From: Acidimicrobiia bacterium
GTDB lineage: Bacteria > Actinomycetota > Acidimicrobiia > IMCC26256 > JAENVU01
Direction: 5' to 3'
NCBI GenBank assembly: GCA_031422675.1
Contig: JANPMG010000041.1
Coordinates: 7,166-71,165, forward strand
DNA: 64,000 nucleotides
The notes under the pieces were generated by a model. It ran no database searches. It saw only the letters and a program-made list of their open reading frames with translations, and was not told the origin of the DNA. Below are positions 1 to 64,000 of this stretch, piece after piece; the first letter of the stretch is position 1, and each line of letters starts with the position of its first letter. The translations under genes were made by a program, and so were the position numbers.

Positions 1-79
1 CCATCGGTGCGACCCCCGAACGGCGCGCCGCCACCACCGGCCAGTCCGGACACCACAAACACAACGTGCGAACCGCCAC
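1..79 (-). CDS. imuB: ImuB-like (Y-family polymerase-like) protein; only the N-terminal 26 codons are in the window and the gene runs off the left edge
   Basis: The reverse strand from GTG at 79-77 reads (M)AVRTLCLWCPDWPVVAARRSGVAPM. This contains the LWCPDWPV N-terminal signature of actinobacterial ImuB. It begins 3 nt after the imuA'-like stop (83-85). It is not in the ORF track because it has no stop in the window. Confidence 0.6.
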   Translation of the reverse strand, partial: MAVRTLCLWCPDWPVVAARRSGVAPM

Positions 80-82
80 GGG

Positions 83-796
83 TCACCCCGCGAGTTCGAG
101 CGGCGCGCGCATCGGCACCACGGTGGAGCGGCCACGGGTGGTGACCTCGACGACGGGTGCACGTGCAGTCAGGACACCGTCGCCCGCGCCGATCCCCGAC
201 CACGCTCCGCCCTGGGTCCGGAGCCGGACCGCGGCTTCCACCGGCCACGCACGCGCGTCGGGCGCGAACGCGACCAACACTGCGCCGCGCTCGCGCGCCC
301 GAGCCGCGAGCCGACGCGCATCACTCGCGCGCACCGCGCGCGGCACTTCGGCCAGCACGACGCTCACGCCGTCGAGGAGCGCCGCCACCACCGTGGCCCA
401 CCGGTCTCGCGGCACCGCGCGCACCACGGCGAAGCGCGCCAGGTCCACTCCGGCTTCCGCGGCGGCCAATCCGCCGAGCGTGCCGGAATCGTCCACCATC
501 GCCGCCCACTCACCCGCCGCAGTGGCGGCCGCGGCGATGCCCAACACCGCGCTCGTCAACCCGGATCCGGCGGCGCCACCTGCGGCGATCACCGTGCCCC
601 GCTGCACCGACGGAACTGCACCGGCCAACGGACCGGGCACGATCAACCCGCGATCCCGGGCCAACATCGTGGGCGCGCGGGCCGCGCCCACCGCCGCCAG
701 ATGCGCACGGGCGGCGGCGTCTCGCCGCGGGACGCCCGAGACATCACCCGAAACAACAACATCCGAGATTTCGGTGGGCGTCACGGTGGAACTCAT
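83..796 (-). CDS. imuA': ImuA'-like SOS mutasome accessory protein
   Basis: 237-aa ORF starting at ATG 796. The core GGAAGSGLTSAVLGIAAAATAAGEWAAMVDDSGTLGGLAAAEAGVDLARFAVVR and the C-terminal W.G.G.G...R pattern resemble mycobacterial ImuA' (Rv3395c type). It is followed directly by an imuB start and preceded by a LexA box. Confidence 0.6.
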   Translation of the reverse strand: MSSTVTPTEISDVVVSGDVSGVPRRDAAARAHLAAVGAARAPTMLARDRGLIVPGPLAGAVPSVQRGTVIAAGGAAGSGLTSAVLGIAAAATAAGEWAAMVDDSGTLGGLAAAEAGVDLARFAVVRAVPRDRWATVVAALLDGVSVVLAEVPRAVRASDARRLAARARERGAVLVAFAPDARAWPVEAAVRLRTQGGAWSGIGAGDGVLTARAPVVEVTTRGRSTVVPMRAPLELAG

Positions 797-809
797 GTCC
801 GAACGCTAC

Positions 810-823
810 CGAACGTACGTTCG
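810..823. promoter_or_regulatory. LexA (SOS) box CGAACGTACGTTCG
   Basis: Perfect palindrome matching the Gram-positive/actinobacterial consensus CGAAC-N4-GTTCG. It lies 13 nt upstream of the imuA' ATG. Confidence 0.6.
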
Positions 824-885
824 CCCGTCCATTCGCGGCTCGCCCATTCGCGGCCCGCCCATTCGCAGGGCGTCCGTTCGCGGGG
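822..885. repeat. Four tandem copies of a 15-nt unit (first copy 19 nt): CGCCC(GTCC)ATTCGCGGCT / CGCCCATTCGCGGCC / CGCCCATTCGCAGGG / CGTCCGTTCGCGGGG
   Basis: Read directly in the intergenic space between the stop at 892 and the imuA' start. It abuts the LexA box. Confidence 0.8.
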
Positions 886-891
886 CGGAAA

Positions 892-1269
892 TCAGTCGAG
901 GGCGACGGGGGGCGGTGCCTCGAGACCGCGCGCCTCGTATGACCAACCGGCGTCGTCGCCGTAGTACTCGAAGAGGTGCTCGATCAGGTACTGGACCCGG
1001 GGCTCGAACGTCGCCCAACTCTCGGCCGGCGCCTCGACGGTGACTGCATTCGAGTAGATCGTGACGCTCAGCGCACCGCCCTCGATGAGGCGAGCCGCGA
1101 GCACGTCGGGCGGACGCATGCCCTTGGACTTCGCTTCCTCGACTGTCGAATATCGCTCGAGTTCCATGCCCGTGAGCGACCGGTTGAGGTCGAAGAGACG
1201 GACGGCAGGAGACGCCCCCGCGCGTGATGTCACCGTGATCGGCTGGCCCATGACGGCGAGGTTACCCAT
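892..1269 (-). CDS. hypothetical protein (125 aa)
   Basis: ORF-track ORF. GGAG lies about 9 nt upstream of ATG 1269. I recognised no family by eye. Confidence 0.55.
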   Translation of the reverse strand: MGNLAVMGQPITVTSRAGASPAVRLFDLNRSLTGMELERYSTVEEAKSKGMRPPDVLAARLIEGGALSVTIYSNAVTVEAPAESWATFEPRVQYLIEHLFEYYGDDAGWSYEARGLEAPPPVALD

Positions 1270-1400
1270 TGGAACCGCTCCGTCTCGGCAAGACCCGAGC
1301 CGTAGTGAGGAACGAACGGAGGCGAGCAGATTCGCAGCGAGCCCACGAAACCCACATCCGTCAGAGCCGCGAGCGGAGAATCAATAAAGACGAGAATCAA

Positions 1401-2066
1401 TCAGAAAAGTCGTCCGGGGGCGGGGGCCAGGCCACTCCACACGAGGTCGTCCATGAAGACCCACGACCGGCGGTGGATGGTGGTGGGGCCATACGCCGCC
1501 AGCGCGTACTTGTGGACCGGCGCGGGATAACCCCGGTTGGACTCGAAGCCGTAGGCCGGGAAGTGCTCGGCCTCCTCGACCATCATTCCGTCGCGCTCCA
1601 CCTTGGCCACACAGCTGGCCGCGGCGACGGCGAGTGATGTGGCATCACCCTTGATGACCGTGGTGACCCGCTTCCCCATCCGGAGATAGTCGTGGTTCCC
1701 GTCGAGGATGATGCGGTCCGGTTCGAAACCCTGGGCCGCCAGCCCGGCGAGCGCGCGCAAACCTGCGGTCCGGAGCGCGGCGGTCATGCCGAGGGTGTCG
1801 CATTCTTCGTGCGACGCGTGACCGAACGCGTACGCCCGCGCCCACGCCCGCACCCGCCGCGCGGCCACCGCGCGCTGGTCCGGGTTCAACATCTTCGAGT
1901 CCCGGATCCCACTCAGGTGGTCCGGCGCCGGGATCACGGCGGCCACCGTGACCGGTCCCGCCCACGCACCGCGGCCCACCTCGTCGATGCCGCACACGAG
2001 GTGATCCCCCGCCTGCCAGCACTTGCGTTCGAGGCGCAGGCTGGGGCGGGGACGGGTGGCGACCAC
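1401..2066 (-). CDS. rnhB: ribonuclease HII
   Basis: CGIDEVGRGAWAGPV...DSK...ILDGNHDY...GDATSLAVAAAS.VAKV.RD...GY are the RNase HII motifs. The ORF is open to 2339, but I place the start at GTG 2066 because 2118-2321 is better explained by a plus-strand gene. Confidence 0.85.
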   Translation of the reverse strand: MVATRPRPSLRLERKCWQAGDHLVCGIDEVGRGAWAGPVTVAAVIPAPDHLSGIRDSKMLNPDQRAVAARRVRAWARAYAFGHASHEECDTLGMTAALRTAGLRALAGLAAQGFEPDRIILDGNHDYLRMGKRVTTVIKGDATSLAVAAASCVAKVERDGMMVEEAEHFPAYGFESNRGYPAPVHKYALAAYGPTTIHRRSWVFMDDLVWSGLAPAPGRLF

Positions 2067-2117
2067 CGCCCGACCGTACCAAGGCACACCACCGTCGGTC
2101 GGGTTTACGATCCGGGC

Positions 2118-2321
2118 GTGCAGACCGGGACCCGCGTCGAGGTGCGATCGAGATTCGATCAGCGATGGGCGCGCGGCTTCGAGGTGGTCGAGGCGGTCGA
2201 GGAACCGCGGCCCGGATATCTGATTCGGCGCCGGTCGGACAACTCGATCCTGCCGCTCGTGTTCGACCCCGAAGAGGTGCGTGAGGAACGCCGTCGCACG
2301 AACGACATGTGGTGGGTCTGA
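2118..2321 (+). CDS. small hypothetical protein (67 aa; MQTGTRVEVRSRFDQRWARGFEVV...NDMWWV)
   Basis: GTG start. Third codon positions in this frame are almost all G/C, whereas the antisense rnhB-extension frame puts its third positions on the less G/C-rich first positions of this frame. Confidence 0.5.
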   Translation: MQTGTRVEVRSRFDQRWARGFEVVEAVEEPRPGYLIRRRSDNSILPLVFDPEEVREERRRTNDMWWV

Positions 2322-2354
2322 ACGGGCGATCGAGCCCACCCGGAGATCAGCGCG

Positions 2355-2645
2355 TCAGGTAGACCGCAGGGTTTCGATCAACGTCTCGATCGGGAGCGCC
2401 TGCATCGTGGTCGTGCGCATCGTGCCGCGTGCCGCGAGTGAGACCGCGGCTTTGGCCATCGTGGCCTCGTCGGGCGCCTCGATGAGGTTCAGGAAGTCCC
2501 ACTGCCCCATGAGCGCGTACTGGGCGAGGACCTTCAGCCCCATGGACTCGACCTCGTCGCTCACCTCGCGCAGACGGTCCGGATTCTCACGCAATGTCGC
2601 CCAACCACCGGGCCCGAGCGTGCTCAACATGACGTAGGTAGGCAC
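2355..2645 (-). CDS. GYD domain-containing protein
   Basis: VPTYVMLSTLGPGGW...LKVLAQYALMGQWDFLNLIEAPDEATMAKA matches the GYD family pattern. GTG start at 2645. Confidence 0.8.
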   Translation of the reverse strand: MPTYVMLSTLGPGGWATLRENPDRLREVSDEVESMGLKVLAQYALMGQWDFLNLIEAPDEATMAKAAVSLAARGTMRTTTMQALPIETLIETLRST

Positions 2646-2656
2646 GGAATGGGAGC

Positions 2657-3313
2657 CTAATCCGGGCCGATCAGGGCGAGTCGGACATCGTCGAGGCAGG
2701 CGAACGAAACGAACTCGATGCCTGATTCCGCGCACCAGCGAGCGAGTCCGTCCTTGGCGAAGACGATGTCCGCGACCGCGGCGGCCCGACGGTCACTTGC
2801 ACCGTCACCGACCAGCACCGTGGTTCGTCCTCTCCCGGCTGCAGCTTCGATCGGCATCCGCTTGCACGTGCCGCATGCGGCGCAGGGACAGCCGTCGTCG
2901 GCGTTCGGAAACTTCAGTTCGAGCGTGTCCCAGTCCACCGCACTGGAGCGGATCTCCACGCCGAGGGATCGGAGGTGACCGACCTGATCGTCGAGATAGA
3001 AGCCGTAACCGTCCGAGACGATCGAGACATCCGCACCTCGAGTGCGCAGCATCCGGACCAGGTACTCCAAGCCGGCATCGAGCGACACGCCGGCCGCGAC
3101 CGCTCGGCGCGTCGCCTCGTCACCGTCGAGCATCGCCCACTCCGCGAGCAGGCAGTCCCGACTCCCCAGATCGCCGGCGAGGTACTGCGCCTCGACCGCC
3201 TTCCACTCCGGAGGCGCCAGCTGCTCGAGGAGATGAACGCACGTGTCGGCGGTGCTGATGGTGCCGTCGAAGTCGAGGAACACCGCGGTTCGGGCAAGGT
3301 CGGGCCGCAGCAT
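2657..3313 (-). CDS. HAD-IB family phosphatase (MtnX-like)
   Basis: FLDFDGT motif I, the C-terminal GDGASD motif, and the CPCAACGTCK cysteine cluster typical of MtnX-like HAD enzymes. ATG at 3313. Confidence 0.8.
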   Translation of the reverse strand: MLRPDLARTAVFLDFDGTISTADTCVHLLEQLAPPEWKAVEAQYLAGDLGSRDCLLAEWAMLDGDEATRRAVAAGVSLDAGLEYLVRMLRTRGADVSIVSDGYGFYLDDQVGHLRSLGVEIRSSAVDWDTLELKFPNADDGCPCAACGTCKRMPIEAAAGRGRTTVLVGDGASDRRAAAVADIVFAKDGLARWCAESGIEFVSFACLDDVRLALIGPD

Positions 3314-3392
3314 CCGCGTCAGGGTACGGGTCGTCGTCCGCCGACCACGACCAAATCGGGCACAATGGTCCTCTTCACTGGGAGGTGGACGA

Positions 3393-4835
3393 GTGGATCT
3401 CGACCGGAGACAGTTCCTCAAGCGTGCCGGCATCACCGGGGGCGCGCTCGCGGCGATGGCCGCGTTGCCCGGCTGCCGGACGTTGTTCCCGCCGGGCTAC
3501 GAACCCGGCGCCACCATCCTCGACGGCCTCGCGTCCGATTCACCGGTCGACACCGTGGTGATCGTGATGATGGAGAACCGGTCCTTCGACCACTGGCTCG
3601 GTTGGCTCGGCGCCCATGAGCAATACCTCGAGCGCGGTCGTAACCGGTACGGCGAGTTCTTCGGGATCAACGCCAACAATCAAGCGGTGATCCCGGGGCC
3701 CAACGGTCCCGAACCCACCCGGCACATGGTGGGCTGGGAGGTGCTGACGGACCCGTACCGCGGGTGTGACCTGACCGACCCGAATCACGGGTGGACGTCC
3801 GGGCGCGCCCAGCGCGATCTCGGGTTTCTCGCGCCGACCGCCAACGACGACCTGCTGCCCGTCGGCTACTACGAAGCCGAGGATCTCGCCTTCACTCGGA
3901 ACTTCGTCAAGCGGTTCACCACCTTCGACGACTACCACTGCTCGTTGCTCGGACCGACCTGGCCGAACCGCCACTACCTCCACGGCGCGCAGTCCGGCGG
4001 GACCAAGTCCAACGCGTTTCCGGGCGAGCCGTTCGCGTGGCCGCTCATCTGGGAGAAGCTCGCCGCGGCGGGCGTGTCGGCGAAGTACTACTACTCGGAC
4101 CTCCCGTTCGTCGCGCTGTACGGCGCGCGGATGACGCCGTTCATGGCACCCATCGCCGACTACTACACCGACTGCGCCAACGGCACGCTGCCCAGCGTGG
4201 TAATGCTCGACCCCACGTTCTTCGGCGCAGCCCAGAACGACGATCACCCACTCGCCGACATCCGCAGCGGGCAAGCGTTCCAGCGCGACGTGTTCAGCGC
4301 GTTCGCGTCGTCCCGTCACTGGGATTCGGGAGTCTTCGTCCTCACCTACGACGAGTGGGGCGGATTCTTCGACCATGTCGAGCCCCCGCACTTCGCCGAC
4401 GATCGGGCCAACGCGCTCGACGCGGACGACTTCTCCCAGGCCGGGTTCCGCGTCCCGACGATCGTCGCGTCGCCCTTCGCCCGCCCCGGGTTCGTCGATC
4501 GACGGGCGTACGATCACGCGTCGATCCTGCGCTTCCTCGAGTGGCGGTTCCTCGGCGCTCCGCCCGAAGGCCCGGGAGCTGCGGGAGATTCGTGGTTCCT
4601 GACCCGGCGGGACCAGTACTCGCTGAACCTCGGCGCGAGTCTCGCCGGCTCGATCGTGGACAAGGAACTGTGGTTCGACATCGATCACCCGATCGCGCCG
4701 CCGTCACCACCGTGCGGCGCCGAGGCGGGGCGCTCGGCGATGTCGCGTTCGGTGCTCGAAGCGTCCGACCCCGCGTTCGACGAACTCGCGTGGAAGGCCT
4801 ACCTCGATCAGCAGCGGTTCAGAGTTCCGGCCTGA
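3393..4835 (+). CDS. Tat-exported phosphoesterase family protein (phospholipase C / acid phosphatase type)
   Basis: Twin-arginine signal DRRQFLKRAGITGGALAAMAALPGC. The VVIVMMENRSFDHWLGWL and TYDEWGGFFDHV motifs belong to the phosphoesterase (PLC/AcpA) family. GTG 3393 is preceded by GGAGG. Confidence 0.85.
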   Translation: MDLDRRQFLKRAGITGGALAAMAALPGCRTLFPPGYEPGATILDGLASDSPVDTVVIVMMENRSFDHWLGWLGAHEQYLERGRNRYGEFFGINANNQAVIPGPNGPEPTRHMVGWEVLTDPYRGCDLTDPNHGWTSGRAQRDLGFLAPTANDDLLPVGYYEAEDLAFTRNFVKRFTTFDDYHCSLLGPTWPNRHYLHGAQSGGTKSNAFPGEPFAWPLIWEKLAAAGVSAKYYYSDLPFVALYGARMTPFMAPIADYYTDCANGTLPSVVMLDPTFFGAAQNDDHPLADIRSGQAFQRDVFSAFASSRHWDSGVFVLTYDEWGGFFDHVEPPHFADDRANALDADDFSQAGFRVPTIVASPFARPGFVDRRAYDHASILRFLEWRFLGAPPEGPGAAGDSWFLTRRDQYSLNLGASLAGSIVDKELWFDIDHPIAPPSPPCGAEAGRSAMSRSVLEASDPAFDELAWKAYLDQQRFRVPA

Positions 4836-4931
4836 TCGGTCCGCCCGCAGACGCGAACGGGAGGCCGGCCTCAACCTGACCACTCGATGACTCCGACGTG
4901 ACCTGCGAGCAGCAGGAATAGGGTCTCGTCA

Positions 4932-7670
4932 ATGGCTGAACCGACGGTGGTTGCGATCGTCCCCCATACCCACTGGGACCGGGAGTGGTACTCGCCGTTC
5001 CAGACCTTTCGGGTGCGCCTGGTGAAGCTGCTCGACGAGCTGCTCCCGCTCCTCGAACACGATCTTTCCTACGCCCGGTTCCTCCTCGACGGGCAGACCG
5101 CGGTGTTGGACGACTACCTCGAGGTCCGGCCCGAGGCCGCCGCCGCGCTCGGCCGGCTCGCGGCGAGCCAGCGCCTCTCCATCGGGCCATGGATGATCCT
5201 CATGGACGAGTTCATGGTGTCTGGCGAGACGATCATCCGGGACCTGCAGATGGGGATCCGGCGCGCCACGGACTTCGGTGGCCCGATGGAAGTGGGCTAC
5301 CTGCCGGACATGTTCGGTCACGTCGCGCAGATGCCCCAGATTCTGCGAGCGGCCGGGTTGGAACACGCGATCGTCTGGCGCGGCGTCCCGTCGGAGGTGA
5401 CCCAAAGTGCGTTCTGGTGGGACGCGCCCGACGGCTCCCGCGTGCGCGCCGAGTACCTCTACGGCTCGTACTCCAACGGCCGTGATCTTCCCGACGATGC
5501 GAAAGCGCTCATCGGCCGCGCCGCGAACTTCGAGCAGGAGATCGGCGACGCCCGGATTCCCGGCAGCGGCCTATTGCTCATGAACGGCACCGACCACCAG
5601 ATGCCCCAGCCGTGGCTCGGCCGGATCGTCTCCGAAGCGAATGCGGTGCAGGACGACTACCGCTTCGAGGTCACATCGCTCCCCGAGTACCTGGCCACCC
5701 AGCCCACCGCAGGGTTGCGGACCTGGACGGGCGAGCTGCGCTCGGGCGCCCGGGCGAACGTGCTGATGGGCGTGGCGTCCAACCGCGTCGACGTGCACCG
5801 CGCGTGCGCGGCGGCCGAACGTTCACTCGAACGGCGCGCCGAACCCCTTTCGGCGTTGCTGCTCTCGGCTGCCGATTACCCCGACCGCCTGCTGGAGATC
5901 GCGTGGCGGCTGCTCGTGCTGAACAGTGCGCATGATTCTTCGTGCGCGTGCAGCGCCGACGAGGTGGTCGACGCAGTCCAGGTCCGGTATGAAGAAGCGC
6001 GCCAGGTTGGGGACAGCCTCGCCCGCGATGCGATCCATGCGCTCGGCCGCGCGATCGACGCGCCGCGTGGTTCCACCGTCGTCGTCAACGCCAGTGGGTT
6101 CGACCGCGGTGGAATCATCTCGCTGAAGGTGCCCGGCGACGGCCCCGTCCACCTCGAATGTGTCGAGGACGGCTCGGTCTTTCCCGCGCAGGTCGTCACG
6201 ACCCTCGGTGGTGTCGGGTTCGCCACCACGGTGACCGGTGAGCAGGTCTCGCTCGTCACCGAGATGATGCGCGGTCCCGAGTTCGCGGGCGCGCGCATCG
6301 CGGCCTACGAGCTCGAACGGACCGGCCGCGGCGACGCCACGCTCACCTGCACCACCGCCGCTCCCGACGAAGCGGCCACCGATCTCGAATCACTGCGCGA
6401 GGAACTCGTCGAACTCGGACGCGCCGGCGTCGCCATCTCCGTCCGCGTGATGCGGACCCCCACGCGCGACGTGATCGCGCGCGTCGAGGACATTCCGGGA
6501 TTCGGTTGGCGCACATTCCGGGCCGTCGACGGCGCCGGACCGGCCACCGCGGTGCGCGCCGGCGAACACTTCCTCGCCAACGAACACCTCGAACTCGAGG
6601 TCGATCCGCATACCGGCACCTACACGATCACCACCACCGACGGGGTCACGGTGGCGGGGCTCGGACGGCTCGTCGAGGGCGGTGACGGCGGCGACACGTA
6701 CAACTACTCACCGCCGACAAACGACGTGATCATCGACCGACCCGAGGCGGTGACCGTCACGCGCCACCAGGACGGACCGGTCCAGTCCCAGCTCCGCGTG
6801 CTCACGTGGTACCGCTGGCCGCATCACGCCGTGGGGAACGAGCGGTCGTGCAGCCACCGCAGCGACGAACAACTCCTCACCGAGGTGATCACCACCCTGG
6901 AGGTCCGCGCCGGGGAGCCCTTCGTCCGCGTCCGCACCGAGCTGGACCACCGGTGTCGCGATCATCGTCTGCGCGCGCACTTCCCGTTGCCGCATCCGGT
7001 CGACCGGTCCCATGCCGAGTGCGCATTCGCGGTCGTCGAGCGCGGCCTCACCACCGAAGGCGGTCCCCACGAGACGCCCCTGCCCACCTTCGTCTCCCGC
7101 CGGTTCGTCGATGCCTCCGACGGCACCGCCGGGGTCGCACTGATTCACGACGGGCTGTTGGAGTACGAGCTCGTCGACGGCGGCTCCGAGCTCGCGCTCA
7201 CCCTGCTGCGCGCCACCGGCTACCTGTCACGGTCGGAGCTGTCACTGCGCCCGAACCCCGCCGGACCCCTCGACGCCTTGGAGGGCCCGCAGCTCCAAGG
7301 CCCGCTCGCGGTGGAGTACGCCGTCGCAGTCCACGCCGGCACGTGGGTGGAAGCCGATCTCTACGCCCGTGCCGACGACGTGCTCGTGCCCCTGGACCGC
7401 ACCCGCGTGCAAGGCGGCGGAACCCGGCGCAGCACCGAACAACCCCTCCAGGTCCGGGGTGCCGTCACGTCCGCGCTGTGTCGCGAGGCCGACGGGCTCA
7501 CGCTCCGGGTGTTCAATCCACTCGCCGAGACGACCGTGGTCGAGATCGACCTCGACGCCACCCCGGCACGCGGCTGGCTCGTCGACCTTCGCGGGCGACC
7601 GCAATCGCGGTTCGAGACCGGCTTCGAACTCCGCGGCGGCGGGATCGCCACCGTCCGGCTCGACGAGTAG
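4932..7670 (+). CDS. glycoside hydrolase family 38 alpha-mannosidase-like protein
   Basis: N-terminal VPHTHWDREWY and MNGTDHQ motifs; 912 aa, typical of bacterial GH38 enzymes. Confidence 0.9.
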   Translation: MAEPTVVAIVPHTHWDREWYSPFQTFRVRLVKLLDELLPLLEHDLSYARFLLDGQTAVLDDYLEVRPEAAAALGRLAASQRLSIGPWMILMDEFMVSGETIIRDLQMGIRRATDFGGPMEVGYLPDMFGHVAQMPQILRAAGLEHAIVWRGVPSEVTQSAFWWDAPDGSRVRAEYLYGSYSNGRDLPDDAKALIGRAANFEQEIGDARIPGSGLLLMNGTDHQMPQPWLGRIVSEANAVQDDYRFEVTSLPEYLATQPTAGLRTWTGELRSGARANVLMGVASNRVDVHRACAAAERSLERRAEPLSALLLSAADYPDRLLEIAWRLLVLNSAHDSSCACSADEVVDAVQVRYEEARQVGDSLARDAIHALGRAIDAPRGSTVVVNASGFDRGGIISLKVPGDGPVHLECVEDGSVFPAQVVTTLGGVGFATTVTGEQVSLVTEMMRGPEFAGARIAAYELERTGRGDATLTCTTAAPDEAATDLESLREELVELGRAGVAISVRVMRTPTRDVIARVEDIPGFGWRTFRAVDGAGPATAVRAGEHFLANEHLELEVDPHTGTYTITTTDGVTVAGLGRLVEGGDGGDTYNYSPPTNDVIIDRPEAVTVTRHQDGPVQSQLRVLTWYRWPHHAVGNERSCSHRSDEQLLTEVITTLEVRAGEPFVRVRTELDHRCRDHRLRAHFPLPHPVDRSHAECAFAVVERGLTTEGGPHETPLPTFVSRRFVDASDGTAGVALIHDGLLEYELVDGGSELALTLLRATGYLSRSELSLRPNPAGPLDALEGPQLQGPLAVEYAVAVHAGTWVEADLYARADDVLVPLDRTRVQGGGTRRSTEQPLQVRGAVTSALCREADGLTLRVFNPLAETTVVEIDLDATPARGWLVDLRGRPQSRFETGFELRGGGIATVRLDE

Positions 7671-7698
7671 CCGGTCGACGAGTAGCGGCCCGACGAGC

Positions 7699-8826
7699 TC
7701 AGACCGGGGTCGGCCGGAGGAGGGCTTCGCCGACCGGGTCGTGCGTGGCCCAGCCCGGCGCGATCATCGGGACCCGGATTGCCAACCCCCGGGTCGGTTC
7801 GGCCACCTCCCACAACAGCGCGGGATGCTCCCCGTGCCACCGCAATGCAAACGAAATCCGGCCGAACCGAGTAGGCGCGTCGAAGACTTCGAGATCCACC
7901 CCCGGAGCGGGCGGCTGGTGGAGCAGTTCCAATCCGGTCTCGGTGTCGCGCACGTAACCGTCCCGGGCGCGCAACAGAGTCCCCGCGGGACCGATCTCGG
8001 CGAGAAGATCGCCGCGCCAGCGCGCCCGCTTCCGCTCTCTGAGCGACAGGCCGCGCCAGACCCATTCGGCGGCCTCGTCGAAACCCCAATCTTCCAGCGC
8101 CGCGAATGTGCCCGCGGACGGGTCGGGATCGAGCAGGACCTGACTGCGAGCAAGATCGAGGTCGGCGCGCCCGGCCGCGGTGACACTGACCCGCATCGCC
8201 CGATCCAGATGGTGACGCCATCCACGCGCCGCGGCATCCGGAGTCGGGACCTGCGCCAGATCCACCGAGGGGATCACATCCCCGGTCACCGCTCCGATGC
8301 GCAGCCGGTTCCGATGACTGAGCGGAAAGAGCAGTGCGGCACAGAGGGTCCCGGGCGGGAACTGGCGTGGTTCGATGAGTCCGGTCTGCGCGCCGCACTG
8401 CTCCGGTTCCAAATCGAGATCCGTGACATCCCAACGCGGGGGCGGAAACGGCAGGACCAGTGCGACGCGACCGTCGACGAGAACCTGGTTCCCGTCGATC
8501 GCAATCGAGGTCGCGCCGCGCACCACGAACGCCACGATGCACGCGGCCGGTGATGCGTTCTCCACTTCGACCACCACGACGTCACCCGGACCGCCGATGC
8601 CGTAGACGCGTTGGATGGCGTCGCCGCTCGGCACCTTCACCCGAGTTTCGGCCACCGGCGCACCGGCAATCGCTTCCTGGCGAACCGCGGGTTCACGGGC
8701 CGGCACCCGCCAGCGGTCGTCCGCCCCGATCCACCAGTCGAGGGTCCAGGACTCACCGGCGACGACCAGCGCGCCGCGCGCGTCGACCACGGCCCGCCCG
8801 GGACCCCCGAGTGCGCCGACGATCAC
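7699..8826 (-). CDS. hypothetical protein (375 aa)
   Basis: Its GTG start overlaps the gpsA stop (GTGA), which places it as the last gene of the plsC-gpsA unit. No family recognised. Confidence 0.6.
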   Translation of the reverse strand: MIVGALGGPGRAVVDARGALVVAGESWTLDWWIGADDRWRVPAREPAVRQEAIAGAPVAETRVKVPSGDAIQRVYGIGGPGDVVVVEVENASPAACIVAFVVRGATSIAIDGNQVLVDGRVALVLPFPPPRWDVTDLDLEPEQCGAQTGLIEPRQFPPGTLCAALLFPLSHRNRLRIGAVTGDVIPSVDLAQVPTPDAAARGWRHHLDRAMRVSVTAAGRADLDLARSQVLLDPDPSAGTFAALEDWGFDEAAEWVWRGLSLRERKRARWRGDLLAEIGPAGTLLRARDGYVRDTETGLELLHQPPAPGVDLEVFDAPTRFGRISFALRWHGEHPALLWEVAEPTRGLAIRVPMIAPGWATHDPVGEALLRPTPV

Positions 8827-9836
8827 GGTTGGCGCCGAAGTTCGGGCTTGGCCTGGCGCAACATCAGCGCGGGAACGATCTCCGCCGGAGTCCGACCCTC
8901 GTAGAGCACCGCGCCCACCTGCTCGGCAATCGGCATTTCCACGCCGTGCGCGGCGGCCAGTTCGAGCACCGCCTGCGTGGTCTTCACTCCTTCGGCCACC
9001 ATCTTCATCTCGGTGACGATGTCCTCGAGCTTGCGGCCCTGGCCGAGCGCAACCCCCACGGTCCGGTTCCGGCTCTTCTCGCTGGTGCAGGTGGCCACCA
9101 GATCGCCCATCCCAGCGAGTCCGGAGAACGTCATCGGATCGCCGCCGAGCGTGGCGCCGAGCCGCGCCAACTCGGCCAGACCACGGGTGATCAGCGCGGC
9201 CTTCGTGTTGTCCCCGTACCCGAGTCCGTGCGCGATCCCGGCCGCGAGCGCGATCACGTTCTTCAGCGCGCCCGCGATCTCACAGCCCACGACGTCGGGA
9301 TTGGTGTACACCCGGAACGTGCCGGTCATGAAGCACTGCTGCAGCTCCGCGGCCACGACGGGATCGCCGATAGCCACCACCGAGGCGGTCGGCTGGCCGA
9401 GCGCCACTTCGCGCGCCAAGTTCGGACCGGTCAGGACTCCGATGCGGTCCGCGCGGTGATCGGTGAGCACGGCCGCGATCACCTCGGTCATTCGTAGGAG
9501 CGTTCCCTGCTCCACCCCTTTGGACAAGCTCAGCACCGGGACGTCGGCACCGATCGCGGGCGCCGCGGTCTCGAGCACGGCTCGAAAACCGTGCGACGGC
9601 ACGCCCATGACCACCACATCCGCCCCGGTGCACGCGGCCACCAGATCCGAGGTGGCCCGCAACGATTCCGGGAGCGCGATGTCCGGGAGGTAGTCAGGAT
9701 TCTGATGCGTCGAATCGATGCGGGCGACCACCGCAGGGTCGCGCGCCCACAACACCGCGTCGCCGTTCACCGCCGCGATCGCGCCGACCGCCGTGCCCCA
9801 GGACCCGGCGCCGATCACCGCGATTCGCGGGCTCAT
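8823..9836 (-). CDS. gpsA: NAD(P)H-dependent glycerol-3-phosphate dehydrogenase
   Basis: IAVIGAGSWGTA Rossmann motif, then GPNLAREV and KNVIALAAG. 337 aa from ATG 9836. The track ORF 8823..11903 is this gene plus a spurious upstream extension. Confidence 0.95.
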   Translation of the reverse strand: MSPRIAVIGAGSWGTAVGAIAAVNGDAVLWARDPAVVARIDSTHQNPDYLPDIALPESLRATSDLVAACTGADVVVMGVPSHGFRAVLETAAPAIGADVPVLSLSKGVEQGTLLRMTEVIAAVLTDHRADRIGVLTGPNLAREVALGQPTASVVAIGDPVVAAELQQCFMTGTFRVYTNPDVVGCEIAGALKNVIALAAGIAHGLGYGDNTKAALITRGLAELARLGATLGGDPMTFSGLAGMGDLVATCTSEKSRNRTVGVALGQGRKLEDIVTEMKMVAEGVKTTQAVLELAAAHGVEMPIAEQVGAVLYEGRTPAEIVPALMLRQAKPELRRQP

Positions 9837-10534
9837 CGACAGCTCCGAAGCACTGCCGTCTCCGGTGGGCGCACCCACCAGTCGCCTTCGTTCGGCGTGG
9901 GCGACTGCGGGTACGCCGCGCGCGCCCGCCGAACCTGGCCGCAGATGGCGTCCATGATCCAGTCCGTCGCCTCGCTCACGTCCGCGTCGGGCGCAATGGT
10001 CAACGGCGCACCGATTTCGACGACCTCGGCGATGCCGGAACGCCAACGCGGCTTGCGGCCTTTGAACATGATCCGATGGAGTCCCCACAGGCCGACGGGG
10101 ACCACCGGTGCCCCCGTCGCCGCCGCGAGCCGGGCCGTGCCGGTCTTGCCCACCATGGGTTCGAGGTCGAGCGAGATCGTGCCTTCCGGAAAGACTGCGA
10201 TGCACCGACCCGCCCGCAGCGCATCTTCTGCCGCCGCGAGCGAGTTCGCGGCGTCGGCCGTGCCGCGCTTGACCGGGATGTGACCGATCGATCGAAACAA
10301 CGGTCCGATGACGGGCTTGGCAAACAGTTCGTCCTTCGTGAGGAACCGAGTGCGCCGGCCCCGCTTCGTCGCGAAGTACCCGAGCGCCAACGGGTCCAAG
10401 TACGAGACGTGATTCGCCGCGAGGATCACCGGTCCTTCGGTCGGAATGTGCTCCAGACCGTTGAGCGACCACTTGATGCCCAGATGCATCGGCGGGTACA
10501 GCACACCGCGCACGCCATCGAAGATGAGGTTCAC
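9833..10534 (-). CDS. plsC: 1-acyl-sn-glycerol-3-phosphate acyltransferase
   Basis: NHVSYLDP (HX4D-type) and FPEGT motifs. There is a 4-nt overlap with gpsA. Confidence 0.9.
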   Translation of the reverse strand: MNLIFDGVRGVLYPPMHLGIKWSLNGLEHIPTEGPVILAANHVSYLDPLALGYFATKRGRRTRFLTKDELFAKPVIGPLFRSIGHIPVKRGTADAANSLAAAEDALRAGRCIAVFPEGTISLDLEPMVGKTGTARLAAATGAPVVPVGLWGLHRIMFKGRKPRWRSGIAEVVEIGAPLTIAPDADVSEATDWIMDAICGQVRRARAAYPQSPTPNEGDWWVRPPETAVLRSCR

Positions 10535-10557
10535 GGGCCGGTAGCATACGCAGCCCC

Positions 10558-11142
10558 ATGCAGCCCGGCCCCGGTTCCCCCCCGCCCGCCGGGGTCGTGA
10601 TTCCGTTGCGCGCCTTCGCGTCCGGGAAGGCGCGCCTCGCCTCGGTCCTCGGCGATGCCGAGCGCACCACGCTGGCCCGCACCATGGCGACCTGCGTTGT
10701 CGACGCGTGCGGGGACCTACCGGTCGTGGTGGTCAGCTCGGCAGCGGAGGTCCAGGCCTGGGCCCGCGAACGCGACATTCCGGTGATCGACGATCCCGGA
10801 ACCGGTCTCGACGGTGCGGCGACCGTGGGCGCTGAGTATTTCGGTCGGCGCGGCGCCGTGCGGGTCGTGGTCGCCCATGCCGATCTCCCCCGCGCCCGGC
10901 CCGGTGCGCTGGTCCCGTTCTCGCTCATCGCGCCGGCGACGGTGGCGATCGTGCCGTGCCATCGCGACGACGGCAACCCCGTCATTTCGGTCCCCACCTC
11001 GCCGCCGTTTCCCTTCGCGTACGGGGTCGGCTCCGCTCGTCGGCACGCCCAGATCGCCCGGGACCTGGGACTCGCGGTCGAGATCGTGCGGGACCCCGAC
11101 CTGGGATTCGACGTCGACCTCCCCGAAGACCTCGCGGGCTGA
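10558..11142 (+). CDS. cofC: 2-phospho-L-lactate / phosphoenolpyruvate guanylyltransferase (F420 biosynthesis)
   Basis: VVIPLRAFASGKARL N-terminus and the C-terminal D.D.PEDL pattern are typical of CofC/FbiD. 194 aa. Confidence 0.7.
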   Translation: MQPGPGSPPPAGVVIPLRAFASGKARLASVLGDAERTTLARTMATCVVDACGDLPVVVVSSAAEVQAWARERDIPVIDDPGTGLDGAATVGAEYFGRRGAVRVVVAHADLPRARPGALVPFSLIAPATVAIVPCHRDDGNPVISVPTSPPFPFAYGVGSARRHAQIARDLGLAVEIVRDPDLGFDVDLPEDLAG

Positions 11143-11144
11143 GC

Positions 11145-11897
11145 ATGAACTCCGACTCGATACCCGCCCCGGAGTGTGCGCTTGCGATCGGCGCCCATCC
11201 CGACGACATCGAGTTCGGCGCCGGCGCCACCCTGGCGCGCTGGGCGGCGGCGGGAACCGATGTTCACTTCCTCATCCTCACCGACGGCTCCAAGGGCAGT
11301 TGGGCGGTTGGGGATGACCTCGACGCGTTGGTCACCACGCGGTACGCCGAGGCGCGCGATGCGGCAACCGCGCTCGCGCGGGCCCGAGTGCATTTCGGCG
11401 GCTTCATCGACGGCGAACTCGAGAGTGATCGCAGCGGACGGCAGTTGGTCTGCCGCGTCGTGCGCGACGTGCGGCCGAACGTCGTCCTGGGCCATGACCC
11501 GTGGCAGCGGTACCGCCTGCACCCCGATCATCGCAATGCGGGCTGGCTGACCGTCGACGGCATCGTCGCGGCACGCGATCCTCACTTCTTCGCGGGAGTC
11601 GGCGGCCCGCATCACCGACCCGACGGGCTGTTGCTCTTCGAGGCCGACGAGCCGAACCACTTCGAACCCGCGGCGGGCTGGACCGACGCAAAGGTCGAGG
11701 CGCTGCTCTGCCACCGAAGTCAGTGGCGTTCGACCATGGGAATCGACCCGGACCTCGACGCCGATGACCGCAGCCATGCGATCGAGGCCTTCCGTGCGCG
11801 CGTCGTCGGAGCGATGCGCCGCGATCGCGGGCCTAACGATCGCGGGCCCGACGATCGCGGGCCCGTCGAAGGGTTTCGGTACATCGCCGAACTCTGA
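11145..11897 (+). CDS. PIG-L/LmbE family deacetylase
   Basis: AIGAHPDDIEFGAGATLARW...LTDGSKGSW signature. The ATG lies 2 nt after the cofC stop. Confidence 0.85.
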   Translation: MNSDSIPAPECALAIGAHPDDIEFGAGATLARWAAAGTDVHFLILTDGSKGSWAVGDDLDALVTTRYAEARDAATALARARVHFGGFIDGELESDRSGRQLVCRVVRDVRPNVVLGHDPWQRYRLHPDHRNAGWLTVDGIVAARDPHFFAGVGGPHHRPDGLLLFEADEPNHFEPAAGWTDAKVEALLCHRSQWRSTMGIDPDLDADDRSHAIEAFRARVVGAMRRDRGPNDRGPDDRGPVEGFRYIAEL

Positions 11898-11933
11898 GAC
11901 CATCCCCCGGTGACCTGGGCCGGTACCGGACGC

Positions 11934-11967
11934 GATTCGGGGGAGGTCCGAAGACCTCCCCCGAATC
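11934..11967. terminator. Perfect 15-bp hairpin (GATTCGGGGGAGGTC-CGAA-GACCTCCCCCGAATC) between convergent genes
   Basis: Read directly. It lies between the PIG-L stop (11897) and the histone-like gene stop (12009). There is no U-tract, so it would be a bidirectional terminator-like structure. Confidence 0.55.
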
Positions 11968-12008
11968 CGTCAGCGACCGGAGGCCGCCCGTTGACGCTGG
12001 TGTTGTTG

Positions 12009-12278
12009 CTACTTGCGCTTGGCGGCCTTGCGCTTCGCCGGAGCCTTCTTCTTCGCGGCCTTGCGCTTCGCGGGGGCCTTCTTCGCGGCCTTGCGCTTCG
12101 CAGGAGCCTTCTTCTTCGCAGCCTTCTTGGTGGCCTTCTTCGCGGCCTTCTTGGCTGGGGTCTTCTTCTTCGCAGCCTTACGCTTCGCGGGGGCCTTCTT
12201 CGCGGCCTTGCGCTTCGCCGGGGCCTTCTTGGCCGCCGTCTTACGCGTGCTTCGCTTTGCTGGAGGCATGCTCATCAC
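12009..12278 (-). CDS. Lys/Ala-rich histone H1-like / HupB-C-terminal-like DNA-binding protein
   Basis: 89 aa, almost entirely AKKA/PAKRKAAKK repeats. The underlying DNA is itself tandemly repetitive. Confidence 0.7.
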   Translation of the reverse strand: MMSMPPAKRSTRKTAAKKAPAKRKAAKKAPAKRKAAKKKTPAKKAAKKATKKAAKKKAPAKRKAAKKAPAKRKAAKKKAPAKRKAAKRK

Positions 12279-12984
12279 TTTCTGTTGTCTACTGGGAACG
12301 AGTTCGGGTCGAACCCCAGTATGTGTTCGACCCTCTCGTGTTCACAGTGAACCGGTCGTGCACGTGGTGCACTTCCGAACTCGTTCACCGCGATCTCTTG
12401 TCTACCCGCAACTGCGAGAACTCACTCTCGACGTTGCCGGCGCGAATGTCATCGTCGGACACCTGACTGGAAACCTGAACCTCGCGGTCGACGCCGCGCA
12501 ATTTCTCTCCGCCGTTCATGTTCACTGCACATGGAAACCCATTCCGGGCGCGACGTCAAGCATTTCCGCATCAATGCGCGCACCAAACAGCACCGCGCGC
12601 GCGACACGACGCACGCGCGCGACACGACGCGCGCGTGCGTACAACGCGCGCTGCGTCGATGGATGCGGGAGAATCGCGTCGACATGACCACGCGCAGTGG
12701 CAACTTTCGCGCGAGCGCGTGCGCGCGTGAACTCGTCACACGCGCGAAAAAATCTTTTCGCCGGCGCGCACAAAACCCGCGCATCGCGACGAAAAACTGT
12801 TTGTGCACCACGCACGCGGTCGACGACGGCGCGTGTCCAACCCGGAGTCGGCGATTCGTGTGACGCGCGCGCTTCGAGCGAGGCGCAACCCGGGCCGCGT
12901 CATCGGTGCGCGCGTCGTGGGCGCGTGAGCACGTGTCGGTTTCGATCCACGGGCGCGAACTCGAATACCGGTCGCGGACGCGGT

Positions 12985-13012
12985 GAAGCCCGGGACGAGA
13001 GTCCCGGGCTTC
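12985..13012 (-). terminator. 12-bp hairpin (GAAGCCCGGGAC-GAGA-GTCCCGGGCTTC) directly downstream of tRNA-Glu
   Basis: Perfect inverted repeat 6 nt past the tRNA 3' end on the minus strand. There is no clear U-tract. Confidence 0.5.
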
Positions 13013-13018
13013 GAGGGG

Positions 13019-13091
13019 TAGCCCCGAGCAGATTCGAACTGCCGTTACCGCCTTGAGAGGGCGGCGTCCTAGGCCACTAGACGACGGGGCC
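13019..13091 (-). tRNA. tRNA-Glu (anticodon CUC)
   Basis: The reverse complement GGCCCCGTCGTCTAGTGGCCTAGGACGCCGCCCTCTCAAGGCGGTAACGGCAGTTCGAATCTGCTCGGGGCTA folds as a cloverleaf. It aligns position-for-position with E. coli tRNA-Glu. CCA is not encoded. Confidence 0.95.
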
Positions 13092-13121
13092 GCGTTCCAC
13101 CGAGAGCAGACTCTCGGCGAG

Positions 13122-13193
13122 CTCGGGGGGGAGGACTCGAACCCCCAAAGGCAGGATCAGAACCTGCTGTGTTGCCGATTACACCACCCCCGA
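13122..13193 (-). tRNA. tRNA-Gln (anticodon CUG)
   Basis: The reverse complement is TCGGGGGTGGTGTAATCGGCAACACAGCAGGTTCTGATCCTGCCTTTGGGGGTTCGAGTCCTCCCCCCCGAG. The acceptor stem is TCGGGGG/CCCCCGA, the anticodon loop is TTCTGAT and the T-loop is TTCGAGT. Confidence 0.95.
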
Positions 13194-13279
13194 ATGGGCC
13201 AGATGATCATAGCCGGAGGGGTTCATCGGCCCTGAAGTCGACCCGGAGTCAAGCCCCGTCGTCGAGCCGGCCGACCGAC

Positions 13280-14695
13280 TCAGAGACGGGTGCGGGCGCG
13301 TTGGAGACGAGCACGCGATTCATCGCGTCCGAGGAGTGCCATGGAGTCGAACAGCGGCAACCCCGCGGGCCGACCCTCGATCGCGACGTAGAGGAGCTTC
13401 ATCACCTTCCCCGGTTTCAACCCGAGGTCCTTGATGGCGGTTCGCATCTCACCGATCGCGTCGACGGTCCAGTCGCACGCGTCGACGTGCGCGATGACCG
13501 CATCCAGCACCGCCTCGGGTTGCTCGACCGCGACCGCGGCCTCCCAAGCATCGTCGGCGACCGCGAACTCGGCGCCGGCGAACAGGAAATCCATCTGATC
13601 GGCCAACGCGACCAGCGTGCTCGCGCGCTCCTGACCAACGGTCACCGCCGCCAGCAGGACCGACTCATCGAGTCCCGCGCCGTACCGTTCACGCGCCAGC
13701 GGTCGTACTCGATCGACGATCTCAGGGGTGGGGAGTCGGCGGATCCACTCGCCGTTGATCCATTCCAGCTTTTTGTCGTCGAAGATCGCCGCCGAGTGCG
13801 TGACGCGCTCGAGGGTGAACGCGCGCACGATCTCGTCGCGGTCCATGACCTCGCGGTCGTCGTCGGGGGCCCAACCCAACAACGTGAGGTAGTTGAACAG
13901 CGCCTCCGCGAGAATCCCGCGTGACCGGAAGTCTTCGACCGCCACCGCGCCGTGCCGCTTCGACAGCTTGGAGCGGTCCGCCTGGAGGATCAACGGCAGG
14001 TGGGCGTAGGTCGGCACGGCCGCATCGCTCAACGCGGCTCGGATCGCGAGAACGCGGTGCGTCGTGTCGATGAGATCCTCACCCCGGATGACGTGGGTGA
14101 TCCCCATCGCGAGGTCGTCGACGGCGTTGGCCAGGAAGAACAACGGCGATCCGTCCGAGCGGACGATCACGAAGTCCGAGATCGTGGACCAGTCGACGCT
14201 GACTTCGCCCCGGACGACGTCGAGGAAGCTGCTCCGGCCGGTGTCGGGCGTGCGGAACCGGACCGTACGCGGGCGACCCTCCGCCGCGAGCTCGGCCCGA
14301 CGGGCCGCTGAGAGGTCCCGATGGCGCCCGTCGTAGCCGGGGGGCAACCCCGCAGCCTTCCGCTGCGCGTTCATCGCATCGAGCTCGGCGGGCGTGTCGT
14401 AGCACTCGTAGGCCGCACCGGACGCCAGCAACGTGTCGGCGGCGGCGAGGTATTCACCGATCCGCGCGGACTGGCGCCACGGTGGCTCGTCCCAGTCCAG
14501 GCCCAGCCAGCGCATCGTCTCGCCGATGGCGTCGACCCATTCCTCCCGCGTGCGCGACGAGTCCGTGTCTTCGATCCGCACCAGGAACGCACCGCCGGTG
14601 TGGCGGGCGTAGAGCCAGTTGAACAGTGCCGTGCGCGCGCTGCCGACGTGCAGCTCGCCGCTCGGCGCCGGTGAGAAGCGAACCCGTTCGGTCAT
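13280..14695 (-). CDS. gltX: glutamate--tRNA ligase
   Basis: RFSPAPSGELHVGSARTALFNWLYAR (HIGH-type) and KLSKRHG (KMSKS) motifs. ATG at 14695. The upstream part of the track ORF is Arg-rich junk. Confidence 0.95.
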   Translation of the reverse strand: MTERVRFSPAPSGELHVGSARTALFNWLYARHTGGAFLVRIEDTDSSRTREEWVDAIGETMRWLGLDWDEPPWRQSARIGEYLAAADTLLASGAAYECYDTPAELDAMNAQRKAAGLPPGYDGRHRDLSAARRAELAAEGRPRTVRFRTPDTGRSSFLDVVRGEVSVDWSTISDFVIVRSDGSPLFFLANAVDDLAMGITHVIRGEDLIDTTHRVLAIRAALSDAAVPTYAHLPLILQADRSKLSKRHGAVAVEDFRSRGILAEALFNYLTLLGWAPDDDREVMDRDEIVRAFTLERVTHSAAIFDDKKLEWINGEWIRRLPTPEIVDRVRPLARERYGAGLDESVLLAAVTVGQERASTLVALADQMDFLFAGAEFAVADDAWEAAVAVEQPEAVLDAVIAHVDACDWTVDAIGEMRTAIKDLGLKPGKVMKLLYVAIEGRPAGLPLFDSMALLGRDESRARLQRARTRL

Positions 14696-15258
14696 TGCGC
14701 GCCGGACGGCGCCTCGGCGGCATCGCCACGGTCCACGGCGGCGATCGCGCGCCGCGCATCGTCGAGGTGCTCGGCGAGCGCCGCCGGCGCGCGCCGGAGC
14801 AACGAGACGTCCACCGCGTCCGCGATCCGACGACGGACCACATATTCGTGGTGCGCGCCGCGGATGACCCCGGGTCGCCACGCTTTGACATCGGCGGGCG
14901 CAGGAGCGCCGAACCCGAGCAGCTCGGAGGCGAAATCAATGTCGACCGTGGTCGGCGCCCGACCGAAGCTCGCAGCACGTTTCATCGCCACCTCGGCGAT
15001 CACCGCCAGCGCGTCGTCAGCGTGCTCCGCCGATTCGAGCCGCAGCCGCTCACGCGAGCGCCGTGCGAGCGAGAGCGCAAAGCCCACGTTCGGTCCCGGT
15101 GAACCGGTCAGGGGGCCACGCGGCATCTGCGCGACATCGTCCCCCGGCCGGTCCGCGCGCCAGGCGCGCGCCGGGGGCATCGAGACGCCGGACGCGAAGT
15201 TCTGCTCCTGACGCGGCTTCTCGTCGGCGGGGATCGGGACGTACGGATCGGTGGGCAC
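14692..15258 (-). CDS. hypothetical protein (188 aa)
   Basis: It has a 4-nt overlap with the gltX start and begins 9 nt after the cimA stop, so it looks operonic. No family recognised. Confidence 0.6.
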   Translation of the reverse strand: MPTDPYVPIPADEKPRQEQNFASGVSMPPARAWRADRPGDDVAQMPRGPLTGSPGPNVGFALSLARRSRERLRLESAEHADDALAVIAEVAMKRAASFGRAPTTVDIDFASELLGFGAPAPADVKAWRPGVIRGAHHEYVVRRRIADAVDVSLLRRAPAALAEHLDDARRAIAAVDRGDAAEAPSGAQ

Positions 15259-15267
15259 GGCTGATGG

Positions 15268-16911
15268 CTACCCGCGCGCCTCGGCCCGGAGCAAGCCATA
15301 GACGATCGAATCCGAGAGCGCCTGCCAACTTGCCTCGATGATGTTCTCGCTGACGCCGATGGTGGTCCAGGTCTCCTCACCGTCGGTGCTGTCGAGCAAT
15401 ACGCGCGTGATCGCGCCGGTCCCGTGTTGGGTATCGAGCACGCGCACCTTGTAATCGGTGAGGTGCAGCCGGTCCAGGGCGGGATACCGGCCCGCGAGCG
15501 CGGTCCGCAGCGCGCGGTCGAGCGCGTTGACGGGTCCGTTGCCCTCCGCAGTGGCAATCGAACGAACGTCACCCACATAGATCTTGATCGTCGCCTCGGT
15601 GAGCACACCATCGGGGCTCTCGCCCGCGGTGGTGGTGGGACTCGCGTCGTCGGTGATCACCCGGAACGACTCCACCCGGAACCAACCCGGTTCCCACCCG
15701 GAGGCACGACGCATCAGCAGTTCGAGGGACGCGTCGGCCACCTCGAAGTGATACCCCTCGTGCTCGAGATGCTTGAGCGTGTCCACCACCTGGTTGACGG
15801 TGGGACCGTCGAGTTCGAGGCCGAGTTCACGCGCCTTGAGTTCGATGGTGGATCGACCCGCCAGCTCGGACATCACGAAACGCGTGCCGTTGCCGACGAT
15901 GTCCGGTGGGATGTGCTCATACGCGTCCGGCCGCTTGATGATCGCGCTGACGTGCAAGCCGGCCTTGTGCGCGAACGCCGAGGAACCGACGTACGCGGCC
16001 TGCGGGTTCAGGGACATGTTGACCAGCTCGGCCACATGGTGAGCCACGGGCGTGAGTCGCTCCATGCGTTCGGGCGGCAACGTCTCGATCCCCATCTTCA
16101 GCGTGAGGTTCGGGATGATCGTGGTGAGGTTGCAGTTTCCGGTGCGTTCGCCGTACCCGTTGATGGTGCCCTGGACCTGGGTGGCACCGCCCCGAACCCC
16201 GGCGAGCGCGTTGGCGACGCCGCAACCGGTGTCGTCGTGCAGGTGGACGCCCACCTGGACGTCGGCCCCCACGTACTCGACCACCGATCGGACGGTGGCT
16301 TCCACGTCGTGCGGCAGGCTCCCACCGTTCGTGTCACACAGCACGAGGCAGTCGGCGCCCGCCTGTACCGCGCCTTCGAGCACCCGCAGGCTGAACTCGG
16401 GGTTGGCGGCGAACCCGTCGAAGAAGTGCTCGGCATCGAAGTGGACCTCACGTCCGAGATCCTTCAGGTACGCAATCGAATCCGAGACCATGAGTACGCC
16501 TTCGTCGAGCGTGGTGTCGAGGGCTTCGAGCACGTGGTAGTCCCAGCACTTGCCCACGATGCAGACCGTCGCGGTGTTGGCGTCGACGAGATGGCGCAGC
16601 GTGTCGTCGGAGTCGACCTTGCCCTTCTTCCGGCGGGTCATCCCGAAGGCGACGAGGGTGCTCGTCTCGAGCTGGAGCTCGGCCTGGGCGCGGCGAAAGA
16701 ACTCGTCGTCCTTCGGGTTCGCGCCCGGCCACCCCGCTTCGATGTAGTGGACTCCCAACCAATCGAGCTGTTCGGCAATGCGCAGCTTGTCGTCGACGGT
16801 CAGTGAGATGCCCTCGAGCTGCGAACCGTCGCGCAGAGTGGTGTCATAGATCTCGACGCGCGCCGGGAGGCCCGGCGCTCGCACTTTCCCTCTCCGCTCA
16901 TTCGTCGACAT
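15268..16911 (-). CDS. cimA: citramalate synthase / LeuA-family alpha-keto-acid condensing enzyme
   Basis: IYDTTLRDGSQLEGISLTVDDKLRIAEQLDWLGVHYIEAGWPGANPKDDEFF is the CimA-type (TIGR00977-like) N-terminus, and a LeuA-dimer-like C-terminus is present. I chose the ATG at 16911. Confidence 0.8.
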   Translation of the reverse strand: MSTNERRGKVRAPGLPARVEIYDTTLRDGSQLEGISLTVDDKLRIAEQLDWLGVHYIEAGWPGANPKDDEFFRRAQAELQLETSTLVAFGMTRRKKGKVDSDDTLRHLVDANTATVCIVGKCWDYHVLEALDTTLDEGVLMVSDSIAYLKDLGREVHFDAEHFFDGFAANPEFSLRVLEGAVQAGADCLVLCDTNGGSLPHDVEATVRSVVEYVGADVQVGVHLHDDTGCGVANALAGVRGGATQVQGTINGYGERTGNCNLTTIIPNLTLKMGIETLPPERMERLTPVAHHVAELVNMSLNPQAAYVGSSAFAHKAGLHVSAIIKRPDAYEHIPPDIVGNGTRFVMSELAGRSTIELKARELGLELDGPTVNQVVDTLKHLEHEGYHFEVADASLELLMRRASGWEPGWFRVESFRVITDDASPTTTAGESPDGVLTEATIKIYVGDVRSIATAEGNGPVNALDRALRTALAGRYPALDRLHLTDYKVRVLDTQHGTGAITRVLLDSTDGEETWTTIGVSENIIEASWQALSDSIVYGLLRAEARG

Positions 16912-17818
16912 GCTCACACCAGTTCTTGTAGGTGTCGGTCTGGCCACGCACGGCTTTCGCGTACTCGGCCGCGATCAGTTCGGTGATCGGTCCGGGGCAC
17001 GGGATCGCCCGGTCGTCGACGGAGTTGACCGCGCTCACCTCCGCGGCGGTCCCACAGACGAACATCTCCTCGGCGACGTAGAGATCGCTGCGGGTGAGTT
17101 GGTCCACCCGGACGTCGATCCCGTGATCGCGCGCGATCGTCATCACCGAATCCTGGGTGATGCCCTCCAACGCGCCGGCCGAGATCGGCGGCGTCACGAG
17201 CACCCCGTTGCGCGCCACGAAGATGTTCTCGCCCGTGCACTCGCTCACGTATCCGTCGAGGTTGAGCATGATCGCTTCGTCGTAGCCGGCCTTCAGCGCT
17301 TCGACCTTGGCGAGCGACGAGTTCACGTAGTTCCCGGTGGTCTTGGACGCGGGCGGCATGACGTTGTGGTCGTGACGGGCCCACGAGCTGATCTTCATGC
17401 GCACCCCCTTCGACGCCGCGTCGTCACCGAGGTAGGCACCCCACGGCCAGCAGGCGACCGAGACGTCGACCGAGCACGGCAGTGTGTTGAGTCCCATCTC
17501 GCCGTACCCGTAGTACGCGATCGGCCGCAGGTAACAGCTCGGCAACCCCGACGCCCGGACGGTGTCCTTGCACGCCTGCACCAGATCGTCCACCGAGTAC
17601 GGGATCTCCATCATCAGAATTTTCGCGGAGTTGAACAGTCGCTCGATGTGCTCGGTGAGCCGGAAGATGGCCGGGCCGCGATCGGTCTCGTACGCGCGGA
17701 TGCCCTCGAACACTCCGGTGCCGTAGTGGAGCGAGTGGGTGAGGACGTGAATGCGCGCGTCGTCCCACGGGACGAGCGAGCCGTTCATCCAGATCTCGTT
17801 GGTCGATTCGATTGGCAT
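16898..17818 (-). CDS. ilvE: branched-chain amino acid aminotransferase (class IV)
   Basis: 306 aa with GVFEG.RAY, YLRP and LEGITR motifs. Confidence 0.95.
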   Translation of the reverse strand: MPIESTNEIWMNGSLVPWDDARIHVLTHSLHYGTGVFEGIRAYETDRGPAIFRLTEHIERLFNSAKILMMEIPYSVDDLVQACKDTVRASGLPSCYLRPIAYYGYGEMGLNTLPCSVDVSVACWPWGAYLGDDAASKGVRMKISSWARHDHNVMPPASKTTGNYVNSSLAKVEALKAGYDEAIMLNLDGYVSECTGENIFVARNGVLVTPPISAGALEGITQDSVMTIARDHGIDVRVDQLTRSDLYVAEEMFVCGTAAEVSAVNSVDDRAIPCPGPITELIAAEYAKAVRGQTDTYKNWCEHVDE

Positions 17819-17820
17819 GG

Positions 17821-18813
17821 CTAGACCCTTTCCGCGATCTGAGTACCGATCTCCGTTGTCGTACCGCGGAGTTCGTCGGACTTGGCAATGGCTTCGTGAA
17901 TGCGCGCCGCGGCGGCGCTCTCACCGAGGAACTCGAGCATCATCGCCGCGCTGATGATCGCGGCCCGGGGATCGGCGGCACCGGTGCCGGCGATGTCTGG
18001 CGCGGAACCGTGGACCGGCTCGAACAACGACGGCCCCGTGCGGGCCGGGTTCAGGTTCGCGGAGGCGGCGCGCCCGATGCCGCCACCGACGGCACCACCG
18101 AGGTCGGTGAGGATGTCGCCGAACAGATTGTCGGTGACGATCACGTCGTACTTCTCGGGCCGCTGGACGAAATGGATACAAGCCGCGTCCACGTGGTCGT
18201 AGCCGGTCGAGACGTCCGGATACTCCGCGGCCACGATGTCGAAGGTGCGCTGCCACAGGTCGCCGGCGAAGGTGAGCACGTTGGTCTTGTGCACGAGATG
18301 CAACCGCTTCGCCGTCCGGGTCTGCGCCAGGTCGAACGCGTAGCGGACGCAGCGTTCCACTCCCATCCGGGTGTTGACCGAGCCCTGGGTGGCGATCTCG
18401 TGGGGCGTGTCCTTGCGTAGGAACCCACCCTCCCCGGCGTAGGTCCCCTCGGTGTTCTCGCGCACCACGATCATGTCGACGCCGTCGTTCAACGCGCTCG
18501 GACCCGCGAGGAAGGGGCGATGGTTCACGTAGAGGTCGAGCCCGAATCGCATCTTCAACAACAGCCCGCGCTCGAGCACCCCCGGTGGCACCTCCGGTGT
18601 TCCCACCGCGCCGAGCAGGATCGCGTCGAGGCCGCGCAGCTCGTCGAGCACGGCATCCGGGAGCACCTCGCCGGTCGCCAGGTAGCGGACGCCACCGAGG
18701 TCGTAGTCGACCCGGTCGTAGGCCACGCCCGTGGCATCGACGACGTCCAGCGCGGCCGCAATGACCTCCGGTCCGATGCCGTCACCACCGATGATGCCGA
18801 TCCGATGACTCAT
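17821..18813 (-). CDS. leuB: 3-isopropylmalate dehydrogenase
   Basis: [22 protein letters not shown] and GSAPDIAG motifs. 330 aa, the short actinobacterial type. Confidence 0.95.
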
Positions 18814-18833
18814 GAAAAAAGAACTCCTGATAA

Positions 18834-18860
18834 CGAAAAACCGCCCACCGAAGTGGACGG
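18834..18860 (-). terminator. Intrinsic terminator CCGUCCAC-UUCG-GUGGGCGG followed by UUUUU, 20 nt upstream of the leuB ATG
   Basis: 8-bp stem (one G-U pair), UUCG tetraloop and a U5 tract read on the minus strand. No upstream same-strand gene exists for it to terminate. Confidence 0.7.
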
Positions 18861-18864
18861 TCGA

Positions 18865-18891
18865 GAGCGAACGCCGAGGCGGCGTTCGCTC
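18865..18891 (-). promoter_or_regulatory. Perfect 12-bp hairpin (GAGCGAACGCCG-CCU-CGGCGUUCGCUC) overlapping the leader-peptide stop codon
   Basis: Read directly. The 5' arm starts inside the UGA of the mini-ORF. Confidence 0.6.
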
Positions 18892-18922
18892 AGGGAATGA
18901 CGACGATGAGGTGTGAGCACAT
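18890..18922 (-). CDS. candidate BCAA leader peptide [10 protein letters not shown]
   Basis: ATG TGC TCA CAC CTC ATC GVC-type run: CTC ATC GTC GTC ATT gives 5 consecutive Leu/Ile/Val codons out of 10. It sits upstream of leuB-ilvE-cimA with a hairpin and terminator downstream, and a TAATCT -10-like hexamer at 18938-18933. Confidence 0.5.
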
Positions 18923-19014
18923 GGAACTTTTGAGATTAGCAGTCCGACGCCGAAACCGCCCGGAGTTCACCGGCAACCCGAGCCGATCGGGGGTCGACGG
19001 GTACCCTCGACCCG

Positions 19015-19485
19015 ATGGAACCCGTCCAACTGTCTGCCCCCGCCCACGAACGGCTGGTCGCCGAACTCGCGCATCGGAGCGGTCCCCTGCGGTTCGAGAT
19101 CGCCGAACGAATCGAGCGGGCCCGTGAACTCGGCGACCTGAAGGAGAACGCCGACTACGACGCGGCGAAGAACGAACAAGGCTTGAACGAGGCGCGGGTG
19201 CGCCAGCTGGAGGCGATGCTCCGGGATGCCGAGATCGTGGAGTCGGCATCGGGCGACGTCGTCGAAGCCGGCACGATCGTGGAGATCCGGATCGGCGGCG
19301 ACGCCGAAACCCAGTCCTATCTCATCGGCTCCATCGAAGAACGCAACGACGACTACGACGTCCTGTCCACCAGCTCGCCGCTGGGCCAGGCGCTCATCGG
19401 TCGCCGGGTCGGCGAGCGCGCCACCTACGAGACGCCGCGCAAAGCCGAACTCGGCGTGGAAGTCGTCAGCATCCGGCCCCTCTGA
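19015..19485 (+). CDS. greA: transcription elongation factor GreA
   Basis: The sequence ARELGDLKENADYDAAKNEQG is the GreA coiled-coil signature. 156 aa. Confidence 0.95.
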   Translation: MEPVQLSAPAHERLVAELAHRSGPLRFEIAERIERARELGDLKENADYDAAKNEQGLNEARVRQLEAMLRDAEIVESASGDVVEAGTIVEIRIGGDAETQSYLIGSIEERNDDYDVLSTSSPLGQALIGRRVGERATYETPRKAELGVEVVSIRPL

Positions 19486-19612
19486 CCGGTAAAGGGTCTC
19501 GGTCCGAAACGGGTCGCATCGACGCCGCATCACCGGTTTCGACACCGGCCCCTGCCGCGGGCGACATCTAGGCTGAACGGCCCCGCCGGCATCCGAGGAG
19601 TGAGTCACGGGC

Positions 19613-21028
19613 ATGGGTCAAACGCTGAGCGAGAAGGTCTGGGAACGCCACGTCGTACGCCGGACCGCCGGTGAGCCGGACCTGCTGTACATCGACCTGC
19701 ACCTGATCCACGAGGTCACGTCACCGCAGGCGTTCGACGGCCTCCGATTGGCGGGGCGGCCGGTGCGCCGGCCCGAGCTGACGGTGGCCACGATGGACCA
19801 CAACGTGCCGACCGCCGGCCTCGAACTCGGCATCACGGACCCGATCTCTCGCAAACAGATCGAGGTCCTCGACGCGAACTGCGACGAGTTCGGGATCCGG
19901 CTCTACGGAATGGGCGACGCCGGGCAGGGCATCGTCCACATCATCGGACCCGAACAGGGCCTCACGCAGCCGGGCATGACCATCGTCTGCGGCGACAGCC
20001 ACACCTCCACCCACGGGGCGTTCGGCGCGTTGGCCTTCGGGATCGGGACCAGCGAAGTGGAGCACGTCCTGGCTACCCAGACGCTGACCCAGACGAAGCC
20101 GGGCACCATGGCCATCACCGTCGACGGCGAGCTGCCCGCGGGTGTGACCGCGAAGGATCTCGTGCTCGCGATCATCGAGCGCATCGGCACCGGCGGCGGG
20201 ATCGGTTCTGTCATCGAGTACCGCGGTGCGGCGATTCGCGCGTTGTCGATGGAAGGCCGGATGACGGTCTGCAACATGTCGATCGAAGCCGGGGCGCGCG
20301 CCGGTCTGATCGCCCCGGACGAGACCACGTTCGAATACCTGAAGGGCCGTCCGTTCGCACCGGCCGGAGCCGAGTGGGATGCCGCCGTCGCCGATTGGCG
20401 TTCGCTCGTCACCGACGACGACGCCGCGTTCGATCAGGAGGTGATCATCGACGCGAGTTCCCTTGCCCCGTACGTCACCTGGGGGACGAACCCGGCCCAG
20501 AGCGTGACCATCGCGGACACCGTCCCCGACCCTTCCGACTTCGAGTCCGCGAGCGAACGCGAGTCCGCCACCCGGGCGCTGCAATACATGGGCTTGAAGG
20601 CCGGCACCCCGATGCGAGCCATCGAGGTGGACACCGTGTTCATCGGTTCGTGCACGAACGCGCGTATCGAAGACCTGCGCGCCGCGGCAGCCGTTGCGAA
20701 GGGCCGGCGGGTGCGCGACGGCGTGCGGACGCTGGTGGTCCCCGGATCTTTCGCGGTCAAGGCCCAGGCGATTGCGGAGGGATTGGACTCCATCTTCACC
20801 GACGCCGGCTTCGACTGGCGCGAACCCGGATGCTCCATGTGCCTGGCGATGAATCCCGACAAGCTCGCGGCGGGCGAGCGGTGCGCGAGCACGAGCAACC
20901 GGAACTTCGAAGGTCGCCAGGGTCAAGGCGGACGCACCCATCTGGTCTCGCCCGAGGTGGCCGCGGCGACGGCGATCGCCGGTCACTTCGCGACCCCGGC
21001 GGACCTCCTCGAGAGTCAGGATGCGTGA
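19613..21028 (+). CDS. leuC: 3-isopropylmalate dehydratase large subunit
   Basis: [13 protein letters not shown]...[14 protein letters not shown]...VCGDSHT...[11 protein letters not shown]...CSMCLAMN are aconitase-family LeuC motifs. Confidence 0.97.
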
Positions 21029-21621
21029 TGCGCGCCGTCCGTGAGATCGTCGCCCGGGGCGTACCGCTCGATCGCTCCGACGTCGACACCGACCAGATCA
21101 TCCCATCCGAATGGCTCAAGCGGGTCGAGCGGACCGGTTTCGGCGCCGGGCTCTTCTCCGAGTGGCGAGAAGCGTCGGACTTCGTCCTGAACCAGGACCG
21201 CTATGCCGATGCTCACGTGCTCGTCACCGGTCCCAACTTCGGCACCGGATCGTCACGAGAGCACGCGGTTTGGGCCCTCCAGGATTACGGATTCGAGGCC
21301 GTGATCTCGTCGCGCTTCGCCGACATCTTCCGAAACAACGCGCTGAAGGGCGGCTTGGTGCCCGTCACCCTCGCCGAACCGATCGTGCGCACGATCATGG
21401 CGGCGCTCGATGACGACCCGGCGATCGAAATCGTGATCGACGTCGTGGACCGGCGCGTCGCCGTCCCCGCGATCGGGTTGGACGAACCGTTCGTACTGGA
21501 CGACTACACCCAACACCGTCTGCTCGAAGGGCTCGACGACATCGGGATCACCGAGACCCACCGGGACGCCATCGCCACCTTCGAGGCGAGCCGACCGGCG
21601 TATCTGCCATCGACCCGCTGA
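21028..21621 (+). CDS. leuD: 3-isopropylmalate dehydratase small subunit
   Basis: DVDTDQIIP...GPNFGTGSSREHAVWAL motifs. The ATG overlaps the leuC TGA (TGATG). Confidence 0.95.
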   Translation: MRAVREIVARGVPLDRSDVDTDQIIPSEWLKRVERTGFGAGLFSEWREASDFVLNQDRYADAHVLVTGPNFGTGSSREHAVWALQDYGFEAVISSRFADIFRNNALKGGLVPVTLAEPIVRTIMAALDDDPAIEIVIDVVDRRVAVPAIGLDEPFVLDDYTQHRLLEGLDDIGITETHRDAIATFEASRPAYLPSTR

Positions 21622-21647
21622 ACCGGCTGAACCGGCGCCGACCGTGA

Positions 21648-21776
21648 TCAGGCAGGAATCTGATGTGCGGCGCGTTCGCGATACAGCGCTTCGTCGACGG
21701 CGACGCCGAGTTCGACGGCGAGTTCCCGAGTCTGGTCCCGGTCGAACAAGTACGTGAGAAAGTCGGTGTAGTTCAT
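21648..21776 (-). CDS. small hypothetical protein (42 aa, MNYTDFLTYLFDRDQTRELAVELGVAVDEALYRERAAHQIPA)
   Basis: The ATG is preceded by GGGAGG 7 nt upstream. It is the C-terminal part of track ORF 21648..22004. No family recognised. Confidence 0.4.
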   Translation of the reverse strand: MNYTDFLTYLFDRDQTRELAVELGVAVDEALYRERAAHQIPA

Positions 21777-21884
21777 GGCGGATGCCTCCCGTTGTGTGAA
21801 TACCCACAGCAGGTATCGGTCCGGACCGGCGCCGAACTTGAACAGGTTCTCGGAGTAGCCGACCGGTCGTGCGAGAATGGCCCG

Positions 21885-22304
21885 GTGATCAAGCTGATTC
21901 GACGGGGAGCAATCGCGGGCGCACTCGCCGGACTCGCCCTCGCCGCCTGGAAGTTCCTCGCCGCCCGCAGCCCCGATACCGCCGGGGTGCGTTACGAACC
22001 GCAACCGTTCCCGATGCCCCCACGCCCGATACCGCCAGCTCCGATACCTCCGGCACCGGCACGTCCGACTCCGACACCCGCAGCCTCGGACCCACCGGCC
22101 TCCGACCTACCGGCCTCCGACCCGCCGGCGGTCGAGCCCGACGCGGAGGGGAACTGTCCGGTCTCGCATCCGATCAAGGGCAAGCGCACGTCGGGCATCT
22201 ACCACCAACCCGGCGGGTTCGCGTACGACCGCACGCGCGCGGACCGTTGCTACCTCGACGCAGCCGCCGCCGAACACGACGGTCTGCGCGCGGCCAAACG
22301 CTGA
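21885..22304 (+). CDS. membrane-anchored Pro-rich protein with a C-terminal Cys-containing IKG..IYH.PG..Y domain (sunset-like)
   Basis: From GTG 21885 there is a TM helix (GAIAGALAGLALAAW), then a PxP-rich linker, then CPVSHPIKGKRTSGIYHQPGGFAYDRTRADRCY...AAAEHDGLRAAKR. Confidence 0.6.
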   Translation: MIKLIRRGAIAGALAGLALAAWKFLAARSPDTAGVRYEPQPFPMPPRPIPPAPIPPAPARPTPTPAASDPPASDLPASDPPAVEPDAEGNCPVSHPIKGKRTSGIYHQPGGFAYDRTRADRCYLDAAAAEHDGLRAAKR

Positions 22305-22390
22305 GCGCGACAGTTCTTCCTTTCACACGCGCGCTGACCTACCGTGCGCCGCTCGTCGACCGCCATGGTCGACCGACTGGGGAGACACAC

Positions 22391-22768
22391 ATGCTCGAAG
22401 ACTTCAAGAAGTTCATTCTCAAGGGCAACCTCGTGACACTGGCGGTGGCGTTCATCATCGGCCTCGAGTTCAGCAAGGTCGTGACGAGCTTCACCGACGA
22501 CATCGTCATGAGAGTCGTCGGTGCGATCGTCGGCAAGCCCAGCTTCAACGATCTCACGCTCGGGATCGGTGACGGCGTGATCAACTACGGCAGCTTCCTC
22601 ACCGCGCTGCTCAACTTCGTCATCATCGGCTTCGTCCTCTTCCTCATCGTGAAGCTGTACGAGAAGGCTGAGGAGAAGATGGGCGTCAAGAAGGACGACG
22701 AGGCTCCCACCGACGTGGACCTGCTCTCGGAGATCCGCGACCTGCTCAAGGCGCAGCGCGCCTCGTAA
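22391..22768 (+). CDS. mscL: large-conductance mechanosensitive channel
   Basis: MLEDFKKFILKGNLVTLAVAFIIG...INYGSFLTALLNFVIIGFVLFLIVK is the canonical MscL sequence. Confidence 0.95.
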   Translation: MLEDFKKFILKGNLVTLAVAFIIGLEFSKVVTSFTDDIVMRVVGAIVGKPSFNDLTLGIGDGVINYGSFLTALLNFVIIGFVLFLIVKLYEKAEEKMGVKKDDEAPTDVDLLSEIRDLLKAQRAS

Positions 22769-22785
22769 TCCACTGCTCGGTCGCG

Positions 22786-22828
22786 ACTGCGCCGCATTCC
22801 CCGAACGGTCGGGTGGGTGCGGCGCAGT
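22786..22828. terminator. 11-bp stem hairpin (ACTGCGCCGCA...TGCGGCGCAGT) with an inner CCCGA/TCGGG helix, followed by TTGGGTTT
   Basis: It lies between the convergent mscL (stop 22768) and serA (stop 22838). Confidence 0.55.
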
Positions 22829-22837
22829 TTGGGTTTC

Positions 22838-24424
22838 TCAGCCGAGTTCGATGGCGCGAGCGTCGGTGATGCCGTCTTGCGCGCGAAGGGCATCGAGGAC
22901 GTCATCGGTGACCGGGGTCGACGTGGACAACGCCATCAACGCCGCCTGACCCGCGTCCGTCCGGCCCACCACCATGTCGTCGATGTTGATCGTGGCGTCA
23001 CCGAGGATCATGCCGACCCGGCCGATGATCCCCGGGACGTCGGAGTTGCGCACCACGAGCATGTGCGCGGACGGGGGAACGTCGATCACGTGGTCGTCGA
23101 TACCGACGATGCGCGGTGAGCCCTGCTTGCCGTAGAGCGTGCCGGCCACGTGGGTGGAGCGACCGCGGTAGGAGCCGCGCAGCTCCACCAGGTTGACGTA
23201 ATCGTGGGTGGACGCAAGCTTCGACTCGCGAACTTGCAAGCCACGATCCTTCGCGATGGCCGGCGCGTTCACAAAGCTCACCGGTTCGTCGACGACGGGC
23301 CCGAGCACGCCTTTGAGCGCAGCCAGTGTGAGCACTTTGCAGTCGTAATCCGCGATCTGGCCCTCGAACGAGACCTCGAGCGTGTCGACCACACCGCCGG
23401 CCAAACCGGTGAACAGCTGGCCGAGGCGCTCGACGAGCGGGAGGAACGGCGCGACGGTCGCGTTGGCTTCACTCGCCGCCAAGTTCACGGCGAACGGCAC
23501 GAACTGGCCCGCCAGACCCAGGACCACCATTTCGGCGATGGTCTGACCGGCCTTGTCCTGCGCTTCGTTCGTGGACGCGCCGAGATGCGGCGTGACCACG
23601 ATGTTCTCGAGGTCGAAGAGCGGGGACTGGGTGGTGGGTTCGGTGGCGAAAACGTCGATGGCCGCGCCCGCAACCGTGCCGTCGCGCAGGGCCGCGGCGA
23701 GCGCGGCTTCGTCGATGATCCCGCCGCGCGCGGTGTTGACGATCCGCAGTCCGGGCTTGGCGCGAGCCAGCAGCTCCGCGTCGAAGAGGCCCAGGGTCTC
23801 GGGCGTCTTGGGCAGATGGATCGTGAGGAAGTCCACCGTCGCCACGAGCGTGCCGAGATCCGGTTCGAGCTCGACACCGAGCTGACGGGCGCGCTCGGCG
23901 CTCACGTACGGGTCGTAGGCGACGAGGCGCATCCCGAAGGCAAGGCACCGTTGCGCGACGAGCACCCCCACTCGCCCGAGCCCCACCACGCCGAGCGTCT
24001 TGCCGTGGAGTTCCACGCCGGTCCAGCGGGCGCGGTTCCATTTCCCGGCCTTCAGGTCACGATCGGCTTGGGGAATGTTGCGAGCTTGAGCCAGCAGCAG
24101 CGCCACCGCCTGTTCGGCGGCCGAGATGACGTTCGACTGCGGCGCGTTGACCACCATGACGCCGCGCTGAGTGGCCGCGGCGACATCCACATTGTCCAGG
24201 CCGATCCCGGCCCGGCCCACCACGATCAGGTCCGTACCGGCGGCGAGCACCTCGGCCGTGACCTGGGTGGCGCTGCGGATCACCAACGCCGTCGCGCCCG
24301 GAATCGCAGCCACCAGCTCCGCCGGCGAGAGACCGAGCGCAACATCGACGTCGAGCCCCGCCGCCCGCATGTGTTCGAGGCCTCGCTCGGCCAGCTCTTC
24401 GGTCACCAGGACGCGTTGACTCAC
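22838..24424 (-). CDS. serA: D-3-phosphoglycerate dehydrogenase (long, ACT-domain type)
   Basis: 528 aa from GTG 24424 (VSQRVLVTEEL...). GLGRVG NAD motif and a C-terminal ACT-like domain are present. The size matches mycobacterial SerA1. Confidence 0.95.
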   Translation of the reverse strand: MSQRVLVTEELAERGLEHMRAAGLDVDVALGLSPAELVAAIPGATALVIRSATQVTAEVLAAGTDLIVVGRAGIGLDNVDVAAATQRGVMVVNAPQSNVISAAEQAVALLLAQARNIPQADRDLKAGKWNRARWTGVELHGKTLGVVGLGRVGVLVAQRCLAFGMRLVAYDPYVSAERARQLGVELEPDLGTLVATVDFLTIHLPKTPETLGLFDAELLARAKPGLRIVNTARGGIIDEAALAAALRDGTVAGAAIDVFATEPTTQSPLFDLENIVVTPHLGASTNEAQDKAGQTIAEMVVLGLAGQFVPFAVNLAASEANATVAPFLPLVERLGQLFTGLAGGVVDTLEVSFEGQIADYDCKVLTLAALKGVLGPVVDEPVSFVNAPAIAKDRGLQVRESKLASTHDYVNLVELRGSYRGRSTHVAGTLYGKQGSPRIVGIDDHVIDVPPSAHMLVVRNSDVPGIIGRVGMILGDATINIDDMVVGRTDAGQAALMALSTSTPVTDDVLDALRAQDGITDARAIELG

Positions 24425-24516
24425 GGGTTTTCCCCTCTTGGCCCTGCGGGCCGGGCCGGTCGGGCCCCGCTCCGCCGGAACGGCGCAACGAACGTCGGTG
24501 GTAAGGCGTCGCTCAC
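24421..24516 (-). CDS. possible upstream ORF (31 aa, VSDALPPTFVAPFRRSGARPARPAGPRGENP) whose TGA overlaps the serA GTG
   Basis: It starts with an exact copy of the serA RBS and GTG context (see the repeat feature). The stop and start overlap as GTGA. Its coding status is unproven. Confidence 0.3.
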   Translation of the reverse strand: MSDALPPTFVAPFRRSGARPARPAGPRGENP

Positions 24517-24543
24517 GGGTTTTCCCCTCTTGGCCCTGCGGGC
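24421..24543 (-). repeat. 31-nt exact direct repeat (24421-24451 and 24513-24543): minus strand GCCCGCAGGGCCAAGAGGGGAAAACCCGTGA
   Basis: Both copies were read base by base. The proximal copy carries the serA Shine-Dalgarno sequence and GTG. Confidence 0.9.
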
Positions 24544-24554
24544 ATCTCTTGGTT

Positions 24555-25754
24555 TCAGGCGAGGAAATCGGCGATGCGTTGGACCCCGACCTCGAGATCG
24601 TCGTCGCCCAAGGCGAAGGACAAACGCGCATATCCGGCGGCGCCGAACGCTTCGCCCGGAACAATCGCCACCTTCGCCACATCGAGCAGCACCTCGGCGA
24701 GTTCCAACGTCGACGTGACGACGCGACCGCCGAGTTCACGTCCGAGCACGCCTTCGAAACTGGGGAAGCAATAGAACGCGCCCTGGGGTTCCACGCACAT
24801 CACGCCGGGAATGTTGCTGAGCATCGAGTGCATCGTCTTGCCGCGTCGTTCGAATGCGTCGCGCATCATCGCCACCGCCGAAAGATCGCCGGTCACGGCC
24901 GCGAGCGCCGCCCGTTGGGTGACGTTCGCGACGTTCGACGTGGAATGTGATTGCAGGTTCGTCGCCGCGGCGATGACGTCCTCCGGACCGATCATCCAAC
25001 CGACGCGCCAGCCCGTCATCGCGTAGGTCTTGGCGACACCGTTCAGCACGACACAGCGGTCGGCCAGCGCCGGGACGCGCGCCGGCATCGACGCGAACTC
25101 GTGGTCGCCGAAAGTGAGGTGCTCGTAGATCTCGTCGGTGACCACCCAGATCCCGTGCTCGACCGCCCAGCGGCCGATGGCCTCCACCTCCTCCACCGGG
25201 TACACCGCGCCCGTGGGGTTCGACGGTGACACGAAGAGCAGGACCTTGGTGTTCGAGGTGCGGGCGGCCTCGAGCTGATCGACCGTGACCCGAAAACCGG
25301 CCTCGGCCGTGGTGCCCAACACGATCTCTTGTCCGCCGGCCAGCGCAATGGCTTCGGGGTAGGTGGTCCAGTACGGCGCAGGCAGCAACACCTCGTCACC
25401 GGGATCGAGCAGCGCCTGGAACGTGTTGTAGACCGCGTGCTTCCCACCGTTGGTCACCAGGACTTGGCTCGGGATGCAGCCGAATCCGGAATCGCGGGCG
25501 GTTTTGTCGGCGATGGCGCGCCGCAGTTCGGGCAAGCCCGCCGTGGGTGAATATCGATGGTTCGCCGGGTTCCGGCAGGCCTCGATGGCCGCCTCGACGA
25601 CGTGAGGCGGCGTGGGAAAATCCGGCTCACCGGCCCCGAACCCGACGACGGGCTCTCCTGCCGCCTTCATGGCCTTGGCTTTGGCGTCGACCGCCAGGGT
25701 CGCCGATTCGGCGATGGCCGCGATGCGTCGGGAGACTCGCTGATCCTGGCTCAC
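24555..25754 (-). CDS. pyridoxal phosphate-dependent aminotransferase (aspartate aminotransferase class I)
   Basis: [49 protein letters not shown] and [12 protein letters not shown]-type motifs. I prefer GTG 25754 by alignment to AspAT N-termini, although the ORF is open to 25817. Confidence 0.9.
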
Positions 25755-25854
25755 CCGGCCATCGTGACACGCGAGCACCGTGGCGGCCGGACCGAAAACG
25801 CCCGACCGGCGGGCCAACGGATCCCCAGGGAACGGCTACTAACCTTGGCGGTGC

Positions 25855-27243
25855 ATGACGCGCACCCGCCATGCCCGGCGGAGCTGGTTCCTCGTTCTTC
25901 TTCCAGCCCTCCTGGCCCTCTCGCCGTTCTGGGCCCGCCCCGCCGCCGCGGCCCCCCCGGCGACCCAAGTGCCGGCCTCGTACATCCTCGTGGATGCCGA
26001 TACCGGTGCCGTCCTCCTGGCCCGGGCCGAACACGATCGCCACCTCACCGCGTCGACGATCAAGGTCCTCACCGCGCTCGTCACCCTCGAACACCGATCG
26101 CTCGACTCGACGCTGCGCGTGAGCGCGCTCGCCGCCGGCCGACCCGCATCGAAGGTCGACATGAAGGAGGGCAGCGACTGGACCGTCGACCAGGCGCTGC
26201 ATTCCCTGATGATCGTCTCCGCGAACGACGCGGCCTACGCCATGGCCGAGAACGTCGGTGGTGACCTCGCCGGCTTTGCCACGCTGGCCACCGCGACCGG
26301 GAAGCGGCTCGGGCTCCAGGACACCGAGTTCGGTGATCCCGCGGGCCTCGACGGTGCCGAAGGTTTCAACGGCGGAACGAAATCGAGCGCGTACGACCTG
26401 GCGATCACCGCGCGCAACGCGCTCAGTGTCCCGGCAATCGCCGACGCGGCGCGCCAGGTGACCTACGAGTTCACCGATCCGTCGGGTGCTGGTCGGCGGC
26501 TGGTGAATCACAATCGCGGTTTCCTCAACTCCTACCCCGGCGCGATCGGACTCAAGACCGGCTTCACCAAACAGGCCGGGCGAACCTTGATCACCGCAGC
26601 CAATCGCAACGGGCGAACCTTGATCGCGGTCGTCATCGGCACCTGGGACGACACCGGCTGGGCCGGACACCTGCTCGATCAAGGTTTCGCCGGTGCCGGC
26701 TCGCCCGCAGGGTCGGCGCCCGCAGGGTCGGCCCCCGCGATGCTCCCGCCGGTGCGCGCCGCCACCCTCGACAGCCGTACCGGCGCGTTCGCCGCCCTTC
26801 CCCGCGTCCTCGGCACCGGGGTCGCCGCGGCGGTGGCCGTCGCGCCTGCGTCGGCGTCGGTCGTCACCGCCGCAACGGCGGACCGCAACCCACCCGTCGC
26901 GGCGACGGACGGCGGCGTCAGCGTCGGTTCGGTCCTCGCTCCGATCGGCTGGACGCTGCTCGTCCTCCTCGGCATCGGCGTCGTGCTGCGCCGCCGGGCC
27001 GTCAAGCGTCAACGGGCCCGACGGCTCGAACGAATGCGGGCGCACCGGGAGGCGCGTCGGCGCGGCATGATCGACATCATCGAGGCCGACGACGCAGACG
27101 CGGACATCCGGGTGGTGCCGGTTCGCACCACCCACCACGTTGCGGCCGCCGGCAAGCGCCACCCCGCCGACCGCCGAGTCGTCCGGCCCTCACGTCCGCA
27201 CCGGCCGCCGCCGGTTCGTCGAGATCGGAATGCCGAGCCATGA
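25855..27243 (+). CDS. D-alanyl-D-alanine carboxypeptidase (S11 penicillin-binding protein)
   Basis: Signal peptide, then SxxK (ASTIK), SxN (SAND) and KTG (KTGFT) motifs. A C-terminal TM helix is followed by an Arg-rich tail. Confidence 0.9.
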   Translation: MTRTRHARRSWFLVLLPALLALSPFWARPAAAAPPATQVPASYILVDADTGAVLLARAEHDRHLTASTIKVLTALVTLEHRSLDSTLRVSALAAGRPASKVDMKEGSDWTVDQALHSLMIVSANDAAYAMAENVGGDLAGFATLATATGKRLGLQDTEFGDPAGLDGAEGFNGGTKSSAYDLAITARNALSVPAIADAARQVTYEFTDPSGAGRRLVNHNRGFLNSYPGAIGLKTGFTKQAGRTLITAANRNGRTLIAVVIGTWDDTGWAGHLLDQGFAGAGSPAGSAPAGSAPAMLPPVRAATLDSRTGAFAALPRVLGTGVAAAVAVAPASASVVTAATADRNPPVAATDGGVSVGSVLAPIGWTLLVLLGIGVVLRRRAVKRQRARRLERMRAHREARRRGMIDIIEADDADADIRVVPVRTTHHVAAAGKRHPADRRVVRPSRPHRPPPVRRDRNAEP

Positions 27244-28076
27244 GCACCGGACCAGTGAACACCGGGCCCATGAACAGCGGGCCCGAGGTGCTCTACGACG
27301 TGGACGGTCACATCGCCACGATCACCCTCAACCGTCCGCACCGCCGGAACGCGATCTCGGTCCGCATGCTCGTCGAGCTCGGTGACGCCTTCGAACGGGT
27401 GGAGCGCGACCGGGGGATCCGGGTCGCGATCCTCACCGGTGCGGGTGCCGGCTTCTGTTCCGGTCTCGACATCAAGGACGCCATGGCGGGCACCGGCATC
27501 GGTGGTGGTGGTGAAATCGGCTCGGGGGACGCGAGCCTCAGCCGCACCAGTGACCTCCCGACGGTCACCCTCCAAGAGATGGACAAGCCGGTCATCGCGG
27601 CCCTGAACGGTGCCGCCGCGGGCTACGGGTTCGACCTGGCCCTCGGATGCGATCTGCGACTCGCGGCGGCGTCCGCTCGCATCGTTCCCGGCTTCGCCAA
27701 GCGAGCCATCGTGCCCGAGAGCGGCGGCACCTGGTATCTCCCGCGGCTCGTCGGCTGGGCGAAGGCCGCGGAGATCGCCTACCTCGGTCGGGATCTGACC
27801 GCCGAGCAGGCCAAGGAGTACGGAATCGTCAACGAGGTCGTGGCGGACGCCGATCTCATGGACGTCACGCGCGACTGGGCCGGCGAGGTCGCGGCCAACG
27901 CACCGCTCGCCATCCAGGCGATGAAGAAGCTGTTCCGTGCCGGTCAGACCGAGGACTTCCGCAGCCACTCGGAGCATGTCCTGCTGCAGCTCGGCGCGCT
28001 CATGCGGACCCAGGACTTCCAAGAAGGACTGCTGAGCTTCATGGAGCGACGCGCACCCGAGTTCGACGGCCGCTGA
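27240..28076 (+). CDS. enoyl-CoA hydratase/isomerase family protein
   Basis: Crotonase fold motifs: ITLNRPHRRNA, TGAGAGFCSGLD and AALNGAAAGYGFDLAL. Confidence 0.9.
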   Translation: MSTGPVNTGPMNSGPEVLYDVDGHIATITLNRPHRRNAISVRMLVELGDAFERVERDRGIRVAILTGAGAGFCSGLDIKDAMAGTGIGGGGEIGSGDASLSRTSDLPTVTLQEMDKPVIAALNGAAAGYGFDLALGCDLRLAAASARIVPGFAKRAIVPESGGTWYLPRLVGWAKAAEIAYLGRDLTAEQAKEYGIVNEVVADADLMDVTRDWAGEVAANAPLAIQAMKKLFRAGQTEDFRSHSEHVLLQLGALMRTQDFQEGLLSFMERRAPEFDGR

Positions 28077-28138
28077 CCCACGGCGCGCCTGCCAGAGATC
28101 AGGGGCCCGAAATCAGGGGCCGGAAATCGGAGCAGGCT

Positions 28139-29311
28139 TCAGGCGACGGCTTCGTCGGCGCTCGGGTCCCAGTTCCGGAGATTCGCGAGACGCGGGTCGT
28201 TGGAGAACACCTCGACGATCGGACCGTCGAGCTGGAGCCGACGCTGGATGACCCGCACGTCGTTCTCCTCGTTCCAGAGCGAGAGCATCACCGCGACCCC
28301 CACCTCACCGGCGCGGGCCGTCCGCCCGGAACGGTGCACGTACGCCTTGTGATCCTCGGGTGGGTCGTAGTGGATGACCACATCCACGCCGTCGACGTGG
28401 ATACCGCGTGCGGCGACGTCGGTGGCGACGAGGACCGGAAGTGATCCCTCGGAGAAATCGGCGAGCGCGCGTTCACGCGCCGCCTGGCGCAGATCGCCGT
28501 GGATCGCGCCCGCCTTGATGCGCTCTCGCATGAGCTGTTCGACAACTTTGTCCGCGCCCCGTTTGGTGCGACAGAACACCAGGGTGCGATCGACCCCACG
28601 CGAGATCGCCGCAGTGACCTTGACCTTGTCCATCTGATGCACGAGGAGGAAGTGGTGGTGCATCTCTTCGACGGATTCGTCGCTGCCTTCGACTTCGTGA
28701 GAGAGCGGGCTGTTGAGGTAACGATCGACGAGCCGGTCGATCCCGCGGTCCAGGGTCGCCGAGAACAACATGGTCTGGTGCGGCGCCTCGACCCGATGCA
28801 GGATCTTCTGCACCTGCGGGAGGAAACCCATGTCGGCCATGCGATCGGCCTCGTCGAGGACAAGCACCTTGACATTCGAGAAATAGAGCTCGCCCCGCTC
28901 CATGAGATCGATGAGCCGGCCGGGCGTACCGATCAGCACGTCGACACCCTTCGCCAACGCGTCGATCTGGGGGTCCATGTTCATGCCGCCGTAAAAGGCG
29001 TGGACGGTCAGGCCGAGCGTCTTTCCGAGCGGGGCCAGGACCTCGCGTACCTGGTTTGCGAGCTCACGGGTGGGGACGAGGACCAGTCCGTGTGGGCGTT
29101 TCGGCGCGGCCCGGTCCACGAGATCGAGCAGCGGAAGCCCGAACGCGAGGGTCTTCCCGGAACCGGTCTTGGCCTTGCCGAGGACATCGTGGCCGGCGAG
29201 CGCGTCGGCGATGGTCAGTGCTTGAATCGGGAAGGGCTGGTGGATGCCCTGGGCCGCAAGGGCCTCGGCGAGGGGGGCCGAGACGCCGAGATCGGCGAAC
29301 GTCGCAGTCAT
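28139..29311 (-). CDS. DEAD-box ATP-dependent RNA helicase
   Basis: Q motif (FPIQ), AKTGSGKT, DEAD, SAT and HRSGRTARAG motifs. ATG at 29311 (MTATFADLGV). Confidence 0.95.
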   Translation of the reverse strand: MTATFADLGVSAPLAEALAAQGIHQPFPIQALTIADALAGHDVLGKAKTGSGKTLAFGLPLLDLVDRAAPKRPHGLVLVPTRELANQVREVLAPLGKTLGLTVHAFYGGMNMDPQIDALAKGVDVLIGTPGRLIDLMERGELYFSNVKVLVLDEADRMADMGFLPQVQKILHRVEAPHQTMLFSATLDRGIDRLVDRYLNSPLSHEVEGSDESVEEMHHHFLLVHQMDKVKVTAAISRGVDRTLVFCRTKRGADKVVEQLMRERIKAGAIHGDLRQAARERALADFSEGSLPVLVATDVAARGIHVDGVDVVIHYDPPEDHKAYVHRSGRTARAGEVGVAVMLSLWNEENDVRVIQRRLQLDGPIVEVFSNDPRLANLRNWDPSADEAVA

Positions 29312-29424
29312 GAGTGGCTTTCGAATCGGGGTCCCCACTCTATGCGGTGCCCCCGGACCGGCGGGAATGTCGGTTGGTTCACGGGGTTGGGACGGCGAGT
29401 CGGCCGGACTCGCGACCGGCGGGC

Positions 29425-29916
29425 TCAGGCGTAGACGGTGCGCGTCACCCATTCGGCGACGAGACCCGGCTTCTCCTCACCTTCGATCTCGACGGTGAAG
29501 TTGCGGGTCACCTCGATCATGTTGGCTTTGAGTTCCACGTTCGCCGTGATCGCCCGGGCGCGGATCCTCGCGCCGACCTTGACCGGGCTCACGAACCGAA
29601 CCTTGTTGAAGCCGTAGTTGATCCCCATGAGGATCCCCTCGTACTTCGCGGGGTCCGGTGCGGCGCCGCTCGCGCCGGCGGCGAGGTGCGTGAGCATCGA
29701 GAGCGTCAGGAACCCGTGGGCGATGGTGCCGCCGAACGGCGTGGCCGCGGCGCGCTCGGGATCCACGTGGATGAACTGGTGGTCGTGGGTGACGTCGGCG
29801 AACTGGTTCACCTGCTCCTGGGTGACCTCGAACCATTCGCCGGTGCCTTCGTCGGTGCCGACATCGGCCTGGAACAACGGGAATGCCTTTTCGGCGGCTG
29901 CGCTCATGGCCAGCAC
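29425..29916 (-). CDS. MaoC-like (R)-specific enoyl-CoA hydratase / hotdog dehydratase
   Basis: FADVTHDHQFIHVDPERAA...GGTIAHGFLTLS hydratase-2 motif. The start is GTG 29916 or ATG 29907. Confidence 0.85.
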   Translation of the reverse strand: MLAMSAAAEKAFPLFQADVGTDEGTGEWFEVTQEQVNQFADVTHDHQFIHVDPERAAATPFGGTIAHGFLTLSMLTHLAAGASGAAPDPAKYEGILMGINYGFNKVRFVSPVKVGARIRARAITANVELKANMIEVTRNFTVEIEGEEKPGLVAEWVTRTVYA

Positions 29917-29998
29917 TCTAGGAGGGGCGCGGATCTGCGGTTGAGGGCGCTCTCAGTTCCGGCGCCGCGCGGCGCCGACGCCGTGGCAGCATCACCGG

Positions 29999-30718
29999 GT
30001 GCGAATCCTCGTGGTGGAAGACGAAGCCAACATCGCCGAAGCTCTGGCCACCGGCCTCCGGGCCGAGGGGTTCGACGTCGATGTGGTGGGCGACGGGAAC
30101 GACGGCGTGTGGCGCGCCCGGGAGCGGGAGTACGCCGCGATCATCCTCGACATCCTGCTGCCGGGCATGAACGGGTTCAAGGTGTGTCGCACGCTGCGCG
30201 CCGAAGGGGTCTGGACGCCGATCCTGATGCTCACGGCCAAGGACGGTGAGCTCGACGAAGCGGAAGCGCTCGACACCGGGGCCGACGACTTTCTGAGCAA
30301 ACCGTTCTCGTTCGTCGTGCTCGTCGCTCGTCTCCGTGCGCTGGTGCGGCGCGGAGTCACGCCGCGACCCGCGGTCCTCACCGTCGGCACGCTCAGCCTC
30401 GACCCGGCCTCGCGGGAATGCCATCGCGGCGACACCGCCATCGAGCTCACGGCGCGCGAGTACACGTTGCTGGAACTGTTGATGCGACGCTCCGACGCCA
30501 TCGCGCCCAAGACCGTGCTCCTCGACGAGGTCTGGGGTCCGGACTTCTCCGGCGACCCGAACATCGTCGAGGTGTACATCGGATATCTGCGCAAGAAGAT
30601 CGATGCACCGTTCGGTTTGCAGACCATCCTGACGGTGCGGGGCGCGGGCTACCGATTGATCGCCGATGTTGTGCCCGAGCCCGGCGCACCCGAAGCGGCC
30701 GATGCTTCGCCGCAGTAG
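29999..30718 (+). CDS. OmpR/PhoB-family response regulator
   Basis: MRILVVEDE...ILDILLPGMNG...TAKD receiver domain plus a winged-helix C-terminus (LTAREYTLLELL...VRGAGYRL). Confidence 0.95.
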   Translation: MRILVVEDEANIAEALATGLRAEGFDVDVVGDGNDGVWRAREREYAAIILDILLPGMNGFKVCRTLRAEGVWTPILMLTAKDGELDEAEALDTGADDFLSKPFSFVVLVARLRALVRRGVTPRPAVLTVGTLSLDPASRECHRGDTAIELTAREYTLLELLMRRSDAIAPKTVLLDEVWGPDFSGDPNIVEVYIGYLRKKIDAPFGLQTILTVRGAGYRLIADVVPEPGAPEAADASPQ

Positions 30719-32105
30719 CAGCACCTCCTGGGGCACCGTCCGGCTGCGGGTGACGCTCGCCGCGACGTTTGTCGTCACGATCGCGATGCTGCTGTCCTCG
30801 TGGTTCGTGGTGCGGGCGGTTCGGACCTCCTTGCGGGAGGACTTGCGCACCGAGAGCGGACTCGCGCTCCGCGATGCCCTCGAGCGATTCGAACGGCGAC
30901 AGCCGGGCGAGTCACTTCCGGTGGCGAGCCCCGCGGGATTCGTGATCGTCGTGGTCGATGCCGCCGGCCGCGTGCGTGACGGCTCGCCCGGATTCGAATC
31001 CGGCAGCTGGTCCGACTTCGTCGGCCGGACGGCCGGGTACGACCAAGTGGTGGGGCGTGACGGCCGCCCGTTCCCGGAAGCCATCGCCGGTGAACATCAC
31101 GTCTGGTTCGTCGGTGACCGCATCTTCAACTTCATCCCGGTTGCGATCAACCAGACGACGCCCGGCTACCTCGTGGCGGCCGGCACCATCGGTGCGATCT
31201 CGAGTTCGGTCCACACCCTGACCGTCACCCTCTGGTTCACGGTGCCTGCGCTCATCGTGTTCATCGGCATCGTCGCGTGGACGGTCACCGGCCGTGCGTT
31301 ACGACCGGTCGAGGTGATCCGCGGCGAGGTGACTGCGATCACGCAAGAGAGCCTCGACCAGCGGGTGTCCGAACCGCGTGCGCGCGACGAGGTGGGTCGG
31401 CTGGCGCGCACCATGAACGAAATGCTCGACCGGCTCGAAGCCGCCTCGGAACGTGAACGACAGTTCGTCTCCGACGCGTCCCACGAGTTGCGCTCACCGG
31501 TCGCCGCGATCCGGGCCACCGGTGAGGTGGCGTTGGCCCATCCCGAGCACGCGGACTGGCCCACCGTCGTCCAGCGGATGTTGCACGACGACGAGCGCAT
31601 GGAACAGATCGTGCACGACCTCCTCGACCTCGCCCGCGAGGAGGGCGCCGAGTTGCCGGCGACTGCGATCGACTTGGACGACATCGTCCTCGAGGAAACC
31701 GACCGGGCTCGCCGGCTCGGCCACATCGTGTCGAGTGATCGGGTGTCGGCGGGGCGGGTCCGCGGGAACAAGGAGCAACTGACCCGGTTGGTCCGCAACC
31801 TGATCGACAACGCCACCCGCCATGCCGCCCAGTCGGTGCGGGTCTCACTCACGTCCGGCCCCGGCGTCACCCTCGTCGTCGAGGACGACGGTCCGGGGAT
31901 ACCTGCCGAGCATCGCGAGGCGGTGTTCGAGCGCTTCACTCGCCTCGACGAGGGCCGCGCGCGCGATGCGGGCGGCCTCGGCCTCGGACTGGCGATGGTG
32001 CAGTCCATCGCACTGCACCACGGTGGGACGGTCACGATCACCGACCCGTCCGATCCGGCCTACCCCGGCGCCCGCTTGGTCGTGGACTTCCCCTGCGTGG
32101 AGTAA
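30702..32105 (+). CDS. sensor histidine kinase (HAMP-HisKA-HATPase)
   Basis: TM helix, periplasmic segment, second TM helix, then the H-box FVSDASHELRSPV with N and G boxes (NLIDNATRHA, DDGPGIP, GGLGLGLAMV). An alternative ATG is at 30666. Confidence 0.9.
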   Translation: MLRRSSSTSWGTVRLRVTLAATFVVTIAMLLSSWFVVRAVRTSLREDLRTESGLALRDALERFERRQPGESLPVASPAGFVIVVVDAAGRVRDGSPGFESGSWSDFVGRTAGYDQVVGRDGRPFPEAIAGEHHVWFVGDRIFNFIPVAINQTTPGYLVAAGTIGAISSSVHTLTVTLWFTVPALIVFIGIVAWTVTGRALRPVEVIRGEVTAITQESLDQRVSEPRARDEVGRLARTMNEMLDRLEAASERERQFVSDASHELRSPVAAIRATGEVALAHPEHADWPTVVQRMLHDDERMEQIVHDLLDLAREEGAELPATAIDLDDIVLEETDRARRLGHIVSSDRVSAGRVRGNKEQLTRLVRNLIDNATRHAAQSVRVSLTSGPGVTLVVEDDGPGIPAEHREAVFERFTRLDEGRARDAGGLGLGLAMVQSIALHHGGTVTITDPSDPAYPGARLVVDFPCVE

Positions 32106-32129
32106 TCCGTTCCCCCCGAGCCCGGTGAC

Positions 32130-32927
32130 CTACCAGGGCATCGCGGTGCCGCCGTTGGGGCGCAGGATCTGGCCGGTCATGAACGACGCTCGCTCGGAGA
32201 CGAGGAAGAGAATCGAATCAGCCACGTCCTGGGCCGAGCCGACCCGCTTCAGCGGCGCCATGGCGCCGAACCGCTTGCGGTACTTCTCGAGCCGCTCGGG
32301 GTCCACGTTGCCGTCGTCGTCGACGAAGTTGTGACGCGAGAAGTTGGTCTCGATGACCCCGGGCGCGAGCGCGTTCACCCGGATCCCGAGCGGTCCGGCC
32401 TCCCACGCGAGGGTCTTGGTGAGCATGGCCACCGCGGCCTTGGTCATTCCGTAACACGCCAGCGTGGGCGCCGGAGTGTCGATCGCGCCCGAGGACACGT
32501 TGACGATGTTCCCCGAGCCCTGCTCCCCCATGACGCGCAGCGCCGCCTGACACCCGTAGAACACACTCTTGAGATTGATCGCGAGAATGCGTTCGAACTC
32601 GTCGTCGGAGCACTCGGCGATCATGCGGTTGTGCGGCACGCCGGCGATGTTGCCGACGATGTCGACCCGCCCGAACTCGGACTTCGCGCCGTCGACCAGC
32701 AGGTCGACGTCGGCGCGCTCGGTCACGTCGGTGCGCACACCGCGCGCGGTGCCACCAGCAGCCGAGATCTCGTCGGCGGTTGCGGTCACTGCGTCCACAT
32801 CGATGTCACCACCGACGACCGTGGCGCCGGCCTCGGCCAGGGTCAACGCGGTTGCTTTCCCGATACCGCTGCCGGCGCCGGTGAGCACCGCGACCTGACC
32901 GGTGAGATCGAAACCGCTGACCGACAT
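32130..32927 (-). CDS. SDR family oxidoreductase
   Basis: TGAGSGIGKA cofactor motif and the YxxxK catalytic motif (YGMTKAAV). Confidence 0.9.
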   Translation of the reverse strand: MSVSGFDLTGQVAVLTGAGSGIGKATALTLAEAGATVVGGDIDVDAVTATADEISAAGGTARGVRTDVTERADVDLLVDGAKSEFGRVDIVGNIAGVPHNRMIAECSDDEFERILAINLKSVFYGCQAALRVMGEQGSGNIVNVSSGAIDTPAPTLACYGMTKAAVAMLTKTLAWEAGPLGIRVNALAPGVIETNFSRHNFVDDDGNVDPERLEKYRKRFGAMAPLKRVGSAQDVADSILFLVSERASFMTGQILRPNGGTAMPW

Positions 32928-32980
32928 CTGCTGAACCTCCGAATCGACGACGCCGGAGACTAGAGGGACCCGGCATTCCG

Positions 32981-33148
32981 GCGCTGCATCCGCAGCGCGG
33001 CGAGCCTCCTACGTCACCGGATCACTCCTCCGTCGCTCCCGGGCTACTTCGGAGACCGCCATCACTTCTGCGCTGCATCCGCAGCGCCGCGAGTCCCCTC
33101 CGTCCCCGCATCACTCCTCCGTCGCTCCCGAGCTACTCCGGAGACCGC
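32981..33148 (+). repeat. About 89-bp tandem repeat, roughly 1.9 copies (period 32981 to 33070). Each unit begins with the hairpin GCGCTGC-ATCC-GCAGCGC
   Basis: Units were aligned by eye: GCGCTGCATCCGCAGCGC..CCTCCTACG/CCTCCG..ATCACTCCTCCGTCGCTCCCG(G/A)GCTACT(T/C)CGGAGACCGC. The region is intergenic between the SDR start and the EEP start. Confidence 0.85.
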
Positions 33149-33186
33149 AGTCGCGGGCAAAGCCCGCCTCTAATCTGCGATTTCCC

Positions 33187-33912
33187 ATGGCCGAGATCTC
33201 CGTTGCGTGTTTCAACCTGCACTGGGGCGTCGACATGCGAGGTCATCCCTTCGATGCCATGGCCGCGTGTCTCGCGCTCGACGCCGATGTCCTGGTGCTC
33301 CCGGAATCGTGGCGGCCGTCCGGCCGCACCGCGTTCGTCGACGAGCTCGCGCAACGCACGGGCGCGACCCTCCACGACATCGGCTATATGTCGGACCGCA
33401 ACCACGCCCGGCCACGCCACCTGCGGGTCCCCGAGCAGCCCGGCACGTGCGGCCTCGCCGTGCTCTCGCGGTTACCGGTCCGGAGCTTCACGGACGTCCC
33501 GCTCCCCCGAACCGCCACCGACGTCGTCGCGCAGCGTTCGGCCATCATCGTGGAGGTGGAGTGCGGCGACACGGGCGACACCGGCACCACGACGGTCGCC
33601 GTCGGCGGGATCCACGCGTCCCACCGACTCTGGGGTTGCCTCCCGCAGCTCGGCGCGCTCGATCGGGCGTTGACCGCGCTCGACGTACCGTCGGTGATCG
33701 TCGGCGACTGCAACATGTGGGGCCCGCCGATCGGTGCGCTGCTTCGTCACCGGCGGCGGGCGGTCCGCGGGCGGACCTGGCCCTCGTGGCGACCCCACAG
33801 CCAAATCGATCACGTCTGGATCGACGACCGGCTCGAGGCGCTCGACGGTGAGGTCGGACCCCATACGGGCTCTGACCATCGCCCGATACGCGCGTCGTTG
33901 CGGGTGCGGTAA
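33187..33912 (+). CDS. endonuclease/exonuclease/phosphatase (EEP) family protein
   Basis: VACFNLHWG...VLVLPESW...GDCNMWG...[11 protein letters not shown] are EEP catalytic motifs. Confidence 0.85.
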
Positions 33913-33943
33913 ACAACTCCGAACCCGTTCGAGAGGAATCGCG

Positions 33944-35029
33944 ATGGTGCAAGAAGTGCGTGGTGTGGTCGCCCGGTCCCCGGGTGCACCGGTGCAGATC
34001 GAAACGATCCTCGTTCCCGACCCGGGTCCCGGCGAGGCCCTGATCCGGGTCCAGGCGTGTGGGGTGTGTCACACCGACCTCCACTACCGAGAGGGTGCGA
34101 TCAACGACGAGTTCCCCTTTCTGCTTGGCCACGAGGCCGCCGGGATCGTGGAGGCCGTCGGCCCCGACGTGACCAACGTGGTCCCCGGCGATTTCGTGGT
34201 ACTCAACTGGCGCGCGGTGTGCGGCGAGTGTCGGTCGTGTCGGCGCGGGCGGCCCCAGTACTGCTTCTCCACGCACAACGCCACGCAGAAGATGACCCTC
34301 ACGGACGGCACCGTGCTCACCCCCGCGCTCGGCATCGGCGCCTTCGCGGAGAAGACGCTCGTCGCCGCAGGGCAAGCCACGAAGGTCGACGCGAGCGCAA
34401 ACCCCGCGGCGGTCGGCCTGCTCGGCTGCGGGGTGATGGCCGGTCTCGGCGCTGCACTCTTCACCGGTGAAGTGAGCCGCGGTGATTCGGTTGCGGTGTT
34501 CGGCTGCGGTGGTGTCGGTGACGCGGCGATCGTCGGCGCGCGCCTGGCCGGCGCCGCGAAGATCATCGCGGTGGACCTCGACGCCACGAAGTTGGAATGG
34601 GCCCGACGCTTCGGCGCGACGCACACGGTGGACGCCAGTCGTGAAGACGCGGTGGAAGCGGTCCGCGCCCACACCAATGGGAACGGCGCCGACGTGTGTA
34701 TCGAAGCCGTGGGAAACCCGGCGGTGATGCAACAAGCGTTCTTCGCCCGCGACCTCGCGGGAACCCTCGTCCAGGTGGGGGTGCCGGACCCGTCCATGAC
34801 CATCGAGCTCCCGATGATCGAGTTCTTCGGTCGCGGCGGCGCGCTGAAGCCCAGTTGGTACGGCGACTGCCTCCCAAGCCGTGACTTCCCGATGCTGGTG
34901 GACCTCTATCTCCAGGGCCGCCTGCCCCTCGATGACTTCGTGAGCGAGACCATCGCGCTCGACGCCGTCGAAGCTGCGTTCGAGAAGATGGAGCGGGGTG
35001 AAGTGCTCCGGTCAGTGGTGGTGATGTGA
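33944..35029 (+). CDS. mscR: S-(hydroxymethyl)mycothiol dehydrogenase / class III Zn alcohol dehydrogenase
   Basis: 361 aa. [22 protein letters not shown], the structural-Zn cluster [15 protein letters not shown] and GCGGVG are present. I infer a close match to the mycobacterial MscR/AdhE2 type. Confidence 0.85.
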
Positions 35030-35650
35030 CCTGATCGGGTCCGCGCGCCCCGACCAGCTCGGGACCTGGTCCTCGTGATCTTCGAGCAACCTGGCCAAGC
35101 GAGCGAGACCCGATCGGATGCGTGACTTCGTCGTGCCTTCCGGAACGCCCAGCTCGACCGCCACCTCGCGATAGGTGAGCCCACCGAAGTGGGCCAGCAC
35201 GATGGGATCACGGTCGGCTGCCGGCAGGAGCAACAGCGCGTCGAGCACGGTCTCGCGTTCGGCGACACCATCGGCGACGCTCGGCTGAAATCGCGGTTCG
35301 TTCGTTGCGGCGAGTTCACGGCGTTCCACCGCCACCTCGTGGCGTAGCCAGTCCACCGATCGGTGATGCGCGGCCACGCTGAGCCAGGCGCCGATCGAGC
35401 CGCGGCTCGCATCGAACCCACCCGGGGCTCGCCAGACGGTGAGAAACACCTCTTGGGTGGTCTCATCCGCACCTTCACGCCGCTGCGTGACCCGAAACGC
35501 CTTGGCCCAGACCAAACCGGAGTAGCGGGAGTAGAGCTCGGCCATCGCCCGTTCGTCACGATCGACGATGCCATTGATCAACGCGAGGTCCGAGTCGTGA
35601 CCTCCGAACCCGCCCGACCGTCGCCGGGCTCCATGCTGTTGCAGAACCAA
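35012..35650 (-). CDS. ECF-type RNA polymerase sigma factor
   Basis: Region 2 ([15 protein letters not shown]...[13 protein letters not shown]-like) and region 4 ([28 protein letters not shown]). I place the start at TTG 35650. The open frame upstream runs through the pentanucleotide repeat. Confidence 0.8.
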
Positions 35651-35720
35651 GCGATTGTTCCCCTGTTCAGAACCCGTCGAAAAACCCGTTTCGGCCCAGA
35701 TCGAGCGCACGGGCACGCGC

Positions 35721-35760
35721 CACGCCACGCCACGCCACGCCACGCCACGCCACGCCACGC
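35721..35760. repeat. Pentanucleotide microsatellite (CACGC)x8, perfect
   Basis: Counted directly: 35721-35760 is eight exact CACGC units, preceded by the imperfect CACGCGC. It lies in the 299-bp divergent intergenic region. Confidence 0.95.
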
Positions 35761-35949
35761 CGGGACCTGCGTCGCGTGACCGGTCCATACCCGGCACCCC
35801 AAGTCTCGAAACTGTCCGGGTCGAAGCCTCGGCCGGTCGCCGACCCGCTGCCCTACGCTCACGGAAATGACCGACGAACCGGCACGACGGACACCAACCA
35901 ACCCGCCGGTCGGCCTTCCCGATCGGGAACGGATAGCGGGAGCGGTGGC

Positions 35950-36555
35950 GTGAGGGTCGATCACGTCGTCACCCACGGCACGTTCTCCATCGACGGCGAG
36001 GACTTCGCGGTCGACAACAACATCTGGATCGTCGGGAACGACCGTGAGTGTCTGGTCATCGACGCCGCGCACGAGGCGGCACCGATCATCGCCGGCATCG
36101 CCGGGCGTGCGGTGACCGCCATCGTGTGCACCCACGGTCACAACGACCACATCAACGTGGCGGCGGAGCTGGCCGACGCGGTGGGCGCGCCCATCGCGAT
36201 CCACCCCGACGATCACATGCTCTGGGACGTCGTGAATCCCACGCGTGCACCCGATCTCCTGATCGCCGACGGCGACCGGTTCGTCGCCGGTGAGGTGAAT
36301 CTGGTTGCGCTCCACACGCCCGGCCACTCACCCGGTGGGGTGAGCCTGTACGACGCCGCGCACGGGCACGTGTTCTCCGGCGACACGTTGTTCAACGGTG
36401 GCCCCGGCGCCACCGGACGCTCGTTCTCGGACTACGACACGATCGTCGCGTCGATCCGCGCCCGCCTCTTCAGCCTGCCGCCCGAAACAGTGGTCCACAC
36501 CGGCCACGGCGACGACACCACCATCGCCGCCGAACTCGCCAACCTCACTCGCTGA
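35950..36555 (+). CDS. MBL-fold metallo-hydrolase (S-formylmycothiol hydrolase-like partner of mscR)
   Basis: THGHNDH and HTPGHSPG metal motifs, and GDTLFNGGPGATGRS. GTG 35950 (VRVDHVVTHGTFSIDG) fits the family N-terminus. Confidence 0.85.
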   Translation: MRVDHVVTHGTFSIDGEDFAVDNNIWIVGNDRECLVIDAAHEAAPIIAGIAGRAVTAIVCTHGHNDHINVAAELADAVGAPIAIHPDDHMLWDVVNPTRAPDLLIADGDRFVAGEVNLVALHTPGHSPGGVSLYDAAHGHVFSGDTLFNGGPGATGRSFSDYDTIVASIRARLFSLPPETVVHTGHGDDTTIAAELANLTR

Positions 36556-36556
36556 C

Positions 36557-36765
36557 CCGGACGGGCCGGAACCCGACCGAGACGCAGCGCAGCGGAGTCG
36601 AGCCGCGAGGCAGCGAGTCCCGCGTCAGCCGGAACCGATAGGAGGTCGAGCGAACGAGCCATCGGGCAGCAGCGCAGCGGAGTCGAGCAGCGCGGGAGGC
36701 GTCCCCGACCACACCGCACCCAGACACCGCCACCGACGCGGCGACCGAAGCCGGACGGGCCGAAA
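36557..36765. repeat. Intergenic repeat element: two roughly 85-bp units sharing an exact 20-mer (GCAGCGCAGCGGAGTCGAGC at 36584 and 36669), bounded by a 12-nt direct repeat CCGGACGGGCCG (36557 and 36751)
   Basis: Read directly. The reverse complement resembles the 32981-33148 repeat unit (CCTCCTA..CCGG....TCGCT.CC..GGCT....CTGCGCTGC). Confidence 0.7.
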
Positions 36766-38214
36766 TTAGGTGACGCGGTGGCCGTCGTTGCGCACGACGG
36801 TGTAGCGGCCGTTGCGCATGACCAGTCCTCGCCACCGGTCGTAAGTGGCGTACCCGAGTTCTTGCGGGCCCGGGACGGCACCCGACCGATGGATGGCGCC
36901 GAAGCCGTCGAGCACCGCGTAGCCGTTGCCGCTCGGGGTGAGGACGACGTCACGAGCGATGTCGAACCCGAAGTAGGCACCACCCAGGTTCTGGACCGTG
37001 CCGATCCGCCACAGTCCGCCGAAGCCGTCGAGCACCACGATGCCCCGACCGTCGGGGGTTGCCGCCAACGATCGAGCGATGTCCCAACCCGGCCAGTACG
37101 GATAATTCCCCGCCGGCAAGCGAGCCGAACCCGAGGCATGAACGCCGCCGAGCCCGTCGAGCACGAAGTATCCGGCACCGTCGCCGGTCAGCACGATGGA
37201 GCGAGCGATGTCGAACCCGAAGTACACCGGTGAGACGTTTCGCAACGGCCCGGTCGCGGCGGATCCGAAGAGGTGGACCGCACCGAGCCCGTCGAGCACG
37301 ACGTAGCCCGCGCCGTCGGGGGTGACCTGGATGTCGCGGGCGATGTCCCAAGGGAACAACGTGTTGCCGTAGAACGGCGCCCCCACTGCGGTGACGGCGC
37401 CATTTCCGTTCAGCACGTAGTACCCGCCGTTCCCGCTCGTCACCGACCGCCCGGCGTGACGGATCGGCAGCGGACACTCGCGTGCCTCACCCAGCCCGAA
37501 CGCCAACCGATCCGCAGGACAGCTCCCCGCCTTGCCGTTGAAGGTCAGGATCCGGTTGTAGACCTGGAGGATCGTCGTCGCGTACGACGGCGAACTCGCC
37601 CATCGACCCGGCCCGCCCATCTGGTTCCAGGTCGGTGCATCGCCCTTCGCGAAAAAGGTGTCGAAGTTGTAGATCGCGAGGGCCGGATCGAGCACGCCAC
37701 TCGACCGGCGGCCGTACCACTCCACCACGGGCGGGTTCGCGAGCAGGATCGCCCGCGAGTTCGGGTCGGCGAAGTTCTTCAAGTGTTGGATCTGAGCCCG
37801 GATCCCGGTGCGTGCAGTCGGGAACTGGCGCCCCGAGTTGCACGAGTCGCACGCGCCCATGCCCGCGTAGTTGTAGTTCTCGGGTTTGACGATGCTGCCG
37901 ACGAAACCGAAGTAACCCGTCTCCACCACAGACTGGGCGAAGGCGAGGTCGCCACGCACGCCCTCGGCGCGTCCCTCGGCGATGTAGTAGCTCGCAAGCT
38001 GCTTCATCGACACCGGAATCGCGGGAGTACGGCCGGTCGCGGCGTACCAGCTTGCGAGTTGAGACGCAGTGAGGATGCTCGGACCCATCACCGGAACACC
38101 CTCGGTGGCTCCGGCAGCACCGGCGACCGGAATGTCGGTGCCACTCGGGATGCCGGTCGAGACCAGCAACGCACTCACGATGAGTGCGCGCACGAAATAG
38201 CTGAGTGACCGCAT
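36766..38214 (-). CDS. secreted glucosaminidase-like cell-wall hydrolase fused to 5-6 tandem repeats of about 45 aa (beta-propeller-like)
   Basis: Signal peptide MRSLSYFVRALIVSALLVS. The catalytic-domain motif is GDLAFAQSVVETGYFGF...NYAGMGACDSC. The C-terminus carries repeated DIAR.(I/V).(L/V)TPDG.GY.VLDG.G..H units. The ORF is open to TTG 38232. Confidence 0.75.
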   Translation of the reverse strand: MRSLSYFVRALIVSALLVSTGIPSGTDIPVAGAAGATEGVPVMGPSILTASQLASWYAATGRTPAIPVSMKQLASYYIAEGRAEGVRGDLAFAQSVVETGYFGFVGSIVKPENYNYAGMGACDSCNSGRQFPTARTGIRAQIQHLKNFADPNSRAILLANPPVVEWYGRRSSGVLDPALAIYNFDTFFAKGDAPTWNQMGGPGRWASSPSYATTILQVYNRILTFNGKAGSCPADRLAFGLGEARECPLPIRHAGRSVTSGNGGYYVLNGNGAVTAVGAPFYGNTLFPWDIARDIQVTPDGAGYVVLDGLGAVHLFGSAATGPLRNVSPVYFGFDIARSIVLTGDGAGYFVLDGLGGVHASGSARLPAGNYPYWPGWDIARSLAATPDGRGIVVLDGFGGLWRIGTVQNLGGAYFGFDIARDVVLTPSGNGYAVLDGFGAIHRSGAVPGPQELGYATYDRWRGLVMRNGRYTVVRNDGHRVT

Positions 38215-38282
38215 GATGGCTTTCTTCGGCAACAGAAGGCGCTCAGTTCAGCACGGATCGTGGCCCGCACCGCGAATCGACA

Positions 38283-38882
38283 TCACGTTCCGTGAGTATC
38301 ACCGCCGGCCGAAACGTCCCGCACGTGCACCGAAACGGCATAACCGCCGCCCTCATATGGTTGCGCCATCCAGGTCGCAAACCGGCCGGCCAGGGACATT
38401 CCCGCCTCAACCGCGAGTGCGTCGAACCGATCGAGCGGCAGCCGGTCGGCCCGGACCTGGAAGCCGGTGATCAGGCGACCACCCGGGAGCACGTGACGGG
38501 CGAGGTTGGCGACGACGGCCCCCTCGGTGCCCGGCGCCAGGAAGATCATCACGTTCCCGGCCGCCACGATCACATCGAACCCACGGCCCAGATCCACGGT
38601 CGCCAGATCAGCCCGATGCCATTCGATCTCCGGGTCCTTCGTCGTGGCCCGTGCGATGAAACCCGCATCGAGGTCCACGCCAACGGTTTCGATACCCCGC
38701 CGCGCGAGTTCGATTGCGACCCGCCCGGTCCCACACCCGGCGTCGAGGACGGACTGCGGCTCAAAACCCACGACGAAGCTCGCCTCTCCGTGAGGGTCCT
38801 CACCACTCGCCGCGAGCCGTTCCCAGCGCGCGTCGTACTCGGACCCCGAGGACCGTTGCTCCGCGCCCCAGCGTGTGCTCAT
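38283..38882 (-). CDS. class I SAM-dependent methyltransferase
   Basis: VLDAGCGTGRVAIELARRG motif I. There is a 4-nt overlap with the upstream GT-C gene. Confidence 0.85.
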   Translation of the reverse strand: MSTRWGAEQRSSGSEYDARWERLAASGEDPHGEASFVVGFEPQSVLDAGCGTGRVAIELARRGIETVGVDLDAGFIARATTKDPEIEWHRADLATVDLGRGFDVIVAAGNVMIFLAPGTEGAVVANLARHVLPGGRLITGFQVRADRLPLDRFDALAVEAGMSLAGRFATWMAQPYEGGGYAVSVHVRDVSAGGDTHGT

Positions 38883-40465
38883 CGGGGTCCGGCGACCCGC
38901 GACGGGACGCGGTGCTCGTAGACCGCGATGCCGTCGATCGTGCGGACGTAGCGATATCCGCGTTTCACGAACTTGTCGAACGCGACCAACGAACTCATCG
39001 GGTGGAACTGCGATCCACGAATCGCGGCGGAGGTGGTGTCGAGGATGTAGCGGGGTGGGCGCAACCGCAGGTCGCTCATCAACATGACTCGGGCACCCGG
39101 CGTGGGGACGTCGGCCGAGCGATTTCCCGCGGGGCGACCACCCCAGTCGCCCAAGTAAAACCCGCTCGAGAGGAAGCGCGTGGCCGGGCGGGCCCCGGAC
39201 GCCCAGTAGATCTCGGGCAGATGACCCCAGACGAACACCGAATCCTGCGGCCGCACCCGGGACTTCAGGTACGCGCTCACCCCTTGATATTTCGGCTCGT
39301 CACCCCACGGCCGGATCGTGAAACCCACGGCAGTGAATCCGACGGCCGCCGCCGCGGCCACCGCAATCGTCGCCTTCACTACCGGAGTCCGCATCCGATG
39401 GAGCGCGCTCGCGCTCAGCAGACAGAGGGGTGGCAGCAGCTGCAGGTAGTAGTGACCGAAGAAACGCAGCCCCACCGCCACGGAGAGCGCGGCCGAGAGC
39501 AGCCAGAGCCAGAGGTCGGTGTCCACGCCGCGCGCCCGGTTGCGCCACGCCCGCGGGACGGTCCAGAGGATTGGGAGATTGCAGGCAACGAACGCGAAGG
39601 TCATGACCGCGAACAGACCCGCGACGTACAACGTGGCGCTACCCAGACCGAAGTACGAACCGTTCCCGGCCACGGCCCAGAACAGCAGATCGCCGGGACC
39701 GACCAAGATGGCGACCACCCCGAGCGGGATCAGGAACGCGACGAGTCCGTGCCGCACCCCGCGAATACCCCGGTATCGCCAGAGCAGATACCCAACGGGC
39801 AGCAGCGTTGCCGCGCCGGTCTGCTTGGCCAACGTGGCGAGTGCCACCGCGACGCCTGCACCGCGCGGCCGATCCCGCGCCGCGAAGATCACTGCGGCCG
39901 TCATCGCCGGGAGCATGAAGACCTCGAAGTTCGCCGCTTGACCATCTTGGGGCGCGAACGCGACCGACGCACAGACGAAGAGCAGGGCCGCGATCCAACC
40001 GGCGCGCTCACCCCATCGCCGACGCGCCTCGGCGGCGAGCAGCAGGGCAGTCAACGCGACTGCCAGCATCGCGACCACCCGAACCGACCAGAGCGCCGTG
40101 CTCCCCACGACCGCAAAGGTCGCGGCGTACAGATACGGAACCAACGGCGGCTTACGGTCGGTGGCCTCCTCGTAGAGCGACCCGCCGTTACGGATCACCT
40201 GAGCCTGCGTGGCGAGGAACGTCTCATCCGAGTTGAAGACATCCACGAAGAACGCAGGGAGCCGCAGCGTGATGCTCAGGAGCAGCACCGCCACCACCAA
40301 CGGCCACCGGCGCGGCCGGGCCGGATCGCCCGCGACCGGATCACCCGCGACCGGATCGCCCGGAACCGGATCGCCAGATGGCGCGACCAGTTCGGAGCTT
40401 CGGAGTTCATGTTGTACGGGATTCCCAACCACGAAGTCACCATTCTGGCCGCGATCCGCCGGCAC
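38879..40465 (-). CDS. GT-C fold membrane glycosyltransferase (GT39/ArnT/PMT-like)
   Basis: About 12 predicted TM segments. The first-loop motif FNSDETFLATQAQ...DRKPPLVPYLYA is typical of ArnT/PMT-2 type enzymes. The N-terminus is uncertain because it contains GDPVA repeats. Confidence 0.7.
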   Translation of the reverse strand: MPADRGQNGDFVVGNPVQHELRSSELVAPSGDPVPGDPVAGDPVAGDPARPRRWPLVVAVLLLSITLRLPAFFVDVFNSDETFLATQAQVIRNGGSLYEEATDRKPPLVPYLYAATFAVVGSTALWSVRVVAMLAVALTALLLAAEARRRWGERAGWIAALLFVCASVAFAPQDGQAANFEVFMLPAMTAAVIFAARDRPRGAGVAVALATLAKQTGAATLLPVGYLLWRYRGIRGVRHGLVAFLIPLGVVAILVGPGDLLFWAVAGNGSYFGLGSATLYVAGLFAVMTFAFVACNLPILWTVPRAWRNRARGVDTDLWLWLLSAALSVAVGLRFFGHYYLQLLPPLCLLSASALHRMRTPVVKATIAVAAAAAVGFTAVGFTIRPWGDEPKYQGVSAYLKSRVRPQDSVFVWGHLPEIYWASGARPATRFLSSGFYLGDWGGRPAGNRSADVPTPGARVMLMSDLRLRPPRYILDTTSAAIRGSQFHPMSSLVAFDKFVKRGYRYVRTIDGIAVYEHRVPSRVAGPR

Positions 40466-40515
40466 CCGATGATCGCCACGATTTCGGGCGGCGGGAATGG
40501 CATGATCGAGGCTTC

Positions 40516-42837
40516 ATGAGTTCTGGCGGCCGGGCCATCGCGCTCGCGATTCTCTGCGCGATCGCGCTCGCGGCTGTCCCGGGCGAGTCCGGCGCCGCGG
40601 CCGAGACCGCGGCCGCGGCCAAAGTCGCGGCCAAAACCGCGGCGCACGCGCGGAGCCTGTTGGTCATCACCCTCCCAGCCACCACGTGGCGCGACGTCCG
40701 CGCCGGTGACACGCCGAATCTCGATCGGTTGTTCCGGACGAGCGCAATGGCCGACCTCGCGACGCGTTCCGTTCGGGCGCGCACCGACGCCGGGACCGGC
40801 TATCTCGCATTGGGTGCCGGCACGCGCGCAGTCGGAAATGGCGACGCCGCGGCCACGAACCTCGAGTCCGACGAACGCTACGAGGACTCGGATGCGGCGG
40901 CCGTCTTCCGTCGCCGCACCGGGCGTACCTTCTCCACCGGCATCGGCGCACTCGGTTGGCCGAGTCTGCAGGCGCAGAACGACCCGCTTACCTACGGCGC
41001 GGTGCTCGGTCAGCTCGGCGAATCACTCGACGCCGGAAACATCGACCGCCGGGTCATCGCCAACGCCGACGAACAGGGACCGGATGCGCCCGTCCTGCAT
41101 CGTGAGGCGGCGCTCAGCCTCATGGACACCGACGGCCGGGTGGACGGCGCCGTCAGCAACCTCTTGATGCGGGACCCGAGTGCGCCGTACGGCGAACGAC
41201 TCGACCCGGACGCGGTCATGGCCGAGTTCCCGGCGGACTTCCAATCTCGCCGGCAGGTCGTGCTCGTCGAAGCCTCGGACTTGGCACGCGCCGACAGCTA
41301 CCGCCCCCTCGCCGCACCGGCACCGCGAGCCGCCCTGCAGCGAGCTGCCCTCCGTCACACCGATCAGCTCGTCGGTCGCCTCCTGGCCCGCGTGGACCTC
41401 GAGCGAGATGCCGTCCTGGTCCTCGGCCCCTACCACCCGAGCCGAGCCCGCACGCTGACGGTGGCGGCGATCCACGCGCCCGGTCTCGCTCCGGGGCTCC
41501 TCGAATCGTCCACCACCCGGCGCGCGGGTTTCGTCCAGATCGTCGACCTCGCGCCCACGATCCTCGATCTCGTCGGGCTCGCCCGGCCGGACTCGATGGA
41601 GGGGCGGCCGGCCCGGGTGAGCACGACCGGCTCCTCCTACGGAGCGCGGCTGGACCAGCTCAGCCGTTTCGATCGCGCCGCGCAGTTTCGCGACGCGACG
41701 ATCGGACCGGCGGTGGCAACCCTCGTGACGGTGACGATCGTGCTCGTCGTCCTCGCCGGATTCGGCCTCGCGTTCTACCGCCGCCCATGGTTCCGCGTCG
41801 GGCTGCGCTGGGCATCACTTGCGTTCCTGGGTTTCATGGCGGCCACGTTCGTCGTCGGTGCCTTCCCGATGTACCGGTGGGGCACTGGCACCTACTTCAC
41901 CGTGGTCACGGCGATCGCGATCGCAATCGCCGGCGTGGCGCTCGGACTCGGGCGCCGATCCATGATCGATCCCGTCCTCCTCGTGCTCGGCGCGGTCATC
42001 GCGCTCCATCTCGTCGATCTCGTGAGCGGCGCGCGCCTCGAACTCAATACCGTGTTCGGTTACTCGCCGACGGTGGGTATCCGACTCGCGGGCATCGGCA
42101 ACCCGGCTTCGGCCGAACTCTCCGCGTCCGCGCTCCTGTTCGCGATCCTCCTTCCGATGCGCGCACCGGTGCGCGGCCCGATGATCGGCGATGGGTTGCT
42201 GCTCGTGACGTTCGTCATCGTTGCGGCACCGATGTTCGGCCAGGACTTCGGCGGCGCACTCAGCCTTGGGCCGATCATCGCGTTGTGGTGGCTGCTGCGT
42301 TCCGGACGGCGCGTGCGGGCACGCACGGTTCTGATCCTGACGGCAGTGCTCGTCGGCGCGGGGCTGCTCGCCGGCTTCGTCGACCTCAGCCGACCCGCCA
42401 ACCAACGCACCCACGTCGGCCGGCTCTTCGAGAAGATCGGCTCGGACGGCATCGGGAGCCTCGTCACCGTCGTCGGCCGTAAGGCCTCGCTGATGTTCGG
42501 CACCTTCTCGAACACCGCCTGGGTGCTGCTCGTGCTCAGCGTGCTGATCGGGCTCGCAATCGCGACCGTCAAGACCGACCTCTTGACGCGCGTCGTCGAG
42601 CGGGTTCCGACCCTCCGCCTCGGACTCGTCGCGTTCGGGGTCCTCGTGGTCCTCGCGACGGCACTCAACGATTCCGGGGTCCAGATCGCCGGTGTGATGC
42701 TCGCCACGCTGTTGGCGGTCCTCGTCTACCTGTCCACCCGCGTCGAGGACGAGCTGACTGCTGGTCAGGTCACCGACCGAGATGCCGGCGAAGCTACGGG
42801 CGGGAGTGGACCAGCGCCCGTGCGTTCTCACGCATGA
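40516..42837 (+). CDS. large membrane protein: N-terminal extracytoplasmic alkaline-phosphatase-superfamily-like domain plus a C-terminal polytopic domain
   Basis: Signal/TM segment at ATG 40516. LLVITLPATTWRDVRAGDTPNLDRL resembles the AP/sulfatase-fold N-terminus but lacks C/S-x-P-x-R. About 10 TM helices follow residue 430. Confidence 0.65.
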   Translation: MSSGGRAIALAILCAIALAAVPGESGAAAETAAAAKVAAKTAAHARSLLVITLPATTWRDVRAGDTPNLDRLFRTSAMADLATRSVRARTDAGTGYLALGAGTRAVGNGDAAATNLESDERYEDSDAAAVFRRRTGRTFSTGIGALGWPSLQAQNDPLTYGAVLGQLGESLDAGNIDRRVIANADEQGPDAPVLHREAALSLMDTDGRVDGAVSNLLMRDPSAPYGERLDPDAVMAEFPADFQSRRQVVLVEASDLARADSYRPLAAPAPRAALQRAALRHTDQLVGRLLARVDLERDAVLVLGPYHPSRARTLTVAAIHAPGLAPGLLESSTTRRAGFVQIVDLAPTILDLVGLARPDSMEGRPARVSTTGSSYGARLDQLSRFDRAAQFRDATIGPAVATLVTVTIVLVVLAGFGLAFYRRPWFRVGLRWASLAFLGFMAATFVVGAFPMYRWGTGTYFTVVTAIAIAIAGVALGLGRRSMIDPVLLVLGAVIALHLVDLVSGARLELNTVFGYSPTVGIRLAGIGNPASAELSASALLFAILLPMRAPVRGPMIGDGLLLVTFVIVAAPMFGQDFGGALSLGPIIALWWLLRSGRRVRARTVLILTAVLVGAGLLAGFVDLSRPANQRTHVGRLFEKIGSDGIGSLVTVVGRKASLMFGTFSNTAWVLLVLSVLIGLAIATVKTDLLTRVVERVPTLRLGLVAFGVLVVLATALNDSGVQIAGVMLATLLAVLVYLSTRVEDELTAGQVTDRDAGEATGGSGPAPVRSHA

Positions 42838-43972
42838 TCGCCCGCACTTCGTGCTCGTCGAAGCCGTCGAGGTCCTTCACGAAGGTCGCCGGATCTGCGA
42901 GGCCCTCGGCGTGGGGGAAGTCGGAGCCGAACACGATGCGCTCGGACCCGATGCTCGCCTTCAGCGCGAGGAGATCGTCCTCGTAGTAGGGCGACACCCA
43001 CACGTGATCCCGGAGCGCAGCGACCGGGTCACCGCCGGCGAACGCGCCCGGCACCTGCGCGTACGACTTCTTCATCTTCTTCACCAGCACCGGGACCCAC
43101 TCACTCCCGGACTCGATGGTGGCCACCCGAAGGGCGGGATGCCGTGCGAACACACCGTGACAGATGAGCGCCGCCATGGTGTCGTAGATCGGCCGGTCCG
43201 CCGACGTGATCGTCGTGAACGGATTGTGGCGGAACGCTTCCATTTCGCTGCTCTCGCCCCACTCCACCGCGTACCGGTGGTAGCCACTCTCGCCCGAGTG
43301 GTAGGCGACCAGCGTGCCGGCCTCGGCGAGGCGCGCCCAGAGCGGGTCATAGACCGCGTCGCCCGGCGAGCGGAACCCCGAGGGGGCCTGTACCGGACCG
43401 GCGCGCATCACGATGACCTTCGCACCTTGGCCGAGCATCCAGTCGACTTCGCCGAGGGCACGATCGGGATCGAGCAGCGTGAGATACGGAGCCGCGAAGA
43501 TCCGGTCCTGATAGTTGAACTTCCAATCGTCGAGCATCCACTCGTTGAACGCGTGGAAGGCGACGTGGGCGGCATCGGGATCGTGGACCAGGCTCTGCTC
43601 CATCCCCACGCCGAGGGTGGGGAACAACAGACATCCCTCCATGCGCTGCTCGTCCATGAGCGCGATCCGGGCCGCGGGTTCGCGGTACGCCGGGCTGATC
43701 GGATCGAGCTCGCCGAACGCGGCCCGAATGTCGTCGCCGGCCGATTGACCGCGGAAGTAGTCGTCGAGTGCACCGGGCTTCGCCACCGGATCGAAGGTCG
43801 GGTTCGGGATGAACCGGTTGATACGGCCGGCCACCATCAGGCGCTGTTTCCCGTTCAGCTCCACCCATTGCATCGCCCGCTTCGCCATCGCTTTCGGGAC
43901 GTGGCGCGTGAACGCGTCGGTGGCTTCGTAATAGTGATTGTCAGCGTCGAAGAGCTCGTAGTCCAAGGTCAT
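42794..43972 (-). CDS. amidohydrolase-2 (ACMSD-like) family protein
   Basis: MTLDYELFDADNHYYE N-terminus and the FGSDFPHAEG C-terminal metal motif. Confidence 0.8.
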   Translation of the reverse strand: MTLDYELFDADNHYYEATDAFTRHVPKAMAKRAMQWVELNGKQRLMVAGRINRFIPNPTFDPVAKPGALDDYFRGQSAGDDIRAAFGELDPISPAYREPAARIALMDEQRMEGCLLFPTLGVGMEQSLVHDPDAAHVAFHAFNEWMLDDWKFNYQDRIFAAPYLTLLDPDRALGEVDWMLGQGAKVIVMRAGPVQAPSGFRSPGDAVYDPLWARLAEAGTLVAYHSGESGYHRYAVEWGESSEMEAFRHNPFTTITSADRPIYDTMAALICHGVFARHPALRVATIESGSEWVPVLVKKMKKSYAQVPGAFAGGDPVAALRDHVWVSPYYEDDLLALKASIGSERIVFGSDFPHAEGLADPATFVKDLDGFDEHEVRAIMRENARALVHSRP

Positions 43973-44047
43973 GGACCGACGGTAGCCCGCGCGCAGATTT
44001 CCCGTCCGGACGAGCGCGGGGCGGGACCCGGGCGGAGTTTGGAAGCG

Positions 44048-45271
44048 TCAGACCTCGGCTCGGTCGGTGAGCCAGCCGAGGATCTGCTCGTAGATGTCGA
44101 GAATGCGGTCGCCGTACTCGTCAGCCGTGGCCCAGGTGTGGGTGAGACCGTCCCAGGTGGGCACTGATCCCTTGAGGCTGTGTCGATCGAGGTTGGCCAC
44201 CACGGGCGGTGGGTTGAACGACGCGTTCGTGGCCGCCGGGTCCGCGTATATACGGAGCTGCTGGAGTTGGGCGCGCACGCCGGTCCGGGCGTCGACGAAA
44301 CCCCGGCCGCGAGCGCAACTGTCGCACGCGTCCATGCCGGCAAAGTTGTTGTCGGTCGGAGTCAGCTGCCCGCCGTCCGGGAAATAGAAGCTCGCGGTCT
44401 CGAGGATCGATTGCGCGAACGCGATGTCGCCCCGCACCTGGGCCGCCTGTCCCTCTTCGATGAAGAAGCGCGTCAGTTCTTCCATCGGCACCGTGATCCG
44501 CGCCCCCCGGCGCCGCGTGGCGAGGAACCACTGGGTGAGTTCGGCGGGCCCGATGATCGAACGACTCATGATGGGCGTGTTGACCCCGGATGCGATCGAC
44601 TGCCACCGCGCGAGCCAGTACCGAGCACGCGAGACGCCCGCCTGGAGTTCCTCGATCCGCGCGTTTCGATTCGGGATCTCGGTCTGGAGATCCGCGATGA
44701 CGCCGCGCAGCCGCTGCGTTTCGTCGCCGGCGTCACGCGCCGCGAGCGCGGCGCGCGTGCGGGCGCGGTTGGCCTGCTTCACGACCCGCGATTCCCGATC
44801 GCCGACGACCGACACGATCTTCTGGCGATATCCGTACTCGACCGCGGAGCGAGATCGGAGCATCCGGAGGATCACGGTCGGATTCCCGGCGTCGCGGTAG
44901 TACGCGCCGGCCAGCGCGCCGACCCGAGCGCGTGCCGCGCGATACGCGTTCTTCGTGTCGATCTCGATTCGGCCGAGGAGGTCGGCTCGGGCGAGTGCCG
45001 CGTTCTCCGCCAGGCGCGTCGCCGCCAAGCGCTGCTGCGCAAGGTCTCGGCGTGACTGCTCGGCGGCGCGGGCGTCCGCGCGATTCGCCACGAGCGATTC
45101 CAGCCCGGCGATCCGCGCGGCCACCCCATCAGCAGGCGCGGCAGGCACCGGCACGCGAGGGCGCGCGGGGCTCGCGGCGGCCGTCGAGGCGACCTCGAAG
45201 GCCATGCTCATCAGGAGCGCGACGGCCACGCAGCAGAACCAAGAACGACGCACGAGGCCAGTGATCGACAT
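44048..45271 (-). CDS. secreted coiled-coil protein with a C-terminal glucosaminidase-like hydrolase domain (paralogue of the 36766 domain)
   Basis: Signal peptide, then about 200 aa rich in A/R/E/Q heptad-like sequence, then GDIAFAQSILETASFYF...NNFAGMDACDSCARGRGF...GVRAQLQQLRIYADP. This parallels GDLAFAQSVVETGYFGF...NYAGMGACDSCNSGRQF...GIRAQIQHLKNFADP. Confidence 0.75.
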   Translation of the reverse strand: MSITGLVRRSWFCCVAVALLMSMAFEVASTAAASPARPRVPVPAAPADGVAARIAGLESLVANRADARAAEQSRRDLAQQRLAATRLAENAALARADLLGRIEIDTKNAYRAARARVGALAGAYYRDAGNPTVILRMLRSRSAVEYGYRQKIVSVVGDRESRVVKQANRARTRAALAARDAGDETQRLRGVIADLQTEIPNRNARIEELQAGVSRARYWLARWQSIASGVNTPIMSRSIIGPAELTQWFLATRRRGARITVPMEELTRFFIEEGQAAQVRGDIAFAQSILETASFYFPDGGQLTPTDNNFAGMDACDSCARGRGFVDARTGVRAQLQQLRIYADPAATNASFNPPPVVANLDRHSLKGSVPTWDGLTHTWATADEYGDRILDIYEQILGWLTDRAEV

Positions 45272-45417
45272 ACGAACAGACGATCTTCACACAGGTTCGC
45301 CGGCGGTCCTGGGCAGTCCGGACCGAGTTTCATTCAAGATTTTCCCGGCATAGTGCCGAATCCACTCATACCTCACCGAGACCGTGCTCCGTCATCACCG
45401 CCCCCGCGAGGACCACA

Positions 45418-46752
45418 TTGTTCATTTTCTTCCTGCAATTGCGCGACACCCTCAACGGTGGTCGGCTCTACGTCTTCACCGTCCTCGTCGCCATGACGTG
45501 GGCGCTCTGGGCCATCAAAGTGCGGTTGTCCCGGCGGTATCAGCCCTGGGTCGGTGACTACACCACCACCGCGTCGGTGATCATCCCGGTGGTCGACGAG
45601 CCCGTCGGACTGTTCCACGAAGTGCTCGATCACATCACCGAGCAAACGCCGCATCAGGTCATCGTCGTCATCAACGGGCCACGAAACCCGAAGCTGGAGG
45701 CGGTCTGCGCCGCGTACCCGGGGGTCGAGTGGATCTGGACGTCGGTTCCGGGCAAGCGCAACGCCATCCGTGAGGGCTTGGCGGTGAGTACGGGCGAGAT
45801 CGTCGTCCTGGTGGACAGCGACACGATCTGGACCACCGCCACGTTGCGCGAACTCATGAAGCCGTTCGCCGATTCCGACGTGGGCGGGGTGACCACCAAC
45901 CAGCGGATCATCGACGCGGAGCGCAACGTGCTCACGCGCTGGGCCGACTGGTTGGAGAACATCCGGGTGCAATATTCGATGCCGGCGATGAGCGTGCTCG
46001 GCCAGGTGGGTTGCCTCCCCGGCCGCACGATCGCGTTCCGTCACTCGGTCCTCACCGACGCGATGCCGGCGTTCCTCAGCGAACGATTTCTCGGGATCTT
46101 CCTCGAGGTGAGCGACGACCGCACGCTCACCAACCTCTGCCTGAAGCAGGGCTACCGCTCGGTCTATCAATCGACGAGCCTCGTGTACACGGACGCGCCG
46201 GTGGGTATCCGCAAGATGGCCAAGCAACAGATGCGCTGGGCACGCGGCAGTCAGTACAACACGCTGCGAATGCTGCCGTGGATGGTGCGCAACACGCCGA
46301 TGCTCGCGGTGTTCTACGTGACCGACATCCTGACGCCGTTCCTGTGGCTCGCCACCGTGACCGGCCTCATCGTGCGACTGCTCCTCGGCGAGAACATCAA
46401 TCTCTACGAGGGCATCACGTTCGGTTACGGCGCGATCATCGGCGTGGCCCTGATTCTCACGCTCACGCTGCTCGCCACCTGGCTCTCCGCGTACATCCGT
46501 CAGGTGCGCCATTTCGAGGACCATCCGCGTGACCTCTGGCTGCTGCCGGCGTTCACCTTGCTGAACACGTTCATGCTCATGCCGATCCGCATCTGGGGTT
46601 TCATGCGCATGGCGCGCAACGACGGCTGGGGCACGCGCGCCAATGCGTTCAACGGTGACGAGGTGAAAGCCCGCCACCGGAATCCGTGGGGCGCCGTTCC
46701 GTATGTCCTCGCGTCCGTCCTCGTCTTCGCCGGAGTTGCCTACCATGGGTAG
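45418..46752 (+). CDS. processive family-2 glycosyltransferase (polysaccharide synthase, NodC/HAS/CslA-like)
   Basis: Flanking TM helices, a DSD motif (VLVDSDT) and the Q-x-x-R-W motif (QQMRWARGS). TTG start at 45418. Confidence 0.85.
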   Translation: MFIFFLQLRDTLNGGRLYVFTVLVAMTWALWAIKVRLSRRYQPWVGDYTTTASVIIPVVDEPVGLFHEVLDHITEQTPHQVIVVINGPRNPKLEAVCAAYPGVEWIWTSVPGKRNAIREGLAVSTGEIVVLVDSDTIWTTATLRELMKPFADSDVGGVTTNQRIIDAERNVLTRWADWLENIRVQYSMPAMSVLGQVGCLPGRTIAFRHSVLTDAMPAFLSERFLGIFLEVSDDRTLTNLCLKQGYRSVYQSTSLVYTDAPVGIRKMAKQQMRWARGSQYNTLRMLPWMVRNTPMLAVFYVTDILTPFLWLATVTGLIVRLLLGENINLYEGITFGYGAIIGVALILTLTLLATWLSAYIRQVRHFEDHPRDLWLLPAFTLLNTFMLMPIRIWGFMRMARNDGWGTRANAFNGDEVKARHRNPWGAVPYVLASVLVFAGVAYHG

Positions 46753-48304
46753 TACTCGCTCGACCCACCTGCGTCTGATGGGCGCGCTGCTCGCGGGCAT
46801 CGGACTCTTCGTCTACACCGCACCAGCTCCGCCGAGCGCCGACACCCTCGCGGCGGCGTCGGCCGCCAGCGCGAGCCCGGTCCTGGGCACACCGTCGGCG
46901 AACGGGAAAGCGCGCGGCGCCGCGGCTCGGGCCAACGTCCGCGGCGCGAGCGCGCCCGGCACCGACGCGCTCGACGGTGGTGCGGCGAAACCGGCTTCCT
47001 CCACCGCACCGGCGCCATCGCCCGCCGCGAAGAAACCGGCGCGGGCCACCGGCGGAGTTCGCGCCGCATCGCGCCCGTCCGCAAGCGGACGGCGCCCGGC
47101 GACTACCACGACCACCCGCCCCGTACCCTCGCCGCCACCACCTCGGTGCAGCAGCTTCCGTTGGCAGCAGGACGCGCAGGCGGCGTACGTGGCCGATCTC
47201 AACGACCCGTTCGGACTCGACGGTCCGCCCGGACCGATGGACGACGACGGGATCGCGTGCTCGCTCCTCCCCGTGGACCCGAATCGACCGCCGTCCACGC
47301 CCGCGGGACCGCGCCCGCCGGATCCGCCCCAGCCCGAAGGGCTCCCCGAAACCCCGACCGTCGCGCAGGTCCTGTCCCCCACCAACAACTACTTCGGCGT
47401 GTCCACCCCGCAGGCGCCGTACGACTGGAAGGACTTCCAGATCTTCGCCGCCGCGGCGCAGAAGTTGCCGAGCCTGGTGCAGTTCTTCCAGGGCTGGGAT
47501 CGAGAGTTCCCGCGCGACGCGGTGATCGAGACCTGGCGGCGGGGCGCGCTGCCCACCATCTCGTGGGAACCCCGGCCGACGGTGCAGCCCGTCGGTCCGG
47601 ACAGCGACAACACCCAGGAGCCGGGATACGCGCTGGCCGCCATCATCGACGGCACCCACGACGAGTACATCGACCGGTTCGCCACCGCGGTCCGCGATCT
47701 CGGACTGCCCGTGGCCATCCGGTTCGCGCACGAGATGAACGGCAACTGGTTCCCTTGGAGCGAGGAGCGCAATGGCAACGACCGGGGCGAGTACGTGGCC
47801 GCGTGGCGCCATGTCCATGACCGGTTCACTGCGCTCGGTGCCACGAACGCCATCTGGATCTGGAGCCCGAACGTGGTCACCGCACGGCCGAACGTACGTC
47901 TCGCACCGCTCTACCCCGGCGACGACTACGTCGACTGGATGGGCATGGTGGGTTACTACCGGCGCGTGTACTTCGACGACAAGGGCCACCCGAAGGAGCC
48001 GACGTTCGCGAACACCTACGGGTCCACGCTCGCCGAGCTCCGCGCGGTGGCGGTGAAGCCGATCGTGATCACCGAGCTGGGTGCCACCGAAGTCGGTGGC
48101 AACAAGCCAGCCTGGATTCGCAGCCTGTTCCAAGGGCTCGCCGCGAACCCGGACGTCATCGGCTTCGTCTGGTTCGATCACAGCGTGAACGGCAACGACT
48201 GGCGCATCGAATCCTCCCGCGCCGCCACCGAGGCCTTCGCCACCGACATCGCCGATCCCCGGTACCAGGCGGGCAAGATCCGGCCACCGAAACCGGGCGG
48301 GTAG
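46745..48304 (+). CDS. secreted GH26-like glycoside hydrolase with an N-terminal Excalibur Ca-binding domain
   Basis: Signal/TM segment. Excalibur-like CSSFRWQQDAQAAYVADLNDPFGLDGPPGPMDDDGIACS. GH26 acid/base motif FAHEMNGNWFPW and nucleophile ITELG. The ATG overlaps the GT2 stop by 8 nt. Confidence 0.8.
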   Translation: MGSTRSTHLRLMGALLAGIGLFVYTAPAPPSADTLAAASAASASPVLGTPSANGKARGAAARANVRGASAPGTDALDGGAAKPASSTAPAPSPAAKKPARATGGVRAASRPSASGRRPATTTTTRPVPSPPPPRCSSFRWQQDAQAAYVADLNDPFGLDGPPGPMDDDGIACSLLPVDPNRPPSTPAGPRPPDPPQPEGLPETPTVAQVLSPTNNYFGVSTPQAPYDWKDFQIFAAAAQKLPSLVQFFQGWDREFPRDAVIETWRRGALPTISWEPRPTVQPVGPDSDNTQEPGYALAAIIDGTHDEYIDRFATAVRDLGLPVAIRFAHEMNGNWFPWSEERNGNDRGEYVAAWRHVHDRFTALGATNAIWIWSPNVVTARPNVRLAPLYPGDDYVDWMGMVGYYRRVYFDDKGHPKEPTFANTYGSTLAELRAVAVKPIVITELGATEVGGNKPAWIRSLFQGLAANPDVIGFVWFDHSVNGNDWRIESSRAATEAFATDIADPRYQAGKIRPPKPGG

Positions 48305-48327
48305 GAAACTGCAGGCGGAGCCGAGGT

Positions 48328-48984
48328 TCAGAGCAGGTACGTGCCGAGCTCGATTGCTGCATTCGCGACGGCCGCTTCGAGTCCCGGATCCGCCAAAGTC
48401 CGGCTGGTGAGCGGCGACGCCGAGAATACGGCGGCACCGCGATCCCACAGCGCGAGGCATTTGCCGGGGCCCCAGACCGAGGATCCGAAGGCCACTCCGT
48501 GCACGCGCAGCTGTTCGGCATATATCGCTCTCGCCCACTCCCGAGCCCGCGAACGTCGACCGCTCACAATCGCCTGGTTCCCTCCGGCTCGGGTGACCCA
48601 ACCGGTGTCGAGGTTCAACAGCTCAACGTCCGCCGCAGTCACGAACTGGGTGATCGCCGGCTGTCGAGTGAACCGATCTATCGGACCCACACCGCCGTTG
48701 CCATCTTGGAAATACTCGGCGAGAGCCGCAACGAAACGCTTGGACCCGTCGGTCAGATACGCGATCGATCGAGTGGGATGGCGTCGTGGCGGTTCGGTGT
48801 GATGATCGAACCGGCTCGTGGTGGGTCCGAAGTGACGCATCTCGTTCCAGGCGGTGGGATGGCGCCCGCCGAGCGGATGGATTCGCACCACGCGCGTCCC
48901 GGCGCGGACACGCGTGATCTCGCTCTCGCGGATCGCCGTTGCCGCAATTCGCACCCGGTTGGGCGCACCCAGGCGCTCACTCAA
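48328..48984 (-). CDS. RES-domain toxin (NAD+-targeting, MbcT/ParT-like family)
   Basis: Candidate R (TSRFDH), E (ALAEYF) and S (FGSSVW) positions in the usual order. There is a 4-nt overlap with the upstream Xre/DUF2384-like gene. Confidence 0.75.
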   Translation of the reverse strand: MSERLGAPNRVRIAATAIRESEITRVRAGTRVVRIHPLGGRHPTAWNEMRHFGPTTSRFDHHTEPPRRHPTRSIAYLTDGSKRFVAALAEYFQDGNGGVGPIDRFTRQPAITQFVTAADVELLNLDTGWVTRAGGNQAIVSGRRSRAREWARAIYAEQLRVHGVAFGSSVWGPGKCLALWDRGAAVFSASPLTSRTLADPGLEAAVANAAIELGTYLL

Positions 48985-49673
48985 AGGTCAGCGGCGAGTT
49001 CGGCCACCACCTGCGGCCGGCCGCCAGTTTGAAGCCAGACGACCGGCGCCACGGGAACATCGCCGATCACCAAATCAACCGACGGCGAAACAAACCAGTG
49101 GTCGACCACCAGCGGATGAAGGTCGCGGTCGAGTGCGGCGAGGACATCGCGAAGTCCAGGCAGCGTGCCGTCGGGAACGAACTGCCAGACGGGGAAGTAG
49201 CGCGTCTCGTTCTGGCGAAACGAGTAGAGGCTCCGGTCGCGCAGCCGTTGACTGATCCGGGAGCGGTCGACGTTCAAGCGCGAGGCAACTGCGCCGTCAC
49301 CTTCGAGTGACCGCAGCACCAGATCCGCGTATGCCGTCGCCGCGTTCAGGGCGTCCTGTTCCGTCGCTCCGCGGGCAAACGAAGCACCGGCATCTGCCCA
49401 GAGCGCGAGCTCTGCGTCTGGCAACGCGGTGTTTCGCGGGCGTTCGATCCGCTCCCACAGCACCGCAGCGATCGTGGCGATCCCACCCGGAAGCGCGACT
49501 GCGGGGCCGCCGATGACCGCCGACCCAGCGCTCACTCCAGCCCCCAGCAGCAAAGCGATCTCTCCGAACGAATGGCTGGTTTCTGGGTGCTCGTCGATAA
49601 ACCGTGAGGCAGCTTCCGCAAGGTTGACTGCCTCTTCGGGCATCGACTCAAGGGTCCTCACGTGATGAGCCAT
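48981..49673 (-). CDS. Xre-like antitoxin with a C-terminal RES-binding (DUF2384/MbcA-like) domain and an unusually long N-terminus
   Basis: HTH-like AVASRLNVDRSRISQRLRD. The C-terminus is HWFVSPSVDLVIGDVPVAPVVWLQTGGRPQVVAELAADL. The N-terminal roughly 110 aa contain Gly/Ala-rich hydrophobic stretches. The start is uncertain. Confidence 0.65.
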   Translation of the reverse strand: MAHHVRTLESMPEEAVNLAEAASRFIDEHPETSHSFGEIALLLGAGVSAGSAVIGGPAVALPGGIATIAAVLWERIERPRNTALPDAELALWADAGASFARGATEQDALNAATAYADLVLRSLEGDGAVASRLNVDRSRISQRLRDRSLYSFRQNETRYFPVWQFVPDGTLPGLRDVLAALDRDLHPLVVDHWFVSPSVDLVIGDVPVAPVVWLQTGGRPQVVAELAADL

Positions 49674-49763
49674 TGTGAAATCATATCACCGGTTCCCAGT
49701 GATAAAGACGAGGTTGCTCTGCAACCCAGCGCAACACAATCGTTCGCCCGGTTCGTTGCTCGG

Positions 49764-51599
49764 CTAGATGTCGCTTGCCATGGAGCGATAGCGGTCGCGG
49801 CCGTCGATGATGGTTCGACGCCGAGCCGAGACCAGGTAATCCGTCGACTGGAGCAGTGACCACGCGCGGCCGTCGTACCGGATACCCGCCGCTTTGAGGA
49901 GTGTTGCCGCGCGTTGGTTGATACTCCCACCCTTCATCCCGAAGTGTTCCAGGAAATCCTTCTGGAACATGCCGCCCAAGTAGGTGGACCGGAACAGGTC
50001 GTTGTCTTTGCCGATGACCCACACCACCGCCGCCGCCGCAGTGTCAGCGCGACCCTTGCGGCGGAAGATCGTGGGATCACCGGCGGCCACGCGTGCGAGG
50101 AAACGACGCGACGCGGTGCGATGTTCCACATCGAGGATGCGGTCGCACACATCGTCCACGATCGTGAGGACTTCTTGGACCCGCTCGTGGGTGTCGGGCG
50201 CGATGCCCTCCCAACGGAATGGCTCGTTCGGGAGCGGCCTCACGTTCAGCGCGTCGAGCACCGCGTTTCCACCGACCGTGGCCGCAAGTCCGTCGAGCAT
50301 CGCGGTCACTGGGTCGGGGAGGGCGAGATCCTCGAAGAAGCCGAGGTCACCGAAATCGACGATGGTGGAGTAGGCCGGAGTTCCACCGGGGCTGATGGCT
50401 CCGAAGGCTTTCATTGCTTCGAGGAGTGCGACGGGACCCTGCGGTCGCGGCGAACGGATCAGCTCGAGGTACTGCGGTTCATAGGCATCGACGCTGGCGA
50501 TGGTCGTGTCGGTGAGTGCCGGCGTGATGTGCCGCTCGGCATGGCAATACCGAACGAAGGCGCGTAACACCGAAGGCGCGGTAGCGAGGCGTTCGGCGTC
50601 GGCGATGATCTTGCGAGGGAGCCAGTCCAAAAGGAAAATCTCCACCGAGGTTGGGCTCCAACGCAGTGGATCGCACGGTCCGTACCCCGAGCTGTACCAG
50701 AGCAGCGAGCCGACCATGTCCCGTCCGTCCTCGGCGTCGAACGGAGTGGCGAACTCACTTGCGAAGAAGCGATCCTCGATTTCGGTGAGCTGACGCTCGC
50801 TCCACTCCGGGTGGTCATACCCGGTGCCTCCATCAGGAAGTTCGCGGGTGATCCACTCGACGAACGGACGACACGCGGGCCAACTCTCGGACTCGAAGGG
50901 TGGGATCGTCTGCGCGCCGCGCTCGATCGCTTCGGTGATGCGTACCTTCGCGTCGGCGAGCGGGATCTCGTTCCACTGGGTGTCGTCATCGTGGATCTCG
51001 CGCTGGTAGAGCGCGCAGACTTCGTCGATCGACTGCGGCACCGGGAACGCGTCCTTCACAACGGTCCCCGAGTTGTGGTCGATGTACACGTTGAACGTGA
51101 AGTCGAAACCGGCGATGGTCGTGCCCACCATCACGTTGTCGCCGTCGCCCAGCACGTGGACCATCTCCATGGCTCTGGTGATCTGTACGGCTTCGAGCAT
51201 GAGCGCCCAGTCCGGCAGATCATGCGTGCGCACGAGCAGCTCGGCGAGGATCGCGGTGCGCAACCGGACGTCCGCGACGAGCGGCGCGCATGCTGCGAGC
51301 AGAGCCGTGGTCTCGCGCGTGTCGATCCCGATGAACGCGTCGATGAGCAGTTCGAGAGTGGGTTCGTCAGTAGGTTCGCTGCGTTCGAACGGATTCCGGC
51401 TCCGTGGGTCGAGCGCGGCGATCATCGTGCTTGCATGGGCGATGAGTTCGTACGGGTGATCGTCGGCGAGCGCATCGGCAATCTCCTTGCCGAGGTCGTC
51501 GTCGTTCTGGTTCGTCGCTCTGCGCTGGGTACGACTGTGCTGCGGCCGGGTCGGGCCCTTCCGGCTCGGCTTGTTGTGCCGTCCACGCTTCTTGGGCAT
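49764..51599 (-). CDS. hypothetical protein (611 aa) with a strongly basic N-terminus; the C-terminal region resembles DUF6398-type domains
   Basis: ATG 51599 (MPKKRGRHNKPSRKGPTRPQHSRTQRR...). There is no Walker or nuclease motif that I could see. The C-terminus FRRKGRADTAAAAVVWVIGKDNDLF...FGMKGGSINQRAATLLKAAGI recalls DUF6398 from memory only. Confidence 0.6.
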   Translation of the reverse strand: MPKKRGRHNKPSRKGPTRPQHSRTQRRATNQNDDDLGKEIADALADDHPYELIAHASTMIAALDPRSRNPFERSEPTDEPTLELLIDAFIGIDTRETTALLAACAPLVADVRLRTAILAELLVRTHDLPDWALMLEAVQITRAMEMVHVLGDGDNVMVGTTIAGFDFTFNVYIDHNSGTVVKDAFPVPQSIDEVCALYQREIHDDDTQWNEIPLADAKVRITEAIERGAQTIPPFESESWPACRPFVEWITRELPDGGTGYDHPEWSERQLTEIEDRFFASEFATPFDAEDGRDMVGSLLWYSSGYGPCDPLRWSPTSVEIFLLDWLPRKIIADAERLATAPSVLRAFVRYCHAERHITPALTDTTIASVDAYEPQYLELIRSPRPQGPVALLEAMKAFGAISPGGTPAYSTIVDFGDLGFFEDLALPDPVTAMLDGLAATVGGNAVLDALNVRPLPNEPFRWEGIAPDTHERVQEVLTIVDDVCDRILDVEHRTASRRFLARVAAGDPTIFRRKGRADTAAAAVVWVIGKDNDLFRSTYLGGMFQKDFLEHFGMKGGSINQRAATLLKAAGIRYDGRAWSLLQSTDYLVSARRRTIIDGRDRYRSMASDI

Positions 51600-51764
51600 C
51601 GAGTTCGAGCGTAGGTGAAGAGATCGCGATCTGGCTGAGGTGAAACTCGTGGACGTCTTCCTTGGTGTGGCGGGCTTCGATGGCGACGCCGTCAACGCCG
51701 TTGTGGGCGTCCTCCGAGACCGACCCCAGACGCAGAAAATATCGAAGATATCTGGCATTTTCGC

Positions 51765-51794
51765 TTGCGCAACGAGCGCGTGTTCGGGTATACT
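51765..51794 (+). promoter_or_regulatory. sigma-70-like promoter TTGCGC-N18-TATACT upstream of the DUF222/HNH gene
   Basis: Hexamers read directly. An ATATC-GAA-GATAT palindrome (51739-51751) lies just upstream. Confidence 0.45.
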
Positions 51795-51898
51795 TTCGGG
51801 ACTTCCCCACCGCACTTCCCCGTGCATTTGTCGGTCTGGATCCGGGTCGCCGGTCCACTGCCCGAACGCCCGTCGTCGTCACGCCCGGGCGCCAGCCA

Positions 51899-53179
51899 AT
51901 GTCTGAGGGAGGTCCCGTGCTCGATCAGTTACAACACACCGTTGCGTCGACACGCGGCCTCGTGGCGCACCTCGACACCGCGCGGCTCTCCGGGTGCGAG
52001 GCGCGAACTGCGGTGACCGCGTTCGTCGAACTCGAACGGCTCGCGGCGGCCGGTCGGACGCTCGCCATCGCACGGATGACCGAGACCAACACCGGGCCCG
52101 GCGACGACTCGCACCGAGACGTGGAATCCTGGCTCGCCGCCATCGCCGGCACATCGGTCGGCGCCGCGAGAGGCGCGGTAGGCACCGCGCAACGGGTGCG
52201 GAAACTTCCGGCGACGGCCGATGCGTTACGCAAAGGGAAACTCTCACCCACCCAAGCCGACGCAGTGAGCGCGGCGGCGAAGGCCGACCCGACTGCGGAA
52301 GATCAGCTGTTGGAGAAAGCACAGAGTTCCGGCGTCCGCGGCCTCAAGGCGGAGTGCGATCGGGTGACCGCCGCCGCGCAGAGTCGAGCTCGCGAGCTCG
52401 ACAACTACGAACGGATCCGCGCCAACCGATCACTCCGCCATCGCACCCTGCCCGACGGAACCGGCGCCATCGACATCCGCGGTCCAGTCGACCGCACCGC
52501 GCAGATCATGGCCAGTCTCGAAGCCATCGAGCGGGAACTGTTCGAACGCAACCGGCAGGCCAAGAACATCGAACACCCCGAGGCCGTCGCGTTCGACGCG
52601 CTCGTCGCACTCTGCACCCGCGCCAGGGGCGAAACCGCCGCCGATCCAGACGATGGCCCCGAAGCGGACGGCGCGCCAACTGCGCCCGGATCGACCCCGC
52701 CGAAGACCAGGACGCGCGGTGGTCGACCGCTGGCGATGGTCGTACTGCACATCTCGCACGCTGCGTATGCACGCGGTGTTACCCACCGCGGTGAGATCTG
52801 CGAGATCGAAGGCATCGGACCGGTCCCGGTCGCAGTCGCCCGCAGACTCGCTGCCGACAGCATCGTGAAGGCGGTCGTGATCGACGGGGTCGACGTGACC
52901 CGCGTCGCGCATTTCGGTCGCACGATTCCGGCGCATCTACGCACCGCAGTCGAGACCCGCGACCGAACCTGTGTCATCGCGGGATGCGAGATCGACCGCC
53001 ATCTGGAGATCGACCACAACGTCCCGATCGCGATGCGGGGCGAGACCTCGCTCGTGAACCTGGGCCGGGTCTGCCATCACCATCACGACCTCAAGACCCG
53101 CCGAGACCTGCGCCGGATCGGTCCCCTCGGCCATCAGCGTCTCGTCACCACCGGCGAGTACGGCCGGGCCGGCCCGTAG
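51899..53179 (+). CDS. DUF222 / HNH endonuclease family protein (REP13E12-like)
   Basis: The C-terminal RDRTCVIAGCEIDRHLEIDHNVP...LVNLGRVCHHHHDLKT is the HNH motif. The N-terminal alpha-helical DUF222-like region carries the typical ARLSGCEA...ELERL pattern. Confidence 0.85.
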   Translation: MSEGGPVLDQLQHTVASTRGLVAHLDTARLSGCEARTAVTAFVELERLAAAGRTLAIARMTETNTGPGDDSHRDVESWLAAIAGTSVGAARGAVGTAQRVRKLPATADALRKGKLSPTQADAVSAAAKADPTAEDQLLEKAQSSGVRGLKAECDRVTAAAQSRARELDNYERIRANRSLRHRTLPDGTGAIDIRGPVDRTAQIMASLEAIERELFERNRQAKNIEHPEAVAFDALVALCTRARGETAADPDDGPEADGAPTAPGSTPPKTRTRGGRPLAMVVLHISHAAYARGVTHRGEICEIEGIGPVPVAVARRLAADSIVKAVVIDGVDVTRVAHFGRTIPAHLRTAVETRDRTCVIAGCEIDRHLEIDHNVPIAMRGETSLVNLGRVCHHHHDLKTRRDLRRIGPLGHQRLVTTGEYGRAGP

Positions 53180-53189
53180 TCTCGGCCGG

Positions 53190-54338
53190 ATGCGCGAGCG
53201 ATTTCCCGGCGTGGGTCCGGACTGGGCGAGGTTCGACGGTCCGGCCGGAACCCAGATGGTGGACACCGCGATCGACGCGATGACCAACTTCCTCCGGTCG
53301 GGAGACAACGCCAACGGACACGGGTTCTTCGGCGCGTCGGCAGCGAGTACCCAGCTCGTCGACGATGCGCGCGCCACCGTCGGTCGGCTGCTCGGCGCCG
53401 ATCCCGGCGGCATCGTGTTCGGGGCGAACATGACCACGCTGACGTTCGCGATCACGCGTGCATTGGCCCGGACATGGGACGCCGGCGACGAGATCGTGGG
53501 CACCCGCCTCGATCACGACGCGAACGTCACGCCGTGGCAACTCGCCGCCGACGAGCGCAGTGCGCGCCTGATCCTCGCGCCGTTCGACGTGGAGACCGGA
53601 CGCCTCGATCCCGATGCCATCGTCGAACGCATCGGCCCGCGCACGAGGTGGGTGGCGATCACCGCAGCATCGAATGCGCTCGGCACGATGCCGGATCTGG
53701 GTCCGGTCATCGCGGCCGCGCACGCGCAGGGAGCGCGGGTGTTCGTCGACGGCGTCCATCTCGTTCCTCACGCGGGCGTGGACCTGCGAACACTCGGCTG
53801 CGACATCTTCGTCACCTCGCCGTACAAGTGGTACGGACCGCATGCGGGGGTGATGTGGATCACCCCCGACCTGCGCGATGCATTGAACCCGTACAAGGTC
53901 CGCCCGGCACCGGACATCGCGCCGGAACGGTTCGAGACCGGCACGGTGTCCTTCGAGGCCATCGCCGGGATCGGGGCCGCGGCCGCCTTCCTGCTCGAAA
54001 CGGGTCTCACCACCGTCGTCGACCACGAACGGGAGCGGTTCGCCCCGTTGTTGAGCGGGTTGGTCGGCCTTCCGCACGTGACCGTGCACGGCCCGACCGA
54101 TCTGGCGGCGCGCACGCCCACCGTCAGTTGGACCGTCAACGGTCACGAGCCCGACGCGGTGGCGGCCCATCTGGCCTCCCGGGCGGTGGCGGTCTGGAGC
54201 GGCAGCTACTACGCCGTCGAGACCATGGCCGCCCTGGGACTCAGCGGTACCGGCGCAGTCCGGGCCGGGGTGTCGTGCTACACGAGCGACGCCGACGTGA
54301 CGAGGCTGCTCCAGGCGGTCAGCGAGCTCGCCCCGTGA
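53190..54338 (+). CDS. cysteine desulfurase-like class V aminotransferase (VC1184 subfamily-like)
   Basis: FDGPAGTQ, LDHDANVTPW, D.VH..PH and the PLP-lysine motif SPYKWYGPHAG. Confidence 0.8.
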   Translation: MRERFPGVGPDWARFDGPAGTQMVDTAIDAMTNFLRSGDNANGHGFFGASAASTQLVDDARATVGRLLGADPGGIVFGANMTTLTFAITRALARTWDAGDEIVGTRLDHDANVTPWQLAADERSARLILAPFDVETGRLDPDAIVERIGPRTRWVAITAASNALGTMPDLGPVIAAAHAQGARVFVDGVHLVPHAGVDLRTLGCDIFVTSPYKWYGPHAGVMWITPDLRDALNPYKVRPAPDIAPERFETGTVSFEAIAGIGAAAAFLLETGLTTVVDHERERFAPLLSGLVGLPHVTVHGPTDLAARTPTVSWTVNGHEPDAVAAHLASRAVAVWSGSYYAVETMAALGLSGTGAVRAGVSCYTSDADVTRLLQAVSELAP

Positions 54339-54455
54339 CGATGGACGGCCACCCCGTGCCGGGCAGCCGATGAACGGGCGCCCGGACTGAACAAAGCGAA
54401 TCAGCGAGGGCGCCGGGTCCGGAACCGCGAGCCGGTCATCGGCTAAACCGTCGCG

Positions 54456-55193
54456 GTGTCGAGCGTCGGTTGGATCATCCTCAGCGTCCTCACCGTCGCG
54501 CTGCTCGGCGGGGCATTCGGCTGGTCCCGAACCCGCACCCAGGCCCGGGCGGTCGCCGCGGAACTCGAGACCGCGAAGCGCGCGCTGGAAGAAAGCCGAC
54601 GCGGGAGCGAGCACCTCGAGACCCGTATGCGCACGCTACGGGCGGAGTTGGCCGACGCCCACCGGACGAACGCCGATCTCACCGCGCGCATCGGCCGGAC
54701 TAATCCCGCCGAGACCAGTCGCGCGCTCGGCATGTGGGCCCTCGAACGCCACCGCCAGGCGCGCGTGGCGGGGACGCCCCTCCTGGGCCTCGCGATCGGC
54801 CCGGGCATCGATCTCACCGCCGGGCTGACCGAAGCACTGCGCGTCGAGCTCGAAGTACTCCGTGAGGAAGTGGGGACGCACGCCGAACTCGTGGCGGTCG
54901 ACCTCGAAGACGGAATCGATGCCCGCCACGCGCTCACGCTGCTTCGCATCGTCCAGGAACTGACCGCCACGCTGGCCAAGCGCGCCGACGAACTCAAGGT
55001 GACCGTCGGACGCGACGACGACCTCGCGGTGGTCACCGTCGCCGCTCTCGGCTGGACCGACGCGTCACCCAACATTGCTGCGTTCGAATCCGGACTCTCG
55101 GCGCTGGAAGGCACACTCGAGCTCCGGCCGGACTCCGAGGACGCGGACACACTCCTCGCCATCGCGCGTATCAGCACCGTCGATCCGCAGTAA
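54456..55193 (+). CDS. hypothetical membrane-anchored coiled-coil protein (245 aa)
   Basis: GTG start, an N-terminal TM helix (WIILSVLTVALLGGAFGW), then Ala/Arg/Glu/Leu-rich helical sequence. Confidence 0.6.
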   Translation: MSSVGWIILSVLTVALLGGAFGWSRTRTQARAVAAELETAKRALEESRRGSEHLETRMRTLRAELADAHRTNADLTARIGRTNPAETSRALGMWALERHRQARVAGTPLLGLAIGPGIDLTAGLTEALRVELEVLREEVGTHAELVAVDLEDGIDARHALTLLRIVQELTATLAKRADELKVTVGRDDDLAVVTVAALGWTDASPNIAAFESGLSALEGTLELRPDSEDADTLLAIARISTVDPQ

Positions 55194-55225
55194 CCACCGG
55201 CGCACCTCACCCCTTGGGAGCGACC

Positions 55226-56125
55226 ATGGCGAACGCCACACCGGAGCGATCCCGGATCGACGATCTGATCGCGCCCTTTCGCATCGACGCGCCGAAATCG
55301 TTCGACCTCTCGCAGCGCGATCCGGCCGACACCGGCGGCGTCAAGAACAAGCGAGCGGCGGCAACCCGATTGACCGAGGGCGCCGAGCGGCTCGCCGAAC
55401 TCCAGACTCGACTCGCCGCGCAGCAGACCTTCGGCGTGTTGATGGTGCTCCAAGCCCTCGACGCGGCCGGTAAGGACGGGGCGATCCGCCACGTGATGCG
55501 TGGTCTGAACCCTCAGGGCGTTCGCGTCGTCTCGTTCAAGGCCCCGTCCCACGACGAGCTCGCGCACCACTTCCTCTGGCGCACCACTCGGGATCTCCCG
55601 CGACGGGGCGAGATCGGCATCTTCAACCGGTCCCATTATGAGGAAGTCCTCGTCGTGCGGGTCCATCCCGAGTTCCTGGCCGCGCAGCACCTGCCCCCCA
55701 CTGCAACGACCGACACCGTGTGGAAACGCCGGTTCCGCGAGATCAACGACTGGGAACGAACCCTCGTCGACAACGGATTCCCGATCGTGAAGATCTTCCT
55801 GCACATGTCGAAGGACGAACAAAGGCGCCGTTTGCTCGCACGGATCGACGAGCCGGCGAAGAACTGGAAGTTCTCGCAGCTCGACGTCCACGAGCGCGAG
55901 TCCTGGGACGACTACCAACTTGCGTATCAGGACATGATCCGTGCCACGAGCACCAAGGCGGCACCGTGGTACGTCGTGCCGGCGGATCAGAAGTGGTTCG
56001 CACGCCTCGTGATCGCCGAGGCGCTGACCGCGACCCTGCTCGACATCAACCCGCAGTATCCGACGATGTCGCCGGCGCAGTTGGCCGATCTCGCCGCCGC
56101 CCGGACCCAGCTCGCAGCCGACTGA
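55226..56125 (+). CDS. ppk2: polyphosphate kinase 2 family protein
   Basis: LQALDAAGKDG (Walker A-like), FNRSHYEEV and the lid motifs of PPK2. ATG 55226 is preceded by GGGAG. The ORF is open from TTG 55214. Confidence 0.9.
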   Translation: MANATPERSRIDDLIAPFRIDAPKSFDLSQRDPADTGGVKNKRAAATRLTEGAERLAELQTRLAAQQTFGVLMVLQALDAAGKDGAIRHVMRGLNPQGVRVVSFKAPSHDELAHHFLWRTTRDLPRRGEIGIFNRSHYEEVLVVRVHPEFLAAQHLPPTATTDTVWKRRFREINDWERTLVDNGFPIVKIFLHMSKDEQRRRLLARIDEPAKNWKFSQLDVHERESWDDYQLAYQDMIRATSTKAAPWYVVPADQKWFARLVIAEALTATLLDINPQYPTMSPAQLADLAAARTQLAAD

Positions 56126-56164
56126 CCGATCGCCCGCGCGGGTTCGTGGCCTGCTCGGGCGCAG

Positions 56165-56332
56165 CTACGCGGCGCGAGCCGCGCGAGCTTCGAGCTGCGC
56201 CACCTGGATTTCGAGCTGCGCGACCTGGGCGTCGACGCGAGCTCGGGCGCTGATCACGTCGGACACGTTGTCCAGCGCGCCGCGCCCTCCGAGCCGGCCG
56301 AGCAGAACGGGGAGCACTGCGAATCGAGGCAT
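56165..56332 (-). CDS. small hypothetical protein (55 aa, MPRFAVLPVLLGRLGG...QLEIQVAQLEARAARAA)
   Basis: It is below the ORF-track length cutoff. A strong AAGGAG lies 6 nt upstream of the ATG, and third positions are G/C-rich. It has a hydrophobic N-terminus and a heptad-like C-terminus. Confidence 0.45.
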   Translation of the reverse strand: MPRFAVLPVLLGRLGGRGALDNVSDVISARARVDAQVAQLEIQVAQLEARAARAA

Positions 56333-56544
56333 CGGGTCTCCTTGGGGTCATTGGTGCGAGCGGTCCGTTTGCTGATGCCGACATCATCGAGGAGCCAGAT
56401 CGCAACGACATCACCTCCAGCCGTCCGCGACGCGAACAGCAGGTGACATCTCACTGACACGGTTGACCGCGAGCCATTTCGTAGGCTCGCACCATCGAAT
56501 CGTCGACGGGCAGGCCCCCGGTCACCCGAACCCGTTCACTGGTC

Positions 56545-58731
56545 GTGGGCGCGCTCGTTGCGGCAGTGCTGTCGTCGGTGGCCATCGGCGTGGTGACCCA
56601 CATCTGGGACCAGCCGCTGCACGTCCCGTTCCAGTACGCGCACGCGCCGGGCGACGACGAGGCTGACGCCACCCTCGATCTGATGCTGATCAAGAACATG
56701 CACGAGACCGGCTGGTTCAACCACAACCCGAAGCTCAACGCGCCGTTCGAGCAGCAGTGGGCCGAATGGCCGATGGGCGGGGATCTGCTCAGCTACACGA
56801 TCAAGAAGGGAATCCTCGCGGTCACCGACGACGTGCCCCTGACCTTCAATCTCTTCTGGCTCCTCACGTTCCCACTCACCGCGCTGGCCGCCTTCCCGGC
56901 GCTGCGGGCGCTGCGCGTCTCGTGGGCGGCGGCGGTCGTCGGCGCAGTGCTGTTCTCGCTGGCGCCGTACCACTTCCGCAACGGTGCCGGCCACCAGAAC
57001 CTCGCCTTCTACGTCGGCATCCCGACCATCGTGCTGATCTGCATGAAGATCCTGGGGCCCGACGGCGCGCTGCCCACCCTGAGCGACCTCCGTCACCGCT
57101 CCGGCTGGCGGCGCATCCGCTGGCTCATCCTCGGGGTCGTGCTCGTCGGCGTGACCGGGATCTACTACCTCGCCTTCCTCCTCGCGCTGGTCGCGATCTG
57201 TGCCATCGTCGGCGCGATCGCCCGCCGGGCACCGGGACGGCTCGCGATCGCGCTGGGGTTCGGCGCCGTGGGGCTGGTCACGTCGGCACTCGCGAACCTG
57301 CCGACCCTCGCGTTCCGATGGAGCCACGCGGCCAACCTGCTCGGGGTTCCCGACCGACGGCCGGGCGTTTCGGAGGCGTACCCCCTCCGGCTCGTGGAGC
57401 TGCTGAGTCCGGTCACCCAACATCGGTTCGGCCCGTTCGCCTGGTTCGCGGACCAGGTCTACGCGCCGAAACAACGCGGCTTCGCCACCGCGATGCTGGG
57501 ACTGGCGGCGACGATCGGGCTCGTGGCGGCGATCGCCGCGCTGCTCGTCCGCGCCGCTCGACGATCACGGGTGACGGGTTGGTCGTTCGAAGCGCGGCTC
57601 GGCATCGTGATCCTCACGGCGTTCTTCGTGGGTTCCGGCGGCGGTATCAACCGTGCGCTCGAACTCACCGGCCTCAGCGGGGTGCGGGCGTGGACCCGCA
57701 TCGGCATCGTGATCTCGTTCGCGAGCATCGTGGTATTCGCACGACTCCTCGATCGCCTGCGAGTCACGCTCACCCGCCGGTCGCGCGCGCGGGCGAGCAT
57801 CACGTGGGCCACCGCGCTGAGCCTGATCGTCGTCGTCGGGCTCCTCGATCAGGCGTCGCCCGCGCTCATACCCAAGCCGCGGGAGGCGCAGTGGCGGGCG
57901 GACCAACGCTTCACCGCCACGCTCGAGCGGCAGCTGCCTCCCAACGCGATGGTGTTCCAACTTCCCGTCGTCGATTTCCCCGAGCACGGCGCCACCCTCG
58001 ACATGTCGGCGCACGACCACATCAAGCAGGGCTACCTTCACTCGCGAACGCTCCGGTGGAGCGCCGGCGGCATCCGGGGCCGCAGCGGCGAGTGGCAGTG
58101 GCCCGCCGCGCGGCTGCGCACCCGAACGCTGGTCCGGGGTTTGAGTGCGCTCGGCTTCTCCGCAGTGATGCTCAACCGAGAGGGTTCCGCGGCATTCGGC
58201 GCGGATCGGGTGGACGCGCTGAACCGCCTGCTCGGCCCGCCCATCGCACGCGGTCGAGACCACGCGCTCGCGTGGAGCCTCGAGCCGTCACGGCGAACGT
58301 TGGCCGCCGAAACGAGCGCATCCGATCGGCGGGCGATTGTCCGTCGGCTGCTGCACGCGCCGCGCGTGTATCTCTCCACCGACGTCGATCCGATCCGGAA
58401 CCGGGGTGCGACCCAACCGGTCTGCCGCACCGCGCAGCTCATCTTCGTGAACCCAGGGAGGACGAAGCGGCGCGTCACCCTCCAACTCAACGTGACGCCG
58501 AACGGCGACATCGACCCACGCGGCCGCCTCCGCTTCCGCGGCGAATCGATCCCGATCGCCGTCGGCCAGCGTGCTGCTACCGGCGCCCGGAACCCGTCGA
58601 AGCCCAAGATCGAGCTCGTGCTCCCCGCCGGCGAGACGCGCGCGGAGGTGAAGTTCCGCCCGCATGATGTTCGCTGCGCCTCGGCCCAGTTCGACCAACT
58701 GACCACGGTCTCGGTCTCACTCCGCCCCTGA
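56545..58731 (+). CDS. large polytopic membrane protein with a C-terminal extracytoplasmic domain (possible GT-C-like glycosyltransferase)
   Basis: 728 aa. About 10 TM helices occupy the first 420 aa, with a conserved-looking loop NMHETGWFNHNPKLNAPF. The family assignment is tentative. Confidence 0.6.
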   Translation: MGALVAAVLSSVAIGVVTHIWDQPLHVPFQYAHAPGDDEADATLDLMLIKNMHETGWFNHNPKLNAPFEQQWAEWPMGGDLLSYTIKKGILAVTDDVPLTFNLFWLLTFPLTALAAFPALRALRVSWAAAVVGAVLFSLAPYHFRNGAGHQNLAFYVGIPTIVLICMKILGPDGALPTLSDLRHRSGWRRIRWLILGVVLVGVTGIYYLAFLLALVAICAIVGAIARRAPGRLAIALGFGAVGLVTSALANLPTLAFRWSHAANLLGVPDRRPGVSEAYPLRLVELLSPVTQHRFGPFAWFADQVYAPKQRGFATAMLGLAATIGLVAAIAALLVRAARRSRVTGWSFEARLGIVILTAFFVGSGGGINRALELTGLSGVRAWTRIGIVISFASIVVFARLLDRLRVTLTRRSRARASITWATALSLIVVVGLLDQASPALIPKPREAQWRADQRFTATLERQLPPNAMVFQLPVVDFPEHGATLDMSAHDHIKQGYLHSRTLRWSAGGIRGRSGEWQWPAARLRTRTLVRGLSALGFSAVMLNREGSAAFGADRVDALNRLLGPPIARGRDHALAWSLEPSRRTLAAETSASDRRAIVRRLLHAPRVYLSTDVDPIRNRGATQPVCRTAQLIFVNPGRTKRRVTLQLNVTPNGDIDPRGRLRFRGESIPIAVGQRAATGARNPSKPKIELVLPAGETRAEVKFRPHDVRCASAQFDQLTTVSVSLRP

Positions 58732-58738
58732 TCTTCCG

Positions 58739-58770
58739 CTCTTGGCCCTGCGGGCCGGGCCGCTCGGGCC
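58739..58770 (-). repeat. Third copy (31/32 identical) of the serA-upstream element: minus strand GGCCCGAGCGGCCCGGCCCGCAGGGCCAAGAG
   Basis: Compared base by base with 24435-24466 (GGCCCGACCGGCCCGGCCCGCAGGGCCAAGAG). It contains the GGCCC-GCA-GGGCC hairpin. Confidence 0.85.
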
Positions 58771-58843
58771 ACGCTCGCTGGGCCATCGACTCGAAACCCA
58801 CGTGCGCATCCCGCTCGCTCTCGCTTCCCGGCCGGCCCGCCGT

Positions 58844-60166
58844 TCAACCGTGGCAGTGCTTCGTCTTGCGGCCGCTTCCGCACGGGCACGGGTCGTTCCG
58901 GCCCGCGGCGGCGAAGGCCGCCATCACCTCGCCGGCGTGACCGCCGTGGCGGAGTCGATCCACCATGAGCGCCATCACCCCGTCGATGTGGGTGAAGAAG
59001 TGGAGGTAACCGGCGCAGAGGTGGTTCAGACCGACCTCCCCGGTCGCGGTACGGGCCACCCGATTCTTCGGGCACTCACCGCGGCACGCGAACAGCACCG
59101 CGCAGTCACGACACTGTTGGGGCAAAGTGTCACGCTTCGCGGCACCGAACGCCCGCTGTTGCGGCGATGCCATCAATGCCACCATGTGGGATTCGGTGAT
59201 GTTGCCGAGCAGGTGCGCCGGGTCGACGAAGTGATCGCACGAGTACAGATCCCCGTTGTGTTCGAGGGCCACCGCGTTCCCGCAGGTCTCGGAGAAGATG
59301 CAGAGCGCCGGAGCCGCGCCGTACCAGGACGCCAACGCAGCATCGAACATCTGCACGAAGACCTCCCCCACGTCGCGTCGCACCCACTCGTCGAAGATCG
59401 TGGTGAGGAACCGGCCCCATGCTGCGGGCGACACGGACCGATCCGTCAGCTCGTCGCCGGACTCGTCGACGCGTTCGACGATCGGGATGAACTGCATGAA
59501 CCGCGCCCCGAGATCGTCCCGGAAGAAGCGATAGACGGCAAGCGGGGCATCCTGGTTCGCCGCGTGCACCGTGCACAGCACGTTCCATTCCACGCCCGCG
59601 CGGGTGAGCCGTTCCAGTCCGGTCCGGACTCGTGCGAAGGTGGCGCGACCCTGCTTGTCCACGCGGTACACGTCGTGCAACTCCGGCGGACCGTCGATAC
59701 TGATCCCCACCAAGAACTGCTTCTCGCGGAGGAACGCGCACCATTCGTCGGTGAGCAGGGTCCCGTTGGTCTGGATCGTGTGGTGCAGTTGTTGGCCCGG
59801 CCGCGCGCACGCCTCCGCGTACGCGACCGCCCGTCGGAAGAAATCGAGGCCCATGAGCGTCGGCTCCCCGCCTTGCCACGCGATGGTGACCTCGGGCGTG
59901 AGCTGGGACTCGATGACTTGGCGGATATAGGTCTCGAGCACAGGGTCGGACATCCGGAACCGGTCGCCGGGGTACAGCGCTTCCTTCTCGAGAAAGAAGC
60001 AGTACGAGCAATCGAGATTGCAGATTGGACCGGACGGCTTGGCGAGGACATGAAACCCGGGGGGCGCCGTCGGCGGTCGATCGGCCGGAAGTTCAGGGGC
60101 CGGGCGTGCAGGGCCCGGGAGTTCGGGTGCCGGGCGCCGACCGACGGCGATCGGGACCTCCACCAT
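58844..60166 (-). CDS. radical SAM/SPASM enzyme, anaerobic sulfatase-maturating enzyme-like, with a C-terminal SEC-C motif
   Basis: CNLDCSYCF (CX3CX2C), GGEPTL and the SPASM cysteines CGNAVALEHNGDLYSCDH...CRDCAVLFACRGECPKNR. The tail is CPCGSGRKTKHCHG. ATG at 60166. The rest of track ORF 58844..60931 is spurious. Confidence 0.85.
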   Translation of the reverse strand: MVEVPIAVGRRPAPELPGPARPAPELPADRPPTAPPGFHVLAKPSGPICNLDCSYCFFLEKEALYPGDRFRMSDPVLETYIRQVIESQLTPEVTIAWQGGEPTLMGLDFFRRAVAYAEACARPGQQLHHTIQTNGTLLTDEWCAFLREKQFLVGISIDGPPELHDVYRVDKQGRATFARVRTGLERLTRAGVEWNVLCTVHAANQDAPLAVYRFFRDDLGARFMQFIPIVERVDESGDELTDRSVSPAAWGRFLTTIFDEWVRRDVGEVFVQMFDAALASWYGAAPALCIFSETCGNAVALEHNGDLYSCDHFVDPAHLLGNITESHMVALMASPQQRAFGAAKRDTLPQQCRDCAVLFACRGECPKNRVARTATGEVGLNHLCAGYLHFFTHIDGVMALMVDRLRHGGHAGEVMAAFAAAGRNDPCPCGSGRKTKHCHG

Positions 60167-60177
60167 GGCGCCGGACT

Positions 60178-61116
60178 CTAGATCGAACCGCCGCCGGCAC
60201 TCCCGGCCGGAAGGTTTCGCAGGTCGAGTGGGTAGCGGTCCTGACCTTCGGGCACGGCGCCGGCGAACGCGAAGACCATCGTCTGGGTCCCGTACGCGAC
60301 GAGCCCGGCTTCGGGATCCCACAGTTCGATCTCCACCGACGCGTACCCGTCCGCGGCCCGCCGGGCGAAGTTCCGAGTCAGGAGGTACTCCGAGCGCGCG
60401 GAACCGGTGATGTGGACGGTGAGATCGGCGCTCGGCCCGTACCAGTCGTGCGCGATCGGCTGACCCATCCGCTGCGCGACGGCGCCCGGCATCATGTCGC
60501 ACAAGCAGACGAGCGCCAGTGGGTCGATGCTGCCGTCGGGCTCGCGCGGCGTCTCGTCGAATCGCTGCAAATTTTGACGCTCGCTCGTGGTCGGGATGTA
60601 GTCCTCCCACGGCGGGTTGCCCACCACCGGGCGCCCCTCGATGTGATGCTCCCAGATCGGGAACGGCGCGAAGTCTTCTTCCCACTCCACACCGTCGGGC
60701 AGGCCGTCGCGAAACCGCGGGAGCGACTCTGGATCTGGGAACGCGGGTGGCGTGACATCGGTGAACTCGAACCCGGGCCGAGATCGGCCGAACACCGCAA
60801 TCGCGCTCAGCCCGGCCGCGCGCCCCGGCGTGCGCATGGTGGCGGCCACTTGGGCAACCGACCGGCCTTGGCGCAACACGGTGACGTCGATCTCGGCGCG
60901 CCCGGCTTCCACCGGTTCGGCGAAGACACACGACACCGACCGCAACGCCAGCGAGTCATCGAGGGCGGCGCCCATCGCCCGCGTTGCCGTGGCCAGCGAG
61001 ATACCGCCCTGGGGGACGGTCGGTGCGGACCACGTGACCGGCAGATCCGCTAGAAACCGGCCCGGGACTGCCGGGTCGGCCACGACGGACGAATCGCGTT
61101 GAAACGCAGAAGCCAT
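60178..61116 (-). CDS. acyl-CoA thioesterase II-like (double hotdog) protein
   Basis: 312 aa. PQGGISLATATRAM...VLRQGRSVAQVAATM and the C-terminal half YASVEIELWDPEAGLVAYGTQTMVF are typical of the TesB-like family. Confidence 0.7.
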   Translation of the reverse strand: MASAFQRDSSVVADPAVPGRFLADLPVTWSAPTVPQGGISLATATRAMGAALDDSLALRSVSCVFAEPVEAGRAEIDVTVLRQGRSVAQVAATMRTPGRAAGLSAIAVFGRSRPGFEFTDVTPPAFPDPESLPRFRDGLPDGVEWEEDFAPFPIWEHHIEGRPVVGNPPWEDYIPTTSERQNLQRFDETPREPDGSIDPLALVCLCDMMPGAVAQRMGQPIAHDWYGPSADLTVHITGSARSEYLLTRNFARRAADGYASVEIELWDPEAGLVAYGTQTMVFAFAGAVPEGQDRYPLDLRNLPAGSAGGGSI

Positions 61117-61220
61117 GCACTGAGCCTGACCGAGTGCGCCACCCGCTCGCCAACGGTTTTCGTCAGCGAGGCGAGCGGCGCACCGGCCATTCTGGTGTGG
61201 CCCGTTCTGGTGTGGCGTGA

Positions 61221-62003
61221 TCAGTCGTCGTTCGAATCCCCGCTGCGGCCCGAACCCGAACCACTCGAACCCGAACCACTCGAGTCGTCGTCGTCGCTGT
61301 CGGAGTCATCAGCGTCGTCATCGGAATCGTCATCGGGTGACGACGTGGGCGACGTACCCGGGCCGTCGTCGTCGGCGGAGTCATCGGAGTCGGAATCGTC
61401 GTCGGAATCGTCGTCACCATGGGTCGACCCGGGTCCGGAGTTGTCCTGACCGTGGTCGTCGTTGTCCTCGGCGTCGTCGATTCCGTCACCGCCCGGCGTC
61501 GAACCGGGGACGGCGGAATCGGTGGCCAGTGTGGTGGTCGTGGTGGCCGGATCGTCGGACCGGCGGTCTTCGCCCGTGTCGTCCGATCCGGTGTCGTCCG
61601 AGTCGGTGGAGTTCTCGTCGGTGTCGTCGTCCGGGACGTCCAACCCCACGCGTGCGAGCGTGCTGTGGGCCACTCGCTGCACGGGACCCGGCAGGTTGCC
61701 GGTCGCGGCGGCGGCGCCCGACGCGCCGATGAGGATCACTCCGGCCGCGGCCGCGGCCTTCATGGTGAGCAACTTTCCGATCATGGGGGACCTCCGTTGA
61801 CGGGACGGGCCGGATTGGTCCGTCGCTCGGCGTGCGACTCGGGCGAGTGCTTCGAAATCCATCTCGGGCACCGGCCCCGGAACGGCAGCCGCGGCAAGCA
61901 CCGAGGCGACTGCTCCGTATCCCGGTGGCGCGTCCGGCGCCGGTACCGCTCCGGAGAGCAGGCGTTCGGCGGTGCCGGCATCGAGGAAGTCGTCGTGAGT
62001 CAT
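61221..62003 (-). CDS. single-pass membrane protein with an extremely Asp/Ser-rich C-terminal region; putative anti-sigma factor
   Basis: There is a 4-nt overlap with the upstream ECF sigma gene. A TM helix (KAAAAAGVILIGASGAAAA) is followed by about 150 aa dominated by D, S, G and T. Confidence 0.65.
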   Translation of the reverse strand: MTHDDFLDAGTAERLLSGAVPAPDAPPGYGAVASVLAAAAVPGPVPEMDFEALARVARRATDQSGPSRQRRSPMIGKLLTMKAAAAAGVILIGASGAAAATGNLPGPVQRVAHSTLARVGLDVPDDDTDENSTDSDDTGSDDTGEDRRSDDPATTTTTLATDSAVPGSTPGGDGIDDAEDNDDHGQDNSGPGSTHGDDDSDDDSDSDDSADDDGPGTSPTSSPDDDSDDDADDSDSDDDDSSGSGSSGSGSGRSGDSNDD

Positions 62004-62587
62004 GGCACCCCAGAAATCCCCGGCCCGAGTCCTCGCGTTACAGACGCGCGGGAAAAATGTTCGGCGAGGGCCGTGAGTCCGCGGTGGGAGAGCACCCGGA
62101 TGTGGCCGGGCGCCAGATCGAGCACCTGCGCCACCTCGTCGACGGGCAGTCCCGCCACCACGCGCATCAACACCACGTCGGCCTGGACCGGCGGCAGCAC
62201 CGCACCGATCAGCTCGACGGCGTCGGCGAAGCTGAGTGCGGCCAGCACCTCATCTTCCGGATCCGCCGACGCGACCGTCGTGGGGAGGATGGCGGGATCG
62301 TGCGGTTCGGACCAGTCCCGGCCCTGACGGCGGAACTCGTTGAGCATCCGTCGGCGCACGATGGTGAACAACCACGCGCGGAAACCTGCCTCGTCACCGA
62401 CGAACCGACCGATGCCGCGCGCCACGTCGAGCCACACCGAGGAAGCCACGTCCTCCGCATCGTTCGGGACCCGACCGCGCAGGAAACCGAGGACCCCCGG
62501 TGCGAACTCGCGGTACAGCGAGGCAAAGCCCGATTCTTCGCCGGCCTGCGCGGCCGCGAGGACCTCAGGAAACTTGTCTCCGCCCAC
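62000..62587 (-). CDS. ECF-type RNA polymerase sigma factor
   Basis: Region 2 (FASLYREFAPGVLGFLRGRV...AEDVASSVWLDV) and region 4 (LPVDEVAQVLDLAPGHIRVLSHRGL). Confidence 0.9.
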   Translation of the reverse strand: MGGDKFPEVLAAAQAGEESGFASLYREFAPGVLGFLRGRVPNDAEDVASSVWLDVARGIGRFVGDEAGFRAWLFTIVRRRMLNEFRRQGRDWSEPHDPAILPTTVASADPEDEVLAALSFADAVELIGAVLPPVQADVVLMRVVAGLPVDEVAQVLDLAPGHIRVLSHRGLTALAEHFSRASVTRGLGPGISGVP

Positions 62588-62631
62588 CCCGCCGTATCGG
62601 CATCGTGCGGTCTGATCTCAAGCGTCGTGGC

Positions 62632-63420
62632 TCACATTGAGTCGTACGCACCGGGTGCAGCGCCCGAGCCGACCGCGGCGCTCGAGGCGGCCGGGAGGGA
62701 GGGCGTCGATCCGTTCGTGAACTCCGCGCGCTTCAGGAGGGCATAGACCAGCGCGCTCAGACCGATGAGCATCTCGACCCATTCCGACATCGGGTTGAAC
62801 GTGCTGAGGATCCACGGCCCGTCGACGAAGTCGTTGATGGCGTCGAACCCCACGTACACGGCCATGAACACGAACCAGCCGAGCATTGGTCGAGGTACCG
62901 CGATCATCCGAAGTGAGCGCCATCGATTGGCGAGCAGGCCGGACAGGCCCGCGAGCACGAAGCCGAGGCGAAGCCACTCGGACTGGCCCCAAAGGCCGGC
63001 GAGGTTGTGGAGGTTGGTCTCGCCCTGGCGATTGATCTCTTTCCACGAGTCCGGCGTCTCGAAGAAGAACACCCACTGCCCCCAGGAGATCTCCTCCATC
63101 GCCACGACGAACAGGCCGGCCCCCAGTGCCAGCCAGTACCACCGCACCAGTCGCGGTTGCTCGCGCGATGACCCGGCCCGTGAGTCCGCCGGTGATCCGG
63201 CGCGCCCGATGCGCCGACCCAGCAGAAGTGCGAGAACGCTCGCGGTGAGAATCGAGATGAACGTGATGTTCTCGATCACCAGGTCCTCGCCCAGGATCCA
63301 TTGCGCCGGGCGACGCGTCAGCGGCACGAGGTAGAGCGCATGGAACCCGAGGGTGGCGAGCACCACCGCCGTGGTGAGGAGCGGCCCGTCGGCCAAGAAT
63401 CGGTACAAACGGTCTCGCAT
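62632..63420 (-). CDS. hypothetical integral membrane protein (262 aa)
   Basis: Six or seven hydrophobic segments with a conserved-looking EEISWGQW motif. No family recognised. Confidence 0.6.
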   Translation of the reverse strand: MRDRLYRFLADGPLLTTAVVLATLGFHALYLVPLTRRPAQWILGEDLVIENITFISILTASVLALLLGRRIGRAGSPADSRAGSSREQPRLVRWYWLALGAGLFVVAMEEISWGQWVFFFETPDSWKEINRQGETNLHNLAGLWGQSEWLRLGFVLAGLSGLLANRWRSLRMIAVPRPMLGWFVFMAVYVGFDAINDFVDGPWILSTFNPMSEWVEMLIGLSALVYALLKRAEFTNGSTPSLPAASSAAVGSGAAPGAYDSM

Positions 63421-63604
63421 CGCGTCACCCCCCGCCGGCGTCGTTCCGCATCCACACCGGGGCGAAATGGAAAGAACAGTCTACCTGGCTCGACTTGCCC
63501 GAATTGCGCGCTCAGCGCCAACCAGCGCAGTGGCTGCGCATCCGCTTGCCCTCTTACGCTCCCGACGATTGACCACCCCGAAACACCGTCGTCAGGAGCA
63601 AACG

Positions 63605-64000
63605 ATGACCGACACCACCTACCCGCGCAACGAAGTGGAGGCCGCGTTCCACGCGTTCGTCGCGGCCGGCGACTCCGGCGACTGGAGCCACTGGGCGGAT
63701 CTGCACACCGAGGACTGCGAATGGGTCGAGCATCATTTCGGCACCATCGTCGGTCGGGATGCGATCCGAGCCAAGATCATCGAACTCATGGCGCCGGTGC
63801 CCATGATGGAGTTCCCCGTCGAGTGGCACATGATCGACGGCAACCGGGTCGTGTTCTTCCCCTGGCAGCTACTCCCGGACCCGGCGGGCGGCGACACCGT
63901 CTACCGATTCGCGTGCATCACGATCCTCGAATACGCCGGCAACGGCGAGTGGTCACGCCAGGAGGACATCTACAACCCCGCCGAAGGCGAAGCTGTGGTC
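63605..64000 (+). CDS. SnoaL-like / NTF2-fold protein, 3'-truncated by the window edge
   Basis: ATG 63605 opens a frame that runs to the window end (132 codons): MTDTTYPRNEVEAAFHAFVAAGDSGDWSHWADLHTEDCEWVEHHFG... It is not in the ORF track because it has no stop. Confidence 0.6.
   Translation, partial: MTDTTYPRNEVEAAFHAFVAAGDSGDWSHWADLHTEDCEWVEHHFGTIVGRDAIRAKIIELMAPVPMMEFPVEWHMIDGNRVVFFPWQLLPDPAGGDTVYRFACITILEYAGNGEWSRQEDIYNPAEGEAVV

Follow-up and report, generated by a model that had tools for sequence, protein, structure and literature searches.

A conserved isoleucine/valine-codon leader and terminator upstream of leuB-ilvE-cimA in Acidimicrobiia: a candidate ribosome-mediated attenuator

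In an uncultured Acidimicrobiia bacterium, the leuB-ilvE-cimA operon is preceded by a compact element, on the minus strand of the 64-kb window (the whole stretch of DNA analyzed), in which a short ORF carrying a run of Ile and Val codons ends at the base of a hairpin, H1, that is followed by a predicted intrinsic terminator, T. Copies of the element occur at about 170 loci in related uncultured actinobacteria, one per locus, and selection in the leader is directed at Ile and Val codons. We consider it likely that the element acts by ribosome-mediated transcription attenuation, controlling leuB-ilvE-cimA in response to charged tRNA-Ile and tRNA-Val, a reading that we draw from comparative sequence data.

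Results

The features of the locus to which we refer are as follows.

15268-16947, minus strand: cimA (citramalate synthase); TIGR00977, 679 bits against a cut-off of 450, aligned from residue 31 onward
16898-17818, minus strand: ilvE (branched-chain amino acid aminotransferase); NF005146, 426 bits against a cut-off of 279
17821-18813, minus strand: leuB (3-isopropylmalate dehydrogenase), first gene of the operon; NF002898, 479 bits against a cut-off of 393
18828-18824, minus strand: leuB ribosome-binding site, AGGAG, read from the sequence
18862-18832, minus strand: intrinsic-terminator hairpin T and its U-run, predicted from the fold, a terminator scan (which flags 18862-18839), and covariation
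18891-18865, minus strand: H1, a perfect 12-bp stem with a CCU loop, the GA of the stop codon forming the first two pairs
18907-18896, minus strand: sensor codons ATC GTC GTC ATT (Ile-Val-Val-Ile), positions -5 to -2 before the stop
18910-18833, minus strand: conserved element matched by the covariance model R1 (85.6 bits, E = 1e-25)
18922-18890, minus strand: leader mini-ORF, 10 codons plus TGA, a candidate coding sequence
18941-18933, minus strand: extended -10 promoter-like element TGC-TAATCT (hexamer at 18938-18933), predicted
19015-19485, plus strand: Gre-factor-like gene, divergent from leuB and the only conserved neighbor

Family-model scores above the cut-offs confirmed the original gene calls for leuB, ilvE, and cimA, and the upstream gene that had been called a divergent greA type is indeed Gre-factor-like. 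ilvE starts 2 nt after the leuB stop codon; the listed start of the cimA ORF overlaps ilvE by 50 nt, and the true start probably lies a little downstream. The gene order is widely kept, with ilvE directly 3' of leuB in 121/124 loci and cimA after ilvE in 98/108, and together the three genes constitute the citramalate route to isoleucine.

The mini-ORF reads ATG (18922-18920), TGC, TCA, CAC, CTC, ATC, GTC, GTC, ATT, CCC, and TGA (18892-18890), with five consecutive Leu/Ile/Val codons (18910-18896), and its ATG lies 109 nt from that of leuB (18813), in line with what had been proposed for this site. H1 was likewise as predicted, a perfect stem with the stop codon embedded in it, formed by the 5' arm GAGCGAACGCCG (18891-18880), the loop CCT, and the 3' arm CGGCGTTCGCTC (18876-18865). 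The linker TCGA (18864-18861) leads from it to T, the core of which, CCGTCCAC / TTCG / GTGGGCGG (18860-18841), has eight pairs, including one U.G; if the GA of the linker pairs with the first two U, the hairpin extends to GACCGUCCAC-UUCG-GUGGGCGGUU (18862-18839), a GC-rich stem of 10 pairs. These first two U of the 3' arm overlap the U-run UUUUUCGUU (18840-18832), which consists of TTTTT (18840-18836) and then CGTT to 18832. The earlier description of a terminator 4 nt after H1 with an 8-bp stem, a UUCG loop, and five U was therefore correct except for its end at 18834, since the run reaches 18832. T lies only 22 nt from the leuB ATG in the window (17 to 209 nt across loci), which leaves no room for a promoter, so that transcription of leuB must read through T; at the sequence level, an intrinsic terminator separates the leader ORF from the first structural gene. 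Folding of the 130-nt stretch gives -44.6 kcal/mol (z = -4.84), a stability that none of 200 shuffled sequences matched. In the minimum free energy fold of the window, the sequence just 5' of the mini-ORF pairs with the leuB ribosome-binding site; this pairing is not conserved and probably involves DNA outside the transcript, and it was rejected.

The mini-ORF is preceded by the promoter-like hexamer TAATCT, which ends 10 nt before the ATG, so that the predicted 5' UTR would be just a few nucleotides long. Both this hexamer and the AGGAG before leuB were found where they had been placed, and TAnnnT-like hexamers lie 6 to 10 nt 5' of the mini-ORF start in 44/57 distinct leaders. The nearest relatives retain TGCTAnnnT 8 to 10 nt 5' of the start, and remoter ones have TTGAC-17 nt-(G/C)ACACT as a promoter-like sequence; a strict sigma-70 scan did not find a promoter. 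Shine-Dalgarno-like sites accompany only 2 to 4 of 58 mini-ORF starts compared with 41 to 49 of 58 leuB starts, and the mini-ORF in the window is without one. The close -10 box and the missing Shine-Dalgarno site support the prediction that the mini-ORF is near-leaderless.

Conservation of the mini-ORF in relatives, whose absence had been named beforehand as one of the refuting outcomes and which is the only one of these open to computation, proved to be strong. Of 79 related Acidimicrobiia genomes (LeuB 64 to 87% identical), 61 carry the element 5' of leuB and 18 lack it, and an independent metagenome scan yielded 114 full copies, with leuB downstream in all 107 that were informative. An ORF of mostly 10 to 17 codons that ends at the base of H1 was found in 59/59 full genome elements, each with an in-frame start and stop, and in the 114 metagenome copies. 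R1 gave a single strong match in the 64-kb window and one in each locus, always upstream of leuB, including about 16 loci outside model building. When T alone was used, 107/107 informative matches among 120 from metagenomes preceded leuB, and three matches elsewhere were dismissed as chance terminator look-alikes in unrelated AT-rich DNA. Further copies of the module before other genes were found neither in the window nor in the 3-kb flanks of 80 loci, and reading of the region upstream of leuC (19486-19612) revealed nothing comparable to the mini-ORF, H1, and T. The element is about 110 nt in size, with fixed geometry and rich natural variation.

The conserved core, of about 78 nt, consists of two simple hairpins with variable loops and has no counterpart among known RNA families. 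No Rfam 15 family reached its gathering score for the element, and only two tRNAs passed in the window; the best matches in 18700-19100 were sRNA models at 17 to 20 bits, against gathering scores of 35 to 52. These subthreshold matches (suhB/mmgR, isrB, anti-hemB, and Hrs13) align to the terminator alone and were discarded. Apart from this resemblance to sRNAs through the terminator, no Rfam family, the amino acid leaders (Leu_leader, Thr_leader, His_leader, Trp_leader, and others) included, reached even an E value of 0.08. A T-box or riboswitch was also rejected, as neither gave an Rfam match and the small two-hairpin core contrasts with a long structured leader bearing a specifier or ligand pocket. 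A search of the literature found no published description of this leuB-upstream element.

Evidence for a sensory function comes from the codons before the stop. Among 57 leaders, Ile or Val occupied positions -5, -4, -3, and -2 in 52, 42, 53, and 53 cases, respectively (74 to 93%; LeuB itself contains 4.5% Ile and 9.9% Val), position -2 was Ile in 50, and the other two reading frames had no comparable pattern. At least three of the four positions were Ile or Val in 127 of 137 distinct leaders, giving the consensus V-I-V-I-x-stop. The leader is thus a short ORF rich in Ile/Val codons of the kind expected in ribosome-mediated attenuators; the original proposal of a Leu/Ile/Val sensor holds for Ile and Val and fails for Leu, which is not conserved among leaders, so that the Leu codon in the window is not part of the sensor. 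Codon choice is also distinctive: ATT was used at -2 in 41/57 leaders (72%) compared with 5.5% of Ile codons in leuB, GTA made up 32.5% of leader Val codons compared with 2.4% in leuB, and these rare codons were enriched 13-fold over leuB. The third base of A-T-N codons in leaders was a pyrimidine in 287 cases and a purine in none (ATA/ATG, 0/287), whereas that of G-T-N codons was a pyrimidine in 100 and a purine in 89 (GTA/GTG, 89/189; Fisher p = 2e-43). Leaders thus lack ATA and ATG and have abundant GTA and GTG, a pattern that shows selection acting on codons and not on RNA; we infer that the mini-ORF is translated. The leaders also have a bias toward UAG stops and frequently carry a C-terminal Pro.

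Both hairpins are conserved as base-paired structures. In H1, 92.5% of the cells of the alignment (A1) were paired and 8/11 pairs had changes on both sides, with G.U variants occurring on this strand only; in T, 98.6% were paired, two pairs had compensatory changes (A-U to G-C and A-U to C-G), and the U.G wobble alternated with U-A or C-G. For the two hairpins together, 95.4% of cells were paired and 10 pairs had compensatory changes, a result that 0/500 shuffles reached, and slid controls gave 34 to 52% paired cells compared with the 95.4% of the real structure. The lower stem of T (CCGUCC/GGGCGG, with the U.G wobble) is almost invariant over the roughly 170 loci, and the T-rich tail after it is conserved in GC-rich genomes. 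The geometry is constrained as well: in all loci, the first base of the stop codon lies between -3 and +1 nt relative to the base of the H1 stem, and the spacing from H1 to CCGUCC is 5 to 6 nt in 113/152 loci, the last 2 nt pairing within T. The loops vary in length, from 3 to 12 nt in H1 (only 3 to 4 nt in 84/152), with a maximum of about 20 nt in extended forms of T, and those of H1 vary in sequence and are C-rich (57% C; 152 loci). Three loci (L064, L074, and L060) have T without the mini-ORF or H1, directly after the promoter, so that T either serves some function independent of the leader or is a leaky terminator that these loci tolerate.

An antiterminator that excludes T was not found by eye, in ribosome-masked folds, in a masked consensus fold, or in a shuffle test, and the alternative-structure search that had been suggested for this pairing therefore gave a negative answer. 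RNAfold with ribosome masks on 45 loci still formed T in nearly all loci under every mask. RNAalifold with the 5' arm of H1 and the 3' arm of T masked returned no structure and left the Ile/Val tract without a conserved partner. In the shuffle test, replacing an arm by a shuffled one made the pairing between the H1 3' arm and the T 5' arm no worse (mean z = +0.37). Pairing of the H1 loop with the 3' arm of T, in the style of Corynebacterium ilvB-II, was rejected in view of the 84/152 loops of 3 to 4 nt and their varying sequences. An antiterminator favored on ribosome stalling, as in classical attenuators, was thus not detected in these folds.

Discussion

Our results suggest that the leuB operon is controlled by translation of its leader. 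In the attenuation that we favor, transcription would start a few nucleotides 5' of the mini-ORF ATG, and a 70S ribosome would initiate without a Shine-Dalgarno site. By default, H1 and T would fold, RNA polymerase would stop in the U-run at about 18836-18832, and a leader RNA of about 90 nt would result. When Ile and Val are plentiful, the ribosome would pass codons 6 to 9, unzip H1 to reach the buried stop codon, and leave, after which T would form and leuB would not be transcribed. When Ile-tRNA or Val-tRNA is scarce, the ribosome would park on codons -5 to -2, often the rare AUU or GUA, termination at T would be suppressed, and the operon would be transcribed.

As to how stalling might block termination, one tentative idea, which we hold to be possible rather than probable, is that H1 serves as a spacer switch operated by the ribosome and that antitermination takes place without alternative RNA pairing. 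Counted from the first base in the A site, the ribosome reportedly extends about 7 to 9 nt in the 3' direction; when the A site is occupied by one of positions -5 to -2, its mRNA entry would just reach the base of a closed H1, which would keep the base of T 3 to 4 nt from H1 and the parked ribosome, and T would then be unable to close its lower stem within the exit channel of the polymerase. Once two to three codons further on, the ribosome would unzip H1, providing about 25 flexible nt and allowing T to form; the timing would be tuned by the bias toward UAG, by the C-terminal Pro that leaders frequently carry, and by the lower stem of T, which hardly varies. In a subvariant, closed H1 alone would be enough: the default state of the operon would be on, and turning it off would require translation. 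The geometry that can be counted for this idea is the fusion of the stop codon to the H1 base and the uniform spacing between H1 and T; against it counts that termination in classical attenuators is efficient even while a protector hairpin is closed. We know of no precedent for the step itself, the closest being pyrBI attenuation in E. coli, in which a ribosome close behind the polymerase physically obstructs the terminator hairpin, so that antitermination is likewise achieved through ribosome sterics and without an antiterminator helix. In pyrBI, however, the leader ORF extends across the terminator, and pausing of the polymerase when UTP is low provides the signal, whereas the ORF described here stops about 30 nt before T, a gap that the hairpin would bridge.

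Among the other explanations, the canonical one, in which a stalled ribosome frees the 3' arm of H1 to pair with the 5' arm of T (GGCG/CGUC and a few more pairs) as a weak, kinetically trapped antiterminator, appears unlikely to us. Tetramers do repeat as in classical attenuators (CGCC and GGCG in the 5' and 3' arms of H1, CGUC and GGCG in those of T), and with the 5' arm of H1 masked and the 3' arm of T not yet made, the structure that forms, at -2 to -9 kcal/mol, takes up about half of the T 5' arm. Yet it forms only with the ribosome on the last sense codon or the stop and not on the Ile/Val codons (the probability of a paired arm averages 0.12 to 0.33 when -3 or -2 is in the A site), it is absent from the consensus fold and no better than a shuffled arm (z = +0.37), and T wins at equilibrium in nearly all loci. 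The failure to find an antiterminator, the predicted position of the mini-ORF at the very 5' end of the transcript, and the three loci with T alone right after the promoter would all fit a posttranscriptional role, in which T would terminate constitutively but leakily, or be a stem-loop at the 5' end, and a parked ribosome together with the hairpins would, for example, protect read-through mRNA from 5'-end-dependent decay, as in erm leaders; stalled ribosomes are known to stabilize ermC and ermA mRNA. We rate this as rather improbable, given that it leaves the fusion of the stop codon to H1 and the fixed H1-T spacing without explanation and that the conserved U-rich tail suggests real termination.

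The persistence of T without a leader in three loci, and the near invariance of its lower stem while H1 covaries freely, could also indicate that an RNA-binding protein or other trans-acting factor reads this stem, with the mini-ORF either synchronizing the ribosome with RNA polymerase or being secondary. Such a factor seems to us quite improbable; no candidate protein is encoded nearby, where the sole conserved neighbor is Gre-factor-like, and selection on Ile/Val codons would lack an explanation. The least credible of all, to the point of being negligible, is that a dimeric transcription factor uses the inverted repeats as operators in the DNA, the mini-ORF being incidental. Both hairpins are near-palindromic in the DNA between the promoter and leuB, but their G.U pairs (GGAC/GTTC in H1, CCGTCC/GGGCGG in T) are A.C mismatches on the other strand, half-site spacing is broken by loops that range from 3 to 12 nt in H1 and reach about 20 nt in extended T, and the compensatory changes in H1 and the codon selection also argue against it.

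Ribosome-mediated attenuation, our preferred reading, has well-known relatives. Like the enterobacterial attenuators (trp, his, leu, thr, ilvGMEDA, and ilvBN), the leuB leader combines regulatory codons with a protector-like hairpin and a terminator, and its sensor codons are rare, as are the CUA codons of the E. coli leu leader. Enterobacterial attenuators form mutually exclusive 1:2, 2:3, and 3:4 pairings, of which 2:3 is absent here, and their leaders have Shine-Dalgarno sites and longer peptides, unlike the leuB leader.

Closer in phylogeny, leader ORFs rich in branched-chain amino acid codons and followed by terminators control ilvB in other Actinobacteria (PMC1262725, PMC10272879, PMC13236596), with such leader peptides and terminators before ilvB in Corynebacterium, Mycobacterium, and Streptomyces (PMC1262725), an ilvB-II motif and three-hairpin attenuator in Corynebacterium (PMC10272879, PMC11857589), and an ilvB1 attenuator in M. 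tuberculosis (PMC13236596). Leader translation without a Shine-Dalgarno site has been reported for C. glutamicum within this group of papers (PMC1262725, PMC10272879, PMC11857589, PMC13236596). The leuB element shares with the ilvB leaders the short Ile/Val(/Leu)-rich ORF, the first hairpin, the U-tailed terminator, and the branched-chain amino acid operon, and differs in its operon (leuB-ilvE-cimA instead of ilvBNC), in its class, Acidimicrobiia, and in having no sequence or Rfam match. The ORF of the ilvB leaders overlaps with P1 or the terminator, and for them an antiterminator has been drawn (P1 loop with the 3' side of P2a), whereas here the ORF ends at the H1 base, the loop is variable and short (3 to 7 nt), no antiterminator was found, and Leu codons lie outside the sensor. 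Of the Corynebacterium and enterobacterial layout originally invoked for this locus, the leader and terminator are thus present, and the three-hairpin antiterminator is not. In Streptomyces coelicolor, mutation of the ilvB leader codons left regulation unaffected, as cited in PMC1262725, which means that look-alike leaders are not always attenuators. The polycysteine short ORFs of mycobacteria are similar in being leaderless, with sensor codons clustered at the 3' end and a biosynthesis operon downstream, and act translationally, the Cys-codon tract pairing with the Shine-Dalgarno sequence of the next gene and no terminator being involved (bioRxiv 10.1101/834739; Mol Microbiol 2020). A translational attenuator of that type was rejected for leuB, where the Ile/Val tract has no conserved partner and a U-tailed T lies 17 to 209 nt from the gene.

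To our knowledge, almost nothing is known of gene regulation in Acidimicrobiia, and the element adds a well-supported cis-regulator, with about 170 copies, to this large and mostly uncultured class of actinobacteria. By linking the citramalate route (cimA with leuB and ilvE) to the sensing of Ile and Val, it backs the assignment of these genes to the isoleucine branch. It also offers a clean natural case of a leader peptide and terminator with no antiterminator, and so poses the question of how a stalled ribosome prevents termination without RNA refolding. Should the mechanism turn out to be ordinary, such as a weak kinetic antiterminator, the element would still be a new RNA family deserving a covariance model. 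Our combined results indicate that the leuB operon of these bacteria is most likely under a familiar type of control in an unusual layout.

Anatomy of the leuB leader

The region upstream of leuB in the window, read directly from the sequence, comprises the following parts, with H1 denoting the first hairpin, at the stop codon of the mini-ORF, and T the predicted intrinsic-terminator hairpin:

18941-18933, minus strand: extended -10-like TGC-TAATCT, followed by 10 nt and then the mini-ORF ATG
18922-18890, minus strand: mini-ORF, ATG TGC TCA CAC CTC ATC GTC GTC ATT CCC TGA
18891-18865, minus strand: H1, GAGCGAACGCCG-CCT-CGGCGTTCGCTC, its first two bases being the GA of the stop codon
between H1 and T, minus strand: linker TCGA
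18860-18841, minus strand: T, CCGTCCAC-TTCG-GTGGGCGG
18840-18832, minus strand: U-run and interrupted tail, TTTTTCGTT
18828-18824, minus strand: AGGAG before leuB
18813, minus strand: leuB ATG

The 130-nt region 18811-18940 folded into exactly H1 and T (-44.6 kcal/mol; z = -4.84), a result equaled by 0 of 200 shuffles and in agreement with the two hairpins of the original prediction; a pattern scan also returned 18862-18839 as a terminator-like site with 10 pairs. The predicted coordinates were exact on the minus strand apart from the end of the U-run, which lies at 18836 (18832 if the interrupted tail is included). In the minimum free energy fold of the window, the 9 nt preceding the mini-ORF ATG (18923-18931) pair with the leuB ribosome-binding region (18815-18827, minus strand); this pairing was not seen in relatives, and its 5' partner probably sits upstream of the transcription start.

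A Shine-Dalgarno-like site was found at 2 to 4 of 58 mini-ORF starts, compared with 41 to 49 of 58 leuB starts, and a TAnnnT or ACACT-type hexamer lies 6 to 10 nt before the start in 44 of 57 leaders, often with a TTGAC box 17 nt further upstream in distant relatives. A strict sigma-70 scan found no promoter. The arrangement of the start fits leaderless or near-leaderless initiation, as had been proposed for this leader; such initiation is common in Actinobacteria (PMC4633059).

Conservation and RNA structure

A scan with LeuB, taking one genome per species, returned 80 loci, all from Acidimicrobiia or unclassified Actinomycetota metagenome-assembled genomes, with LeuB identities of 64 to 87%; the window accordingly stems from an uncultured member of the Acidimicrobiia. 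The same order is repeated upstream: a box resembling a promoter, a mini-ORF that starts with ATG or GTG, has ...V-I-V-I-x as its C-terminus and is fused through its stop codon to the H1 base (consensus uAGCGCACGCC-loop-GGCGUGCGCU), a short linker with GA as its last two bases, then CCGUCCAC-loop-GUGGGCGG and a T-rich tail. With a profile of the alignment of 43 element sequences (A1), the element was present in 61 of 79 upstream regions and absent from 18. The covariance model of the element (R1) gave a single strong match per locus (21 to 91 bits), always just before leuB, including about 16 loci outside its building set; its sole strong match in the 64-kb window was at 18833-18910 (85.6 bits). 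An independent metagenome scan by terminator sequence returned 120 contigs, 114 of them with the full element, and leuB lay downstream in all 107 cases with enough downstream DNA. The predicted mini-ORF, H1, and T architecture thus recurs in both collections, and on these comparisons the element is conserved and very probably functional.

Three metagenome exceptions were rejected as chance hairpins in unrelated AT-rich DNA. No second copy of the element was found in the window or in the flanks of the relatives' loci; a loose-pattern match (CCGTCC-N-GGCGGT) at 61488-61513 on the minus strand is most likely due to chance, as 22 of 100 shuffles gave at least two such matches and the covariance model did not match there.

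In A1, 95.4% of the cells are paired, compared with 34 to 52% in slid controls, and 0 of 500 shuffles reached the observed value. Both-side changes occur in 8 of the 11 pairs of H1 and in 2 of the 10 pairs of T, where a wobble U.G alternates with U-A or C-G. Because G.U pairs are confined to the leuB-sense strand and the H1 loop varies from 3 to 12 nt across loci, the constraint is on RNA, and a DNA operator was rejected. H1 covaries freely beside the T lower stem, CCGUCC/GGGCGG (with its U.G wobble), which is near-invariant over about 170 loci, the only variants being U.G to U-A or C-G. The distance from H1 to CCGUCC is 5 to 6 nt in 113 of 152 loci, and the last two of these nucleotides pair inside T. 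At seven related loci (L011, L014, L015, L018, L026, L029, and L037) an insertion of 10 to 20 nt extends the upper stem of T, e.g., CCGTCCACTCCG...CGGGGTCGGACGG, and the lower stem and U-run are retained.

Putative sensor codons of the mini-ORF

An in-frame start is present in 59 of 59 full genome elements, and the ORF mostly has 10 to 17 codons. In 57 distinct leaders, numbered backward from the stop codon, Ile or Val occupies position -5 in 51 to 52, position -4 in 42, position -3 in 52 to 53, and position -2 in 51 to 53 (Ile in 50), while positions -8 to -6 and -1 hold no branched-chain residues; nothing similar was seen in the other two reading frames of these leaders. The original prediction of a Leu/Ile/Val-rich peptide therefore stands for Ile and Val, conserved at -5 to -2, and not for Leu: since Leu is nearly absent from the 57 leaders and -8 to -6 are not branched chain, the Leu codon of the window is not part of the conserved sensor.

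Codon choice is also skewed strongly toward rare codons. ATT is found at -2 in 41 of 57 leaders but accounts for 5.5% of the Ile codons of the neighboring leuB genes, and GTA makes up 32.5% of leader Val codons versus 2.4% in leuB. Among 137 distinct leaders, all 287 A-T-N codons end in a pyrimidine and none in a purine, ATA and ATG being absent, whereas G-T-N codons divide into 100 with a pyrimidine and 89 with a purine in third place (Fisher p = 2e-43, which overstates independence as the leaders are related; the exclusion of ATA and ATG is nevertheless total). This contrast is the clearest sign pointing to selection on codons rather than RNA. Of the 137 leaders, 118 stop at UAG, a codon that closes about 24% of the long ORFs at these loci; the window uses UGA. 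Pro is the C-terminal residue in roughly one leader in three.

Possible coupling of the sensor to the terminator

Because only 22 nt separate the U-run from the leuB ATG in the window (17 to 209 nt in other loci), leuB must be transcribed through T, which calls for some conditional read-through, and the conserved Ile/Val mini-ORF is its obvious candidate sensor. Three related loci, L064 (about 2805-2873), L074 (about 1245-1312), and L060 (about 2903-2984), have T and a T-rich tail 19 to 25 nt before leuB but lack both the mini-ORF and H1, T following immediately on the promoter. Either T leaks, then, or it serves some separate function. In L064 and L074, the start of the greA-like gene is as close as about 75 nt.

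An antiterminator, the defining feature of classical attenuators, was searched for and not found. With a ribosome footprint masked at each position in 45 loci, T still formed in nearly all. A weak pairing (-2 to -9 kcal/mol) between the H1 3' arm and the T 5' arm is possible while the T 3' arm has yet to be transcribed, but it requires a ribosome that occupies the final sense codon or the stop codon and so masks the H1 5' arm completely; a ribosome on the Ile/Val codons does not allow it. The consensus fold with the H1 5' arm and T 3' arm masked was empty, and the H1 3' arm paired with the T 5' arm no better than a shuffled arm did (mean z = +0.37).

A ribosome opens an mRNA duplex about 11 to 13 nt from the first base of the P site, or 7 to 9 nt from that of the A site. 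When any of codons -5 to -2 occupies the A site, ribosome entry would just reach the base of closed H1, and on -1 and the stop H1 would be unzipped stepwise; by this geometry, the four sensor codons would be the last four positions with H1 closed. We tentatively propose, as our best guess at the coupling step but a rather doubtful one, a spacer switch acting without alternative RNA pairing. Closed H1, with a ribosome parked against it, would hold the base of T only 3 to 4 nt away, keeping the lower stem from completion in the polymerase exit channel; unzipping of H1 would release some 25 nt of slack, letting T form. The UAG bias and the C-terminal Pro would fit a terminating ribosome dwelling with H1 open, and may have other explanations.

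Relation to known attenuators and to isoleucine biosynthesis

By function, the element is very probably a leader-peptide attenuator. Among described systems it is closest to the actinobacterial ilvB leaders (PMC1262725), the Corynebacterium ilvB-II motif with its three-hairpin model (PMC10272879, PMC11857589), and the Mycobacterium tuberculosis ilvB1 attenuator, whose terminated leader RNA is about 120 nt (PMC13236596). The element differs from these in sequence, in preceding another operon (leuB-ilvE-cimA) in another lineage (Acidimicrobiia), in an Ile/Val-only sensor, and in having no antiterminator. Mycobacterial polycysteine ORFs share the leaderless design but act on translation via ribosome-binding-site pairing, which is not so here. 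No Rfam family matches the element, and no paper describing it was found. The neighboring genes are as follows:

18813-17821, minus strand: leuB (NCBIfam, above curated cutoff)
17818-16898, minus strand: ilvE (NCBIfam, above curated cutoff)
about 16947-15268, minus strand: cimA, citramalate synthase (NCBIfam, above curated cutoff)
13280-14881, minus strand: gltX, downstream of leuB-ilvE-cimA
13017-13091 and 13121-13193, minus strand: tRNA-Glu(CTC) and tRNA-Gln(CTG), just 3' of gltX
19015-19485, plus strand: Gre-factor-like gene (156 aa), transcribed away from the leader and immediately preceding leuC
19613-21028, plus strand: leuC

The Gre-factor-like gene falls just under the NCBIfam GreA cutoffs (130 versus 161 bits; 129 versus 139), and a homolog divergently adjoins leuB in 95 of 156 loci; it may be either the housekeeping GreA or an attenuator-linked paralog. 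The ilvE start is 2 nt past the leuB stop (17818-17821), which suggests translational coupling. The first 50 nt of the listed cimA ORF run into the 3' end of ilvE (16898-16947); as the family match does not begin until residue 31, cimA probably starts further downstream.

The leuB-ilvE order is kept in 121 of 124 loci, with cimA next in 98 of 108. In the citramalate route, CimA, LeuCD, and LeuB convert pyruvate to 2-oxobutanoate and IlvE completes isoleucine; the operon behind this leader is thus an isoleucine branch.
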